Source: a virus
Lineage: Duplodnaviria; Caudoviricetes
Strand: one strand, 5' to 3'
IMG/VR virus record: IMGVR_UViG_3300046058_000046
Coordinates: 1-46,662 of that record
Length of the DNA: 46,662 bases
Position 1 is the first letter of the stretch; each line of letters starts with the position of its first letter. Below the pieces are notes generated by a model. The model ran no database searches and was not told the origin of the DNA. It saw only the letters and a program-made list of their open reading frames with translations. The position numbers and the translations under genes are program-made. Of the stretch, positions 1 through 46,662 are shown in pieces.

Positions 1-1
1 C

Positions 2-55
2 GTCGACTATTCCGGACAGCTCCAGAAGGCGCAGATGGACTCGGTCGAAGACTAA
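2..55 (+). repeat. attL core, 54-bp direct repeat
   Basis: GTCGACTATTCCGGACAGCTCCAGAAGGCGCAGATGGACTCGGTCGAAGACTAA is identical to 45261-45314. It reads VDYSGQLQKAQMDSVED-stop with GC-rich third positions, i.e. the 3' end of a host CDS. Confidence 0.95.
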
Positions 56-165
56 AAATATCGGCCTTTCTGGCATCTCAAGACGATGTTTTGTAAACTT
101 CGGACATTCGCAGTGGATGAAGGGGCAATCATCCGTTGGACCCCCCTTCAATAATATTGTAATGC

Positions 166-633
166 ATGTCCGACACAGCGGAGGAACTCCACAACATCTT
201 CGCCCGGCGACGCGAGCGGCTCGAAGCTCAGGAGGACCGCACGCTTAGCGACTGGGACCTCTCGATCCTTCTTGACTGCTCCGAGCGCCACGTGCGACAT
301 CTCATGAGCTGGCCCGACGATGAGGTACGGCCGGCCTACGTCCTGGCCCTTGAGTACGCCCGAGAGGTCGGCGTCGACGAATGCGACCGCATTGTCGCCA
401 CGCGGCCCAACACGTTCGAGACGCTTCTCGAGGAGGTGACCCTTTCCCCGACGGAGGTCGCCCACATGCTGGGGATCGATCGCTCGACGCTCTACCGCTA
501 CACCCAGGATGATCGCGAGCTCGACGTGCCGAGGCATCACTACCTGGCCCTCCTCTACATTCATCACCTCTATGGCCGCGGGGCCGAGCCCCAGGCCTGT
601 CGGCAGCACATTGAGGTGTATGCAGGCGAATGA
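166..633 (+). CDS. Tandem helix-turn-helix protein
   Basis: Two similar units: LSDWDLSILLDCSERHVRHL...YVLALEY and LSPTEVAHMLGIDRSTLYRY...YLALLY. The second is a classic HTH. Convergent with the giant gene. Confidence 0.75.
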   Translation: MSDTAEELHNIFARRRERLEAQEDRTLSDWDLSILLDCSERHVRHLMSWPDDEVRPAYVLALEYAREVGVDECDRIVATRPNTFETLLEEVTLSPTEVAHMLGIDRSTLYRYTQDDRELDVPRHHYLALLYIHHLYGRGAEPQACRQHIEVYAGE

Positions 634-639
634 GGAGGG

Positions 640-3600
640 CTAGTTCTCCAGAACATCATCCAGAAGATCATCGATACGCCGCCGCCCCCCGGGCGGTCCG
701 GCACTCGCCTTTGAGCTGGTGTTTGCACGCGAACGGTCGGCGTTTGCGCGCGAACGCTCCGGGGACGCGTCGGCCCCGGAGCCGCCCACCACGACGTCCG
801 AGGTGCTGACGTCTCCCAGGGAGGCGCTCTCCTGGGGCGTGGGGCGCAGCTCGTCCGGCAGGTTCTCGAAGCGACCCTCCCGGATCATCTTGTACTTGAC
901 CTGGCGTCGCGTGTCGCGAATCACCTTGTCGATCTTCTCGACGTCCATGAGTTCGGGATTTTCGACGTTCAGGTCCATGCGGCGGAGCCGGTTTCGGCTG
1001 AGCTCGCCCGCTCGCCGGACGAAGTCGTGATACTCCTGCCGGGTCATCTGGACGTCGTGCTGCCGAAACTTGAAATGATCCCTCGGCTTCGCCGGCCAGA
1101 AACCATCCTCGTACGGCCGGGGCGGGTTCTGATTCTGCTCGTTGAAGTTCAAGATCAGCCGGTCCAGCTCAGTGGTCCGGTTCTGATTGCGGCGCCAAAG
1201 CGGAAGCGCGTTCTGGTAGAGGAAGTCCGTAAAGGGCGACATTCCCTCATAGCGCTCCAGCGGGCGCCCCCAGAGGTCCACCTTGGGCGGCGGGGCGTAC
1301 GCCTCCAGCGGAAGCGCCTCCTGGCCCATCGTCTGCAGAAAGTCGGCCGCGTACTCACGACCGCTGCTGCCGCGCACCTTGTAGTCCCGACGGACGTCGT
1401 CGGTCGTCTCGATCCCCTTCTGAATCAGGTTCGGGACGAACCCCGTCCCCACGTTGTTGACGATGTTGCCGGCAGTCGCCGGGTACTGGATCACCCGGTA
1501 GATGTCGCTGAGGCCCTGAATGAAGGGGTTATCCTTTGCCGCCTTCATCGGGCTCGACAGGATCTGGCCGAACGTCCACCGCCAGTCCTGTCCCTTCTGA
1601 GCATCCTCGAGCTCATTCCAGAGGTCGACGGTCATCGCCAGCATGCTCCCCAGCGGCTCCACGCGCCGGTAGCTGTAGTAGGTGTCCCCGATCTTGATGC
1701 TGTTCGGCTGCGGGCCCCGCTCGCGAAAGAACCGATACTGGCCCCGATCACGGAAGTCCGGCGCCGACCCGGTCAGGACCGGCTCGTCCTCCTCGTCGTC
1801 CCCCAGGACGAGACTGCCAATCGTGTAGAAGGCCGTCCAGGCAATCGTTTGCTCCGCGGCGTGGCGCGTAAAGTCGCGACGGCGGTACCGGAACGAGGCG
1901 TCGTCGGTCACGCCCATTTCGTAGAGGCCGTGGCCCATCATGCGCCACAGCAAGTTGGCCGCGCCGAACGGCGACTTGCGGATCGAGGTCTTGATGATGT
2001 TCGAGGGCGCATAGAGGAAGGGCACCTTGTACTCGAACATGGCGCCGAGAAAACCCTTTGTGTTGCGAAGCTGCAGCAATTTGTCGGAGATGGGCCCGAG
2101 GTCGCTCTGGAAGGCCAGACCCTGAGCCTTCTCCAGCGCGTTCATCGACGCCTCGCTGAAGGGGTCGCTCACCAGCTCGCTCACCCGCTCGGTAAGGGCC
2201 TCCCCCTCCAGCCCGTCGGCCTTGGCTATGCGGTAGGCCTCCGCGGCGATCTGCATCGAGTGGAAAATCGACTTCTGCATCTGGTCGGCCGCGTTGAGGA
2301 GCCGCCCGGGGATGCGCACGGTTCGGCCGGCGTCCAGCGGGCGCTCCAGGCCCATGTCTTCCAACCGGTCGTTGAGGGCGTCGACGAAGCGCCCCCCGCT
2401 CCCGATCGACACCTCGAACGCCTCTCGGCCCTGCACCTTCTGGTCGGTGGCCTTCTCGCGCCCCTGCGTCTCGAGCTCGTTCTCGAGCACCGGCGCCTCC
2501 AGGTCAAACGCCAGCTGGGCCCGGTGCCAGGCGCGCTCTAGTGTGGGAAGCAACGCCCCCCTCATGAACGCCTCGTGCTCCTCCCTCTCCGGGCTCCGAT
2601 CGTCAACGACGTCGGAAAGCTCGTTTGCCTCCGCAAGCTGCTGCTCGCGCTCGACGGTCGCCTCGTCGCCCAGGAGTTGGCGCCACGCCCTCGGGATCTC
2701 GGCCAGTCGCGGCGACTGGTTGCGGCCGCCGAAGACGCCGTCGGGAATCACCTCGTTGATCGAGGCCTCCACGAGGCGCTGCACCACAAAGTCCCATCCG
2801 GCGTGCACCAGGTTGCCGCCGAAGTTGACCCCCTGCGTCGTCATCGCAGAGAGGATCGAGTTGCGCCAATACTCAAAAAACTTGTCCCGAGCGCTTGCCT
2901 TTGCGGCGGAGGCCAGGCGTACGGCCTGGGCCATACGCTCCCGGTCGCGCACGCCCCCCTCCTCCACCAGCTGCTCGGGGCTGAGGCCCGCCTGGCGGAG
3001 CGCGTCCCGGATGTGGACGACCTGCTCGTTGTGATTGTCGAGCACGCGCCGGCGCTCGGCCTCCGTCTCGGCATTTTCCAACGCCTCGGCCGTTTGCCCA
3101 CCGGGCATGAAAATGCTTTCCAGGAGCCACTCCTTGCGCCGCTCTACCGGCGTCTTCTCGGGATCTCTCCCGGCTGCGAGCTCGCGGGCCGCGTCGGTGC
3201 GCTGCTCGCGGTAGGCGTTCACCATTTGAGCAAAGTGCTCCAGGGCCTCGTCCTCGCCCGACGCCAGGGCCTCCAGGCCCTCTCGATTGATGACCTTTTT
3301 GGCGGCCATGACGTCCGCGGCCCCGTCCATGTCCCCCTTGAAGAGGCGCTCCTTGGTGCCCTCGTAGTCGTCCTCGAGCATTCGACCCGCCTGCTCGCGC
3401 CACTGCTCAAACGACTCCCGATCAGGTCGCCCCTCGAAGTCTTCCCCCTCGGGCCGTTTTTCTTCCGGGATCTCCTCATCCGGCTTTCGTGACTCGTCGA
3501 CCACGTCAACCGTCGAGCGCACCTCTTCGTCGCTCGCCGGGTTGGCCAGCTCGGGACGGCCGGTCTGGGGATCGTCCTGGCGCTTCTCGAGCATCTCGTT

Positions 3601-6600
3601 AAACCGGCGCACGATCTCGTTCTCCTCCGGGAACTGCCGGCCCTCCTGGTCACCTTCCTGATCCCCCTCCTGGGATTGATTTCCCTCCGTCGGCTGCCGG
3701 CTGAATCTGGCTTCTGGGGACCCTCCGCTCGAACCATCATCGTTCCGGGTCGTAGTATCATCTGCCTCCGCTCCCGCATCGGGACGAGAACGTGTAGGCC
3801 CGGTGCGCGTAGGGCCGGTCGAATCGTACGCTTCACCGGTTCCATCGGAGGCTTTTTTCTTTTCTGCCATCTCATATCCGGTGAGAAGCCACGTCTCCCG
3901 GTTCCCGTGCCGGAAAAGGGAGAGAACAGCCTTGTGGCCGTCATATTCGATGTCCACACGCCGAGCTTGCTCGGGGCCGTATTCCCGATCGACCGTTCCA
4001 TAGGCAAGAACCTCCACCATCTTCCGAGCCACTTGCTCACCGTCATTGCTCGTGCGGTCTCTCTTGGCAATGATGTGAGAAACGCCATGCCCCCCGGCAA
4101 AATTCTGGCTCGGATCGCCGGGCTCTCCCCATAGAAAGCTAATCGGCCCTACATCTGGCCGGGTCATGGCTTCTGGGACATCCTCCTGCTCAGCGATCAC
4201 CCGATCCATCGCCCGGGCCCCCTTCCGGAAGGCCTCATCCGGGTCAGAGTCTCCAGACTGCCGGCTAAATTGAACTGCCCCGTTTTGCGCGCGAACGCCC
4301 GTCCCCACGCCCTGTCCCTCCCGCCGGCGCAGATGATCGGCGGCCGCTCGCAACATCTCCCGGAGGTCGGGCTCGCTCATTTCCTGCCCCGTGACGCGGG
4401 CCATCGCGCGCTGTAGGGCTTCCACCAGGCGCTGCCAGAGGTTCGGGTCCAGGTCGACGTCCTCGGCCAGCGTGGCAGCCAGCTCCTCGGCCATAAAGGC
4501 CTTGCTCTCCTCGGTGAGGCTGCCGTCGCCCGTGCGCTCGATCTGATCGGCATACGCCTCGAAGAGGCCGTGCTCCTCAAAGGCCTCCTTCCCAAGGGCC
4601 TCGTAGACGTCGGCAAGAACCTCGGTCTTGTGTTCGCCCAGCAGGCCGTCCAATCCGCGGTGGGCCACCACCTCGTGCATGTAGGCCTGGCGGGCCACCT
4701 CTTCCAGGGACGGGTCGGACTGGTCGGCCACGCGCCGGAGACTCTCGGCCAGAAGGTACACCTGCCCATCCGGACTCGTCAGGGCCGGTTGCTCGAAACT
4801 CTCCCCAATCTGGTCTTGCCAGAACTCGTAGACGACGCGCACATGGTCCGGGAGCGCGTCGGAGTTGGGCACCACCGGCACGCGGGGCAACCCAAAGCGG
4901 TCGGCCGTCTCGTTGGCCGTCTCTCGGACGGTTCGCTCGGCCTCGGAGGCGTCGGCGCCGGACGTTCCTTCCTGTTCAGCGGCCGTTTCCTCTTCTAGCT
5001 GAGTAGGTCGGGACTGATCTGGATCGCCCCTTCTTTCAGATAGATCGTCGTCGGCCCCGGCCCCGCGTTGCTGCTCGGTGCGGCGGGCTCGTCCCTCTCG
5101 GGGCCTTCCCCGGCGTCGCTGGAACGGCGCCTGCTCGACGGGGCCGAGCTCGCCTTCGGACCCCGATCGGTCAGCAGGTCGCTCGCGCGCTTGCGTCGCT
5201 TGCTGGGCATCGGTAGATGTGCGCTGTTCGGAATAGGCCCGATCGATCAGCTCCCCGAGCAAACTGTCGGTGAGGCGAACGCCGGTGACCTCTCGAAATC
5301 GACTGCGCAGGCGCTGCACCTCCTGCGGCTCACCCGTGCGCCGGCGCCGAGGGTACTGGCGCAGGATGTCAATGACCTCTTGCTCGCTTACTTCACGGCC
5401 CACGATCTCTGACAGTTCCTTGGCGTACGTGTCGAGGGCCCGCCCCTCCCTCGAAAGCCAGTTGAGACCCAGCTCGGGATTGTCCCGCCGAAAGTTCGGG
5501 TCGCTCACGCGGTCGAAGCTGCGCGTGGAAATGCGGGGCCCGTCCAGCACCTCGGCCACCAGGTTGTCCTCGTCCTGTACACTCGAGATCGCCTCGCTCT
5601 CTTGGGCCACAGCGACTGCCTCGGCGATCTCGAGCGGGTTGCTGCTCTCGGCGGCCACCCGCTCGAGATACTGGTCGAGACGCAGGCGCTCCCCCTCCGG
5701 CGTGGTGGCTTCCTCGGCCGAGCGGCCGCGGCCCTCCTCTAGGGCTTCAGCCTCATTGGCCAGGTATTCGGCCACAACACGGTTGTAGTTTGACGAGCGG
5801 CCGTCCACCTGCCGACCGGTCTCCAGGTTGGTCACCTCGATGGTGGCTCCGTCCTCTCCGCCCCTCGGGTCGATCCCGTAGCGTCCATCTTCGTCGCGCC
5901 TCGTGGGCAGCTCCGGCTGTTCTCGGATCTCCCGGCCCGTGGCCTCCTCTACGTCCCGAATCGCCTCATCAAGCCGCTGTCGGGCCTCAAACGACGCCTC
6001 GGCACTTCGCTCTTCAGCGACGGCAGCTCGGGCGTTCTCGAGTCGCTCCCTGAGCTCGCGACTGGCGTCCTCGGACTCCTCCAGGGCCTGTTGGGCCTCG
6101 TCAGCGCGCCCGATGTCGCGGGCCTGGCGCTGCAGCCGGCGAAGCCGGGCCTCCGCGTCGCGTCGTCGTTTGGGGTCGGCCCGCTCGTGGCCCCGCTCCT
6201 CGGCGTAGCGCTGACGGGCCACGTCGCGCGTGGCGTCCCGGATGGATTGTTCTAGGTTTTCAGTGTCTCCATCCGTTTCTTGGAGGCGATTTCGAGCAGA
6301 AGCAACTCGGTCTGTTTCCTCTCGCGTAAGATGCTCGGCACGGGACCCCCCGCGCTCGTAGAACTCGTCGATCTCGCGGTTGACTTGCTCGGCCGTAGCC
6401 CGCTCAGTAGCGTCGGCGTCGGGCGCTGCAGGAGCTTCCTCCTCTGCTCGTGCAGGTGGTCCCTCCACATCTGGGTCACCCGCTGATTGAGCAGGCGGGT
6501 CTTCATCGCCTCGATCACGAGCTGAAGCTTCAGCAGTTTGATTTTGAACATCACTCTCGTCCAGGTCTGATTCTAAGGTCTGTTGGGCGTCGCGCGCTTC

Positions 6601-9003
6601 TCGCCTTCGATCGGGCGCCTGTTGCCGACGGTTTCGCTCGATCTCCCGGGCGGCCTCCAGGCCGGCCTCGGCGCTCTGCACCTGCTCGACGGCGTCGGTG
6701 ACGGCGGTAGAGAGGCCGCGGCCCACGTCCTCCTCGAACAGCGTGCCGGTCTGTGGTTCCTCTTCCTGCTGTTGCTCGCCGGCCTCCTCGGTCTCTCCCT
6801 CGGGAAAGAGCGTTTCCTGATCGCCGCTGCGGCGCTGAATCTCGGCGTTCACGGCCTGCCGGACGTGCTCGTTCTCTGCATCCTCCCGGAGCGTGGCCAA
6901 TTCCTCGTCCGAAGCATCCTCGAGGACACTGCGGAGCTGCGTGCGGGCCTCCTCGGCCTCGGTTTCGGCCTCCCGACGGCGCTGTTCGGCTTCTTGAACG
7001 CCCTCGTCCACCTGCTCCTCGGGGCGCGTCTGCCTGCGGCGGCCCATGTCCGGATCTAAGGAGCCCTGCTCCACGCGCCGCCCCATCTCATCGTGCACCG
7101 CCTCCAGCGTTTCGGTGTCGTCGGCAGAGCGGGCCTGCTCCTCGAGCCGGGACAGCTCCTCCGGCGCGACGTCGGCAAAGGGCCGCTCCTCCGTCTCGGG
7201 GTCCGCCTGTTCCTCTTCCGCCTGGACGTTCTCTGTCCGAGGTTCGGGGGCCGCATCCGTATCCTGTTCGGGTTCTACATCGGCGGCCGGTGCTTCGGCC
7301 CCTTCCGGAGCAGCCGTCCCCTCTCCCCTTTCCTCTTCCGTTTGCGCGCGAACGTCCTCCCCAGGGGTCCCCTGTGGCTCGCCCCCGACCTGGTCGGCCC
7401 GATCGGCCGCCGGCGCCTGATTCGGTGGGGCTGGCTCGCCCTGCGCCTGTTGCTCGCCCGTCCGCCGCTCCATCTCCCCGAGGACCACGCCGGCCCGCAC
7501 CGGGTCGGTCTCCCCGGCCGTGGCCTCCTCGTACAGCTGGGCCAGCTCCTCGTCGGTGGCTCCCTGCACCTCTTCTTCAAGGGCGCCGGTGTCCACTTGT
7601 CCCTCGGGATCGGCCACCTCGTACTCCCCCCGGGCCGCAGCCCGGAGGCGCTCGCGATCGGTCCCCCCTTCGGGATCTCTTGCCCTCGACCCAGCTCCTC
7701 GCCGCCCCCCGGCAAGCGTCGTAATCGCGTTGAGAAGAAAGCCAACACCTCCTCCCGTCTCAGCGGCTTCTCGAACCCCCTTCAGTGGACCACGTCCTGG
7801 ATCGAACTCCCGAGCGGCCAAATTCCGCATCACCTCTCCTGCGGTCTCCTGAGAAGCTTCTTCCAGGGCACCGATGCCAACCTGGAGCGCCTTTCGCCGC
7901 AATCGCTCGGGAACGGCGCGAGAGAGGGCTCTCTCGACAGGGAGAATTTCACTCGCACCGGCCACCGCGGCAAGAGGCGCGCTTTGCTGCACCTCCTCCG
8001 CAGTGGCCCCTTCCGATGGGGGTCGGTCACGAAGCTCGGCCTGCCGCCGCTCCCGTCGGGCCTGCCCAATCATTTCGCCCTCGCTCCCTGCGATGCCCAG
8101 TATGCCCCCCACAGGAAGACTCAATGGGCCAGACGCCGCCGACCCGGCAATGAATGGAGCCACGCTCCCGAGTCCCTCCAGTGTCCGCATGACAAACTGC
8201 CGGCGCTCTTTGGAATTGACCTCAGGCAAGCGCTGTTCGGCAAACCGGCGCACGCCTTCCGCGAGTTCGGCCTCTGTGCTCTCTCCTTCCAGCGTCTCTC
8301 GAATGCGCCGCCGCTGGGCCCGAGAAATCTCTCGGTGTCGCTTTACCTGCGGACTTTCTCCCTCTACCCGCTCCGCGGCCGCTCCTGAGCGTTGAGCGGG
8401 AGCGGGAATGGCACTGCTCCCCTCAATCATGGCGGCCGTCATATCGGCGGCCCCCCGAACGGGGGCAGTGAGATATTCGAGGGCACTCTGGACAGCTGTT
8501 TCCTCGGGCTGCTGTAAGTGATCAGAGACGTCCCCCTCCCGGTTCGTCGGATCGGGCGGCTGAGGATCCGGGACGCCGGAAATGTTGGGCTCCGCCACGG
8601 CTTCTCCGTCCCCGGTTCGGAATGCGGCCTCGCCGGCATCAGAGAGAACACGGTCGATCCGACGCCGCGGATCGCGTCGCTGGTCACCCTCCTGGCTTTC
8701 GTCGTCGTCCGTGTGCATACCCGCGTCCCCGGCGCCTCCGTCTTCGGAAAGCCGCTGGTTGATCCGCTCCAACGGATTCCGCTGGGCAGACTCCTGTTGG
8801 GTGGACGAGTCCGGTTGTGCCGCTCCGTCCCCTCCCGATGACTGTTGGGCCTGCATGGAGGTCCGGAGGGCATTCTCGACCGTGACCGGCCCGCTGAAAA
8901 GACCCGAGTCCGGGTGGGCCTGCGAGCCACCCGCGGCCGTCCCCCCCTGCTGCTCAAGCCGTCGCCGGATGCGCTCGAGAGGATCTCGCTCGTCGGTTTC
9001 CAT
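640..9003 (-). CDS. Large polyvalent/ejection protein (2787 aa) with zincin-like peptidase, PBECR1-like RNase and LPD38-like C-terminal region
   Basis: HEVVAHRGL...EELAA zincin-like motif at ~4340-4900. ISFLWG...GGHGVSHIIAKR...TWLLTGYE resembles PBECR1 at ~3870-4240. C-terminal NSIKIGDTYYSYRRVEPLG resembles internal-virion/LPD38 regions. Last gene of the late operon. Confidence 0.8.
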   Translation of the reverse strand: METDERDPLERIRRRLEQQGGTAAGGSQAHPDSGLFSGPVTVENALRTSMQAQQSSGGDGAAQPDSSTQQESAQRNPLERINQRLSEDGGAGDAGMHTDDDESQEGDQRRDPRRRIDRVLSDAGEAAFRTGDGEAVAEPNISGVPDPQPPDPTNREGDVSDHLQQPEETAVQSALEYLTAPVRGAADMTAAMIEGSSAIPAPAQRSGAAAERVEGESPQVKRHREISRAQRRRIRETLEGESTEAELAEGVRRFAEQRLPEVNSKERRQFVMRTLEGLGSVAPFIAGSAASGPLSLPVGGILGIAGSEGEMIGQARRERRQAELRDRPPSEGATAEEVQQSAPLAAVAGASEILPVERALSRAVPERLRRKALQVGIGALEEASQETAGEVMRNLAAREFDPGRGPLKGVREAAETGGGVGFLLNAITTLAGGRRGAGSRARDPEGGTDRERLRAAARGEYEVADPEGQVDTGALEEEVQGATDEELAQLYEEATAGETDPVRAGVVLGEMERRTGEQQAQGEPAPPNQAPAADRADQVGGEPQGTPGEDVRAQTEEERGEGTAAPEGAEAPAADVEPEQDTDAAPEPRTENVQAEEEQADPETEERPFADVAPEELSRLEEQARSADDTETLEAVHDEMGRRVEQGSLDPDMGRRRQTRPEEQVDEGVQEAEQRRREAETEAEEARTQLRSVLEDASDEELATLREDAENEHVRQAVNAEIQRRSGDQETLFPEGETEEAGEQQQEEEPQTGTLFEEDVGRGLSTAVTDAVEQVQSAEAGLEAAREIERNRRQQAPDRRREARDAQQTLESDLDESDVQNQTAEASARDRGDEDPPAQSAGDPDVEGPPARAEEEAPAAPDADATERATAEQVNREIDEFYERGGSRAEHLTREETDRVASARNRLQETDGDTENLEQSIRDATRDVARQRYAEERGHERADPKRRRDAEARLRRLQRQARDIGRADEAQQALEESEDASRELRERLENARAAVAEERSAEASFEARQRLDEAIRDVEEATGREIREQPELPTRRDEDGRYGIDPRGGEDGATIEVTNLETGRQVDGRSSNYNRVVAEYLANEAEALEEGRGRSAEEATTPEGERLRLDQYLERVAAESSNPLEIAEAVAVAQESEAISSVQDEDNLVAEVLDGPRISTRSFDRVSDPNFRRDNPELGLNWLSREGRALDTYAKELSEIVGREVSEQEVIDILRQYPRRRRTGEPQEVQRLRSRFREVTGVRLTDSLLGELIDRAYSEQRTSTDAQQATQARERPADRSGSEGELGPVEQAPFQRRRGRPREGRARRTEQQRGAGADDDLSERRGDPDQSRPTQLEEETAAEQEGTSGADASEAERTVRETANETADRFGLPRVPVVPNSDALPDHVRVVYEFWQDQIGESFEQPALTSPDGQVYLLAESLRRVADQSDPSLEEVARQAYMHEVVAHRGLDGLLGEHKTEVLADVYEALGKEAFEEHGLFEAYADQIERTGDGSLTEESKAFMAEELAATLAEDVDLDPNLWQRLVEALQRAMARVTGQEMSEPDLREMLRAAADHLRRREGQGVGTGVRAQNGAVQFSRQSGDSDPDEAFRKGARAMDRVIAEQEDVPEAMTRPDVGPISFLWGEPGDPSQNFAGGHGVSHIIAKRDRTSNDGEQVARKMVEVLAYGTVDREYGPEQARRVDIEYDGHKAVLSLFRHGNRETWLLTGYEMAEKKKASDGTGEAYDSTGPTRTGPTRSRPDAGAEADDTTTRNDDGSSGGSPEARFSRQPTEGNQSQEGDQEGDQEGRQFPEENEIVRRFNEMLEKRQDDPQTGRPELANPASDEEVRSTVDVVDESRKPDEEIPEEKRPEGEDFEGRPDRESFEQWREQAGRMLEDDYEGTKERLFKGDMDGAADVMAAKKVINREGLEALASGEDEALEHFAQMVNAYREQRTDAARELAAGRDPEKTPVERRKEWLLESIFMPGGQTAEALENAETEAERRRVLDNHNEQVVHIRDALRQAGLSPEQLVEEGGVRDRERMAQAVRLASAAKASARDKFFEYWRNSILSAMTTQGVNFGGNLVHAGWDFVVQRLVEASINEVIPDGVFGGRNQSPRLAEIPRAWRQLLGDEATVEREQQLAEANELSDVVDDRSPEREEHEAFMRGALLPTLERAWHRAQLAFDLEAPVLENELETQGREKATDQKVQGREAFEVSIGSGGRFVDALNDRLEDMGLERPLDAGRTVRIPGRLLNAADQMQKSIFHSMQIAAEAYRIAKADGLEGEALTERVSELVSDPFSEASMNALEKAQGLAFQSDLGPISDKLLQLRNTKGFLGAMFEYKVPFLYAPSNIIKTSIRKSPFGAANLLWRMMGHGLYEMGVTDDASFRYRRRDFTRHAAEQTIAWTAFYTIGSLVLGDDEEDEPVLTGSAPDFRDRGQYRFFRERGPQPNSIKIGDTYYSYRRVEPLGSMLAMTVDLWNELEDAQKGQDWRWTFGQILSSPMKAAKDNPFIQGLSDIYRVIQYPATAGNIVNNVGTGFVPNLIQKGIETTDDVRRDYKVRGSSGREYAADFLQTMGQEALPLEAYAPPPKVDLWGRPLERYEGMSPFTDFLYQNALPLWRRNQNRTTELDRLILNFNEQNQNPPRPYEDGFWPAKPRDHFKFRQHDVQMTRQEYHDFVRRAGELSRNRLRRMDLNVENPELMDVEKIDKVIRDTRRQVKYKMIREGRFENLPDELRPTPQESASLGDVSTSDVVVGGSGADASPERSRANADRSRANTSSKASAGPPGGRRRIDDLLDDVLEN
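3764..3863 (+). ncRNA. Candidate antisense cloverleaf small RNA nested in the giant gene
   Basis: TAGTAT -10-like hexamer at 3753-3758. Closing stem GCCTCCG(3764-3770)/CGGAGGC(3846-3852), three internal hairpins, then TTTTTTCTTTT. Confidence 0.5.
4995..5210 (-). CDS. Candidate overprinted small ORF in a linker of the giant gene
   Basis: ATG start in a shifted frame. Its ends use G/C-ending codons where the main frame switches to A/T-ending codons. Confidence 0.3.
   Translation of the reverse strand: MPSKRRKRASDLLTDRGPKASSAPSSRRRSSDAGEGPERDEPAAPSSNAGPGPTTIYLKEGAIQISPDLLS
6252..6551 (-). CDS. Candidate overprinted basic helical protein in a linker of the giant gene
   Basis: MFKIKLLKLQLVIEAMKTRLLNQRV... 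uses CTG/AAG/CAG/ATC/GAG codons while the main frame has GAT GTT CAA AAT CAA ACT GCT. TAGAAT -10-like hexamer at 6575-6570, 18 nt upstream of the ATG. Confidence 0.45.
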   Translation of the reverse strand: MFKIKLLKLQLVIEAMKTRLLNQRVTQMWRDHLHEQRRKLLQRPTPTLLSGLRPSKSTARSTSSTSAGGPVPSILRERKQTELLLLEIASKKRMETLKT

Positions 9004-9060
9004 GAGCTCACTGATGTCGTCCCAACGGTGCGTCGAAAAGGACAGAGAGAAGGCGCCGTA

Positions 9061-10293
9061 CTACTCGACCCCCAGCTCGTCGAGAAGCACATTCGCCTCC
9101 CGTTCGCTCAGCTGTCCGCTCTGGACCTGGTCGCGGATGTAACGAAGTGCCGCCTCGGAAGACCTTTCCTGGGCAATGGAGCGCACGTTCTCGAGGGCGT
9201 TCTCGACCCTCTGTCGAGAAGCACGCCCCTGTGAAACCTGCCCCCCCGAGGTCCTCCCTGATTGGGTCTTGCCTGATCGAGACGAGGGGTCTCGATTCAT
9301 AAAGGTATCCCGGTTTTCAATCAGGTCTCCCTCGGGAACGTCCCGGCCACCGTTTTGATTGCGGAAAGGCTGCTCACCGTCTTCAGACAGCTTTTGGCGG
9401 TGCCGGCGCAGCTTGCGAATGCGGTTGTTAATCTGTTGGAGTTCTTTTGGTTTAAGTTCGCGGCGGTAGGGCTCGCCGAAGGTATTAGTTTCTTCGATTC
9501 CCTCACGTTTGTAGCGTTCAAGGAGTTGGATCTCCCGGTCGACGCCGTCGACGGACGTGGGCGCTGCCTCAAGGTCGTCGTCCGATCCCTGCCTCGACTG
9601 CAGAGCCCGCGTCAAATTGGCCCGGGCATTTGTCTCCGCCACCTCGAGCTCGCGTTTCTCTTCTTCGGTGAGGGGACGCCCTCGCTTCCACTTGATCTGG
9701 GCCCGCTCCAGACGCTGCTGTTTCTCCAGCTCCTCTAGCGACTGGGCATGCTCGCGCCGGTCGCGCCGGTCTTCGAGCTGAGTCTGGAAGTTGGCCTCCC
9801 GCTCCCGGTTGGCAATCTGCTGGTTGGTTGTGCGCACCTCCTGCCGCCGGTCGCGGAAGTTGGAGAGCTCCTCGAAGAAGGCATTGCGCCGCCGCTGGTT
9901 ACCAGCGGCAAAGCTCTCGCTCAGCCCCGCGCCTACCTTGGCCAGGCCGGGGCTGTCCGCCAGGGCGCCAATGCCAGAGGCGGCGGCCGAGGCCAGCGCG
10001 AGCCACCGGTTGCGCCGCAGGGCCTCCTTATTCAGCTCGGGCCGCTCTTGCCCCAGCTGCACGCGCTCCAGCTGCAGGCGCGGGACCTCGTTCGAAGCAC
10101 CGGCCGCCGCGGCGGCCTGCCCGTCACCGCCGGCTCCCGAGCGAGCGGTTGCCGAGCGGCGATTGCCGTGTGGACTGTCGGCCTCGTCGCGCAGGCCTGT
10201 CAGGATCCCACCCGTGCTTACGAGTGGATCTTGCTTCTCTTCGTCCGGCAGTCGAAGGCGACGTCGACCACGTCCGTGTTGTTGCAACGCCAT
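9061..10293 (-). CDS. Probable DNA ejection/internal virion protein
   Basis: Gly/Ala hydrophobic hairpin (WLALASAAASGIGALADSPGLAKVGAGL) followed by a long coiled coil. Located just before the giant gene, as in podovirus ejection gene triplets. Confidence 0.6.
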   Translation of the reverse strand: MALQQHGRGRRRLRLPDEEKQDPLVSTGGILTGLRDEADSPHGNRRSATARSGAGGDGQAAAAAGASNEVPRLQLERVQLGQERPELNKEALRRNRWLALASAAASGIGALADSPGLAKVGAGLSESFAAGNQRRRNAFFEELSNFRDRRQEVRTTNQQIANREREANFQTQLEDRRDRREHAQSLEELEKQQRLERAQIKWKRGRPLTEEEKRELEVAETNARANLTRALQSRQGSDDDLEAAPTSVDGVDREIQLLERYKREGIEETNTFGEPYRRELKPKELQQINNRIRKLRRHRQKLSEDGEQPFRNQNGGRDVPEGDLIENRDTFMNRDPSSRSGKTQSGRTSGGQVSQGRASRQRVENALENVRSIAQERSSEAALRYIRDQVQSGQLSEREANVLLDELGVE

Positions 10294-10327
10294 GAGATCG
10301 AGAGGGTCGGTGAAATAGATCTAGGAT

Positions 10328-10933
10328 CTAGGCGTAGTTTCCGCGCATGCCCAGCCCGGTGAACTCTCCTTCACTACCGGTGCCCCCCCCGCTGCCTCCT
10401 GTAAAGTTGGACCCTACGATCGCAGCACTCTGGGCGGCAGATCCCAGTGCGTTCAAAATTTGGCTGCGGCGCCGGACCTTCTCCTTCCGCCGGCGCCAGT
10501 AATTAGCGTCCTGCTGGTTAAGCCCCGTCATGAGGTGTCCGAGGCGTCGCTGTTGCTTCTGATTTTGGATGCGGGCGCTCTGGCCAAGGGCCCGCTGCTG
10601 GCCCTGCGCCATCGTTCGCGCGCGAACGGCATTCTGGGCCACCTCAAACTGAGACCCCTCCAGGCCGCGGGCGGCTGCCTGGGCTTCGTCCCGGTTCTTC
10701 TGTCGCTCATTCTGCCTCCGCAGCTGGGCCGTGCTCGCCTGGAAATGCGCGCTTTGCGCCGGAGATCGGTTTTGTCCCTGTTCGTAGGAGCGCTGCAGGC
10801 GCTCGAGGATCTGCTGGCGCTGCCGGGCGACTGGCGACCGGTCGCCGTCGCTGTCCTGGGTAAGCTTGTTGTACAGGCCAACACCGGCGGAGGCAAGGCC
10901 CGCTCCGGCGGCGAGCGTCGATAAAATAGCCAT
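10328..10933 (-). CDS. Probable small ejection/pilot protein
   Basis: N-terminal LAAGAGLASAGVGLY, Gln/Ala-rich helical body and Gly-rich tail; typical architecture of a first ejection protein. Confidence 0.6.
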   Translation of the reverse strand: MAILSTLAAGAGLASAGVGLYNKLTQDSDGDRSPVARQRQQILERLQRSYEQGQNRSPAQSAHFQASTAQLRRQNERQKNRDEAQAAARGLEGSQFEVAQNAVRARTMAQGQQRALGQSARIQNQKQQRRLGHLMTGLNQQDANYWRRRKEKVRRRSQILNALGSAAQSAAIVGSNFTGGSGGGTGSEGEFTGLGMRGNYA

Positions 10934-11019
10934 GGGTCCAAAAAATCAGTGAAACAAATTTATCACCTGTAGGAATTGCGTACGCACGAGGACTGTCGGC
11001 GTGCTGTCTAGGCCGAGCC

Positions 11020-11589
11020 TCATGGTAAGATCCGCCCCCCAAAAAAGCCGAAGACAACTCCTCCGGCAAAGGCAAGAACAAGGCCAATCGATCGGCGCAC
11101 GCGCTCCCACCACGACTCGCTTTTGTCCGGCCGAAGCACCTCGACGGTTTCCGACGTGGGCTCTTCTCGCACCTGCTGGCGGCTCGTCGAGTCGCTTTCC
11201 GGCATCCAGTCCCAGATTTCTCCGTAGGCCGGCAGCTGGGCCTGCTCCACTTTGGTGCTGTCACCGACCGTGTACTGGACCTCGACGTGCTCAGGGTCGG
11301 CGTTGCGGTTGACGCTCACGCGCTGGACCTCGAGCGTTGGGGTCGGCAGCGTGTCCTCGTAGATGCGGACCGTCGTCGGGCGCGTTGGCGTTCCCGGCGG
11401 TGGCACCGGGGGCAGCTGCTTGAGCTCGACCGTGTCGCTGACGGCGGTCACCGTCGAGGGCTGCGCCGGGCGCTCGGCCTCGACGAGCCGGCCGTGCGAG
11501 CAGCCGAAGCAGAGACACGCCGCGAGGATGAGAAGCGCGGTGACCGCAATGGATACGCCCCAGCGGTATGCCCAGACAAGGTCATCCAT
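11020..11589 (-). CDS. Probable unimolecular spanin
   Basis: N-terminal lipoprotein signal (LILAACLCFGC), beta-rich middle and C-terminal TM helix (IGLVLAFAGGVVFGFFGG). Last gene of the lysis cassette. Confidence 0.7.
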   Translation of the reverse strand: MDDLVWAYRWGVSIAVTALLILAACLCFGCSHGRLVEAERPAQPSTVTAVSDTVELKQLPPVPPPGTPTRPTTVRIYEDTLPTPTLEVQRVSVNRNADPEHVEVQYTVGDSTKVEQAQLPAYGEIWDWMPESDSTSRQQVREEPTSETVEVLRPDKSESWWERVRRSIGLVLAFAGGVVFGFFGGRILP

Positions 11590-11818
11590 ACCTCTCGTCG
11601 TAGTCGTTGGAGTACCAGATGGCGAGGGCCAGGGCGTAGGCGAACGCTATGAACGCCGCCGCGGCAACGCCGAGCGAAGGCCACAGGCCCTCTACGGCCT
11701 TGCTGGCGAAGAACGCGCCGACGCCGCACCAGGCAAGCAAACCGATAGAATTGATCCACCCGCTCGGCGTGATCTTGGCTGGGTTCAGGTGGTCAAAGAT
11801 CGTGCTTGGTCGTGTCAT
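11582..11818 (-). CDS. Two-TM membrane protein (holin/antiholin candidate)
   Basis: Two hydrophobic helices; lies between endolysin and spanin with an overlapping stop/start. Confidence 0.55.
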   Translation of the reverse strand: MTRPSTIFDHLNPAKITPSGWINSIGLLAWCGVGAFFASKAVEGLWPSLGVAAAAFIAFAYALALAIWYSNDYDERYG

Positions 11819-11858
11819 GGTAGTTTTTGGGTTCTGTCTAAGGGTGAAACGGAACTAG

Positions 11859-12620
11859 TCAAGTGCTTGAGGGAGTAAATGCTACGATGCGAAAGTACGA
11901 CCCCGGCCGGATACACCGTTTTCGCGGCCATACCCCATCTCCATCGCGCTGCGGCCCCGCGTCGCCGGGGCTTGTATTCCCCTCCACCGTGCGCCCGCAC
12001 TGCTGCTGCCACGAGCGCACGATGCCAATATGACCTTTCCAGGTGTCCCCTCGTCGCCAGATGGCCAGCGCGCCGGCGGATACCACCTCAGTCCCCCGAA
12101 TCACTTTTCGGGCCGCGACGGAGCGGCCAGTGATGTAGTCGGTTGCGGCGGCGGATCGGACCGCTAGAGTATCACCTCCTGCCTGATCCATCGCCCACCG
12201 CACCAGTCCCGCGCACCAACTGTAGCCGCCCCCGAGATTAACAGAGGCCATGTACTTTCTGATGTCGGGTCCCTCATTCGGCCCCTCTGCCTCCTTCTCG
12301 CCCACCTCCTGCATCGCGGTATCCACGACAGCAGGACGCGAGCAAGGCTGACCTGTGGCGATCGCGGGTGCCAACAGCAGCGCCAGGGCGAGCAGGGCCA
12401 TGGCTACCGCGATGTTGCCTCCGCGCAGCTGCTCGATCGTGTCGATGCTCTCGAGGGCGTAGCGGTCCAGCGCCGCGAAGAGAACGACAATCAGCGCTGC
12501 CTTCGCGAGCGCCGCGGCAAAGGCGGAGTAGGCCACTGCCCAGTGGAAGGTAACCCCTACGGCCAGCGCCGCACTCGCGCAGAGTAGAACGATAAAATGT
12601 CGAAGCTTAAAGCCCGTCAT
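11859..12620 (-). CDS. CHAP-domain endolysin with N-terminal three-TM domain
   Basis: YSWCAGLVRW (Cys), GHIGIV (His) and TVEGNT CHAP motifs. First ~88 aa hold three hydrophobic segments. Confidence 0.8.
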   Translation of the reverse strand: MTGFKLRHFIVLLCASAALAVGVTFHWAVAYSAFAAALAKAALIVVLFAALDRYALESIDTIEQLRGGNIAVAMALLALALLLAPAIATGQPCSRPAVVDTAMQEVGEKEAEGPNEGPDIRKYMASVNLGGGYSWCAGLVRWAMDQAGGDTLAVRSAAATDYITGRSVAARKVIRGTEVVSAGALAIWRRGDTWKGHIGIVRSWQQQCGRTVEGNTSPGDAGPQRDGDGVWPRKRCIRPGSYFRIVAFTPSST

Positions 12621-12886
12621 CGGTCGCTCTTGTTGTTTTGGAGAAGGAGGTCGATTTTCGTTTCTATTCGGGTGACCCGTGCGCGCAGGTCAGCGCGGGT
12701 CTCCCGCCGGCGCTTCAGGGCCGACTGGACCCGCTCGATGTCGGTCTCCGCCTGGCGCATGCGCTCCCTCATCGTCCCAATCTGATTCCTCGTGGTCACG
12801 TACGAGGAACCGACTCCCACAAGGATGGCGACCATCAATGGGGCGATCAGGGACGTCCAGTCCCAGCCTTTGGCGAAATTGGACAT
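12617..12886 (-). CDS. Single-TM plus coiled-coil protein (holin-like)
   Basis: MSNFAKGWDWTSLIAPLMVAILVGVG then a coiled coil ending IETKIDLLL. ATGA overlap with the endolysin. ATG at 12886 preferred as start. Confidence 0.6.
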   Translation of the reverse strand: MSNFAKGWDWTSLIAPLMVAILVGVGSSYVTTRNQIGTMRERMRQAETDIERVQSALKRRRETRADLRARVTRIETKIDLLLQNNKSDR

Positions 12887-12911
12887 GCTCACAAGCGTTC
12901 GTTCTGCAGTG

Positions 12912-15113
12912 TTAAACCTCCGCCCCCCAAGCGAAATCGACATCCTGCCCCGGATCGGAGTCTACGTTGATGTCGAAGTTCGACGCGCCGACGCCTGTGA
13001 TGTAGTAGTAGCCGGCACCCCCAAGATCCCCGAGCGCAGTGATGCGGATGTCCTCCGGGTCGGGCGTCACGTCGAGGCCATGGGCCACCGTGACGGATGT
13101 ACTTCCGCTGCTGAGCGTGGCCTGGCCGCTCCCTGTCGTTTGTACTGCCGCTCCGGTGTTCACTCGAAAATCGGCATAGGTTGTATCCCGCCGGTCAGAA
13201 AGCCAGAGTGTCCAGTTTATATCGACAGGTTCTCGACCGGTGCGCTCGGTAAGCTCCCATACAACGTTTGTGCGGGTTCCGTCATCGAAATGGGCACGAT
13301 TTTGTGAGACCTTGTGCTCGCTGGTTTCTGAGCCTGCTGGTGCCCAGCTTAGTATCGGGCTTCCATCTTTAACCCGCCCTTTAGCCGCCTCGATGCGGAG
13401 CGTGCCGCCTGCAGGAATAGTGTCTGTTCCCTCTGCATATTTTAGCCCCGTCGGGTATACGACTTGCGCCCAGTTGTCTTTCTGCTCAATGGGAGCCTTG
13501 TAACGGGATCTACCATCCCGAACCAAGAGGCTTGAATTTGATGGCGTCAAGTCTACCGCCGCCGTGTTGCCGTCTACTGTTGATTTTACGACCGAAAAAT
13601 CATCTCCTACACTCTTTATGCCAACATCAGCCCCGCCTATGTTTGATCCGTGGACTAGGGTATGCGCACTATTTGCATTAGATTCTAAGACAATGGACTG
13701 ATCCACATCCTGCTCTAAGTGCATTTTGCTTATAACTGCGTGTATAGTGTCAAGATACACGCCAACACTATTCCCTGTAGTTCCCCAATCTGACAGATAT
13801 GTATCGTTGGAGTCTATCCATATCCCATACTCATCATTGATATTCGCATAGCCTTGTCCTGTGCACCGAATCTGACTAATCGGGCCCCCGCGATTTTTTA
13901 GGCCCTCGTAGTGTAGTCCATGTCGATTACGGGTTACCCAGCAGTTGTGATGATTAATGTGAAAAATGGTCCCGAGCCCAGAAATGCCGTAGTCAAATTC
14001 ACCAACTAGGACATCATCAAACACCACGTCGTCTATGGGCGCCGTTTTGGAATCTCCGTACCGGCCCGTGTCGTCTTGCGCATCGAGGAAAATCCCGTCT
14101 CGCGAATTGGCGTTGGCGCTGACAAGGCCGAACTCGCGAAAGCGAGTCCCCCTACACGTGGCTGTCAGCGCCGCCAGCCGGAATGCGTCGGTGCCTGCGG
14201 TGGAGGGCTCGTGGATGATCTTCGTGGGCACATCATCTTCATCCCACTTGTTCCAGGTTCGGGGTCGCCCTTGGCCTTCGACAATGAAGGGGTATCCATC
14301 AAGCGTCACAGTCCCTGTCATGCGCGAGAGGCCGCGGGGCAGAATAATTTTGCCGCCGCGCTCCTCCTGCTGCAAGTAGTTGACCGCTGGCTTGATGCCT
14401 GCCGTCCCGGTACCATCCTCATACGGGGAGGACGGCGAGCCATCCCCGGACGAGATCCACCATTTGGCTTTGACCGCCCCCGGGTACTTCTCCGATACGT
14501 CCGGATCTTTCGCGGCGAGCGCGTCGGCGACCGATCCCCCGTAGGCTTGCACCTGTACGTCGTAATCCGACGTGGACTCCTCGACCACCTCGACGGTGCT
14601 GTCAAAGGTGACCGCGTTCCCGTTGTAGGGAAGCTGCTCCTTCGGCACCTCGACTACGCCCCCGCCATTGTTTTTCGCGTAGTCGTGTGCAGCCTGCACC
14701 GCCGTCTCAAAGTCCGTAAAGTTGGCGGGAGTGAACACCTTCGCATTAGCGCTGACCGGCATCGACACGATGTTGCCGACCTGCGTCACCGAAAGCGAGA
14801 TGCGTGGCCCAATCGGTGCCCATCCGCCCTGGGTGGACCCAGTCCCGGTATCTTGGTAGTATTGGGACTGGTCCAAGACATAGACCACCGAGTCGTCGCC
14901 GGTCGACGCGGGTAGGTCGCCCGCGCTCTGCACGGTATCGTCCACCGCGCCGATGGCGCCGATGTCCTTCGCTGTCTGCTCCACGTCGTCGCGAAACGCG
15001 CGCGCCTCGCTGCGCGCCAGTGCAGCGCTGGAGTGGGCCTCCTCGAGCGCGGTGCGAAAATCGCGAAGCTCTTGGTCGTTCTCGAGCAACGTAACGTCCG
15101 TGGGGGTCGGCAT
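12912..15113 (-). CDS. Tail spike/receptor-binding protein with parallel beta-helix (pectin-lyase-like)
   Basis: AGIKPAVNYL...GGKIILPRG-type helix cap and repeated G-I-x-I beta-helix turns. C-terminal SVTVAHGLDVTP module. Confidence 0.8.
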   Translation of the reverse strand: MPTPTDVTLLENDQELRDFRTALEEAHSSAALARSEARAFRDDVEQTAKDIGAIGAVDDTVQSAGDLPASTGDDSVVYVLDQSQYYQDTGTGSTQGGWAPIGPRISLSVTQVGNIVSMPVSANAKVFTPANFTDFETAVQAAHDYAKNNGGGVVEVPKEQLPYNGNAVTFDSTVEVVEESTSDYDVQVQAYGGSVADALAAKDPDVSEKYPGAVKAKWWISSGDGSPSSPYEDGTGTAGIKPAVNYLQQEERGGKIILPRGLSRMTGTVTLDGYPFIVEGQGRPRTWNKWDEDDVPTKIIHEPSTAGTDAFRLAALTATCRGTRFREFGLVSANANSRDGIFLDAQDDTGRYGDSKTAPIDDVVFDDVLVGEFDYGISGLGTIFHINHHNCWVTRNRHGLHYEGLKNRGGPISQIRCTGQGYANINDEYGIWIDSNDTYLSDWGTTGNSVGVYLDTIHAVISKMHLEQDVDQSIVLESNANSAHTLVHGSNIGGADVGIKSVGDDFSVVKSTVDGNTAAVDLTPSNSSLLVRDGRSRYKAPIEQKDNWAQVVYPTGLKYAEGTDTIPAGGTLRIEAAKGRVKDGSPILSWAPAGSETSEHKVSQNRAHFDDGTRTNVVWELTERTGREPVDINWTLWLSDRRDTTYADFRVNTGAAVQTTGSGQATLSSGSTSVTVAHGLDVTPDPEDIRITALGDLGGAGYYYITGVGASNFDINVDSDPGQDVDFAWGAEV

Positions 15114-15116
15114 GGG

Positions 15117-15332
15117 TTAGGTTTCGTCTTTGTCAATGAGGATGCGGCCAGAGAAGTCTTCGTCCCCAAAGTCGACCTTGAGGGCGTGCTCGATCGAGGG
15201 CGTGATGCGCACGAGGGTCAGCTCAAAGGTGCGTCCGAACAGCTCACCGGGAAAAAGGTCAATCTCGAGGCTGCGCCGCTTAAAGGCGGCTTTGGAGTTG
15301 CCCCGAATTTCAACTTTGCGTTCGGTCGGCAT
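15117..15332 (-). CDS. Hypothetical protein
   Basis: Tightly packed in the tail operon with normal codon usage. Confidence 0.65.
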   Translation of the reverse strand: MPTERKVEIRGNSKAAFKRRSLEIDLFPGELFGRTFELTLVRITPSIEHALKVDFGDEDFSGRILIDKDET

Positions 15333-15335
15333 GGC

Positions 15336-18314
15336 TCAGACGTCGGTTTCGGCGATGAGGACGAGCGTGGTCGCCTGCGTCTGGTCCTGCGATTGCACCA
15401 GGTCGGGCGCGTCTAGGTAGGCCGGGTATTCGTGCGCCTGGTGGTCGCGGAGGGTCCGATTCCGCAGGTCCCACTCTATAAAGATCGATTCGATAGACTG
15501 CCCGGTCAGGGCCCGGCCTCGAATGTCGAGGACAAACCCTGTGCCGAGGCCGGCGTCCGGGACCACCCCGCCGCTTAGCTGGCCCGCCCGGAGCGTTTCG
15601 CGCTCGAGCTTGATGTATTCGCGCTGCGGATCGGTCGCCACCAGAGACAGGTCCACCTCTTCCAGCGGGGTCGGCTGCCGCAACTGCACCTGCCGCATGC
15701 GCTTCAAGCTGCCGAGCGCGCCGGTCTGGAGGACGGCCGTCTGGATGTTGACCTGCCCCTCCCCCTCAGTGGCCACCTCGCGGACCAGCGCCCCGTCGGC
15801 CCGGGCGGCGTATTCCTCGCCGGGCCGGAGCGCAAAGTCTTGACGCTGTCGCCGCAGGGCGCTCCACGCCCCCTGGTCGATCGAATAGTTCCAGACGCGC
15901 CCGCCGGCGGCGACCCACACGTCGTTTCGGCCGCGCTGCACGTTTTTGTAGTGGCCGACAACCGTATCCGGGCCGAGAGAGCGCAAAAACTCCTCGCCGA
16001 CGTCGTTGAGCGGGTTCGAGAGGGGCGGCTGTTGAAGCTGTGGGGCGAGCTCATGCAGGCCCCCGTCCAGGCACGCCACGACGCTTCCGTCCGCGCTGGC
16101 AACCGCCGCGCGGCTCACGGCGCCCTGATCGTTGGTAAGCACGTCGACGCGCTGGACGAGCGGGGACCCCTCGCCGACGCGAAGAACGCGGACGCTGTCC
16201 TGCTGAAAGGACAAAATGGGGTATTGGCCGTACTGCCCCTCCGACACTTCTTGGCCGACGGCCTGAAGCGCGAGCACCCGGTCGTCCTGCGACCGGGCAT
16301 CGGAAACAAGGTTCTCGGCTGGCCGCTCCATCGGACGGTACGGCTCAGACCACACGATGAGGTTTGGCTCGATGCTCAACTTCTCATTTTGCCCGTCGGT
16401 GACGGCATGCGTGTCGTCGGCTACCGACTGAATTTTCCACTGGACATCGCTCTTTTGATTGTTTGAGGACTGCGCAAACGCCCGGATGGTGCCCCCGTCG
16501 TTGTTGTTGTCGACGCTTACAAACACCTCATTTTCAATGCGGGTGTATTCGGCCTCGGCCGGGTCGAACCCGGAAAGGGTAATAGAACCATCATCCTCAA
16601 AACTGTTCGTTCCGGTGTCGCCCGTCGTGCCGCCAGCGATAAAGGCGCTCACGGTGCTTTTGTCGGATACGAGCACGTTCTTGTCTGCATCCAGAATGGC
16701 AACGCGAACAAATGCCTCTGCGCTTGCTCTATCGTTTTGTCCTTGCGTCTCCACCTCGGCCTTGATGTAGTAGTCGACCGTCACCTCGACCACGTCTTGC
16801 GAACTACCGGTCACGTCGGCCTCGGAAAGCCGGGATACTTTGTCGGTATTTATCTGGTCTGAATTGCCTTGTGAGACGTCGTTTTCGTCCAGCGATTCCC
16901 CCGCACTAAGGGGGCCGGTCCACCCGTTTTCGCTGCCAACGTCGAGCACGGCGCCGTCGCTGGACGCGACGGTCAGGTCGAGCGGGTCCTTTACGTCGCT
17001 GTACGCAAACGTCGCCGCGGCGGCCTCCTCGAACGAGCGGTCGCTCCCCGGTAGGAGAATGGATTGCCACGTTGCCGACGAAAGCGGGTCGCCTTCGGTG
17101 TAGTCGGTGGATTTATACATTTCCCACCGCAGGGCCCGCGGGTCCGGGTACCACACCAAGTTGCTCCGTAGCGAAGCCGCCTCGGCCGAGGCGGTATCAT
17201 AGGGCAGCGGGGCCGAGTTGCGGACCACCTCCCCGTCGGTCGTCTCTACCCAGACGGTAAGAAGGACCCACTGGTCGTTTCCGTTCGCGTTCTCCCGGCC
17301 CTCTTTCCAGCGGAGGATTTTCTTCAGCGGCGGCTGTTTCAGATCATACGCAAGGTCGCCGAGCAGGAGACGCGCATTGTAGTTGTACGAGGCGCCTGCC
17401 GAAAGTCGGTGGTGTTGTATGGCCGACCCCTCAAAATCTCTTTGTGTAAGCAAATCTTCGGTTGTCCCCTCCCACGAGGCCCCGAACCCTACCTCCAGCG
17501 TCGAAATACTGGTGAGGCGGTATCCGGGCTGTCGTCGAGCGGGGATGGTGGTTGTGGTGTTGCCTTGGTCGTCGGTCTTCTGAACAGGGGCGTGGCCAAC
17601 CACAAGGAGCTTGCTTATGCGCTGCTTCCAATAGTCGGGCAGGGCCTCGGTGAATCGCAAGATTTTTGCACGCACCTTGAACGGCCCGCTCTCGCTCACT
17701 TCGACGAGTGATCCGGCTGGCCCGACGGCACCAGTGTCCAGTTCCCAAGCAAAACGAAACAGATACGTGCCTGCGTCCAGGCCGCCATCCCCATTCGTAA
17801 GGGTTGTCGACACGCTCATTATCGGCAATTCGGGCCAACCGTATTCGGCGACCGTGTCGCCGTGTAGGACGAGGCCCTGCTCCGGAGCACCGACGCCTGG
17901 GCCGCTGGTGATGGCGATGTGGACAATCTGCTGCCCCTGTGAGAACGACGCCCGGCGCGTGTCGTCAGCCGTGTCGAAGGTATGCACCTGTTTCTCGGTG
18001 TACCCCTGCCCCGGATCAATGATGTAAACGCCGTCGGCCTTGAGGGCGATGAGCCGGTTTAGAGACTGGTCCGGGTCGCCGGCCAGGTCGGCAAAGCGCG
18101 ACATGTTTGATCGGCGCTGCCACCCGAGCGAGAGGATGCCCGTCGACGTGCCGCGACGGTCGGCCACTTTCGGCACCTCCCACACCGCCCCGTCCCCGCG
18201 CCCGGTCGGCACCAGGTCCCACAGCAGCCGACACGCGCCGCTAGGCAATTGGTGGCCGGGCGTCGTGAGGTCCAACCCGCGAATCGGAAATGTAGTCCTC
18301 TGGCGCTCGCCCAT
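15336..18314 (-). CDS. Probable tail hub/nozzle (stabilisation) protein
   Basis: ~990 aa, beta-rich, FPIRGLDL N-terminus, position after the adaptor genes. ATG at 18314 preferred as start. Confidence 0.6.
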   Translation of the reverse strand: MGERQRTTFPIRGLDLTTPGHQLPSGACRLLWDLVPTGRGDGAVWEVPKVADRRGTSTGILSLGWQRRSNMSRFADLAGDPDQSLNRLIALKADGVYIIDPGQGYTEKQVHTFDTADDTRRASFSQGQQIVHIAITSGPGVGAPEQGLVLHGDTVAEYGWPELPIMSVSTTLTNGDGGLDAGTYLFRFAWELDTGAVGPAGSLVEVSESGPFKVRAKILRFTEALPDYWKQRISKLLVVGHAPVQKTDDQGNTTTTIPARRQPGYRLTSISTLEVGFGASWEGTTEDLLTQRDFEGSAIQHHRLSAGASYNYNARLLLGDLAYDLKQPPLKKILRWKEGRENANGNDQWVLLTVWVETTDGEVVRNSAPLPYDTASAEAASLRSNLVWYPDPRALRWEMYKSTDYTEGDPLSSATWQSILLPGSDRSFEEAAAATFAYSDVKDPLDLTVASSDGAVLDVGSENGWTGPLSAGESLDENDVSQGNSDQINTDKVSRLSEADVTGSSQDVVEVTVDYYIKAEVETQGQNDRASAEAFVRVAILDADKNVLVSDKSTVSAFIAGGTTGDTGTNSFEDDGSITLSGFDPAEAEYTRIENEVFVSVDNNNDGGTIRAFAQSSNNQKSDVQWKIQSVADDTHAVTDGQNEKLSIEPNLIVWSEPYRPMERPAENLVSDARSQDDRVLALQAVGQEVSEGQYGQYPILSFQQDSVRVLRVGEGSPLVQRVDVLTNDQGAVSRAAVASADGSVVACLDGGLHELAPQLQQPPLSNPLNDVGEEFLRSLGPDTVVGHYKNVQRGRNDVWVAAGGRVWNYSIDQGAWSALRRQRQDFALRPGEEYAARADGALVREVATEGEGQVNIQTAVLQTGALGSLKRMRQVQLRQPTPLEEVDLSLVATDPQREYIKLERETLRAGQLSGGVVPDAGLGTGFVLDIRGRALTGQSIESIFIEWDLRNRTLRDHQAHEYPAYLDAPDLVQSQDQTQATTLVLIAETDV

Positions 18315-18340
18315 CGCGTCGGGAAACAAGGGTCGTGAAA

Positions 18341-19030
18341 TTAGCTACCGGTCTGCTCGCGGGCCTGCTCAATCGCCTGCTGCACCATCGGCTGCTGGCC
18401 GGCCTCGATCTGGCGGAGAATGACATTGGCCGCCCGTTCCATAATCTGGTGGCCCGGCTCCCTTTGGGCAGCGAGGGTGTGGCTCGTCGCGTACAGAATG
18501 ATCGCCCCTTTGAGGATCTCGGGGGCGTCTTCAGGCGCCAGTTCGGGCAGGTAGGCGAAGCGGTCGATCGTTGGGGTGGCGTCCTGCGGCCAGCACCGGA
18601 TGAGCTCGCCGCTTGCCCCGCCGGGGTCGGGCGCCTTTGTCGCGACCGGGCTGTGAGCGCCAGCGGCCGTGAACGAGTTGTACTGCATGCGCACCTGGTC
18701 GGAGCGCCGATCGACCAGCTCATAGAGGTCCCGCTTCCAGTCAGCGAGGCGCAACTCCATGAAGCGAGTGAAATCATCTGGAAGCTCAATCTCGGTCGCG
18801 TTGTATACGTTGGCGACCGCCAGCTCAGAGCCGTCGGCGCTCGCCTTGTCGACGGCCTCCCGGGGAGCGGCGTTGAACACCTGCCGCATCGCCGTCACCA
18901 GGTTGCTATACATCGACGCCCGGTTGGTACCAACCGTCTGCCCAGTCACAAGCTCTTGGTCGGCGTGCCTCTCCACTTCCGATACGAGCTCGTCCTGGTC
19001 GGTCGTGGCGTCGTACTCAAACGTAGCCAT
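18341..19030 (-). CDS. Probable head-tail adaptor/ring protein
   Basis: IELPDDFTRFMELRLADW motif and synteny. ATG at 19030 preferred as start. Confidence 0.55.
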   Translation of the reverse strand: MATFEYDATTDQDELVSEVERHADQELVTGQTVGTNRASMYSNLVTAMRQVFNAAPREAVDKASADGSELAVANVYNATEIELPDDFTRFMELRLADWKRDLYELVDRRSDQVRMQYNSFTAAGAHSPVATKAPDPGGASGELIRCWPQDATPTIDRFAYLPELAPEDAPEILKGAIILYATSHTLAAQREPGHQIMERAANVILRQIEAGQQPMVQQAIEQAREQTGS

Positions 19031-19053
19031 AAGAGAAAAAATGCTGTTTGGAC

Positions 19054-19746
19054 TTACCCAAGCCACCGCCCCGGCCGCGTCGTCGTGCGCTGCTTGCGCG
19101 GCGTCCGCTTCAGGGAGTCGAGCATACTGAGATACCGTTTTTTGAGTCCCTGGGCGACCTCGAACTCGCCGATGTCCTCGAAGTGCTGGATCAGAATGCC
19201 GTCAACAAGGGGCTTCTCAAGCTCCGGCGGCAGGTGGTCTGAGAGATCCCCTTTCGGCTCCTCGTCACTACTGAAGGAGCCGTCCGTCTCTCCGATCAGG
19301 CTCTCGGCGATGTAATAGAGCCGGATCGTGCCGCCGGTCGTGGGCGGTGCGTCGAGCCACAGGCTGCCGCCGTAGAAGCCGCCTCCGGTGACGTCGCCTT
19401 CCGTGCCGGCCGATAGGTGCTGCTCAGCCCGTGCCCGGGCCCGCTCGCCAGGAATGAGGTCCAGGCTCTTCCCATCCCCCTGGCCCGAGGGCGTCCAAAT
19501 GATCTCGAGGACGCGCCCGACACTCCTGGCGACCTCATGCTCGGCCGAGCCCTGCGAGACCGAAATCTCGGCCCGGGCCTTGATCCGGCTCGTCTCCTGG
19601 GCAATCTCGATCGCTGTATTCCGGGCGTAATCTTTCAGCACCGGGTCGTCGGTGTCGTCCAGGGCGATGGACGGATCGCTGTGTCGTCGAGCCAGCCGTC
19701 CGGCCCGGCGCTTGGCCCGGTCGATGGAGTCCTGAAGCGTCGGCAT
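19054..19746 (-). CDS. Probable head-tail adaptor protein
   Basis: Helix-beta-helix pattern (LWLDAPPTTGGTIRLYY...LPPELEKPLVDG) typical of adaptors; position after the capsid genes. Confidence 0.55.
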   Translation of the reverse strand: MPTLQDSIDRAKRRAGRLARRHSDPSIALDDTDDPVLKDYARNTAIEIAQETSRIKARAEISVSQGSAEHEVARSVGRVLEIIWTPSGQGDGKSLDLIPGERARARAEQHLSAGTEGDVTGGGFYGGSLWLDAPPTTGGTIRLYYIAESLIGETDGSFSSDEEPKGDLSDHLPPELEKPLVDGILIQHFEDIGEFEVAQGLKKRYLSMLDSLKRTPRKQRTTTRPGRWLG

Positions 19747-19819
19747 TGGCTGCACGAGGAATAGATCCAGGGACGTTTGCGCGCGAACGGGGCGACGCCG
19801 TCGCCACAGGCGTCGGCGC

Positions 19820-20359
19820 TTAGAGGTTCGGGAACGAGACCCCGAACTCCTCGGCCACGTCGCGGATTTCTGTCACGGAGAGATTTTCGTTCTCCGTGAG
19901 CAGCGCCTGGCGCGGCACGTTGTAGGGCTCGTCCATGAGCACCTCGGCCGCCTCGGTCTTCGAGGTGACCGTCTCGACTGGGCCGGTGGCCGACTCGGTC
20001 TGGGGCTCGGTGTTGACTTCCCCATCGGAGTCGCTGGTATCGGCCCCCTGGAGGTCGGTATTTTCGCCGGTGACCTCCGGAGTGCCGGAGACATCGACCT
20101 CCTTGAAGACACGGCCGCCGTTGGCCACGTTCATGTCGCTCTCGCGGAGGGCCTGTAGCTCGAGCTGACTCCGCGGGCGGTGGCCCTGGCCCGGCTCGAT
20201 CACAATCTGTGGGAACGTCTTCCGGTCGACGATCGCCCGTCCCTTGTGCATGACCTCCCGCTCCAGCGGCGGAAGCGTAAAAATCTCCTTCCGGTTGCGG
20301 GCACTGACAAAACGAATGGTGCTGAGGTCCTCCTCTTCGGTGGCAGTCTGAGTAGCCAT
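19820..20359 (-). CDS. Hypothetical acidic protein following the capsid gene
   Basis: Synteny; C-terminal helical module (TEIRDVAEEFGVSFPNL). Confidence 0.7.
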   Translation of the reverse strand: MATQTATEEEDLSTIRFVSARNRKEIFTLPPLEREVMHKGRAIVDRKTFPQIVIEPGQGHRPRSQLELQALRESDMNVANGGRVFKEVDVSGTPEVTGENTDLQGADTSDSDGEVNTEPQTESATGPVETVTSKTEAAEVLMDEPYNVPRQALLTENENLSVTEIRDVAEEFGVSFPNL

Positions 20360-20417
20360 AGCAGAAGAGCGTCAAAATGACTGGTATGCGATGCCCAGTG
20401 GCATGCCCAAAGGGCAA

Positions 20418-20428
20418 CCCCTTCACTA
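20418..20428 (-). promoter_or_regulatory. GTGAAGGGG late-gene upstream element
   Basis: 59 nt upstream of ATG 20359, followed by the hairpin TGCCC-TTT-GGGCA. Confidence 0.5.
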
Positions 20429-20439
20429 CAGGACGTTTA

Positions 20440-21780
20440 TTAGCTGCCCTCGATTTCGTAGTGAACGTCCGGGTTGGTGACTGCCAGCGCCGACTTCTCG
20501 ATGTACTGCTCGGCGTCGGCGTCCTCGCCGCCGGTGCCCTTGAGGTCGAGCTCTCGCTTCTCGATCGGCTGCATCTCGGCTTTCTCCACGGCCGCCAGGT
20601 CGACCACGAAGCCATAGTGGCTCCGGTCGAGCTCGTCAAAGCCGGGGTGATGGACAACCATCGTCCGGCCATGGCGCGTGCGCAGCTCGGTCGCCTGCAC
20701 GCCGGCCACTGTCCGCGTTGGGACGTGCTGCATGGCGTCCAGCATCACCTTGTCGATCTCGGCCGCCAGGTTTTTGTCGGCAAAGAGGACTCGGTTTTTG
20801 CGGCCTGTGTTGCCGGTGTAGACCTCGGTATGCCAGTCGATCAGTTCGCCCTCGCTAATCCCGCTCGAAATCGTGTAGTTGAGCGTCTGGCTCGTGTAAT
20901 GGGCCAGGCCGCCCATCGTGGTGCGGAGCTTCCCGTCGTCTGGATCGGTCGTAATCGAGGGCTTGCCGAAGAAGTAGTTGTACTCCATCGAGCGCCTCAG
21001 ATCGACCAGGTTGTCGGCCCGGCCGCGGCGCCAATCGTCCATCGAGTAGTTTTTCGTCCGCTGCCGGTGATCACTGGCCTTCACCACCGCGTCGAAGGTG
21101 TGGATGTAGTTCCAGTGCAGGACCGGCTGGGTCAGACGCGAGCGGCTCGGCTCGTCGCTCTCCGACTTCGTGTTGGCGATCCGCACGATCGGATCGCCGC
21201 TGGTGACGTCCGGCACCGTGCCAAAGTTTTGCGACGACCGTGTCTTGCTCGACTGCGTCGGCAGCGCATACACGGTGATTGTGTCGTTCGCAAAGTCAAC
21301 GTCGGTTACGAACAGGTTCGGTGCCGTGTCGTCATTGGCCAGATCGGCAATGTCGTGGGGCCGCCACATGTCGGCATTATCCACGTCGAGGGTGACCGCG
21401 GCACCGGCGCCGTGGGCCGAGCTATCGGCCGTAATTTGATCGTTGCGGGGCGGTGTCCGGTCGACGCGCTCCCACTCGATGATGATGTTTTCGGCCGGCT
21501 CGCGCCTCCGGGCCCGCCTGAGCATCTGATCGAGGGGCGTCTGGGCCGCCTCGTCCATGTATGTCAGGGCGTCGGAAACGTCCCGGACGAGATGGTCCTC
21601 GTTGGTCGTTGTCTCGCCCAGGTCCTCGATTGTATTGCCGAGGAGCACGGGAAGGCCAAGCGCGGCGGCCGGCTGCACGAAAAAAGCGACCACCAGGGCG
21701 GCAAGCGCCACAAACGCTATTGTGGGTCGCCAGCGGTCACGAGAGTGCTGCGAGGTCAAAAGGGTTTTAAGGGGCTGCAT
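20440..21780 (-). CDS. Major capsid protein (HK97 fold, DUF5309/SU10-like) with hydrophobic N-terminal extension
   Basis: IIIEWERVD, NYIHTF, DLRRSMEYNYFFG and RTTMGGL motifs; located after the scaffold gene. Confidence 0.85.
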   Translation of the reverse strand: MQPLKTLLTSQHSRDRWRPTIAFVALAALVVAFFVQPAAALGLPVLLGNTIEDLGETTTNEDHLVRDVSDALTYMDEAAQTPLDQMLRRARRREPAENIIIEWERVDRTPPRNDQITADSSAHGAGAAVTLDVDNADMWRPHDIADLANDDTAPNLFVTDVDFANDTITVYALPTQSSKTRSSQNFGTVPDVTSGDPIVRIANTKSESDEPSRSRLTQPVLHWNYIHTFDAVVKASDHRQRTKNYSMDDWRRGRADNLVDLRRSMEYNYFFGKPSITTDPDDGKLRTTMGGLAHYTSQTLNYTISSGISEGELIDWHTEVYTGNTGRKNRVLFADKNLAAEIDKVMLDAMQHVPTRTVAGVQATELRTRHGRTMVVHHPGFDELDRSHYGFVVDLAAVEKAEMQPIEKRELDLKGTGGEDADAEQYIEKSALAVTNPDVHYEIEGS

Positions 21781-21839
21781 GGGTCGTCGCTCAGTGATGA
21801 ACGTGCGATGGACCCTTCACTGCTGGGCCACGAGTGGCC

Positions 21840-21858
21840 TGCCCCTTCACTGGCAAGT
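21840..21858 (-). promoter_or_regulatory. GTGAAGGGG late-gene upstream element
   Basis: ACTTGCCAGTGAAGGGGCA, 18/19 identical to 25324-25342; ~60 nt upstream of the capsid ATG. Confidence 0.6.
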
Positions 21859-21901
21859 GCAACTAGCAAGTGCGCGTCGGTCGTAAGTAGGAGCCGGTTG
21901 G

Positions 21902-23101
21902 CTACTCTGTAAGCTCGGCCAACGGATCGCTGCGCCGCTGGAGGCTTTGTGCCAGGTCGGCCGGGGACTCCTCCTCGCCCTCAGAGTCGGGCGTGGTGTC
22001 CTCGCTCGTGTCCGAGGAGCGGAGCTTGGCGACGCCGTCTCCCTCCTTCTTCTCCCGGCGCTCGCGAATGGCTTCATTGCGCCCCTCCTTCTTGGCCTGC
22101 TTGCGCTTTTCCTCCAGGATGGAATCGAAATTGAGGCCGCGATAAATGACTTTGGCGAACTCCTCGGACGGGTTGTTGATAAAGTCGGCAATCTGGCGCT
22201 GGACCTGCTTCGTCTCACTGTCCGAGAGCTCCTCCTCCTCAGCCAGCGTCTTGATCGAGCTCTGGGCGGTCTTGGCCAGTTCTTCCATGTCCTCCTCGAC
22301 CTGCCGGAGCTGCTGCCGCCGCTGCTCGCGCTGGGCCCGCCGTTTCTCTCGCTCGCGCAAGGCTTCTCTGTAGGCCTCCTCGTCTTCCTCCGGATCAGGG
22401 AGATCGACCTCGAAGTGGTCGCGGGCGATCGTGTCCAGATCGGCCGTGCCGTTCTGGGAGACCTCGGTCAACACGTCCCCCAAGAAGCTCTGCATCTCGG
22501 GATGTGACTCAATCACAGACACGATGGCATCGTTACCCTGACGCTCGCGCTCGAGCTCCTCCTGGACGTCCTCCAGACTATCGACGTGAAGGTCGTCGTA
22601 CGTCTCGTTGAGCGTGCCGACGAACTCCTCCACGCGATCGGGCGCTTCCGCCTCGGTCCCCTCCTCGGTGTCTTCAGCCTCTTCCGATTCCACGGCGTCC
22701 GCGTCGGCTTCTACCTCCTCTTCGTCGACGTCCTCTTCCTCGTCGACGTCTTCAGGCTTGGCAGTGTCCTCGGCCTCAGCTGTCGGTTCCTTAGCTGCCG
22801 ATTCCTCAGCTGCCGATTCCTCAGCTACCGCTTCGGAGTCGGCCTCCTCCTGGAGGCTCTCCGGTGCCTCGCTGGTGACGTCAGTTTCCATCTCGTTCTC
22901 CAGCGACTGGAGGGCCTGCTCGAAGGTCGTTCCCTCGCCGCTGTCGGTCAGGTCGGCCAGGTTGTCGGTCGCTCCGTCGACGAGTTCGGCGTTGTCGACG
23001 TTGGTAGCGGGACCGTCGGGGCGGTCGCCGTCGCCGGAGGTGTCGCGCGAAGAGGTCGGGGCCGCGTCGTCGTCCGCGGCGTCGGGGTCAATGAGGGCCA
23101 T
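21902..23101 (-). CDS. Probable capsid scaffolding protein
   Basis: Highly acidic disordered N-terminal half plus coiled coil, between portal and capsid genes. Confidence 0.75.
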   Translation of the reverse strand: MALIDPDAADDDAAPTSSRDTSGDGDRPDGPATNVDNAELVDGATDNLADLTDSGEGTTFEQALQSLENEMETDVTSEAPESLQEEADSEAVAEESAAEESAAKEPTAEAEDTAKPEDVDEEEDVDEEEVEADADAVESEEAEDTEEGTEAEAPDRVEEFVGTLNETYDDLHVDSLEDVQEELERERQGNDAIVSVIESHPEMQSFLGDVLTEVSQNGTADLDTIARDHFEVDLPDPEEDEEAYREALREREKRRAQREQRRQQLRQVEEDMEELAKTAQSSIKTLAEEEELSDSETKQVQRQIADFINNPSEEFAKVIYRGLNFDSILEEKRKQAKKEGRNEAIRERREKKEGDGVAKLRSSDTSEDTTPDSEGEEESPADLAQSLQRRSDPLAELTE

Positions 23102-23164
23102 GAAACTGTAAGAGCGATGAACGAGAGCAAATCAGTGTTTGCACGCGAACGATCGTGCAGGCAA

Positions 23165-25267
23165 TTAGGCCTGAGCGGGCCCACCTGTAGGAGCCCCTCC
23201 GGCGGGGCCGCCTCGCGGCACAGCAGAGGGCGTGCCTCCCCCCGCCCCCATCGGGTTCTGCGTGGGCGCGCCTTCCTGGGCGGCCGGGGTCTGCTGTGCC
23301 TGCATGAGAAGCGTCCGGGCCTCCACATCTCCCGCTTCGGCCGCATTCATGAGGGCCTCGGACAGCTCCGGATCGGCCGTGTCCATTGCGGTCGGCGCGC
23401 CGATCAGAGGGTTCGAGCGCTTGACGATCTTCTGCAGTTGCTGCGCCTTCGGGTGAGCGGAGACCTGAAGAAACTGCGGGAACGTGAGGTAGCCGCCCTC
23501 CAGGAACTCGCGGAGCGTCTTTTCGAACTGCAGGCGAAAGGTAGCGGTGTCCTGCGTGTCGGCCACGGCCACGTCGTAGTCGAGCTCGCGGACGCGCTCG
23601 GGATCGTACTGCACCAGGGGCGCCCGGTCGCCGGTGGCCAGCGTCCGCGGCTCGTCGTAATACTGCATGATGCACTGTATCGCCTTTTTGTCCAGGCGAT
23701 ACAGCGTCTTAAAGAAGGTGTCGAAAAAGGTGAGGGTCGTCATCGACGCCTGGACCTGCTGCTGGGCGTACAGGCTGGCGGGCGTGCCGCTGGGCGGCTC
23801 GTGTCCCTGCTGGGCCCCCAGAACGCCACTGAGCTCCTTGACCCACTGCTTCTGGGAGGCAAGCCACTCAAACAATCCCGCGGGGATGCTGGCGGCCGTG
23901 ACCTGCTCCATGGCGCCGGAGACGTTCTGATTGCCCTTGGGCTTTAGCGCAATCACGCCGTTGAAGCTCGTCCACTTCTCGGCCACCTCGTCGAGGCTGA
24001 TCTCCGATTCCTCGATCACGTTTTCGTCAACGAGGAGGACGCCCTTTGCGCTGGCGGACAGCATGAAGTCGATCGCTGAAGTGATCCGGTTGATGAGGCG
24101 CTGGGGATCTTGGATGTCCTCAACTAGGCCCCACATCTCCCCGTCCATAAACTGCGCGAATCCGACTACGTAGGGGTGTTCCTGATGCCAGTACGGCGTC
24201 TCGCCCTGGTCCAAGACGTGTCCCTCGGGGCTGAGAAAGGCGTAGTGCCAGACCGGCTCCTTGGTCGTTTCCACCTCCAGCTGCGGAAAGCCCATCTGAG
24301 CACGAAACTCGTTTTCCAAGAGGATCTCCTCCTGGCTCCAGGTAATCCTGGCCTCGTCCCCAGTAAAGGGGTCGTGGACAACCTTAACCCACTCCCACTC
24401 TTTGTACCAGACCTCGATGGCCCGGCATTTCTCAGGGTCGTTCGGGTAGTAGAAGTCCAGGTTGTCAGCCGCGTCGAAGCCGCTCGGGCTGTGCCGGTCT
24501 TCCATCGGGTTCGACCGGTCGGCGTAGACCTGCCGGAGCTGCTCTTCGTGCGCGGGGCTGTCGGCCAGCTGCTCCACGAGCTCGTCGATCGTAATCTCGT
24601 GGATTTCCCCGATCCGCCTGAGATTCGTGAGGCGCCGGTCCTCGACGTCGCGGTTGTAGAAGAGGCGATTTGTGGCCACCCGATCCATCTGCACCTCGTT
24701 CCGGTCCAGGCTCGGCTCCCAGCCGGCCGTCACCTTCCAGCAATGCATGCCGCTCACGAGGTGCTCCTCGAACTGGTCGGCCTCCAGGCTGTCCGCCTCA
24801 TTGATGCGCCGAGCCGCCTTTAGGGCCACGGTCATCTGCTCAGCCGCCTCGTTGTCCTTGCGGTTGACGGCGTAGGCCATCCGCTCCGACTCGTTCTGGA
24901 GCATCTGGCCCTTCAGGTTGCGGATCGTCGGGGCAATGTGGTTCATCTTCACCGGCACGCGGCCCTGGCGCTCGATCAGCTCGCGCTCGGTGACCATGTT
25001 GCCGTCCCCATCGTCCACCTTGCGCTGCCACTGGTAGCCGCGGTAATCGTCACGGGCCTCCTTGCGACGCGTGCGATAGTCGCTGAGCTCCATCCAGTCC
25101 TGCTCGCACTCCCGAAGCAGGTCCATGGCCCACTGTGGGGGCTGCTCCAGCGGGTCGGGCGTGTCGGTGACCGCCTGCTCGGCCGGGGACGTGGGGCGAT
25201 TGGGTCCGCGAACGGGGTCGTGCGTTCCGAAGCGGTGTCGATCGACCTCCTCGGCAGGCATCAGCAT
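23165..25267 (-). CDS. Portal protein (P22-like)
   Basis: YRGYQW, GRVPVKMNHIAP, GLVEDIQDPQRLINR and ELSGV motifs; synteny. Confidence 0.9.
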   Translation of the reverse strand: MLMPAEEVDRHRFGTHDPVRGPNRPTSPAEQAVTDTPDPLEQPPQWAMDLLRECEQDWMELSDYRTRRKEARDDYRGYQWQRKVDDGDGNMVTERELIERQGRVPVKMNHIAPTIRNLKGQMLQNESERMAYAVNRKDNEAAEQMTVALKAARRINEADSLEADQFEEHLVSGMHCWKVTAGWEPSLDRNEVQMDRVATNRLFYNRDVEDRRLTNLRRIGEIHEITIDELVEQLADSPAHEEQLRQVYADRSNPMEDRHSPSGFDAADNLDFYYPNDPEKCRAIEVWYKEWEWVKVVHDPFTGDEARITWSQEEILLENEFRAQMGFPQLEVETTKEPVWHYAFLSPEGHVLDQGETPYWHQEHPYVVGFAQFMDGEMWGLVEDIQDPQRLINRITSAIDFMLSASAKGVLLVDENVIEESEISLDEVAEKWTSFNGVIALKPKGNQNVSGAMEQVTAASIPAGLFEWLASQKQWVKELSGVLGAQQGHEPPSGTPASLYAQQQVQASMTTLTFFDTFFKTLYRLDKKAIQCIMQYYDEPRTLATGDRAPLVQYDPERVRELDYDVAVADTQDTATFRLQFEKTLREFLEGGYLTFPQFLQVSAHPKAQQLQKIVKRSNPLIGAPTAMDTADPELSEALMNAAEAGDVEARTLLMQAQQTPAAQEGAPTQNPMGAGGGTPSAVPRGGPAGGAPTGGPAQA

Positions 25268-25323
25268 AGGGGCACGGGAGCAGACGCTCCAGAATGGCGA
25301 AAATAACCCAGCTCTCGCCGGGG

Positions 25324-25342
25324 TGCCCCTTCACAGGCAAGT
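25324..25342 (-). promoter_or_regulatory. GTGAAGGGG late-gene upstream element
   Basis: ACTTGCCTGTGAAGGGGCA ~57 nt upstream of the portal ATG, followed by a GAGA-tetraloop hairpin. Confidence 0.6.
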
Positions 25343-25345
25343 CGC

Positions 25346-25393
25346 AAAGAAAAAAAGCCGGTGCGCGTCTCATCTGCGCTTCACGGGGCCGGC
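25346..25393 (-). terminator. Intrinsic terminator upstream of portal
   Basis: GCCGG...GCGC...GCGC.CCGGC stem followed by TTTTTTTCTTT on the minus strand. Confidence 0.65.
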
Positions 25394-25395
25394 CT

Positions 25396-25620
25396 GCTCC
25401 CGGGTGGTCTTACGGCCATGCGGGGTGCGCCTCACCGCCCGCCACCGTCTCAGTCTGGGCTGCCGACACCGGGCCCTGAAACGTCCATCCAGGGCCAGTG
25501 CCCAGCGACCGCACCATCCTGGCGACAGCCGCTCTCTGCGAATAGTCTTCTAGTCTCCACAAGTGCGGAGACACTCCGATCGTCGCCTGGTGGTGCTGGG
25601 GAGTCTGTGGTCTATCTCCG
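25396..25620 (-). ncRNA. Candidate structured non-coding RNA
   Basis: No credible ORF; several nested stems and a GTAA tetraloop; ends at the terminator. Confidence 0.4.
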
Positions 25621-25707
25621 CGGGTGCGGAAGCACTACTGTAAAAGGTTCCCGTAGGGCGCCCTCAATTGCAAGGCACTGACGCACCGTCTCCGTCGCGT
25701 TTGTCAC

Positions 25708-26010
25708 TCAAGGGCTCCAGATGTAGACCCGTCGCATCCGATAGGTGTGCTCGGCAGTCTTCTCCTCAGGCACGTCGACGCGCAATACGTGCTCGGCAAA
25801 GTGCTCCAGGCGGCCAAAGACCTGATGCACTAGCTCGGTGCGCGTCCCGGTGAGCGGCTTGAAGATCTGCACGACGGCGTCGGTCCCGTATTCATTGTCG
25901 ATTGCACAACGGACCGCATACTTCGGCACGTCCAGCAGGTCGCAGATCCACTGCTGCACGGCCTTTTCGGTTCTCGTCTCGTTCCAGCCGTCGGGCCAGT
26001 CGTAGGCCAT
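25708..26010 (-). CDS. Hypothetical protein
   Basis: ATG ORF with normal codon usage. Confidence 0.7.
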   Translation of the reverse strand: MAYDWPDGWNETRTEKAVQQWICDLLDVPKYAVRCAIDNEYGTDAVVQIFKPLTGTRTELVHQVFGRLEHFAEHVLRVDVPEEKTAEHTYRMRRVYIWSP

Positions 26011-26082
26011 GTTTGCGCGCGAACGTCTGTGTTTATTAGATTACTCGACGAACCAACCTCTTAGAACCAAATCCTCGATTCC

Positions 26083-26277
26083 ATGGCTGAATATCGCGTC
26101 TTCCTTGCCGATTTTAATCTTACTTTTGAGGCCGAATCCGTAAAGCAAAGTGGCTCCATGATTTACTTCTTTCCAGATGAAGCCTCTACTTCTTCTCAAA
26201 CACCAGTAAACGACGCCGTCGCCGTATTCCGAAAAGAAGAAATCGAGGGATTCGTTAACACAGAAGCCTTTAACTAG
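26083..26277 (+). CDS. Small low-GC moron protein
   Basis: AT-rich, opposite strand to the operon, stop overlaps the terL stop. Confidence 0.65.
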   Translation: MAEYRVFLADFNLTFEAESVKQSGSMIYFFPDEASTSSQTPVNDAVAVFRKEEIEGFVNTEAFN

Positions 26278-28415
26278 GAAAATCGTGCCATCCCCGGCGT
26301 CGGCGTCTTTGTGGTCCGGTCCCGCTCGATGAGCTTCGGCGGGTCCATGTGCTGCAGGGCCAGCCACACGGCCCCGGCCCGCGAGATGACAAGGTCGTCG
26401 TGCTGGCCCTCCTTCGCCCCCAGTCGGCCGTCGTCCTTCACCTCGTAGTAGTCCATCTCGTCGCAGGCCAGATCAGAACGCTCCACGTACGCCTCGTCTC
26501 GTAGCGTCGCGTTGAGGGCATCCATGATCATCGACTTCGACTCCGGGCTCGTGTGAAAACCAAATTTTCTGTATGTCTCGTCGTTCTTCTTATCTCGCTC
26601 GACGGTGTGAAATAGATTCCGCTCGTACACCTCACGGATCTCGTCGAGGACGGTCAGGCTGTGTTCGGTGTCCGGCTCGATCGAGTCGTCGTTTCGCTTT
26701 CGGTTAAGGCTGTTCTTCTCGATCGCCAAAAGCGCCCCCTCGTACCAGGCGCACAGCTGCACGGCGTACCACGCCGCCAAGTCCTGGTCCATGTGGCCTC
26801 GGTACTGGGCTCCCACCTCCGGCTCCGCCCCCCAGAGCATTGGCGCGCGGTCGATGACGCTCACCACGTGGTAGTCGCCTCCCTCCCAGCGGGCGCCAAT
26901 GTCCATGAACGCGCAGTAGCGTCCTCGCACCCGGTAGCGCACCAGATCCAAGAGGCCGCCATAGTCGTCCCCCGGCTGGCGCCAGACTTTGATGTCGCCC
27001 TGGTCGTGCGGCTCGAAGGACAGATCCTCCAGCGCATTTTCGCCTTTTCGCCCCAGCGCCTGCATCCGGCCGCGCTCCGGCGCCGGCTTGCAGGTCCTGC
27101 GGGCGTTCTCCACATAGTTCGGCGAAAAGACGCGGCGGCCGGTGCTCTGGAACGCTTCGTCGGCGGTCGTCGGGTACTCGGCCTTCATGCGCCACTCGGC
27201 CGAATGGCTGGGCATGTTGCCCTTGCGGTACCGGTACCACCGAATGCCCTCGATCGTAGCTCCCTGGTCCCAGAGCCACCATTCGTACTCGGCCCAGGAG
27301 CGGACGAACTGGTTGACGTCCTTGACGGCCATCGTGTAGTCCTCGATCTCGTGCCAGCCGACGAAGAAGTTCGAGTAGGGGGAGTCACCCCGCTCAGCGC
27401 TCAGGTACTCGCGGTGAAAGTAGTTGCCCACGCCCTTCGCCGTCGACTCGCGAACGCAGAGCGTGTACGACCCATCCACCAGGCCACCCTCCAGGCTCTG
27501 CGCCAGGTTTTCCGCGTTTTGATGCGTCGTCGACTTCCAGAAGCCGACCTCCGAGAGATGAAGCATGTGGTACGTGTAAGCCCGCACGGCATCCGGGTTG
27601 CGCGTCGACGCCACACCGAGGTTTGCCTCCCGCTCGGGGACGCGCTTCACCGTCGTCATGCCCTGGTACGGCTTGAAGGTGATCGACCCGAAGGCGTTCG
27701 GGTAAAAGCGCCGCAGCGTGTCGTACATGCCGCGGATATGGAGCGCCTGGCCTTGGACGTCGGCCACAATCGCAATATTCCACCCTTCCCGGCGCAGCTG
27801 CTGCACCCAGGCCATAAAGAGCTGGACGAGGGTCGAGCCGCCCCACTGGCGCGCCTTCACGAGATTCCACCGCACAGGCTGGCCACTGAAGAAGTCCTCC
27901 AGGAGGGCCGCCAGGAAGCGGCGCTGCGGCGGCCGCAGGACGAAAGCCTGAAAAACCTCCTGCTCCTCGTCCTCATAGTCGACCGCAGCGCCCCAGTCGC
28001 CGTCGCTGGTGTCAAGCTCGACGTTCTCCTCATCGCCCCGCTTGACCTGGATCGTGCAGGCCGCCTCGAACCAGAACTCTGGATCGTAGAACGCACGGGC
28101 CCGGAGGAAATGCTGATAGAGGGCCGCGTGCTCAGCGTCCGAGAGGCCGTATTCCTCCTTGCACTGCTCGAAGGTGCCGGCCGCCCGGATCTTCTCCGCG
28201 AGCTCGCTCTCGTGGAACGGCTCGGGCAGGTACACTGGCGGCTCGTCGTCGGCCATCTGCAGGGGCTCCCGGCTCCCGTAGCAGCCAATGCCCCGGGCCG
28301 GGTCGTACTCGGCCGTCCACCGCGTCCACCGCTTCTCGTTCTCCACCGCCATCGCCTCAATCCGATCGGCAGACACCTCTTCGTCCGGGGCAGTATCAGC
28401 GACAGGAGCGTCCAT
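26274..28415 (-). CDS. terL: Terminase large subunit
   Basis: Walker A VKARQWGGST, Walker B LHLSEVGFW, ESTAKG coupling motif, and nuclease motifs AFMDIG...HDDLV. ATG at 28415 preferred as start. Confidence 0.95.
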   Translation of the reverse strand: MDAPVADTAPDEEVSADRIEAMAVENEKRWTRWTAEYDPARGIGCYGSREPLQMADDEPPVYLPEPFHESELAEKIRAAGTFEQCKEEYGLSDAEHAALYQHFLRARAFYDPEFWFEAACTIQVKRGDEENVELDTSDGDWGAAVDYEDEEQEVFQAFVLRPPQRRFLAALLEDFFSGQPVRWNLVKARQWGGSTLVQLFMAWVQQLRREGWNIAIVADVQGQALHIRGMYDTLRRFYPNAFGSITFKPYQGMTTVKRVPEREANLGVASTRNPDAVRAYTYHMLHLSEVGFWKSTTHQNAENLAQSLEGGLVDGSYTLCVRESTAKGVGNYFHREYLSAERGDSPYSNFFVGWHEIEDYTMAVKDVNQFVRSWAEYEWWLWDQGATIEGIRWYRYRKGNMPSHSAEWRMKAEYPTTADEAFQSTGRRVFSPNYVENARRTCKPAPERGRMQALGRKGENALEDLSFEPHDQGDIKVWRQPGDDYGGLLDLVRYRVRGRYCAFMDIGARWEGGDYHVVSVIDRAPMLWGAEPEVGAQYRGHMDQDLAAWYAVQLCAWYEGALLAIEKNSLNRKRNDDSIEPDTEHSLTVLDEIREVYERNLFHTVERDKKNDETYRKFGFHTSPESKSMIMDALNATLRDEAYVERSDLACDEMDYYEVKDDGRLGAKEGQHDDLVISRAGAVWLALQHMDPPKLIERDRTTKTPTPGMARFS

Positions 28416-28452
28416 AAAAGAAGTGTTCGCGTGCGAACGTGCCCGCCCCCCC

Positions 28453-28809
28453 TCACGCGAGCAGGTACCAGGCCGCCAGGATGACGAGCGCCAATACGGC
28501 GCCGGCGAGCCGCCAGACCCAGGGCCGGGCCACGAGCGGAATTTCCCGCCGAAACCCATTCACGACGTCCCACTCCTCCCCGGTCACCGGAAAGCGGAGG
28601 GCATACACGGGCTTTTTCTCGCCTCCGATTGAAAGCCAGATTGGACGGGTGTGGCCGTCCGCTCGAACACCGTTGACGTGGTCGCAGACAAATTGCGCCA
28701 CGGCCAGGGGATCATCCAGGTCGCCTATCTGCCAGTAGTCGCCCGCACGCTTGACGTAGTCAATCTGCATGGTCGGTCGATCGGTCGACGTTGTCTGAAG
28801 AAAAATCAC
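28453..28809 (-). CDS. Hypothetical protein with C-terminal TM helix
   Basis: C-terminal WRLAGAVLALVILAAWYLLA; ATGA overlap with the upstream gene. Confidence 0.6.
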   Translation of the reverse strand: MIFLQTTSTDRPTMQIDYVKRAGDYWQIGDLDDPLAVAQFVCDHVNGVRADGHTRPIWLSIGGEKKPVYALRFPVTGEEWDVVNGFRREIPLVARPWVWRLAGAVLALVILAAWYLLA

Positions 28810-29024
28810 TCATCGTCTCCCGGGGTCGTGTCGATGTTGTAGCGATCGCGGAGCTCCCAGAGGCCTTTGCGACTGATTCCCAGGGCCTCCGCGGCTTCCG
28901 CGTAGGTGTCGTGAGCCCGAATGGCGCGCCGCATTTGCCAGACCCGAATCTCGTCGAGCGTGGCCGTGGCCGGCGGCAGCACGTCCACCGCGTTCAGCCG
29001 CACCCACTTGGTTTCGGAAAGCAT
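28806..29024 (-). CDS. Stand-alone Fis-type HTH protein
   Basis: TLDEI...RRAIRAHDTYAEAAEALGISRKGLWELRDRYNI matches the Fis/NtrC C-terminal HTH pattern. Confidence 0.8.
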   Translation of the reverse strand: MLSETKWVRLNAVDVLPPATATLDEIRVWQMRRAIRAHDTYAEAAEALGISRKGLWELRDRYNIDTTPGDDE

Positions 29025-29031
29025 GGCACGC

Positions 29032-29418
29032 TCAGTTCAGCGAAAAAGCGCGCTGGCAAAACATGAGGGTATCGTTGTTTTCCCCGATCTGCCGCGTCAC
29101 AAGCGGCGTCGGCCAGGCGTACGGGATCCATCGGGCGTCTCGGCTCCAGTCGTCCGTTTCGCTGGCACGCATGGTGACCAACAGCGTGTAGCCGTTGACT
29201 GAGTGGGCCCGGTCGAGGTCGAGATACAGCTTTTCGAGAGAGCCAGCAATAATCTCGCGGCAGGTCTCCGCCGAAAGGTCCAGGCGCATTTTCTCGTACT
29301 GACCCATCGGCAGCCAGGCCACGCGCCAGACCCATCGGACCGGCGTTCCGTAGTCCGGTCGTCGGGCCTCCAGCACTTGGTCGACCTCGTAGCGAGCCGA
29401 AATCTTCAGTTCAGGCAT
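29032..29418 (-). CDS. Hypothetical protein
   Basis: ATG ORF within the operon. Confidence 0.65.
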   Translation of the reverse strand: MPELKISARYEVDQVLEARRPDYGTPVRWVWRVAWLPMGQYEKMRLDLSAETCREIIAGSLEKLYLDLDRAHSVNGYTLLVTMRASETDDWSRDARWIPYAWPTPLVTRQIGENNDTLMFCQRAFSLN

Positions 29419-29462
29419 GGTTAAGCTCCAACTCCAGCAGCCTCACCTTGCGGTCAGGAAAA

Positions 29463-29717
29463 TTAGCGGGTGAGAAAGTCGGGAACGTCCTCTTCGCTTC
29501 GATCAGGCGGCTCGGTGTCTGGCATCTGTCGGCTCGCAAACCAGCTGTATTGCTCGCGCGGGTCGCTGGGAAAGCCCCAGAGCAGGAGCCAGCAGAAGAA
29601 AAGCCGGCGCCACAGCGGCAGTTCGGCCGCTTCCGTCACGAACCGCCGGAAGTCGCGCCGGTGCTGGCGCCGCACGTACTGGCGCATCTTCTTGAGAAGG
29701 TCGTTGCGCCTACTCAT
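29463..29717 (-). CDS. Hypothetical basic protein
   Basis: ATG at 29717 overlaps the stop of the HD gene. Confidence 0.6.
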   Translation of the reverse strand: MSRRNDLLKKMRQYVRRQHRRDFRRFVTEAAELPLWRRLFFCWLLLWGFPSDPREQYSWFASRQMPDTEPPDRSEEDVPDFLTR

Positions 29718-30159
29718 AGAGCTCCTCGGCTGTATTGCGAAGGATCTGGGTGAGCTGATCGGACAGATCGAAGCGCTCGGCATTGTGCTCGATCGAGTCA
29801 TAGATGTCCTGATCGTCGTCATGGCGCTCGCTGGCGGCCTTCCAGTCAACGAGCATCTCAACCACGTCCGCCAGCGTCATGCCGGCCACGCCGCGCTCAT
29901 AGTGCTCGGGGTGGTGCGAGTTGTGCGCGTAATGGTGCTCCAAGGCCGGCTCCAGCTCCTCCAAGAGCTCGTTGTACTCGTCGGTGCCATACTCAACGTC
30001 GTCGAGTTTCGTCTTCACATTCGCGAAGCAGGAGAACTCGGGCTCCTCGAGTTTCGAGGCGTCGTGGACGCGGGCCCGTTGGATGAGTCGGCCGGAGAAC
30101 GACCAAAGGAGTTCGCGAACGCGCTCGATGTGATCCAGCGTGTCCTCGTAGTACTTCAT
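29710..30159 (-). CDS. HD-superfamily phosphohydrolase (DUF5662-like)
   Basis: H..RV, VHDASKL, HHYAHNSHHPEHY and EMLVDWKAA motifs. Confidence 0.8.
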   Translation of the reverse strand: MKYYEDTLDHIERVRELLWSFSGRLIQRARVHDASKLEEPEFSCFANVKTKLDDVEYGTDEYNELLEELEPALEHHYAHNSHHPEHYERGVAGMTLADVVEMLVDWKAASERHDDDQDIYDSIEHNAERFDLSDQLTQILRNTAEELYE

Positions 30160-30168
30160 CTCGATTCC

Positions 30169-31002
30169 TCAGAGGGTCACATTCAGAATGTTAACGTTGA
30201 GCCCCATCTTCTCCGTCGCCGTTTCGAGGTGCGAGCGGGCGGCCGCCTGGGGATCGGCCTCGACGTCGTCGGTCATCTGGTACATCTTGTCCAGATGCTT
30301 CAGAACGTCCTGCGAGTCGTGCATCTTGATGTTCGGGTTGCCCCGCTTGTCGTAGGAGAGCTCCTTGATCGCCTCCAGGGCCCCGCGCCGGCGGGCCTTC
30401 TCCAGGTTGACCACCAGGACCTCGATCGTCACGGCCGCAAAGCAGAGGTGTCCCTGCTCCGTTTGCGCGCGAACGTTCTCCAGCGTCACGCCGTCCTCTT
30501 CGCCGTCCTCGGTCGAGTGGGCGAGCTGGTACAGGAGCCTTTGCTCCTCGGCCTCCTGAGCCGTGAGTCGGGTCACCTCGCAGCCGCCCACACTGGCGGT
30601 GAGCTCCTCGGTGACCTTCCACTCCTCCCCCGGGCGGTAGCACACGTGGTGGGTCACCTCCACCCAGTCGGCTACGTCCTCGATCGTCGTGGTGGCCTGG
30701 CGGCTCAGACGGTGGCGGACCTCCGAGCGGCTGAGTGTCTCCGCACGCGTGAGCGCGCGAATGGCGCGCTTGATGTGCGGCTTCTGCAGGTTTTTGTAAC
30801 CAATTGTGGTATAGGAGCTGGCGTACCCAGCCATGCGAGCCGCCTCAGTCGCGTTGCCGCGGGCCCCTCCCACATAAGCCTCCACGAATTGACGCTGTTT
30901 TCGGCTCTTGCAGTGGCTGAGCGCCTCCTCTCGCGTCTGCAGCTCCTCGACCTCCGTCGACGTCGCAGGCTCAGAAGCGACAGCCATAGCGGTGTCTGAC
31001 AT
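30169..31002 (-). CDS. terS: Terminase small subunit
   Basis: KQRQFVEAYV...NATEAARMAGY...LQKPHIKRAI N-terminal HTH; IKMHDSQDVLKHL C-terminal motif. Confidence 0.85.
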   Translation of the reverse strand: MSDTAMAVASEPATSTEVEELQTREEALSHCKSRKQRQFVEAYVGGARGNATEAARMAGYASSYTTIGYKNLQKPHIKRAIRALTRAETLSRSEVRHRLSRQATTTIEDVADWVEVTHHVCYRPGEEWKVTEELTASVGGCEVTRLTAQEAEEQRLLYQLAHSTEDGEEDGVTLENVRAQTEQGHLCFAAVTIEVLVVNLEKARRRGALEAIKELSYDKRGNPNIKMHDSQDVLKHLDKMYQMTDDVEADPQAAARSHLETATEKMGLNVNILNVTL

Positions 31003-31015
31003 TGCCGACGGCGCG

Positions 31016-31032
31016 TGTTACCGATCGTAACA
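31016..31032. promoter_or_regulatory. Inverted repeat TGTTAC-N5-GTAACA, operator candidate
   Basis: Perfect 6-bp arms just upstream of the terS ATG. Confidence 0.4.
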
Positions 31033-31189
31033 AAGCGTGCCTGCAGTATAGGGGGCCCCCCGGACGGCAGACGCATCGACGGCGTTGCAACGACGAGAAG
31101 ACGGTAGAAATGGACGGTCTCGATGCACGGCTCCTGTCGCATCTGCCGTCGCGGGCCCGACATATGTTGGCGGCCGCCCCTTCACTGCA

Positions 31190-31240
31190 CGCCCCATCGC
31201 CCTCCCGAGCGACAGCTCCGGCGGCGGTGGGGTGTTTTTT
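31190..31240 (+). terminator. Plus-strand intrinsic terminator-like hairpin
   Basis: CGCCCCATCGCC...GAGC-GACA-GCTC...GGCGGTGGGGTG followed by TTTTTT. Confidence 0.55.
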
Positions 31241-31327
31241 ATTGAACGACGGCTTTTGAGGGTCACTGGTCCTAGTCTTCGGCCACGCTAGTTGCTTCCA
31301 GGATGAGTTCTTGGAGCGTTCGGCACG

Positions 31328-32149
31328 CTATTCAGTCTTCAGGATGAGCCCAAATGCGAGCCGCTGCAGCTTTTCATCCTTCCATTGTGGCGGATGCGCC
31401 CATCCGGCTTTCGCTTGCACCCAGAGCGGCCCTATGAGGCACCGAGAGAGCCGGAGCGTTCCGCTAAGTTGGCGATGGCCAAGCCCCTGAACATCCAACG
31501 TTACCCGCCACGACTGCCAGCCGTACGTGGCGTGCAAGCGAAGTGCAGGCCAGGGCAGCGTGAGCGTCTTCCAGCGCCAGCCCGGGAGGCGAAGGGTGAT
31601 CTCGGCCGGGCCGGGCCTAACCCGCACGTAGCCGCGAAGCAGCTCCCAGTAGCCGAGGCTCGGATAGATCGGGTCGGTCTCGTAGGAAGGCGCATGGCCG
31701 CTCCGTCCAACTCGCCACGAGCCCGGGAAATGATCGTGGCGCGGCTTCCTACCCTTGTGGCGCCACACGTGGTGGACGCTCCGCCGATCAAGCTCGGCCC
31801 CGACCTCGACCCAGCGGTAGCGCACGCCGAGGCGCGCACCCTGCCGGCGAGAGTAGACACGAGCAGTCTCGGCGTTGAGCATCGCGTGCTTCGCGATTGC
31901 GTCCTTGGCGCCCCAGCGCTTCAGCGACAGCTTTACGCGAGCGACGACTGGACCCCAGGTTGCCGTGAGGTCGGCGCGGCCGTGCATGGAATGCTGGTAG
32001 CCGTGGCTAGCCGTCGCCCACGCAATCATGCCGCCCTCGCCTTCTGCCCCGAAGGACTGGCCCTGCGCGCAGTCCACCATGAGCCAGATCACCAGCGCGG
32101 CAACCGCGATGGATACGCCCCAGCGGTATGTCGATCCAAAATCACTCAT
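31328..32149 (-). CDS. Exported basic protein, probable outer-membrane beta-barrel
   Basis: Signal peptide, alternating amphipathic beta-strands rich in W/R, terminal strand LAFGLILKTE. Confidence 0.55.
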   Translation of the reverse strand: MSDFGSTYRWGVSIAVAALVIWLMVDCAQGQSFGAEGEGGMIAWATASHGYQHSMHGRADLTATWGPVVARVKLSLKRWGAKDAIAKHAMLNAETARVYSRRQGARLGVRYRWVEVGAELDRRSVHHVWRHKGRKPRHDHFPGSWRVGRSGHAPSYETDPIYPSLGYWELLRGYVRVRPGPAEITLRLPGWRWKTLTLPWPALRLHATYGWQSWRVTLDVQGLGHRQLSGTLRLSRCLIGPLWVQAKAGWAHPPQWKDEKLQRLAFGLILKTE

Positions 32150-32190
32150 CTTAAAGTTATGGCGCTTGCCACCTGTGGTGAGTTTCGCTG

Positions 32191-32625
32191 TTATGGGTCG
32201 GTTGGGGAGTCAAGAAGCTTGCGATCGTTGACGAGCCGCTCGTGGACCGTCTGGCCGTCGCTGGTTACGCCAAAGCCCAAAAGCAACTGATCCAGCCCGG
32301 CTTGCCGCGTTTTCCGGAACGCGAGCACGCTGTTTAGCCACTCTTTCCAAATCCGCCATGCGACGCGGCGGGCCTGATCAGTATCGAAGTTGCCGGGCGT
32401 GTCGTCGTCGTCATTGAGGGCTTTCTCCATACCCTGGGCGTCCGGCTCGATTTGAAAGGGCAACGGTTGGTTATTCAGCTGAAGGACGAAGTGCAGTTCC
32501 GTGGGGCGCCCCTCTGCGTCGAAGTCCATGGCCACGCGCCGGGCGTCGGACGAGGACAGGATCTTCTGCATTTCTCGGGCGGTCTTCTCGGCATCGACAT
32601 CGGTGGTGTAGAAGCGAATGGACAT
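32191..32625 (-). CDS. Phage hypothetical protein
   Basis: YTTDVDAEKT...QARRVAWRIWKEW pattern recalled from other phage early/middle genes. Confidence 0.75.
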   Translation of the reverse strand: MSIRFYTTDVDAEKTAREMQKILSSSDARRVAMDFDAEGRPTELHFVLQLNNQPLPFQIEPDAQGMEKALNDDDDTPGNFDTDQARRVAWRIWKEWLNSVLAFRKTRQAGLDQLLLGFGVTSDGQTVHERLVNDRKLLDSPTDP

Positions 32626-32855
32626 GGCTCGGCGTCTAAATATCGGAGAAGAGTTTGGAAGAGAGTGTGCTACGGAAGAAATCCGTATGCGACGAGCATC
32701 AGAAGGGCGTCGCGGGTGTGCTCGTTCGAGGGGCTATTCTTGGTAGTGAACACAGTCGTCTGTCTCACACTGGGCTGTCACATGGCCGTTGTACCCTGAC
32801 CGCCGGTAATGCAGGCTATCAGGCTCTTTGCAGATGGGGCAATTGAGCGTTCCCC

Positions 32856-33251
32856 TCACTGCTCCCTTGCGGTCAAAGCATCCTTCACCGCATCGGTAAC
32901 CGTGTGGTCCTCCGATGGCACTTGGTAGGTCTCCCGCATCCAGTCGTTGACTCGACGAACCACGCGGTCACAGCGATGGGCCTCCATGATGTGCTGGCCC
33001 CAGCACTGTGCGTCGTCGTTGTCGTGCCACGTAAGGCACCGAAGGTCAATGGACCGGATCTCACCCACGCCATGCTCGCGCACGACTTGCATCGGGGTAG
33101 CCTCCAGCATGAAGTGGCACGTTGGGCACTCGGCGACGTCGAGGGGCACCCGGACCCACTCGTCGCGGGCTATCAAGCGCCGGTCAGAGTTCACGCCGAA
33201 CGGCCAGTCTGGGAACGGGTCGCTGTTGCAGGCAGGGTTGAGGTCGCTCAT
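32856..33251 (-). CDS. Cys/His-containing hypothetical protein
   Basis: CPTC plus further Cys residues; operon packing. Confidence 0.65.
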   Translation of the reverse strand: MSDLNPACNSDPFPDWPFGVNSDRRLIARDEWVRVPLDVAECPTCHFMLEATPMQVVREHGVGEIRSIDLRCLTWHDNDDAQCWGQHIMEAHRCDRVVRRVNDWMRETYQVPSEDHTVTDAVKDALTAREQ

Positions 33252-33255
33252 GCAG

Positions 33256-33450
33256 TTAAAACGGCAGCTCTTTGTCGTCGAGAAAGCAGTGCGTCTCGTG
33301 GTAGCCGCACTCCGGGCAGTCCATGCTCACCTGCCCGGCATACTGCTCTGAGTCGATCCCGAGCACGAGACCGCAGCCGGGGCATTTTACGTGAGCCTCG
33401 AAGAGCCCGTCGCTGCCGCGGAGGGCATAGATGATTTCTGGTTTCGACAT
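33256..33450 (-). CDS. Zinc-ribbon miniprotein with SSB-like acidic tail
   Basis: CPGC...CPEC; ends DDKELPF. Confidence 0.7.
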   Translation of the reverse strand: MSKPEIIYALRGSDGLFEAHVKCPGCGLVLGIDSEQYAGQVSMDCPECGYHETHCFLDDKELPF

Positions 33451-33453
33451 GGC

Positions 33454-33765
33454 TCATTCAACCGGTTCGTAGATGCGGCGAAATTCGTCGTGGGAGATCG
33501 GGTAGTGCTCCCCCTGCGAGTCTTCAGCGATCCATCCGTCCTTGATTGTGAGCTTGCCTTCTGTCGTCTCAACGACAACCTTCAGAAAAGCCCCCGGCTC
33601 CTTGTCCGGGTGTTTTGGGCCAGCCAACATGATCTGACAGTCGTCGTACTTAGCAATCTCATCGAGCGTCTCCGCGCAAATCCGTACGGCGTACGGTTGG
33701 TGTTGCTTTCGAAAGCGGCCGCGGATGGGCCAGTCGTAGCGCTCTTCTGCGGTTGAATCACTCAT
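33454..33765 (-). CDS. PGDYG-like phage protein (possible Acb4-like nucleotide sponge)
   Basis: RFRK...ETTEGKLTIKDGWIAEDSQGEHYPISHDEFRRIYEP resembles the TLEG...GDYII...GEFYP...F..TYE family. Confidence 0.55.
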   Translation of the reverse strand: MSDSTAEERYDWPIRGRFRKQHQPYAVRICAETLDEIAKYDDCQIMLAGPKHPDKEPGAFLKVVVETTEGKLTIKDGWIAEDSQGEHYPISHDEFRRIYEPVE

Positions 33766-33970
33766 CGGCAAAAAGCGGCTTTTGAGTCTCAGGCTGTACG
33801 TGGATGATCGTGCGTGTGCGCTCGGTGACGTGGGCCTGGGGCTGCCGTGTGACCTTCTTCATCTTCTGGAGGTACGCCCTGTGATCGTCGAAGCGATGCA
33901 CAGTCACGTCCGGCTCGCCCGAGGGGCCGCGGTGGTCCTTCACCTTGATCGCGAGGTCTTGCTTTTTCAT
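33758..33970 (-). CDS. Small hypothetical protein
   Basis: Overlapping start/stop with neighbours; ends QKPLFADE. Confidence 0.6.
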   Translation of the reverse strand: MKKQDLAIKVKDHRGPSGEPDVTVHRFDDHRAYLQKMKKVTRQPQAHVTERTRTIIHVQPETQKPLFADE

Positions 33971-34176
33971 GTCGCGTTCTGCTCGTCGGGGTCGCGTGGC
34001 AGCTCATCGATCGCGCGTTCAGGCACCGTGCACCGGAGGTGGACCCATCCGGCCGCGTGCCCGGTCACCGTCAGGTCCTGGGCGCCAATGGCCTCCAGGA
34101 TGGACCGGACGTAGTACAGCTGCCGCGAGCGAACGCGGAGCGAGACGGACTTGTGCGTAGGGGGTGGCGTGCTCAT
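33967..34176 (-). CDS. Small hypothetical protein
   Basis: ATGA overlap with the downstream gene. Confidence 0.55.
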   Translation of the reverse strand: MSTPPPTHKSVSLRVRSRQLYYVRSILEAIGAQDLTVTGHAAGWVHLRCTVPERAIDELPRDPDEQNAT

Positions 34177-34226
34177 GGCGTCGAGTCAGCGAGGTCGATG
34201 GTCAAGGTGGGATATAAGTAATTTGG

Positions 34227-34982
34227 TTATTGCTCGGATGCACGCCGCTCGAGAAATTTCAGCATCTGCTCGACCAGCCAGGCGCGGTGCGTTCGCTTTA
34301 GCTTCCAGCCGTCGGTCCTCTCCTCGACGGACCGGTTGGGACGGACGAAATAGTTAACGCCTTCGAACTCGACGTCGAGGCCCGGCTGCTCGTCGCTCCG
34401 GCGAACGGCAATGTCCGCGTTGGGGAAGACCGCTCGGATGTCCTCGGCGAGGTGCTCATGAATACCCGTGCTATTCAGGCCCTCATTGGTTTCGGGCTGC
34501 GACTGGAAGTCCTCATCTGCGCGCTGGCCGAGCTCGTGCTCGATGTCCTCGATGGCCTGGCGCAGCTGCTGGTGCGTCTTGGCATGGGCAACCAGCCGTT
34601 CGAGCGCCTTTTCGGCGTCGGCCTTCGCCGTTTCGGCCGCGTCGCGCAGGTCGTTCATGTGCGAGTCCTGGAGGTCCTGGCCCTTCTCGACATCTTCGAG
34701 GCGCGAGTGTAGGGACTTGATTTTCGACTCGATGCGATCAACCCTCGTGAGCTTGCTGGCCAGGTCCTGGTTGTCGAGGTGATCGGCCAGCGCCTCGTCG
34801 CGGCTGCGCAGCTCCAGCAGACCCTGGGTGGTTCTGCCCAGCTGGCCGATGCTCTCGCCCAACCACTCGTCGAGGTGGTCGACACGGCCCGCCAGCTCGT
34901 CAATCGCCTCGGCCAATGCGTGCAATCCGGGGTCGGCAACCCCATACGAATTGCCTTCGAGTCGTTCTTTTGCAGATCTCAT
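34227..34982 (-). CDS. Coiled-coil protein
   Basis: Long heptad-rich N-terminal half. Confidence 0.7.
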   Translation of the reverse strand: MRSAKERLEGNSYGVADPGLHALAEAIDELAGRVDHLDEWLGESIGQLGRTTQGLLELRSRDEALADHLDNQDLASKLTRVDRIESKIKSLHSRLEDVEKGQDLQDSHMNDLRDAAETAKADAEKALERLVAHAKTHQQLRQAIEDIEHELGQRADEDFQSQPETNEGLNSTGIHEHLAEDIRAVFPNADIAVRRSDEQPGLDVEFEGVNYFVRPNRSVEERTDGWKLKRTHRAWLVEQMLKFLERRASEQ

Positions 34983-35314
34983 AGCTCACTGTGTGGGTCG
35001 ATGTCGGATTGGTCGAACAGGGTCGGCTCGCGGGCGAGCGTCCAGGTGCAATTTGGGTCGCCGTGCGGGCCCTCCTTCTGGTGGTCGGTCTTCCGCAGCA
35101 CGCCCTCACCGGTAAGATTGGTGATCGCGCGCCGGACGCTCGTGATGGGCGAGCCGGGCAGCGCGGCCTCCTGCACCTCGAAGGGGGTGAGGGCGGCGGC
35201 CGGATGGGCCTCGAACAGGGCCTCGACAGCCTCTTCTTGGCTTTCGGCCTGCTCGATGCGGCGCTCCAGCTGCTTGCCGGCCAGGCCGGTCGTGTTGTAG
35301 AAGGAGCTCGGCAT
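34979..35314 (-). CDS. Winged-helix DNA-binding protein
   Basis: LTPFEVQE...PITSVRRAITNLTGEGVLRKT...WTLA winged-HTH pattern. Confidence 0.7.
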   Translation of the reverse strand: MPSSFYNTTGLAGKQLERRIEQAESQEEAVEALFEAHPAAALTPFEVQEAALPGSPITSVRRAITNLTGEGVLRKTDHQKEGPHGDPNCTWTLAREPTLFDQSDIDPHSEL

Positions 35315-35317
35315 GAC

Positions 35318-35530
35318 TCAGTTCACCTCCGACTGCATCTTTTCGGCTGTCGCGGCGAAGAGCTTGATACCGTCCGAGCGGCGCAGATTGGTCACCCAAT
35401 GCACATTGCGACGGTCCTCGGCCAGCGTGAAGGCCACCGCGAGGGCGGGCTCTTCGAGATCGTGCTCCTCGAAAACCTCTTTGATGTCGTCGGCAAGGCC
35501 GGTCAGGTCTCCTTTGTCGGATGTGGGCAT
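35318..35530 (-). CDS. Small hypothetical protein
   Basis: ATG at 35530; tight operon packing. Confidence 0.6.
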   Translation of the reverse strand: MPTSDKGDLTGLADDIKEVFEEHDLEEPALAVAFTLAEDRRNVHWVTNLRRSDGIKLFAATAEKMQSEVN

Positions 35531-35534
35531 GAGT

Positions 35535-35756
35535 TCAGTCCACAATGATTGGTGAAAGGTCTTGCGGGTCGTGGTACTGGGCCTTCGCCCCGTCGAGGAC
35601 GCCTTGGAAGTAGGCGCTCATCACGATCTGCTTCAGCGTGGTCGTGCGCCGCTTCGACTCCAGGTCGTACTGCTGGCTCAAAAACCACTTCTCTAGCAAG
35701 TCGTCAGCAACACCTTCGACGTGCTCTCGAACGGGGGCAGGGATGTCCTCAGGCAT
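35535..35756 (-). CDS. Small hypothetical protein
   Basis: ATG ORF; operon packing. Confidence 0.6.
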   Translation of the reverse strand: MPEDIPAPVREHVEGVADDLLEKWFLSQQYDLESKRRTTTLKQIVMSAYFQGVLDGAKAQYHDPQDLSPIIVD

Positions 35757-35768
35757 GGGTCGAAAAGA

Positions 35769-36251
35769 TCAATTCATGCGCTCGTCGGGAATGCCGTCGC
35801 CCTCGAAGAGGCTGCCTTGGTCGCGAGCGCCCTCGAGGAACTTCACGGCCTCCTCGCAGACGCGACGCACCGCGGCGCGTTCTTCCTCCATCGGAATAGC
35901 GTCAGGGGTGGCGATCGTGACAGAGGTGTCCTCGCCCGCCTCGCACGAGACCCAATAGCGCACCTCGGAAATCATACCGCCTGTCACGTGGAGCCGTAGC
36001 GTCGTAACGCGAGCGCCGTGGAGCCTCCAGTCGACGTCGCCGATCACGGCCTCGATGTGATCCTTCCAGTAGCGGACGAGCTTTCCCCACGCCTCGCGGA
36101 AGGCGCGGTGGGGGAGCTCCTGGAACGTGTCTTTCGCCTCCTTCGCAGTATCGTCGGGGGCGAGGGCCGTGTACTCGAGCGTGAGCTCGGGCACATCATC
36201 GTCGGCGTTCTTAAATTTGATCTTGTCGAAGCTGTGGTCGGAATATTCCAT
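35769..36251 (-). CDS. Hypothetical protein with C-terminal QGSLF motif
   Basis: ATG at 36251 (MEYSDHSF); acidic with normal codon usage. Confidence 0.65.
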   Translation of the reverse strand: MEYSDHSFDKIKFKNADDDVPELTLEYTALAPDDTAKEAKDTFQELPHRAFREAWGKLVRYWKDHIEAVIGDVDWRLHGARVTTLRLHVTGGMISEVRYWVSCEAGEDTSVTIATPDAIPMEEERAAVRRVCEEAVKFLEGARDQGSLFEGDGIPDERMN

Positions 36252-36333
36252 TGTCGCTGGCTCATGTAGTGAGGGAAAACTGCGAAGTGAGTCCGGCGGC
36301 CTTGGCCCAGTAGAAGGAGTCCGGCATGGCTCG

Positions 36334-36684
36334 CTACTTGTTTTTTGAATGCTCTCTAGACAGGTCAGATTGGGTCGGTGGCCGAACCTCTTTCCCTTCA
36401 ATGACGCGTTGAGCCTGCCTCTCCAGGTACGTCTCCTCAAGGTTTGCTTCTGTGCCTTCGATGCCGTGCGTGCTGTGGCACCGTAGCGCAGCAGCACTCA
36501 CGCAGGTCAGGAGCCCCTGATAGCTCGACTCCTGAAGCTTGAGGAAGGAAACGGAACGTACGCTGGAACCATCACGGTAGACCTTCCTCACCTTCCGGCA
36601 ACGGCCACGGTACTCCACCACGTCCCCTTTCCGGATCTGGTCGGTCCAATAAGTGATGTCGGCCTGCTCTTTGGGGGCTGGCAT
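36334..36684 (-). CDS. Hypothetical protein (SH3/KOW-like N-terminus)
   Basis: IRKGDVVEYRGRCRKVRKV; ATG at 36684. Confidence 0.55.
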   Translation of the reverse strand: MPAPKEQADITYWTDQIRKGDVVEYRGRCRKVRKVYRDGSSVRSVSFLKLQESSYQGLLTCVSAAALRCHSTHGIEGTEANLEETYLERQAQRVIEGKEVRPPTQSDLSREHSKNK

Positions 36685-36739
36685 GGTTGGTTCAAAACGG
36701 TGCGTCGTCGGTAGCGTGCGGCTGTGGCTCGGCTCTCTC

Positions 36740-37399
36740 CTACGCATCGTCGGGGACGTCAATGGCTTCTCCGATCTGGACCGGCTCACCGCCGCTTTCG
36801 CTCTGCTCCCGGTCGGCGCCGGGCCGCGGGTTCTCGTCGATCGTCGGGCGGACCTCTCCGTCGGCGGTGCCTGGGTCCTGCTTGAAGCGAAAAAGCGGCT
36901 TGTCCTTCACCGTGTAGCCGGCAACCCCGAAGTCTGATCGGCTCAGGTGCTTCGGAAAGTCGTTGATCAGCCGATTCATCTCGTGGCGGTCGAGGAGCTG
37001 CTCGATGCGCCGGCGCATCTCCTGGTGCCCCGAAATTACTCGCTCGAAGTCGGCTGGCAAAATGTGCTTCTGATTCCGAAAGCGGAGGGCCTCCGCCAGC
37101 TCGTTGTCGTACATCAGCTCCTCCATCGCGTAGGCCAGCTCCGCCTCGGTGTAGCCCCGCCGCACAATCATCTGGGCGAGCCCGCCGATCGCGTCGGGCC
37201 CCATGTCGGCCGGCGTCATCGCCTCGACTGCGCTTACGGCGTCGGCCGCCTGCTCCGGGGTGGCTTCTGCCTGCCAGGCTGCCTCATCCCGCAGCGACGG
37301 CACGGCGGGCAGCGCGTCGGTTGCGCTCGAAACGCTGGGCAGGGCCAAACTCTGCTCGGCCGTCTCTGCCGATTTGTCCTTCGTCGTTGGGTCCGTCAT
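36740..37399 (-). CDS. Replication accessory protein (helicase-loader position)
   Basis: Directly downstream of, and overlapping, the initiator gene. Function inferred from synteny only. Confidence 0.45.
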   Translation of the reverse strand: MTDPTTKDKSAETAEQSLALPSVSSATDALPAVPSLRDEAAWQAEATPEQAADAVSAVEAMTPADMGPDAIGGLAQMIVRRGYTEAELAYAMEELMYDNELAEALRFRNQKHILPADFERVISGHQEMRRRIEQLLDRHEMNRLINDFPKHLSRSDFGVAGYTVKDKPLFRFKQDPGTADGEVRPTIDENPRPGADREQSESGGEPVQIGEAIDVPDDA

Positions 37400-38282
37400 A
37401 GCTGGAGTCTGCTTGCGCTTGGGTCAGGATTGCTTCGAACTTCGTCTGGTCGCCGGAGCTGGTCTTGTTGCGAAGGCTCCCCATCGAGGCGATGTACCCC
37501 TCCCGTAGCCAGTCGCTCTGCGTAAAGAGCCAGTGGATCGCGTACCGGACGTTGCTCCAGTCGTGACAGTCTTGCTCCTCGAGGAGCCGGAAGATGTCCT
37601 GCCAGTTTTTGAGTAGGCCGAGACGGTCCCGATCCGCTTTCCGGCGAACCGCCGACGGCACCCGAAAACTCTCGATGGCCTCCTCGGCTTGGAGGAGGAG
37701 ATCGAGCGACCACTCTGCCGCCTTCCGGTACCGGAGGTGCCGCTCCGACCGGGCCGGGTGGTCGCCGGGTAGCTTCGTGGCACGTCGGCGCGCCAGAGGC
37801 CCGAGGAGCCCGAGTTTAACTCGGCCTCGCCACCAGGGGGGAGCGGTCGAGATTTCGATCTCGACCACACTGTAGGACCCTTCAAGGGGATACCCTTCAA
37901 GGGGATACCCTTTACTTGCCCACCCCTTCTTTTGGGAGGGGTCCTCCCCCGTCTCGTGGGAGGGGTGGTCCCCCTTCTTTTGGGACTCCCTATTTTGGGG
38001 GTCCCCCTTCTTTTGGGAGGGGTCTTTCCACGTCGAAGGGGGGTTAACTTCATGGACGTTCGTGGTCCCTGGCCGCTCGGTGCGCGCCACCATCGAGCGC
38101 TCGATCAGCCCCCTCAGCGCCGCCCGGACGGTCTTTTCGTTCATTTGGGTAGCCTCGGCAATGCGGCCGACTGATTCGGTGCAGTCCCCCCGCCGAGCGA
38201 TGCGGCAAAACACCCGGAACTGGTGGGGCGTGAGGCCTGCGTCGTCGAGGGCAGCTGGAATGAACGGGTCGGGGCAACTCAT
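37284..38282 (-). CDS. Replication initiator (N-terminal HTH, lambda O-like organisation)
   Basis: LTPHQFRVFCRI...SVGRIAEATQMNEKTVRAALRGL HTH followed by an iteron-encoded linker. ATG at 38282. Confidence 0.8.
   Translation of the reverse strand: MSCPDPFIPAALDDAGLTPHQFRVFCRIARRGDCTESVGRIAEATQMNEKTVRAALRGLIERSMVARTERPGTTNVHEVNPPSTWKDPSQKKGDPQNRESQKKGDHPSHETGEDPSQKKGWASKGYPLEGYPLEGSYSVVEIEISTAPPWWRGRVKLGLLGPLARRRATKLPGDHPARSERHLRYRKAAEWSLDLLLQAEEAIESFRVPSAVRRKADRDRLGLLKNWQDIFRLLEEQDCHDWSNVRYAIHWLFTQSDWLREGYIASMGSLRNKTSSGDQTKFEAILTQAQADSSYDGPNDEGQIGRDGRAEFGPAQRFERNRRAARRAVAAG
37877..38024. repeat. Iteron cluster, probable phage replication origin
   Basis: CCCCTTCTTTTGGGA at 37923, 37971 and 38004, degenerate copies at 37947 and 37988, and tandem ACCCTTCAAGGGGAT x2, all inside the initiator gene. 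Confidence 0.75.
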
Positions 38283-38352
38283 CAACGTAGCCGGTAGGAA
38301 GTATCCAGGAGGACGTGAGTGGAGCCTGTCGTTCAGGCCTCCTCGTTCGGGG

Positions 38353-39399
38353 TCAAAACGGCAACTGGTCGTCCGGCTCGAACTCCTCGTTCTGGCGAAG
38401 CATCTCCTCGTCGAGGAGCATCTGGGCCACGGTCTGGACCTGCCCGACTGCCACCCGCGAGAGGTCCTGTAGCTGCAGCGCGCCTGTGACGCGGCCGACG
38501 TAGTTGTCGTCTCGGCCGCAGTAGTCGGCCAGGCCACGCAGCTTGTCCTCGAGAGTCTTGCCGTTGATCTGGACGTCGCGGGCAAGTTCACGCTCGGGGT
38601 GGTTTTCGGCTTTTGCCACGAGCGCGTCAGCGGCCTGCTCTGGAGTCGGCTTGCCTGCATTCTGCGACTGGCCGGACTGGTCGTACAGATCCTCCGACTC
38701 GTGCTGCCCCCGGCCATTTTGGGTCTGGCCGTTCTGCGTGCCGCTGACACTTGGATTGCCGGTCGAGTTGGCGGCCGAGGCCTCCGACGACGACTTTGCC
38801 GGCGCCTTTTCGAAGCGATCCGACCAGGGGTCCGGCTCCAGGCCGATCCATGAGCGAACGGTCTTCACGGCCGTCAGGCAGGCGCCTTCATCGCCCTGGT
38901 CCGGCGTCGAGCTGGGCACCTGCAGGCCCCCGTCGTCGGTGTAGACGTCGATGAACAGCACCTGGTCTTTGTCCGCTGCCCGGGCCCCGATCGTGATCGG
39001 GCGCCGAGAAGCGTTCGCTAAAGCCTCCTTGCCGGCCTCTAGCAGGCCGGCCACCAGCCCCCGGCCGCTGGTTGCGCACAAGGATGTCTCGATCTCGTAG
39101 GTCACCCGGCCGCAGCCCAGCTGCACGCGCACCTTCGTGGCCCCTCCCTCGGGGGAGGACTTCTCGTAGACGAAGATGCCCGAGAGAACGCCGCGGACGG
39201 CCGGCTCCTCGACGGGAATGGGTCTCTCCCGCTGCGGGTCCCAGCGGTACCAGCAGCACCCGTCGGGGGCCTTCGTGCGGTTGGCAAAGATCACGCGGCG
39301 GCCCGGCGGGTCGCTCACCAGGCCCATCGCGCCCCGCTCGGCCGACTGGACGAGCCGGCGCAGAAGCTGGTTGGTATCGCTTAGCGTTGGATCACTCAT
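38353..39399 (-). CDS. Putative ssDNA-binding/recombination protein with SSB-type tail
   Basis: Beta-rich N-domain, low-complexity linker, ends EEFEPDDQLPF. ATG at 39399. Confidence 0.6.
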   Translation of the reverse strand: MSDPTLSDTNQLLRRLVQSAERGAMGLVSDPPGRRVIFANRTKAPDGCCWYRWDPQRERPIPVEEPAVRGVLSGIFVYEKSSPEGGATKVRVQLGCGRVTYEIETSLCATSGRGLVAGLLEAGKEALANASRRPITIGARAADKDQVLFIDVYTDDGGLQVPSSTPDQGDEGACLTAVKTVRSWIGLEPDPWSDRFEKAPAKSSSEASAANSTGNPSVSGTQNGQTQNGRGQHESEDLYDQSGQSQNAGKPTPEQAADALVAKAENHPERELARDVQINGKTLEDKLRGLADYCGRDDNYVGRVTGALQLQDLSRVAVGQVQTVAQMLLDEEMLRQNEEFEPDDQLPF

Positions 39400-39508
39400 G
39401 GCTGAAAAGCGTGTCTGTGAGCAAAGAAAGTGAATGCCAACGCCTGCACCCATGCTCGAGGATCCTCGCAGGCGTTTCGCGGTCTCTCTCGCCGCTCATC
39501 AGGGCTCA

Positions 39509-39700
39509 TCAGGTTCTCTTGCGAGTGGGCTCGTAAGGGTCCTCACAGTCAGCGGTGCGCACATGCTTCCCGCGGAAGACATGGCAATTGCACCGCGTCT
39601 GTCTGCGCCTCTTTCGGCGCGACGGCACAGCGACTTTGGTATCGGCGGTCGAAGGGTCTCCAGCGTTTCCGACGACCGTGATAATCTTGCATCTGTTCAT
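39509..39700 (-). CDS. Small ORF, possibly a degenerate SSB N-terminal fragment
   Basis: MNRCKIITVVGNAGDPSTADTKVA loosely resembles the SSB start MNKVILVGNLGxDP. Confidence 0.3.
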   Translation of the reverse strand: MNRCKIITVVGNAGDPSTADTKVAVPSRRKRRRQTRCNCHVFRGKHVRTADCEDPYEPTRKRT

Positions 39701-39837
39701 GGGTCTGAAGGGAGGAGCGTGAAAGGAGCTAGTGATACTTGGCGCCAATGCGGTGGTATCGAGCGACGCTGGGGAGAACATGCGCCTGCCCGGCATTTCG
39801 CCCCGACCACAGGCGATGCTCATCAGGGCTACTGTCG

Positions 39838-40152
39838 TCATCGCGCATCACCCCCTTCAAGAACCCTCTCGGCGGTGACGTGGACGTCGTGCAGCTCTCG
39901 GCCCGCGTCGGTCTGGAGCGCAAGGCTGAGGTGCCGGAGCGGGCTCTTGACGTGCTCCCCAGCCATCACGCGGCCGGTGAGCCCGTGCCGGCGGGCCCAC
40001 GTCCCGAAGGCGTCGTAGGCATTCGCCTCGCGCTCGTAGTGCAGCGTCGTCGTAAGCGAGCTGTGGATCACGTACTGCGTCTCGGCGCTCCGGGCGTCGG
40101 GGTGCTCGCGCGGCCGGTCGCCGGGAGCATCGTCATAGGCGGGGTGGCTCAT
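39838..40152 (-). CDS. Hypothetical protein
   Basis: ATGA overlap with the upstream gene. Confidence 0.6.
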   Translation of the reverse strand: MSHPAYDDAPGDRPREHPDARSAETQYVIHSSLTTTLHYEREANAYDAFGTWARRHGLTGRVMAGEHVKSPLRHLSLALQTDAGRELHDVHVTAERVLEGGDAR

Positions 40153-40613
40153 CGGCTCGTCACCTCCCCGGCGAAGGGTGAATTTTGCGTTCTGTCTTCC
40201 GACTCGAGGCGGGCGGTCGCCCTCTCGAGAGCCTGGCAGATCTCTTCGTCCGGGCCCTCACCTTCGTCCCAGGCCGAGAGCACCATCTCCTGCATCCAGG
40301 CCGGAACGCTGATCGGCTGAGACTCCTGGACGTAGACGGCCTGCCACGTCTCGAGGCCGACCGCGTCCTCGCCCGACCGGTAGCCGTGGCGAGTCCAAAT
40401 GGAGAAGCGATAGGCCGAGCGGGGCCGCTCGACGACGAAGGCGATCTCTGCTTCCTCCCCCGCCAGGCGCGGCGACGGATTGTAGAGGAGCCGAAACCCG
40501 GCCGTGCGCTGCTCCTCGCCTTGATGGGTCATGACGAGCTGATTTTTTGATCGTGGGGTGATCCCGGGACCGGGCGCCGCGGGAACACCATGAGGGGATC
40601 GAGTCGTTTCCAT
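40149..40613 (-). CDS. Hypothetical protein
   Basis: ATG at 40613 (alternative downstream ATG possible); normal codon usage. Confidence 0.6.
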   Translation of the reverse strand: METTRSPHGVPAAPGPGITPRSKNQLVMTHQGEEQRTAGFRLLYNPSPRLAGEEAEIAFVVERPRSAYRFSIWTRHGYRSGEDAVGLETWQAVYVQESQPISVPAWMQEMVLSAWDEGEGPDEEICQALERATARLESEDRTQNSPFAGEVTSR

Positions 40614-40748
40614 AACGGTTATTTGGTTGTGACCAGGCCTCCGCTGTCTCAGCAGCGGGGGCATTTCTGTAGCTGTCGCTACGAGCCCAGAGCCGGGTCG
40701 GGTGAAAAGTGTGCACCAGCTGTCGCTTTTCGGTGCGCGAGGGTGTCG

Positions 40749-40830
40749 AGCGGGCGGCAGGATTCGAACCTGCGTCCCTCCGTTGGTGCCCTAGGACACG
40801 GAGTACATGAAACCGCTCTGCTACGCCCGC
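40749..40830 (-). tRNA. tRNA-Gly-like RNA with enlarged (16-nt) anticodon loop, no encoded CCA
   Basis: Acceptor stem GCGGGCG/CGCCCGC plus U73, D arm, stem CTCCG/CGGAG, 4-nt variable loop, T arm GCAGG-TTCGAAT-CCTGC. Confidence 0.8.
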
Positions 40831-40837
40831 TGAGGTG

Positions 40838-41023
40838 CTACAGGGTCTTGTCAGTGCCGACGGCACGCTCTACTGAGGCCGATGTCACATCACTGCGGTT
40901 TTCCAACGTATCGGCCACGCTCTGGGCATAAGCTTCGTCCTCGTAGTAGACCGACCCTTGATTTCCAGAAGGCTTGATGTAGCGCGTGTCTGATCCCCGT
41001 TTCTGATAGACTACCTTAAACAT
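40838..41023 (-). CDS. Small hypothetical protein
   Basis: ATG ORF ending 7 nt before the tRNA-like RNA. Confidence 0.55.
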   Translation of the reverse strand: MFKVVYQKRGSDTRYIKPSGNQGSVYYEDEAYAQSVADTLENRSDVTSASVERAVGTDKTL

Positions 41024-41163
41024 GGGGTTTGACGTTTAGTGAAAGATCTACGGAGTGCTTCTGCTCGGAGTCGCGGCCACGCCTCGGCACCGAGGCTGCG
41101 TCCAAGGTGGCCGTGATATTTTGAGGTCAATCATAGCCAAATCAGGGTTGTGAATGGGAGTGA

Positions 41164-41655
41164 TTACTTCCGGGCCTTCACCGCATCGAGCACCTGGTAT
41201 CCCGAAATCCAGCCTGCGGCCAGGCCCTCCTCGTAGTGCTGGATCGAGGCTTCCGTGACGTAGCTCCTCCCGCCCACCTTGATCGCCCGCAGCACGCAGT
41301 CTTCGTCCGAGGTCAGGCGCTGAACGACGCGCCGACTCGGGGCCCGATCGGCCTCCCGCGCAATGCGCTCTTCGGAGAGGTCCGTCGGGCGATGGCCCGT
41401 TACCAGCCGAATGCCGACGTCGCAGAAGCGCACTTCCGTTTCGCCGGTCTCCAGCGTCCGCTCGGTCATCGAATACTTGTGCTGCTTCGGAATCGTCGGA
41501 GACTGCTGCCGGAGCATCTGCTTGACCGTGGCAAGATCGTCCTCGAGGGTTTCGAGGGTCGACTGGCGCACCAGGACAACGTCCTCCGCCGGGGCCTCTG
41601 ATGGTCCGCCATCCCGACGAGGAGCCTCCCCGCTATGTGGGCTCAGGTCCTCCAT
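41164..41655 (-). CDS. DNA-binding protein with excisionase-like C-terminus
   Basis: LRAIKVGGRSYVTEASIQHY resembles the Xis/HTH_17 wing; second gene of the lytic operon. Confidence 0.5.
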   Translation of the reverse strand: MEDLSPHSGEAPRRDGGPSEAPAEDVVLVRQSTLETLEDDLATVKQMLRQQSPTIPKQHKYSMTERTLETGETEVRFCDVGIRLVTGHRPTDLSEERIAREADRAPSRRVVQRLTSDEDCVLRAIKVGGRSYVTEASIQHYEEGLAAGWISGYQVLDAVKARK

Positions 41656-41700
41656 TGCGCCCTCAGAGACAGGTACGCGTTTGCGCGCGAACGATCGGAG

Positions 41701-41988
41701 TTACGCCTCGTCATCGAGGCGGTCGATCATGAAGCGCATGTCCTCGACGTAAGAGCGCATGAGTTCCTCCATCGCTTCCGCGTACTGCTCCGGCGGTACC
41801 AGCTTCCGATTGAGGGCCTTGCTCAGCGTGTAATCCTTCAGGTCGTGTTGATCGCAGAACTCGCACTGCGACCATCCCACCGCACTCAGCGCCGCCCGAA
41901 AAAGGTTGATCTGCTCCTCGGAAAGCAGTTCGTGGATGGAGATCGACAGAACGTCAGAGTCGGCCATGGTTGTCATTGTGCTTGACAT
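41701..41988 (-). CDS. cro: Cro-like repressor
   Basis: FRAALSAVGWSQCEFC...TLSKALNR HTH; divergent from cI. Confidence 0.7.
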   Translation of the reverse strand: MSSTMTTMADSDVLSISIHELLSEEQINLFRAALSAVGWSQCEFCDQHDLKDYTLSKALNRKLVPPEQYAEAMEELMRSYVEDMRFMIDRLDDEA

Positions 41989-42036
41989 GCAATAGATTTG
42001 GGCAATCCAGTTGACAAGTGAACCGTCCTCAGTGCA

Positions 42037-42065
42037 ACGATAAACAAAACGTTGCCCAATGTCAA
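42037..42065 (-). promoter_or_regulatory. Sigma70-type lytic promoter
   Basis: TTGACA (42065-42060), 17-bp spacer, TATCGT (42042-42037) on the minus strand. Confidence 0.65.
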
Positions 42066-42883
42066 GCGTTAATTTATCTGATCGGTTACGTGCGGCCCGA
42101 AAACACGCACGGTTGACTCAGGCGCAGCTTGGGGAGGAGCTCGGACAGTCCAAACAGTCCGTCTCCGGCTATGAGACCGGACGAACGGAACCGAGCAGGG
42201 AGAAGCTGCAGCAGATCGCCGAGTTGACAGAAGTCAACAAATCGTGGTTGTTCACAGGCGAGGGAGACATGACGGCTCCTAAATCCGTCGCGGACGGGGG
42301 GCGCGAGTACGAGGTGGGGCCCGATGCAATTGAGTTGAAGGTCTTCCGGGACATCCGTCCGTCGGCGGGCAACGGGAAAGTGACCTACGAGGTCGAGGAG
42401 TTAAATCCAGATACCCTCGTGCAGTCGAAACGGTTGTTTCGAGACCTACTCGGCTTTTACCCTCCCAAGGACATGCGGGGGATCTATATCGACGGGGATA
42501 GCATGGCCACCACCGAGGGCCCGTACGAGGATGGCCAGCTCGTCCTGTACCGCCCGGTGGAGCAGCTGCAGGGCGGAGAGCGATATCTCCTTCTCGTTGA
42601 AGACGTGTCTACGGGAGATTGGCGACTCCTTTTTAAGCGTGTGCAGGTCTACGCTGGCGGCGGCATCAAGATCATTTCAGACAACAAGGCGGCCGGTCTC
42701 GAAGATGAAACCTTGCTTCCCAATGACGAGGGACAGCTCGTTCACCAAACCACGGGCGTACCCGTTCACATGCGTACTGTTGGCCGCGTCCTCTGGCCCG
42801 ATCCCAACCAGGCCGCTGACGAGGTGACCGTCATCACCCGCACGATCGAACGACTCGTCAATATGGGCATGATATCCTCCTAG
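42059..42883 (+). CDS. cI: CI-like repressor, XRE HTH plus S24 autopeptidase
   Basis: LTQAQLGEELGQSKQSVSGYETG HTH; SAG cleavage site; GDSM catalytic Ser; FKRV catalytic Lys. Confidence 0.92.
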   Translation: MSSVNLSDRLRAARKHARLTQAQLGEELGQSKQSVSGYETGRTEPSREKLQQIAELTEVNKSWLFTGEGDMTAPKSVADGGREYEVGPDAIELKVFRDIRPSAGNGKVTYEVEELNPDTLVQSKRLFRDLLGFYPPKDMRGIYIDGDSMATTEGPYEDGQLVLYRPVEQLQGGERYLLLVEDVSTGDWRLLFKRVQVYAGGGIKIISDNKAAGLEDETLLPNDEGQLVHQTTGVPVHMRTVGRVLWPDPNQAADEVTVITRTIERLVNMGMISS

Positions 42884-42887
42884 TCCA

Positions 42888-43193
42888 ATGCATGCACGCA
42901 AAAACCCTATTTTGGTGTCAATCCTAGCCCTTTCTCTTTTGGTGCTTGCATGGATGCACAGATATGAGTACTACACCGGAAGTGGAGTTCGACTGGTTCG
43001 GGTGGATAGGATCACAGGTGAGGCAAAGGTGCTTCAGAATTATCAAGAAACTGCAGGTGATGCACCTCAACCCTTCTGGATAACTGTCAAAGATAGGCCT
43101 CCAGATGGTGTTGAAATACCCAGCTCTAACTTAAATCATGGCAACCCAAAAGATAGAATTGATAAATACTTGAATAACCTCCCTGAACCATGA
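42888..43193 (+). CDS. Low-GC membrane-anchored moron protein (superinfection exclusion candidate)
   Basis: N-terminal TM, RYEY...RVDRITGEA domain, C-terminal NPKDRIDKYLNNL; positioned to be co-transcribed with cI. Confidence 0.75.
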   Translation: MHARKNPILVSILALSLLVLAWMHRYEYYTGSGVRLVRVDRITGEAKVLQNYQETAGDAPQPFWITVKDRPPDGVEIPSSNLNHGNPKDRIDKYLNNLPEP

Positions 43194-43297
43194 TTTACTT
43201 TCGATTACTTACCTTATTTATTGGCTTGTCTTTTTGTCTTTTCTTAAGTGGCTGCCAGTCTTCATCACGGTCGAACGACTCGTCAATATGGGCATGA
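43190..43297 (+). pseudogene. Short or truncated lipoprotein (35 aa)
   Basis: MIYFRLLTLFIGLSFCLFLSGCQSSS... with an LSGC lipobox and ATGA overlap; runs out of frame into the cI-end repeat. Below the ORF-track cutoff. Confidence 0.6.
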
Positions 43298-43332
43298 TCT
43301 CCAGCTAATGGGCATATTCCCCCCGTAACACT

Positions 43333-43743
43333 ATGGTTAACAAGGTTTTACGATGGATTCTTGCAATACCTGCAGGACTCCTGATCTCCACAGCAACCTA
43401 TGTCGGGATTCGTTACGGATGGACATTCTTTAATTTTCTTCTACCTGAAACCATAGGATACATTTTTGAAATTGCAGGGCGATGGATTGGGGCTTCTGGA
43501 GCTGTTGCTGGAGCCCTCGGAGCATCAGCTGCAGTTGCTCCCTCCGAAGAATACCAATATGTCCCACCTGTCTTCTTCGCTCTTATTGCCGGTGTCGGTT
43601 TCGGCACTCAGATTTTTGATCCAGATGGTTTTGTACGCCTGGTTGAATATGCAATTTGCTTCGTGGGCTCAGTCGTCGGCGCCATTGAACTGAAAAAAGA
43701 GGCTGACGAACGATCTAAGATTCTCTCAGAACGAATGCAGTGA
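43333..43743 (+). CDS. Low-GC four-TM membrane moron protein
   Basis: Four hydrophobic segments, AT-rich codons, between cI and integrase. Confidence 0.75.
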   Translation: MVNKVLRWILAIPAGLLISTATYVGIRYGWTFFNFLLPETIGYIFEIAGRWIGASGAVAGALGASAAVAPSEEYQYVPPVFFALIAGVGFGTQIFDPDGFVRLVEYAICFVGSVVGAIELKKEADERSKILSERMQ

Positions 43744-43747
43744 AGGG

Positions 43748-45097
43748 ATGTCACGTCGCAACGCGAGCTTCAACCTCTTTCAGCGAGACAGCGGTCGCTG
43801 GTACGCCCTCATCTATGACCCGAGTCGGCACCCCAACCAGATCCAGCGCACGCTCCGAACGACTGAAAAGAGCGTCGCCCGAAAAAAGCTCGTCGATTGG
43901 GAGCGAGCCTATGCCGACGGCACCTTCGACCCGTGGACGGACAACCAGAGCAAGGACCTCACCGTCCACGAGGCGCTCGGGCGGTACAAGAACGCCCGCG
44001 AAGAAGCTGGCGACTCTGAGCACACCCTTCGAACGCGCGGCTCCCGCCTTGACCAGTTTGCCGAGTGGGTTCAGGAAGGTCTCCCCCTGAAGGCATTAGA
44101 CGCCGAGCAGATTAATGCCTTCATGGGCCAGATCCCCGGTCGCTTCAATGACGAGCCCTCGATTCATACCCTCGAAACCTACTACAACACCCTCTCGGGC
44201 TTCTTCTCCTGGTGCGCAGAGCAAGGCCACATCGGGGAGAGCCCCATGAAGAGCCTGTCCCGACCGCGGGCCCCGTCAGACAGCTTCACCGTGCTCGACG
44301 TCTCCCAGCTGCAAGAGATACGCCGCGTTATCATTGCCGAGACCACGCCCAACCCGCCGGGGCAAAATGCCAACCGGAAGCGTCTGCGCCGCTTCATGCT
44401 GGGCCTGGCCGACGTGGCCGTCGCGTCCATGATGCGGATCGGGGAACTTTGCTCCATTCGTTGGAGCCAGGTGCGCCTCCAGAGCACTGAAGAAATGACT
44501 GCCTACGTCCGCGTGGAAAATTACACCGAGGACGAGGTCGAAGACGGATGCGACGGCTTCACCGCCAAGACCCGCACGTCAACGAACCGTTCGATCTTCC
44601 TCCCTCCTCGAGGGGCCTACGTCTTCTACAAGCTCTACGAGCGCTACAAAGAAGACAATGACGAACCGCCCCCCTTCGATCGAATCGTCTTCCGGTCCGC
44701 CATGGGAAAACCGCTTATCCCCCAGACCGCCTCGAAGCTCTGGGCCCACTACGTCGGCGAGGCCAATGTCGGCCGCCGCGTCCGCTTTCATGACCTGCGG
44801 CACACCGGGATCTCTTGGGCCCTGAACGACCTCGGCATGCCCGTGAGCCACGTTCAGGAAATGGCCGGCCACGCTACGGCCGACCGCACCTTAAGCTACA
44901 AAATCAGCGGCGAGCGCTCGATGCGCGACGCCTACCGGCGCGTCAGCGGCCGAGCCCCGACCGGAGAAACACCCACCCACGAAGAGGTGACTCAATTTTT
45001 GTGGATGGACGGCGACTGGAAAGACGATCTCAAGCGTTCCCTTCGCTTCACCCCCACCTACACGAGCAGGTCCAAAAAGGAAATGCAATCGGGCTGA
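43748..45097 (+). CDS. int: Tyrosine integrase
   Basis: MRIGEL (R), AKT (K), HDLRH, AGH and TLSY catalytic motifs; N-terminal arm-binding and SAM-like regions. Confidence 0.95.
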   Translation: MSRRNASFNLFQRDSGRWYALIYDPSRHPNQIQRTLRTTEKSVARKKLVDWERAYADGTFDPWTDNQSKDLTVHEALGRYKNAREEAGDSEHTLRTRGSRLDQFAEWVQEGLPLKALDAEQINAFMGQIPGRFNDEPSIHTLETYYNTLSGFFSWCAEQGHIGESPMKSLSRPRAPSDSFTVLDVSQLQEIRRVIIAETTPNPPGQNANRKRLRRFMLGLADVAVASMMRIGELCSIRWSQVRLQSTEEMTAYVRVENYTEDEVEDGCDGFTAKTRTSTNRSIFLPPRGAYVFYKLYERYKEDNDEPPPFDRIVFRSAMGKPLIPQTASKLWAHYVGEANVGRRVRFHDLRHTGISWALNDLGMPVSHVQEMAGHATADRTLSYKISGERSMRDAYRRVSGRAPTGETPTHEEVTQFLWMDGDWKDDLKRSLRFTPTYTSRSKKEMQSG

Positions 45098-45260
45098 TGA
45101 CCGATTGCTGCGCGCAACGTGGCTTCAATAATTGGCGGCCACACCTGGCATGACGTGACCACATTTGACACAGAGATCTCCAGTCTGATCAAGCCCAGCC
45201 GCCTCAGAGGCCCATTTTCGGGGATCAAACGGCCCTTCGCTCGATTCCAAAACCCTCTAT

Positions 45261-45314
45261 GTCGACTATTCCGGACAGCTCCAGAAGGCGCAGATGGACT
45301 CGGTCGAAGACTAA
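45261..45314 (+). repeat. attR core, 54-bp direct repeat
   Basis: Identical to 2-55. Confidence 0.95.
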
Positions 45315-45348
45315 CTCAAATCTGTACCAACAAAGGAGGTCTTCACCC

Positions 45349-45389
45349 AAACGGGTGGTGATGTGTGTGCAACATCACCACCCGTTTTT
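45349..45389. terminator. Bidirectional host terminator
   Basis: AAACGGGTGGTGATGT / ACATCACCACCCGTTT perfect 16-bp stem with T-runs on both strands. Confidence 0.8.
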
Positions 45390-45442
45390 GAATGAATCCG
45401 GTCTCCGCCAGAGGTAAAGAGCGGAGACGACGCTGCACCCAT

Positions 45443-45751
45443 TTACTCGTCGTTCCGGAGGTACTCATCGTCTTCTCGGGCCCGGACGACCGCCTTGTAG
45501 CTATCATCCTCCTGCTGGGCCGAACGCACAATCACGTTCTCTTTCCCGAACCGGCGATAAAGAAGGTTGCGCAGATTCTGGATGTCGTTCTGCTCCAGAT
45601 CGGAGAGTACGATCGCTTCACCATCGTCGATCTCACCCCACTTCTGGGCAATAGGCTCATACTTGGACGTACGGCCCCGTCCTCCGCTCGCCCCGAGTTC
45701 ACGTTCAGCTTCCTGTTGGTCCATGACTTCCATTTGAAATTCTGTGTCCAT
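45443..45751 (-). CDS. Host hypothetical protein
   Basis: Acidic ATG ORF outside attR. Confidence 0.75.
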   Translation of the reverse strand: MDTEFQMEVMDQQEAERELGASGGRGRTSKYEPIAQKWGEIDDGEAIVLSDLEQNDIQNLRNLLYRRFGKENVIVRSAQQEDDSYKAVVRAREDDEYLRNDE

Positions 45752-45928
45752 GATTCTAAGTACGATCGTTAGTGAATAACCGCTGAGATTTGGAATTTAT
45801 ACCTGATTGAAAGGTTCCTCCCTTCTTCCTCCTTCATTTAATGTCTATATCCACTGTTTCGAAATTAAACGGGATTCATCCTACCTACAATGCGCTTCCG
45901 CAGTCCCGGTACAGACTCATTCGCGTGA

Positions 45929-46276
45929 TTACGTACCGATATTAAAAACGTATCCGTGCTCAATTTCCCCCGCCTCTTGACCGTCGATGATCACGACAGA
46001 TCGGAAATGCTCGACCTGTTCAAATCGTTCTTCAACTTCGCAAAAGGTAATGGTGGCATCTGGAAAGTCTGCCGACAGTTCCTTACACGGGGCCTTTAAG
46101 CTTGTACTGTCTTCCAGGGCACTCGCAACGGCGAATTTGAGGGACGAGGGTCCGCCATCCTCCCCGTCCTCCGTCGGTTGAGGCTCGAACCCATGCTCTT
46201 CAAGAATCGGGTGCGTGCGCACAGCATCGGGATCCTTGGGGTTCGACACCAGCAGGTACGTTACGACAGTCGCCAT
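45929..46276 (-). CDS. Host hypothetical protein
   Basis: ATG ORF preceded by CAGGAG. Confidence 0.75.
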   Translation of the reverse strand: MATVVTYLLVSNPKDPDAVRTHPILEEHGFEPQPTEDGEDGGPSSLKFAVASALEDSTSLKAPCKELSADFPDATITFCEVEERFEQVEHFRSVVIIDGQEAGEIEHGYVFNIGT

Positions 46277-46410
46277 TGGTGAACTCCTGTGGGCTAATTG
46301 ATGATTGTAAGACGCACATCTACCGATGTGTGAGTTCGTTCGTGTCCCGACGGCCGTCGGGATCGCCGATCGTGCTCTGAGGGTTCAGCCGGCTTTGCAT
46401 CTGGGCGTAT

Positions 46411-46488
46411 GGGACACGGGGATTGGGAGACGCGGGGACGCGCCCTGCGTGGCATGTTCTCCGCGTCCCCCCATCTCCGTGTCTTCCC
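46411..46488. repeat. Host intergenic long imperfect inverted repeat (REP-like)
   Basis: GACACGGGGATTGGGAGACGCGGGGA pairs imperfectly with TCTCCGCGTCCCCCCATCTCCGTGTC. Confidence 0.5.
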
Positions 46489-46662
46489 TGCAAGGTTGGG
46501 GACATCGGGGATTTTCCCGAGGAGTTGGTTTTGTTTAAACGTTCTCACATATCGGTAGTCCGTTCTTCCGTTCTCTCTCAGGCTCCAGGCGACGTTAATG
46601 AATGTACTGGATTGTCAAGTCTCATTCTTCAGGTCTGACGCGATCTCAAAATTCCAGGGCAA

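Follow-up and report, generated by a model that had tools for sequence, protein, structure and literature searches.

What is encoded in the roughly 100 nt that lie antisense to a phage polyvalent protein gene, directly behind a domain that resembles an RNase, and does the RNA that may be made there have anything to do with that domain? A sequence-only reading of this DNA had seen a tRNA-shaped small RNA at the site, which might bind, inhibit or guide the adjacent nuclease. The window analyzed here is a complete virus record of 46,662 bases.

The phage and its PBECR1 domain

Pfam families across the window include portal, SU10 capsid and adaptor, small terminase, CHAP, repressor and integrase; the phage is read as temperate because portal, SU10 capsid, terminase, repressor and integrase genes are present. 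The ORF calls place a polyvalent protein gene of 2787 aa at 640..9003 on the minus strand, at the distal end of the cluster of virion genes. Its sole Pfam family is PBECR1 (aa 1612-1714), and the domain (PF18809, aa 1592-1714, minus strand 3862..4230) scores 32.1 bits against a curated cut-off of 27.6. The Atlas neighbours of the domain are also PBECR1. A His and a Thr are named as the BECR active-site pair in section 19 of Iyer et al. 2017 (PMC5512222), and the corresponding residues in PBECR1 are His1643 (codon 4077-4075) and Thr1708 (codon 3882-3880), both on the minus strand. A structural model of the domain puts the His (H52) within helix 49-59 and the Thr (T117) in the final strand, which agrees with the active-site feature described in PMC5512222. 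The PBECR1 domain is a predicted RNase; its last motif, WLLTGYE, is encoded at 3891-3871 on the minus strand.

The closest named relative of the domain, with 86% identity, is found in the assembly 'Bacteroidetes bacterium SW_9_63_38', and this relative, the acidic proteins and a halite run together point to a salt-loving host. Elsewhere in the polyvalent protein, an HEVVAH motif occurs at aa 1443 (window 4654-4677, minus strand), which we take to be the zincin HExxH of polyvalent-protein metallopeptidases; it has no Pfam match and no antisense unit behind it. The window also holds an 83-nt tRNA-Asp(GTC) gene (40748-40830, minus strand), a 13-bp hairpin with a T run, likely a terminator, 3' of the integrase gene (45352-45390, plus strand), and, directly upstream of the portal gene, the one strong U-tract on the minus strand (about 25346-25356). 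Three large minus-strand ORFs lack any Pfam family (26274-28559, 761 aa; 15336-18329, 997 aa; 12912-15113, 733 aa).

Structure of the antisense element

The element occupies 3764-3863 on the plus strand, antisense to the polyvalent protein gene and about 10 nt from the PBECR1 domain; on the minus strand the same DNA encodes a linker peptide (3745..3867, about aa 1713-1753) predicted to be disordered. Several parts of the sequence-only reading hold. The candidate promoter (3729..3758) has the -10 sequence TAGTAT at 3753-3758 as described, and the absence of a clear -35 was noted correctly: there is only a poor one around 3729-3735, the best promoter score is 7/12, and a consensus scan calls no promoter in the window. 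The 7-bp closing stem P1 pairs 3764-3770, the predicted RNA start, with 3846-3852 at pair probabilities of 0.88-1.0. The U-tract at 3853-3863 is the predicted 3' end; no other 11 nt on the plus strand of the window contain 10 or more T. The end of the tract at 3863 does lie close to the codons of WLLTGYE, the last of which reaches 3871.

What lies between the two strands of P1 differs from the earlier proposal. The two small hairpins drawn there (3772-3784 and 3791-3809) have a pair probability of 0.02, and over 27 homologues no more than 54% and 62% of their cells, respectively, are paired. What had been mentioned as an 'alternative fold' is a long hairpin, P2 (3775-3785/3797-3807), which is 86.2% paired with compensatory changes in 9 of 10 pairs and carries a conserved loop of 11 nt (3786-3796; G3786 97%, A3790 95%). 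The second hairpin, P3 (3812-3823/3832-3843), is 87.0% paired with 10 of 11 pairs compensatory and an 8-nt loop (3824-3831), and P1 itself is paired in 92.6% of cells with all seven pairs compensatory. Junction J1/2 is CUCC (3771..3774) with an invariant C3774, and junction J2/3 is CGUA-G (3808..3812), in which all 37 rows agree on U3810, A3811 and G3812; in the protein frame, A3811 falls on a fourfold-degenerate third codon position.

The minimum-energy fold of the window element has two arms instead of three, and the cloverleaf, whose helices are paired in 72.4% of cells overall, is not supported; neither is the CCC-centred anticodon-like loop, since its arm is the one paired in 62% of cells. 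ARAGORN makes no tRNA call at the element, and Rfam assigns no family to it at the gathering score or at E up to 5 (window and 20 loci). Taken alone the window fold is unremarkable (z -1.29; 22 of 200 shuffles equally good). What stands of the earlier reading is a structured antisense element of about 100 nt that travels with PBECR1 as a portable segment; what falls is its tRNA shape. The element is real and the cloverleaf is not.

Conservation and covariation among homologues

The comparison of PBECR1 homologues that the sequence-only reading had suggested bore out the element. Protein-first scans yielded 46 loci, of which 39 were searched with a covariance model after exclusion of seven duplicates; the structural alignment comprises 27 elements and is almost gap-free. 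Its consensus reads P1 (7 bp), CUCC, P2 (11 bp, 11-nt loop), CGUA, P3 (about 11 bp, 8-nt loop), 2 nt and P1'. The model matches 37 of the 39 loci, in each case antisense and directly behind the PBECR1 domain; 26 of these are training rows and 11 were held out, many of them close to training rows. The weakest match (L046) scores 25.5 bits, and the two misses are contigs that end inside the domain, with no downstream DNA. In the window the model gives a single significant match, at 3759-3860 with 105 bits.

The helices together with three loop-loop pairs are paired in 87.4% of cells, and 26 of the 31 pairs have changed on both sides. Covariation scores 0.618; shuffles give 0.233, and slid partners no more than 0.226. 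Under a custom tree-aware null (37 rows, 60 simulations, E<0.05), 11 of 28 helix pairs and no non-helix pair are significant. The loop-loop pairs, a candidate pseudoknot, are paired in 80.5% of cells, show no compensatory change and are not significant under this null. On the strand antisense to the gene there are 85 G-U pairs against 19 A-C, an excess which identifies the plus strand as the RNA strand. The fold that covariation supports is a three-way junction with two long hairpins. Variation falls on the paired bases, and the fixed ones lie in loops and junctions; the GTTCRA T-loop motif is found in 0 of 18 copies. No deep co-phylogeny of RNA and domain was found.

Promoter and 3' end

A sigma70-type promoter scoring at least 8/12 precedes 30 of 40 units, compared with 5.3% of background windows. 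Most of the homologous promoters have the form TTGnnn-17-TAnnnT, with TTG at -35 in 35 of 40 and a spacer of 17 in 36 of 40; the promoter of the window is a weak one, and that of its closest relative (L027) is likewise among the weak ones. The U-tract varies from 2 to 11 T of 14 among homologues. The layout is that of a cis-antisense gene, with its own promoter, weak in the window, on the strand opposite to the gene it overlaps. To judge from these signals, the element is probably read into a small RNA from a host-type promoter of its own.

Selection on RNA or on the linker peptide

It might be supposed that there is no RNA gene here and that the conservation stems from the linker peptide, from a DNA-level hairpin or from a recombination signal at the module border; the linker peptide does appear conserved, and the single-sequence fold is not significant. 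Codon analysis of 18 in-frame loci, in which the domain was represented by its last 26 codons, speaks against this. Conservation by codon position is 0.76/0.70/0.72 in the element and 0.77/0.87/0.50 in the domain, so the element lacks codon periodicity, and its fourfold-degenerate sites are frozen, reaching 1.0 at four places against 0.39-0.60 in the domain. The compensatory changes alter amino acids, the linker is disordered (pLDDT under 50 at model residues 128-150, where the domain is modeled with confidence), and the promoter stands on one strand at a fixed distance. In three loci (L029, L058 and L061) the protein frame ends a few codons past the domain, and the element is intact in non-coding DNA. 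By a count made by eye, 19 of 150 proteins end within 12 residues past the last motif, some of them possibly cut by contig ends. Selection on the element at the RNA level rather than the peptide level is supported, and the supposition of no RNA gene is highly improbable. Identity is about 18% in the flanking protein, 52% in the domain and 56% in the RNA. One of the three loci (L029:653-1700) has a short stand-alone PBECR1 gene with a convergent RNA; it lies beside a tRNA in an assembly of Tepidisphaerales and may be what is left of a prophage.

Association with PBECR1 and with other domains

In viral contigs, patterns made from the RNA alone picked out 16 stretches, of which 14 lie behind PBECR1 and two are chance; the scan is biased towards known types because the patterns derive from the same alignment; eight of the 14 are new, two of them near-identical. 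Among 150 genomes of a first phylum PF18809 occurs in two, and the RNA adjoins it in both, one being a training locus. In a second phylum (150 genomes) the RNA is present at four of nine PF18809 places, and a different antisense three-way junction with a U-tract was found by folding at four of the five others. The 12 RNA places in this phylum comprise the four at PF18809, one second unit, three at PBECR1-like domains below the Pfam cut-off, one at a degenerate domain, two solo copies and one weak match. A third phylum (301 genomes) contributed one new PF18809 locus, which carries the RNA at 54 bits. A shorter antisense class was seen behind PBECR1 at four loci (L092, L094, L097 and L099), with a long P1, a short P2 and a 13-nt loop on P3; the covariance model (R1) gives no match on it there.

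As an internal control, 16 other Pfam domains within these loci were inspected. An antisense promoter scoring 9-11 followed by a closed stem ending in U's lies behind three of three MuF_C domains (L006, L041, L084), two of two PBECR3 (L024, L035) and four of four LPD3 (L013, L035, L041, L081). MuF_C and PBECR3 are PBECR families; LPD3 shows no profile likeness to PBECR1. These nine units are unlike the PBECR1 RNA in sequence and are candidates for further RNA families. No unit was found behind the seven others (ART, two ddrB-ParB, LPD23, NlpC/P60, DUF6782 and a helicase domain), where promoter scores are 6-7.5 and folding z ranges from -1.0 to +1.3. In one further case, phage Mu gp30, no antisense unit lies behind the domain, which Iyer et al. 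call inactive in the available text (PMC5512222). PBC5, Atu_ph08 and a Campylobacter phage have promoters of 8.5-10 behind PBECR1, with unremarkable folding z and no covariance-model match. In the Campylobacter phage (L070) the protein ends at PBECR1, and downstream of 1842 two antisense hairpins behind TATAAT can be seen by eye, not significant by folding z.

At the peptide level, five proteins (P0007-P0011) have tandem linker units behind one domain, the first of which differs between close relatives, and three others (P0023, P0091 and P0137) have two PBECR1 domains, and a separate linker unit goes with each of them. A contig in run X1 matches window 3781-3870 and then runs on into 77 letters unrelated to it; in a relative, other upstream sequence may adjoin the element.

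Second and solo copies

Two loci carry two units that are about 60% alike. In L031 and L059 a second unit is 98% and 97% identical to the RNAs of L024 and L037, respectively, while the domains share 53% (L031 with L024) and 49% (L059 with L037) identity; the second unit of L059 has its own TTGACA promoter. Three solo copies are intergenic and have a promoter: L085:1501-1602 between HicAB and YafQ genes, L087:1501-1599 between an AAA-DUF4143 gene and BrxL, and L075:1501-1603 between zinc dehydrogenase and aminotransferase genes. The first two are on bacterial contigs, beside toxin-antitoxin or BREX genes, and the third lies between housekeeping genes. A fourth copy without an adjacent PBECR1 (L079:1190-1288) is inside another large ORF. 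No PBECR1 was found in the L085 and L087 genomes or in the L079 provirus, assemblies that are possibly incomplete.

Proposed role of the RNA

We propose that the element is, most probably, the gene of a small RNA that would act as an antidote to PBECR1. Judged from sequence, it is fairly probable that this RNA is an antitoxin that binds the adjacent domain, itself a predicted RNase, and keeps it off. The polyvalent protein would be packaged and injected, as proposed by Iyer et al. 2017 (PMC5512222). The antisense RNA, having its own sigma70-type promoter, would be made in the lysogen and as soon as the DNA has entered a cell, independently of late transcription. Its conserved unpaired bases would form the surface for the protein and its helices would serve as shape alone; bases that vary in helices and are fixed in loops and junctions suit a shape recognized by a protein more than they suit a guide or an antisense RNA. 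The RNA would protect the cell making or receiving the RNase as long as the phage genome is intact, and extra and solo copies would be immunity acquired by capture, directed against other phages' RNases. Immunity genes of polymorphic toxins are kept by genomes without the toxin partner. An RNA whose position is predicted by an RNase-type domain, and whose copies are kept without the partner, behaves as immunity genes do. A broader picture is tentative and, to us, somewhat short of an even chance: an RNA immunity layer of virion polyproteins, in which an antisense small-RNA gene in the linker codons behind each BECR-type RNase would make toxin and antidote one cassette, the injected RNase would act as a dead-man switch that kills if the phage DNA does not survive to supply the RNA, and rivals and hosts would steal the RNA genes as orphan immunity.

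A cis-antisense silencer, pairing with late mRNA from its own phage or from a relative to lower the polyvalent protein or to exclude superinfection, would account for the full complementarity of the element to the mRNA in which it is embedded and for its own promoter; foreign second copies would complement the mRNA of another phage, and STnc6030, antisense to a DNA-injection gene, is described as blocking superinfection (PMC7067206). Pairing with its own mRNA, however, puts no constraint on sequence, which should drift freely, yet the loop and junction bases are invariant across distant phages, helix lengths are fixed and synonymous sites are frozen. The position of the element also tracks one domain class wherever that lies, not gene starts, and it is kept past the ORF end and as solo copies; we regard a silencer as unlikely. 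The tie of RNA to domain and the conserved, protein-facing bases would be equally expected of an RNA partner by which the domain is guided, activated or chaperoned in a small ribonucleoprotein effector. Such an RNA, or a decoy for a host defence protein, is rather improbable, given that no variable single-stranded spacer exists and variation is confined to paired bases, that solo copies in genomes without a detected domain fit immunity better than a cofactor, and that none of the CRISPR repeats in Rfam is matched in 20 loci at E up to 5. A tRNA-shaped sacrificial substrate that soaks up an anticodon nuclease is very unlikely, with two arms only, loops of 11 and 8 nt, a proposed anticodon arm paired in 62% of cells, no T-loop motif and no call by ARAGORN or Rfam, though the RNA might mimic a tRNA in three dimensions.

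Relation to known systems

The RNA family tied to PBECR1 is apparently undescribed. No description of the element was met in the openly accessible literature searched; an RNA partner is mentioned neither in the available text of Iyer et al. 2017 nor in that of a BECR classification preprint (10.64898/2026.08.28.747851), and a Thermus phage preprint, as far as its text was available, is not relevant (10.64898/2026.04.20.719267). The main text of PMC5512222 names no inhibitor of PBECR domains, and the words antisense, noncoding and immunity protein are absent from it. If the antidote reading is true, a cognate antisense RNA answers how a phage survives making PBECR domains and explains how the shuffling of these domains between proteins leaves immunity intact; the BECR fold would join the few RNase classes with RNA antitoxins, and a class of RNA genes would have been missed by searches confined to intergenic DNA.

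The element resembles a tRNA in its 7-bp closing stem and its size, and differs from one in having two arms instead of three and neither T-loop motif nor anticodon arm. STnc6030 of Salmonella prophage BTP1, 786 nt long and expressed in the lysogen, is likewise a prophage RNA antisense to late virion genes, including the DNA-injection gene, according to the available text of PMC7067206; it is proposed to act by base pairing, whereas the element is about 95 nt, has a fixed covarying fold and is tied to one domain family. PBECR domains are reported in up to 26% of polyvalent proteins, with mRNA or crRNA as proposed targets, in the available text of Iyer et al. 2017 (PMC5512222), and the domain of the window, a PF18809 member with the active-site His and Thr in a large protein among virion genes, is of this kind.

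In toxin-antitoxin systems of type III (ToxIN, CptIN, TenpIN) a small structured RNA binds and inhibits an endoribonuclease, and the antitoxin RNA is described as tandem pseudoknot repeats upstream of the toxin, on the same strand and in one operon with a terminator between (PMC12283969, available text). The pairing of an RNase with a small structured inhibitor RNA is what we propose, by analogy, for the element. In contrast to the type III layout, the element lies downstream and in antisense orientation in all cognate loci, has its own promoter, is usually inside coding sequence and is here a single three-way junction unit, and the putative toxin, matched by PF18809 and not by ToxN, CptN or TenpN, is a predicted BECR-fold domain within a virion polyprotein. 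AbiF, a prophage-borne RNase-type toxin, is reported to be neutralized in trans by direct binding of the neighbouring RCd22 RNA (10.1101/2025.04.15.648962, available text). AbiF is assigned there to the Abi_2/AbiD/F family linked to Cas13, unlike PBECR1 with its RNA outside any Rfam family; as a prophage toxin paired with a neighbouring non-coding RNA, it is a precedent for the antidote reading proposed here.
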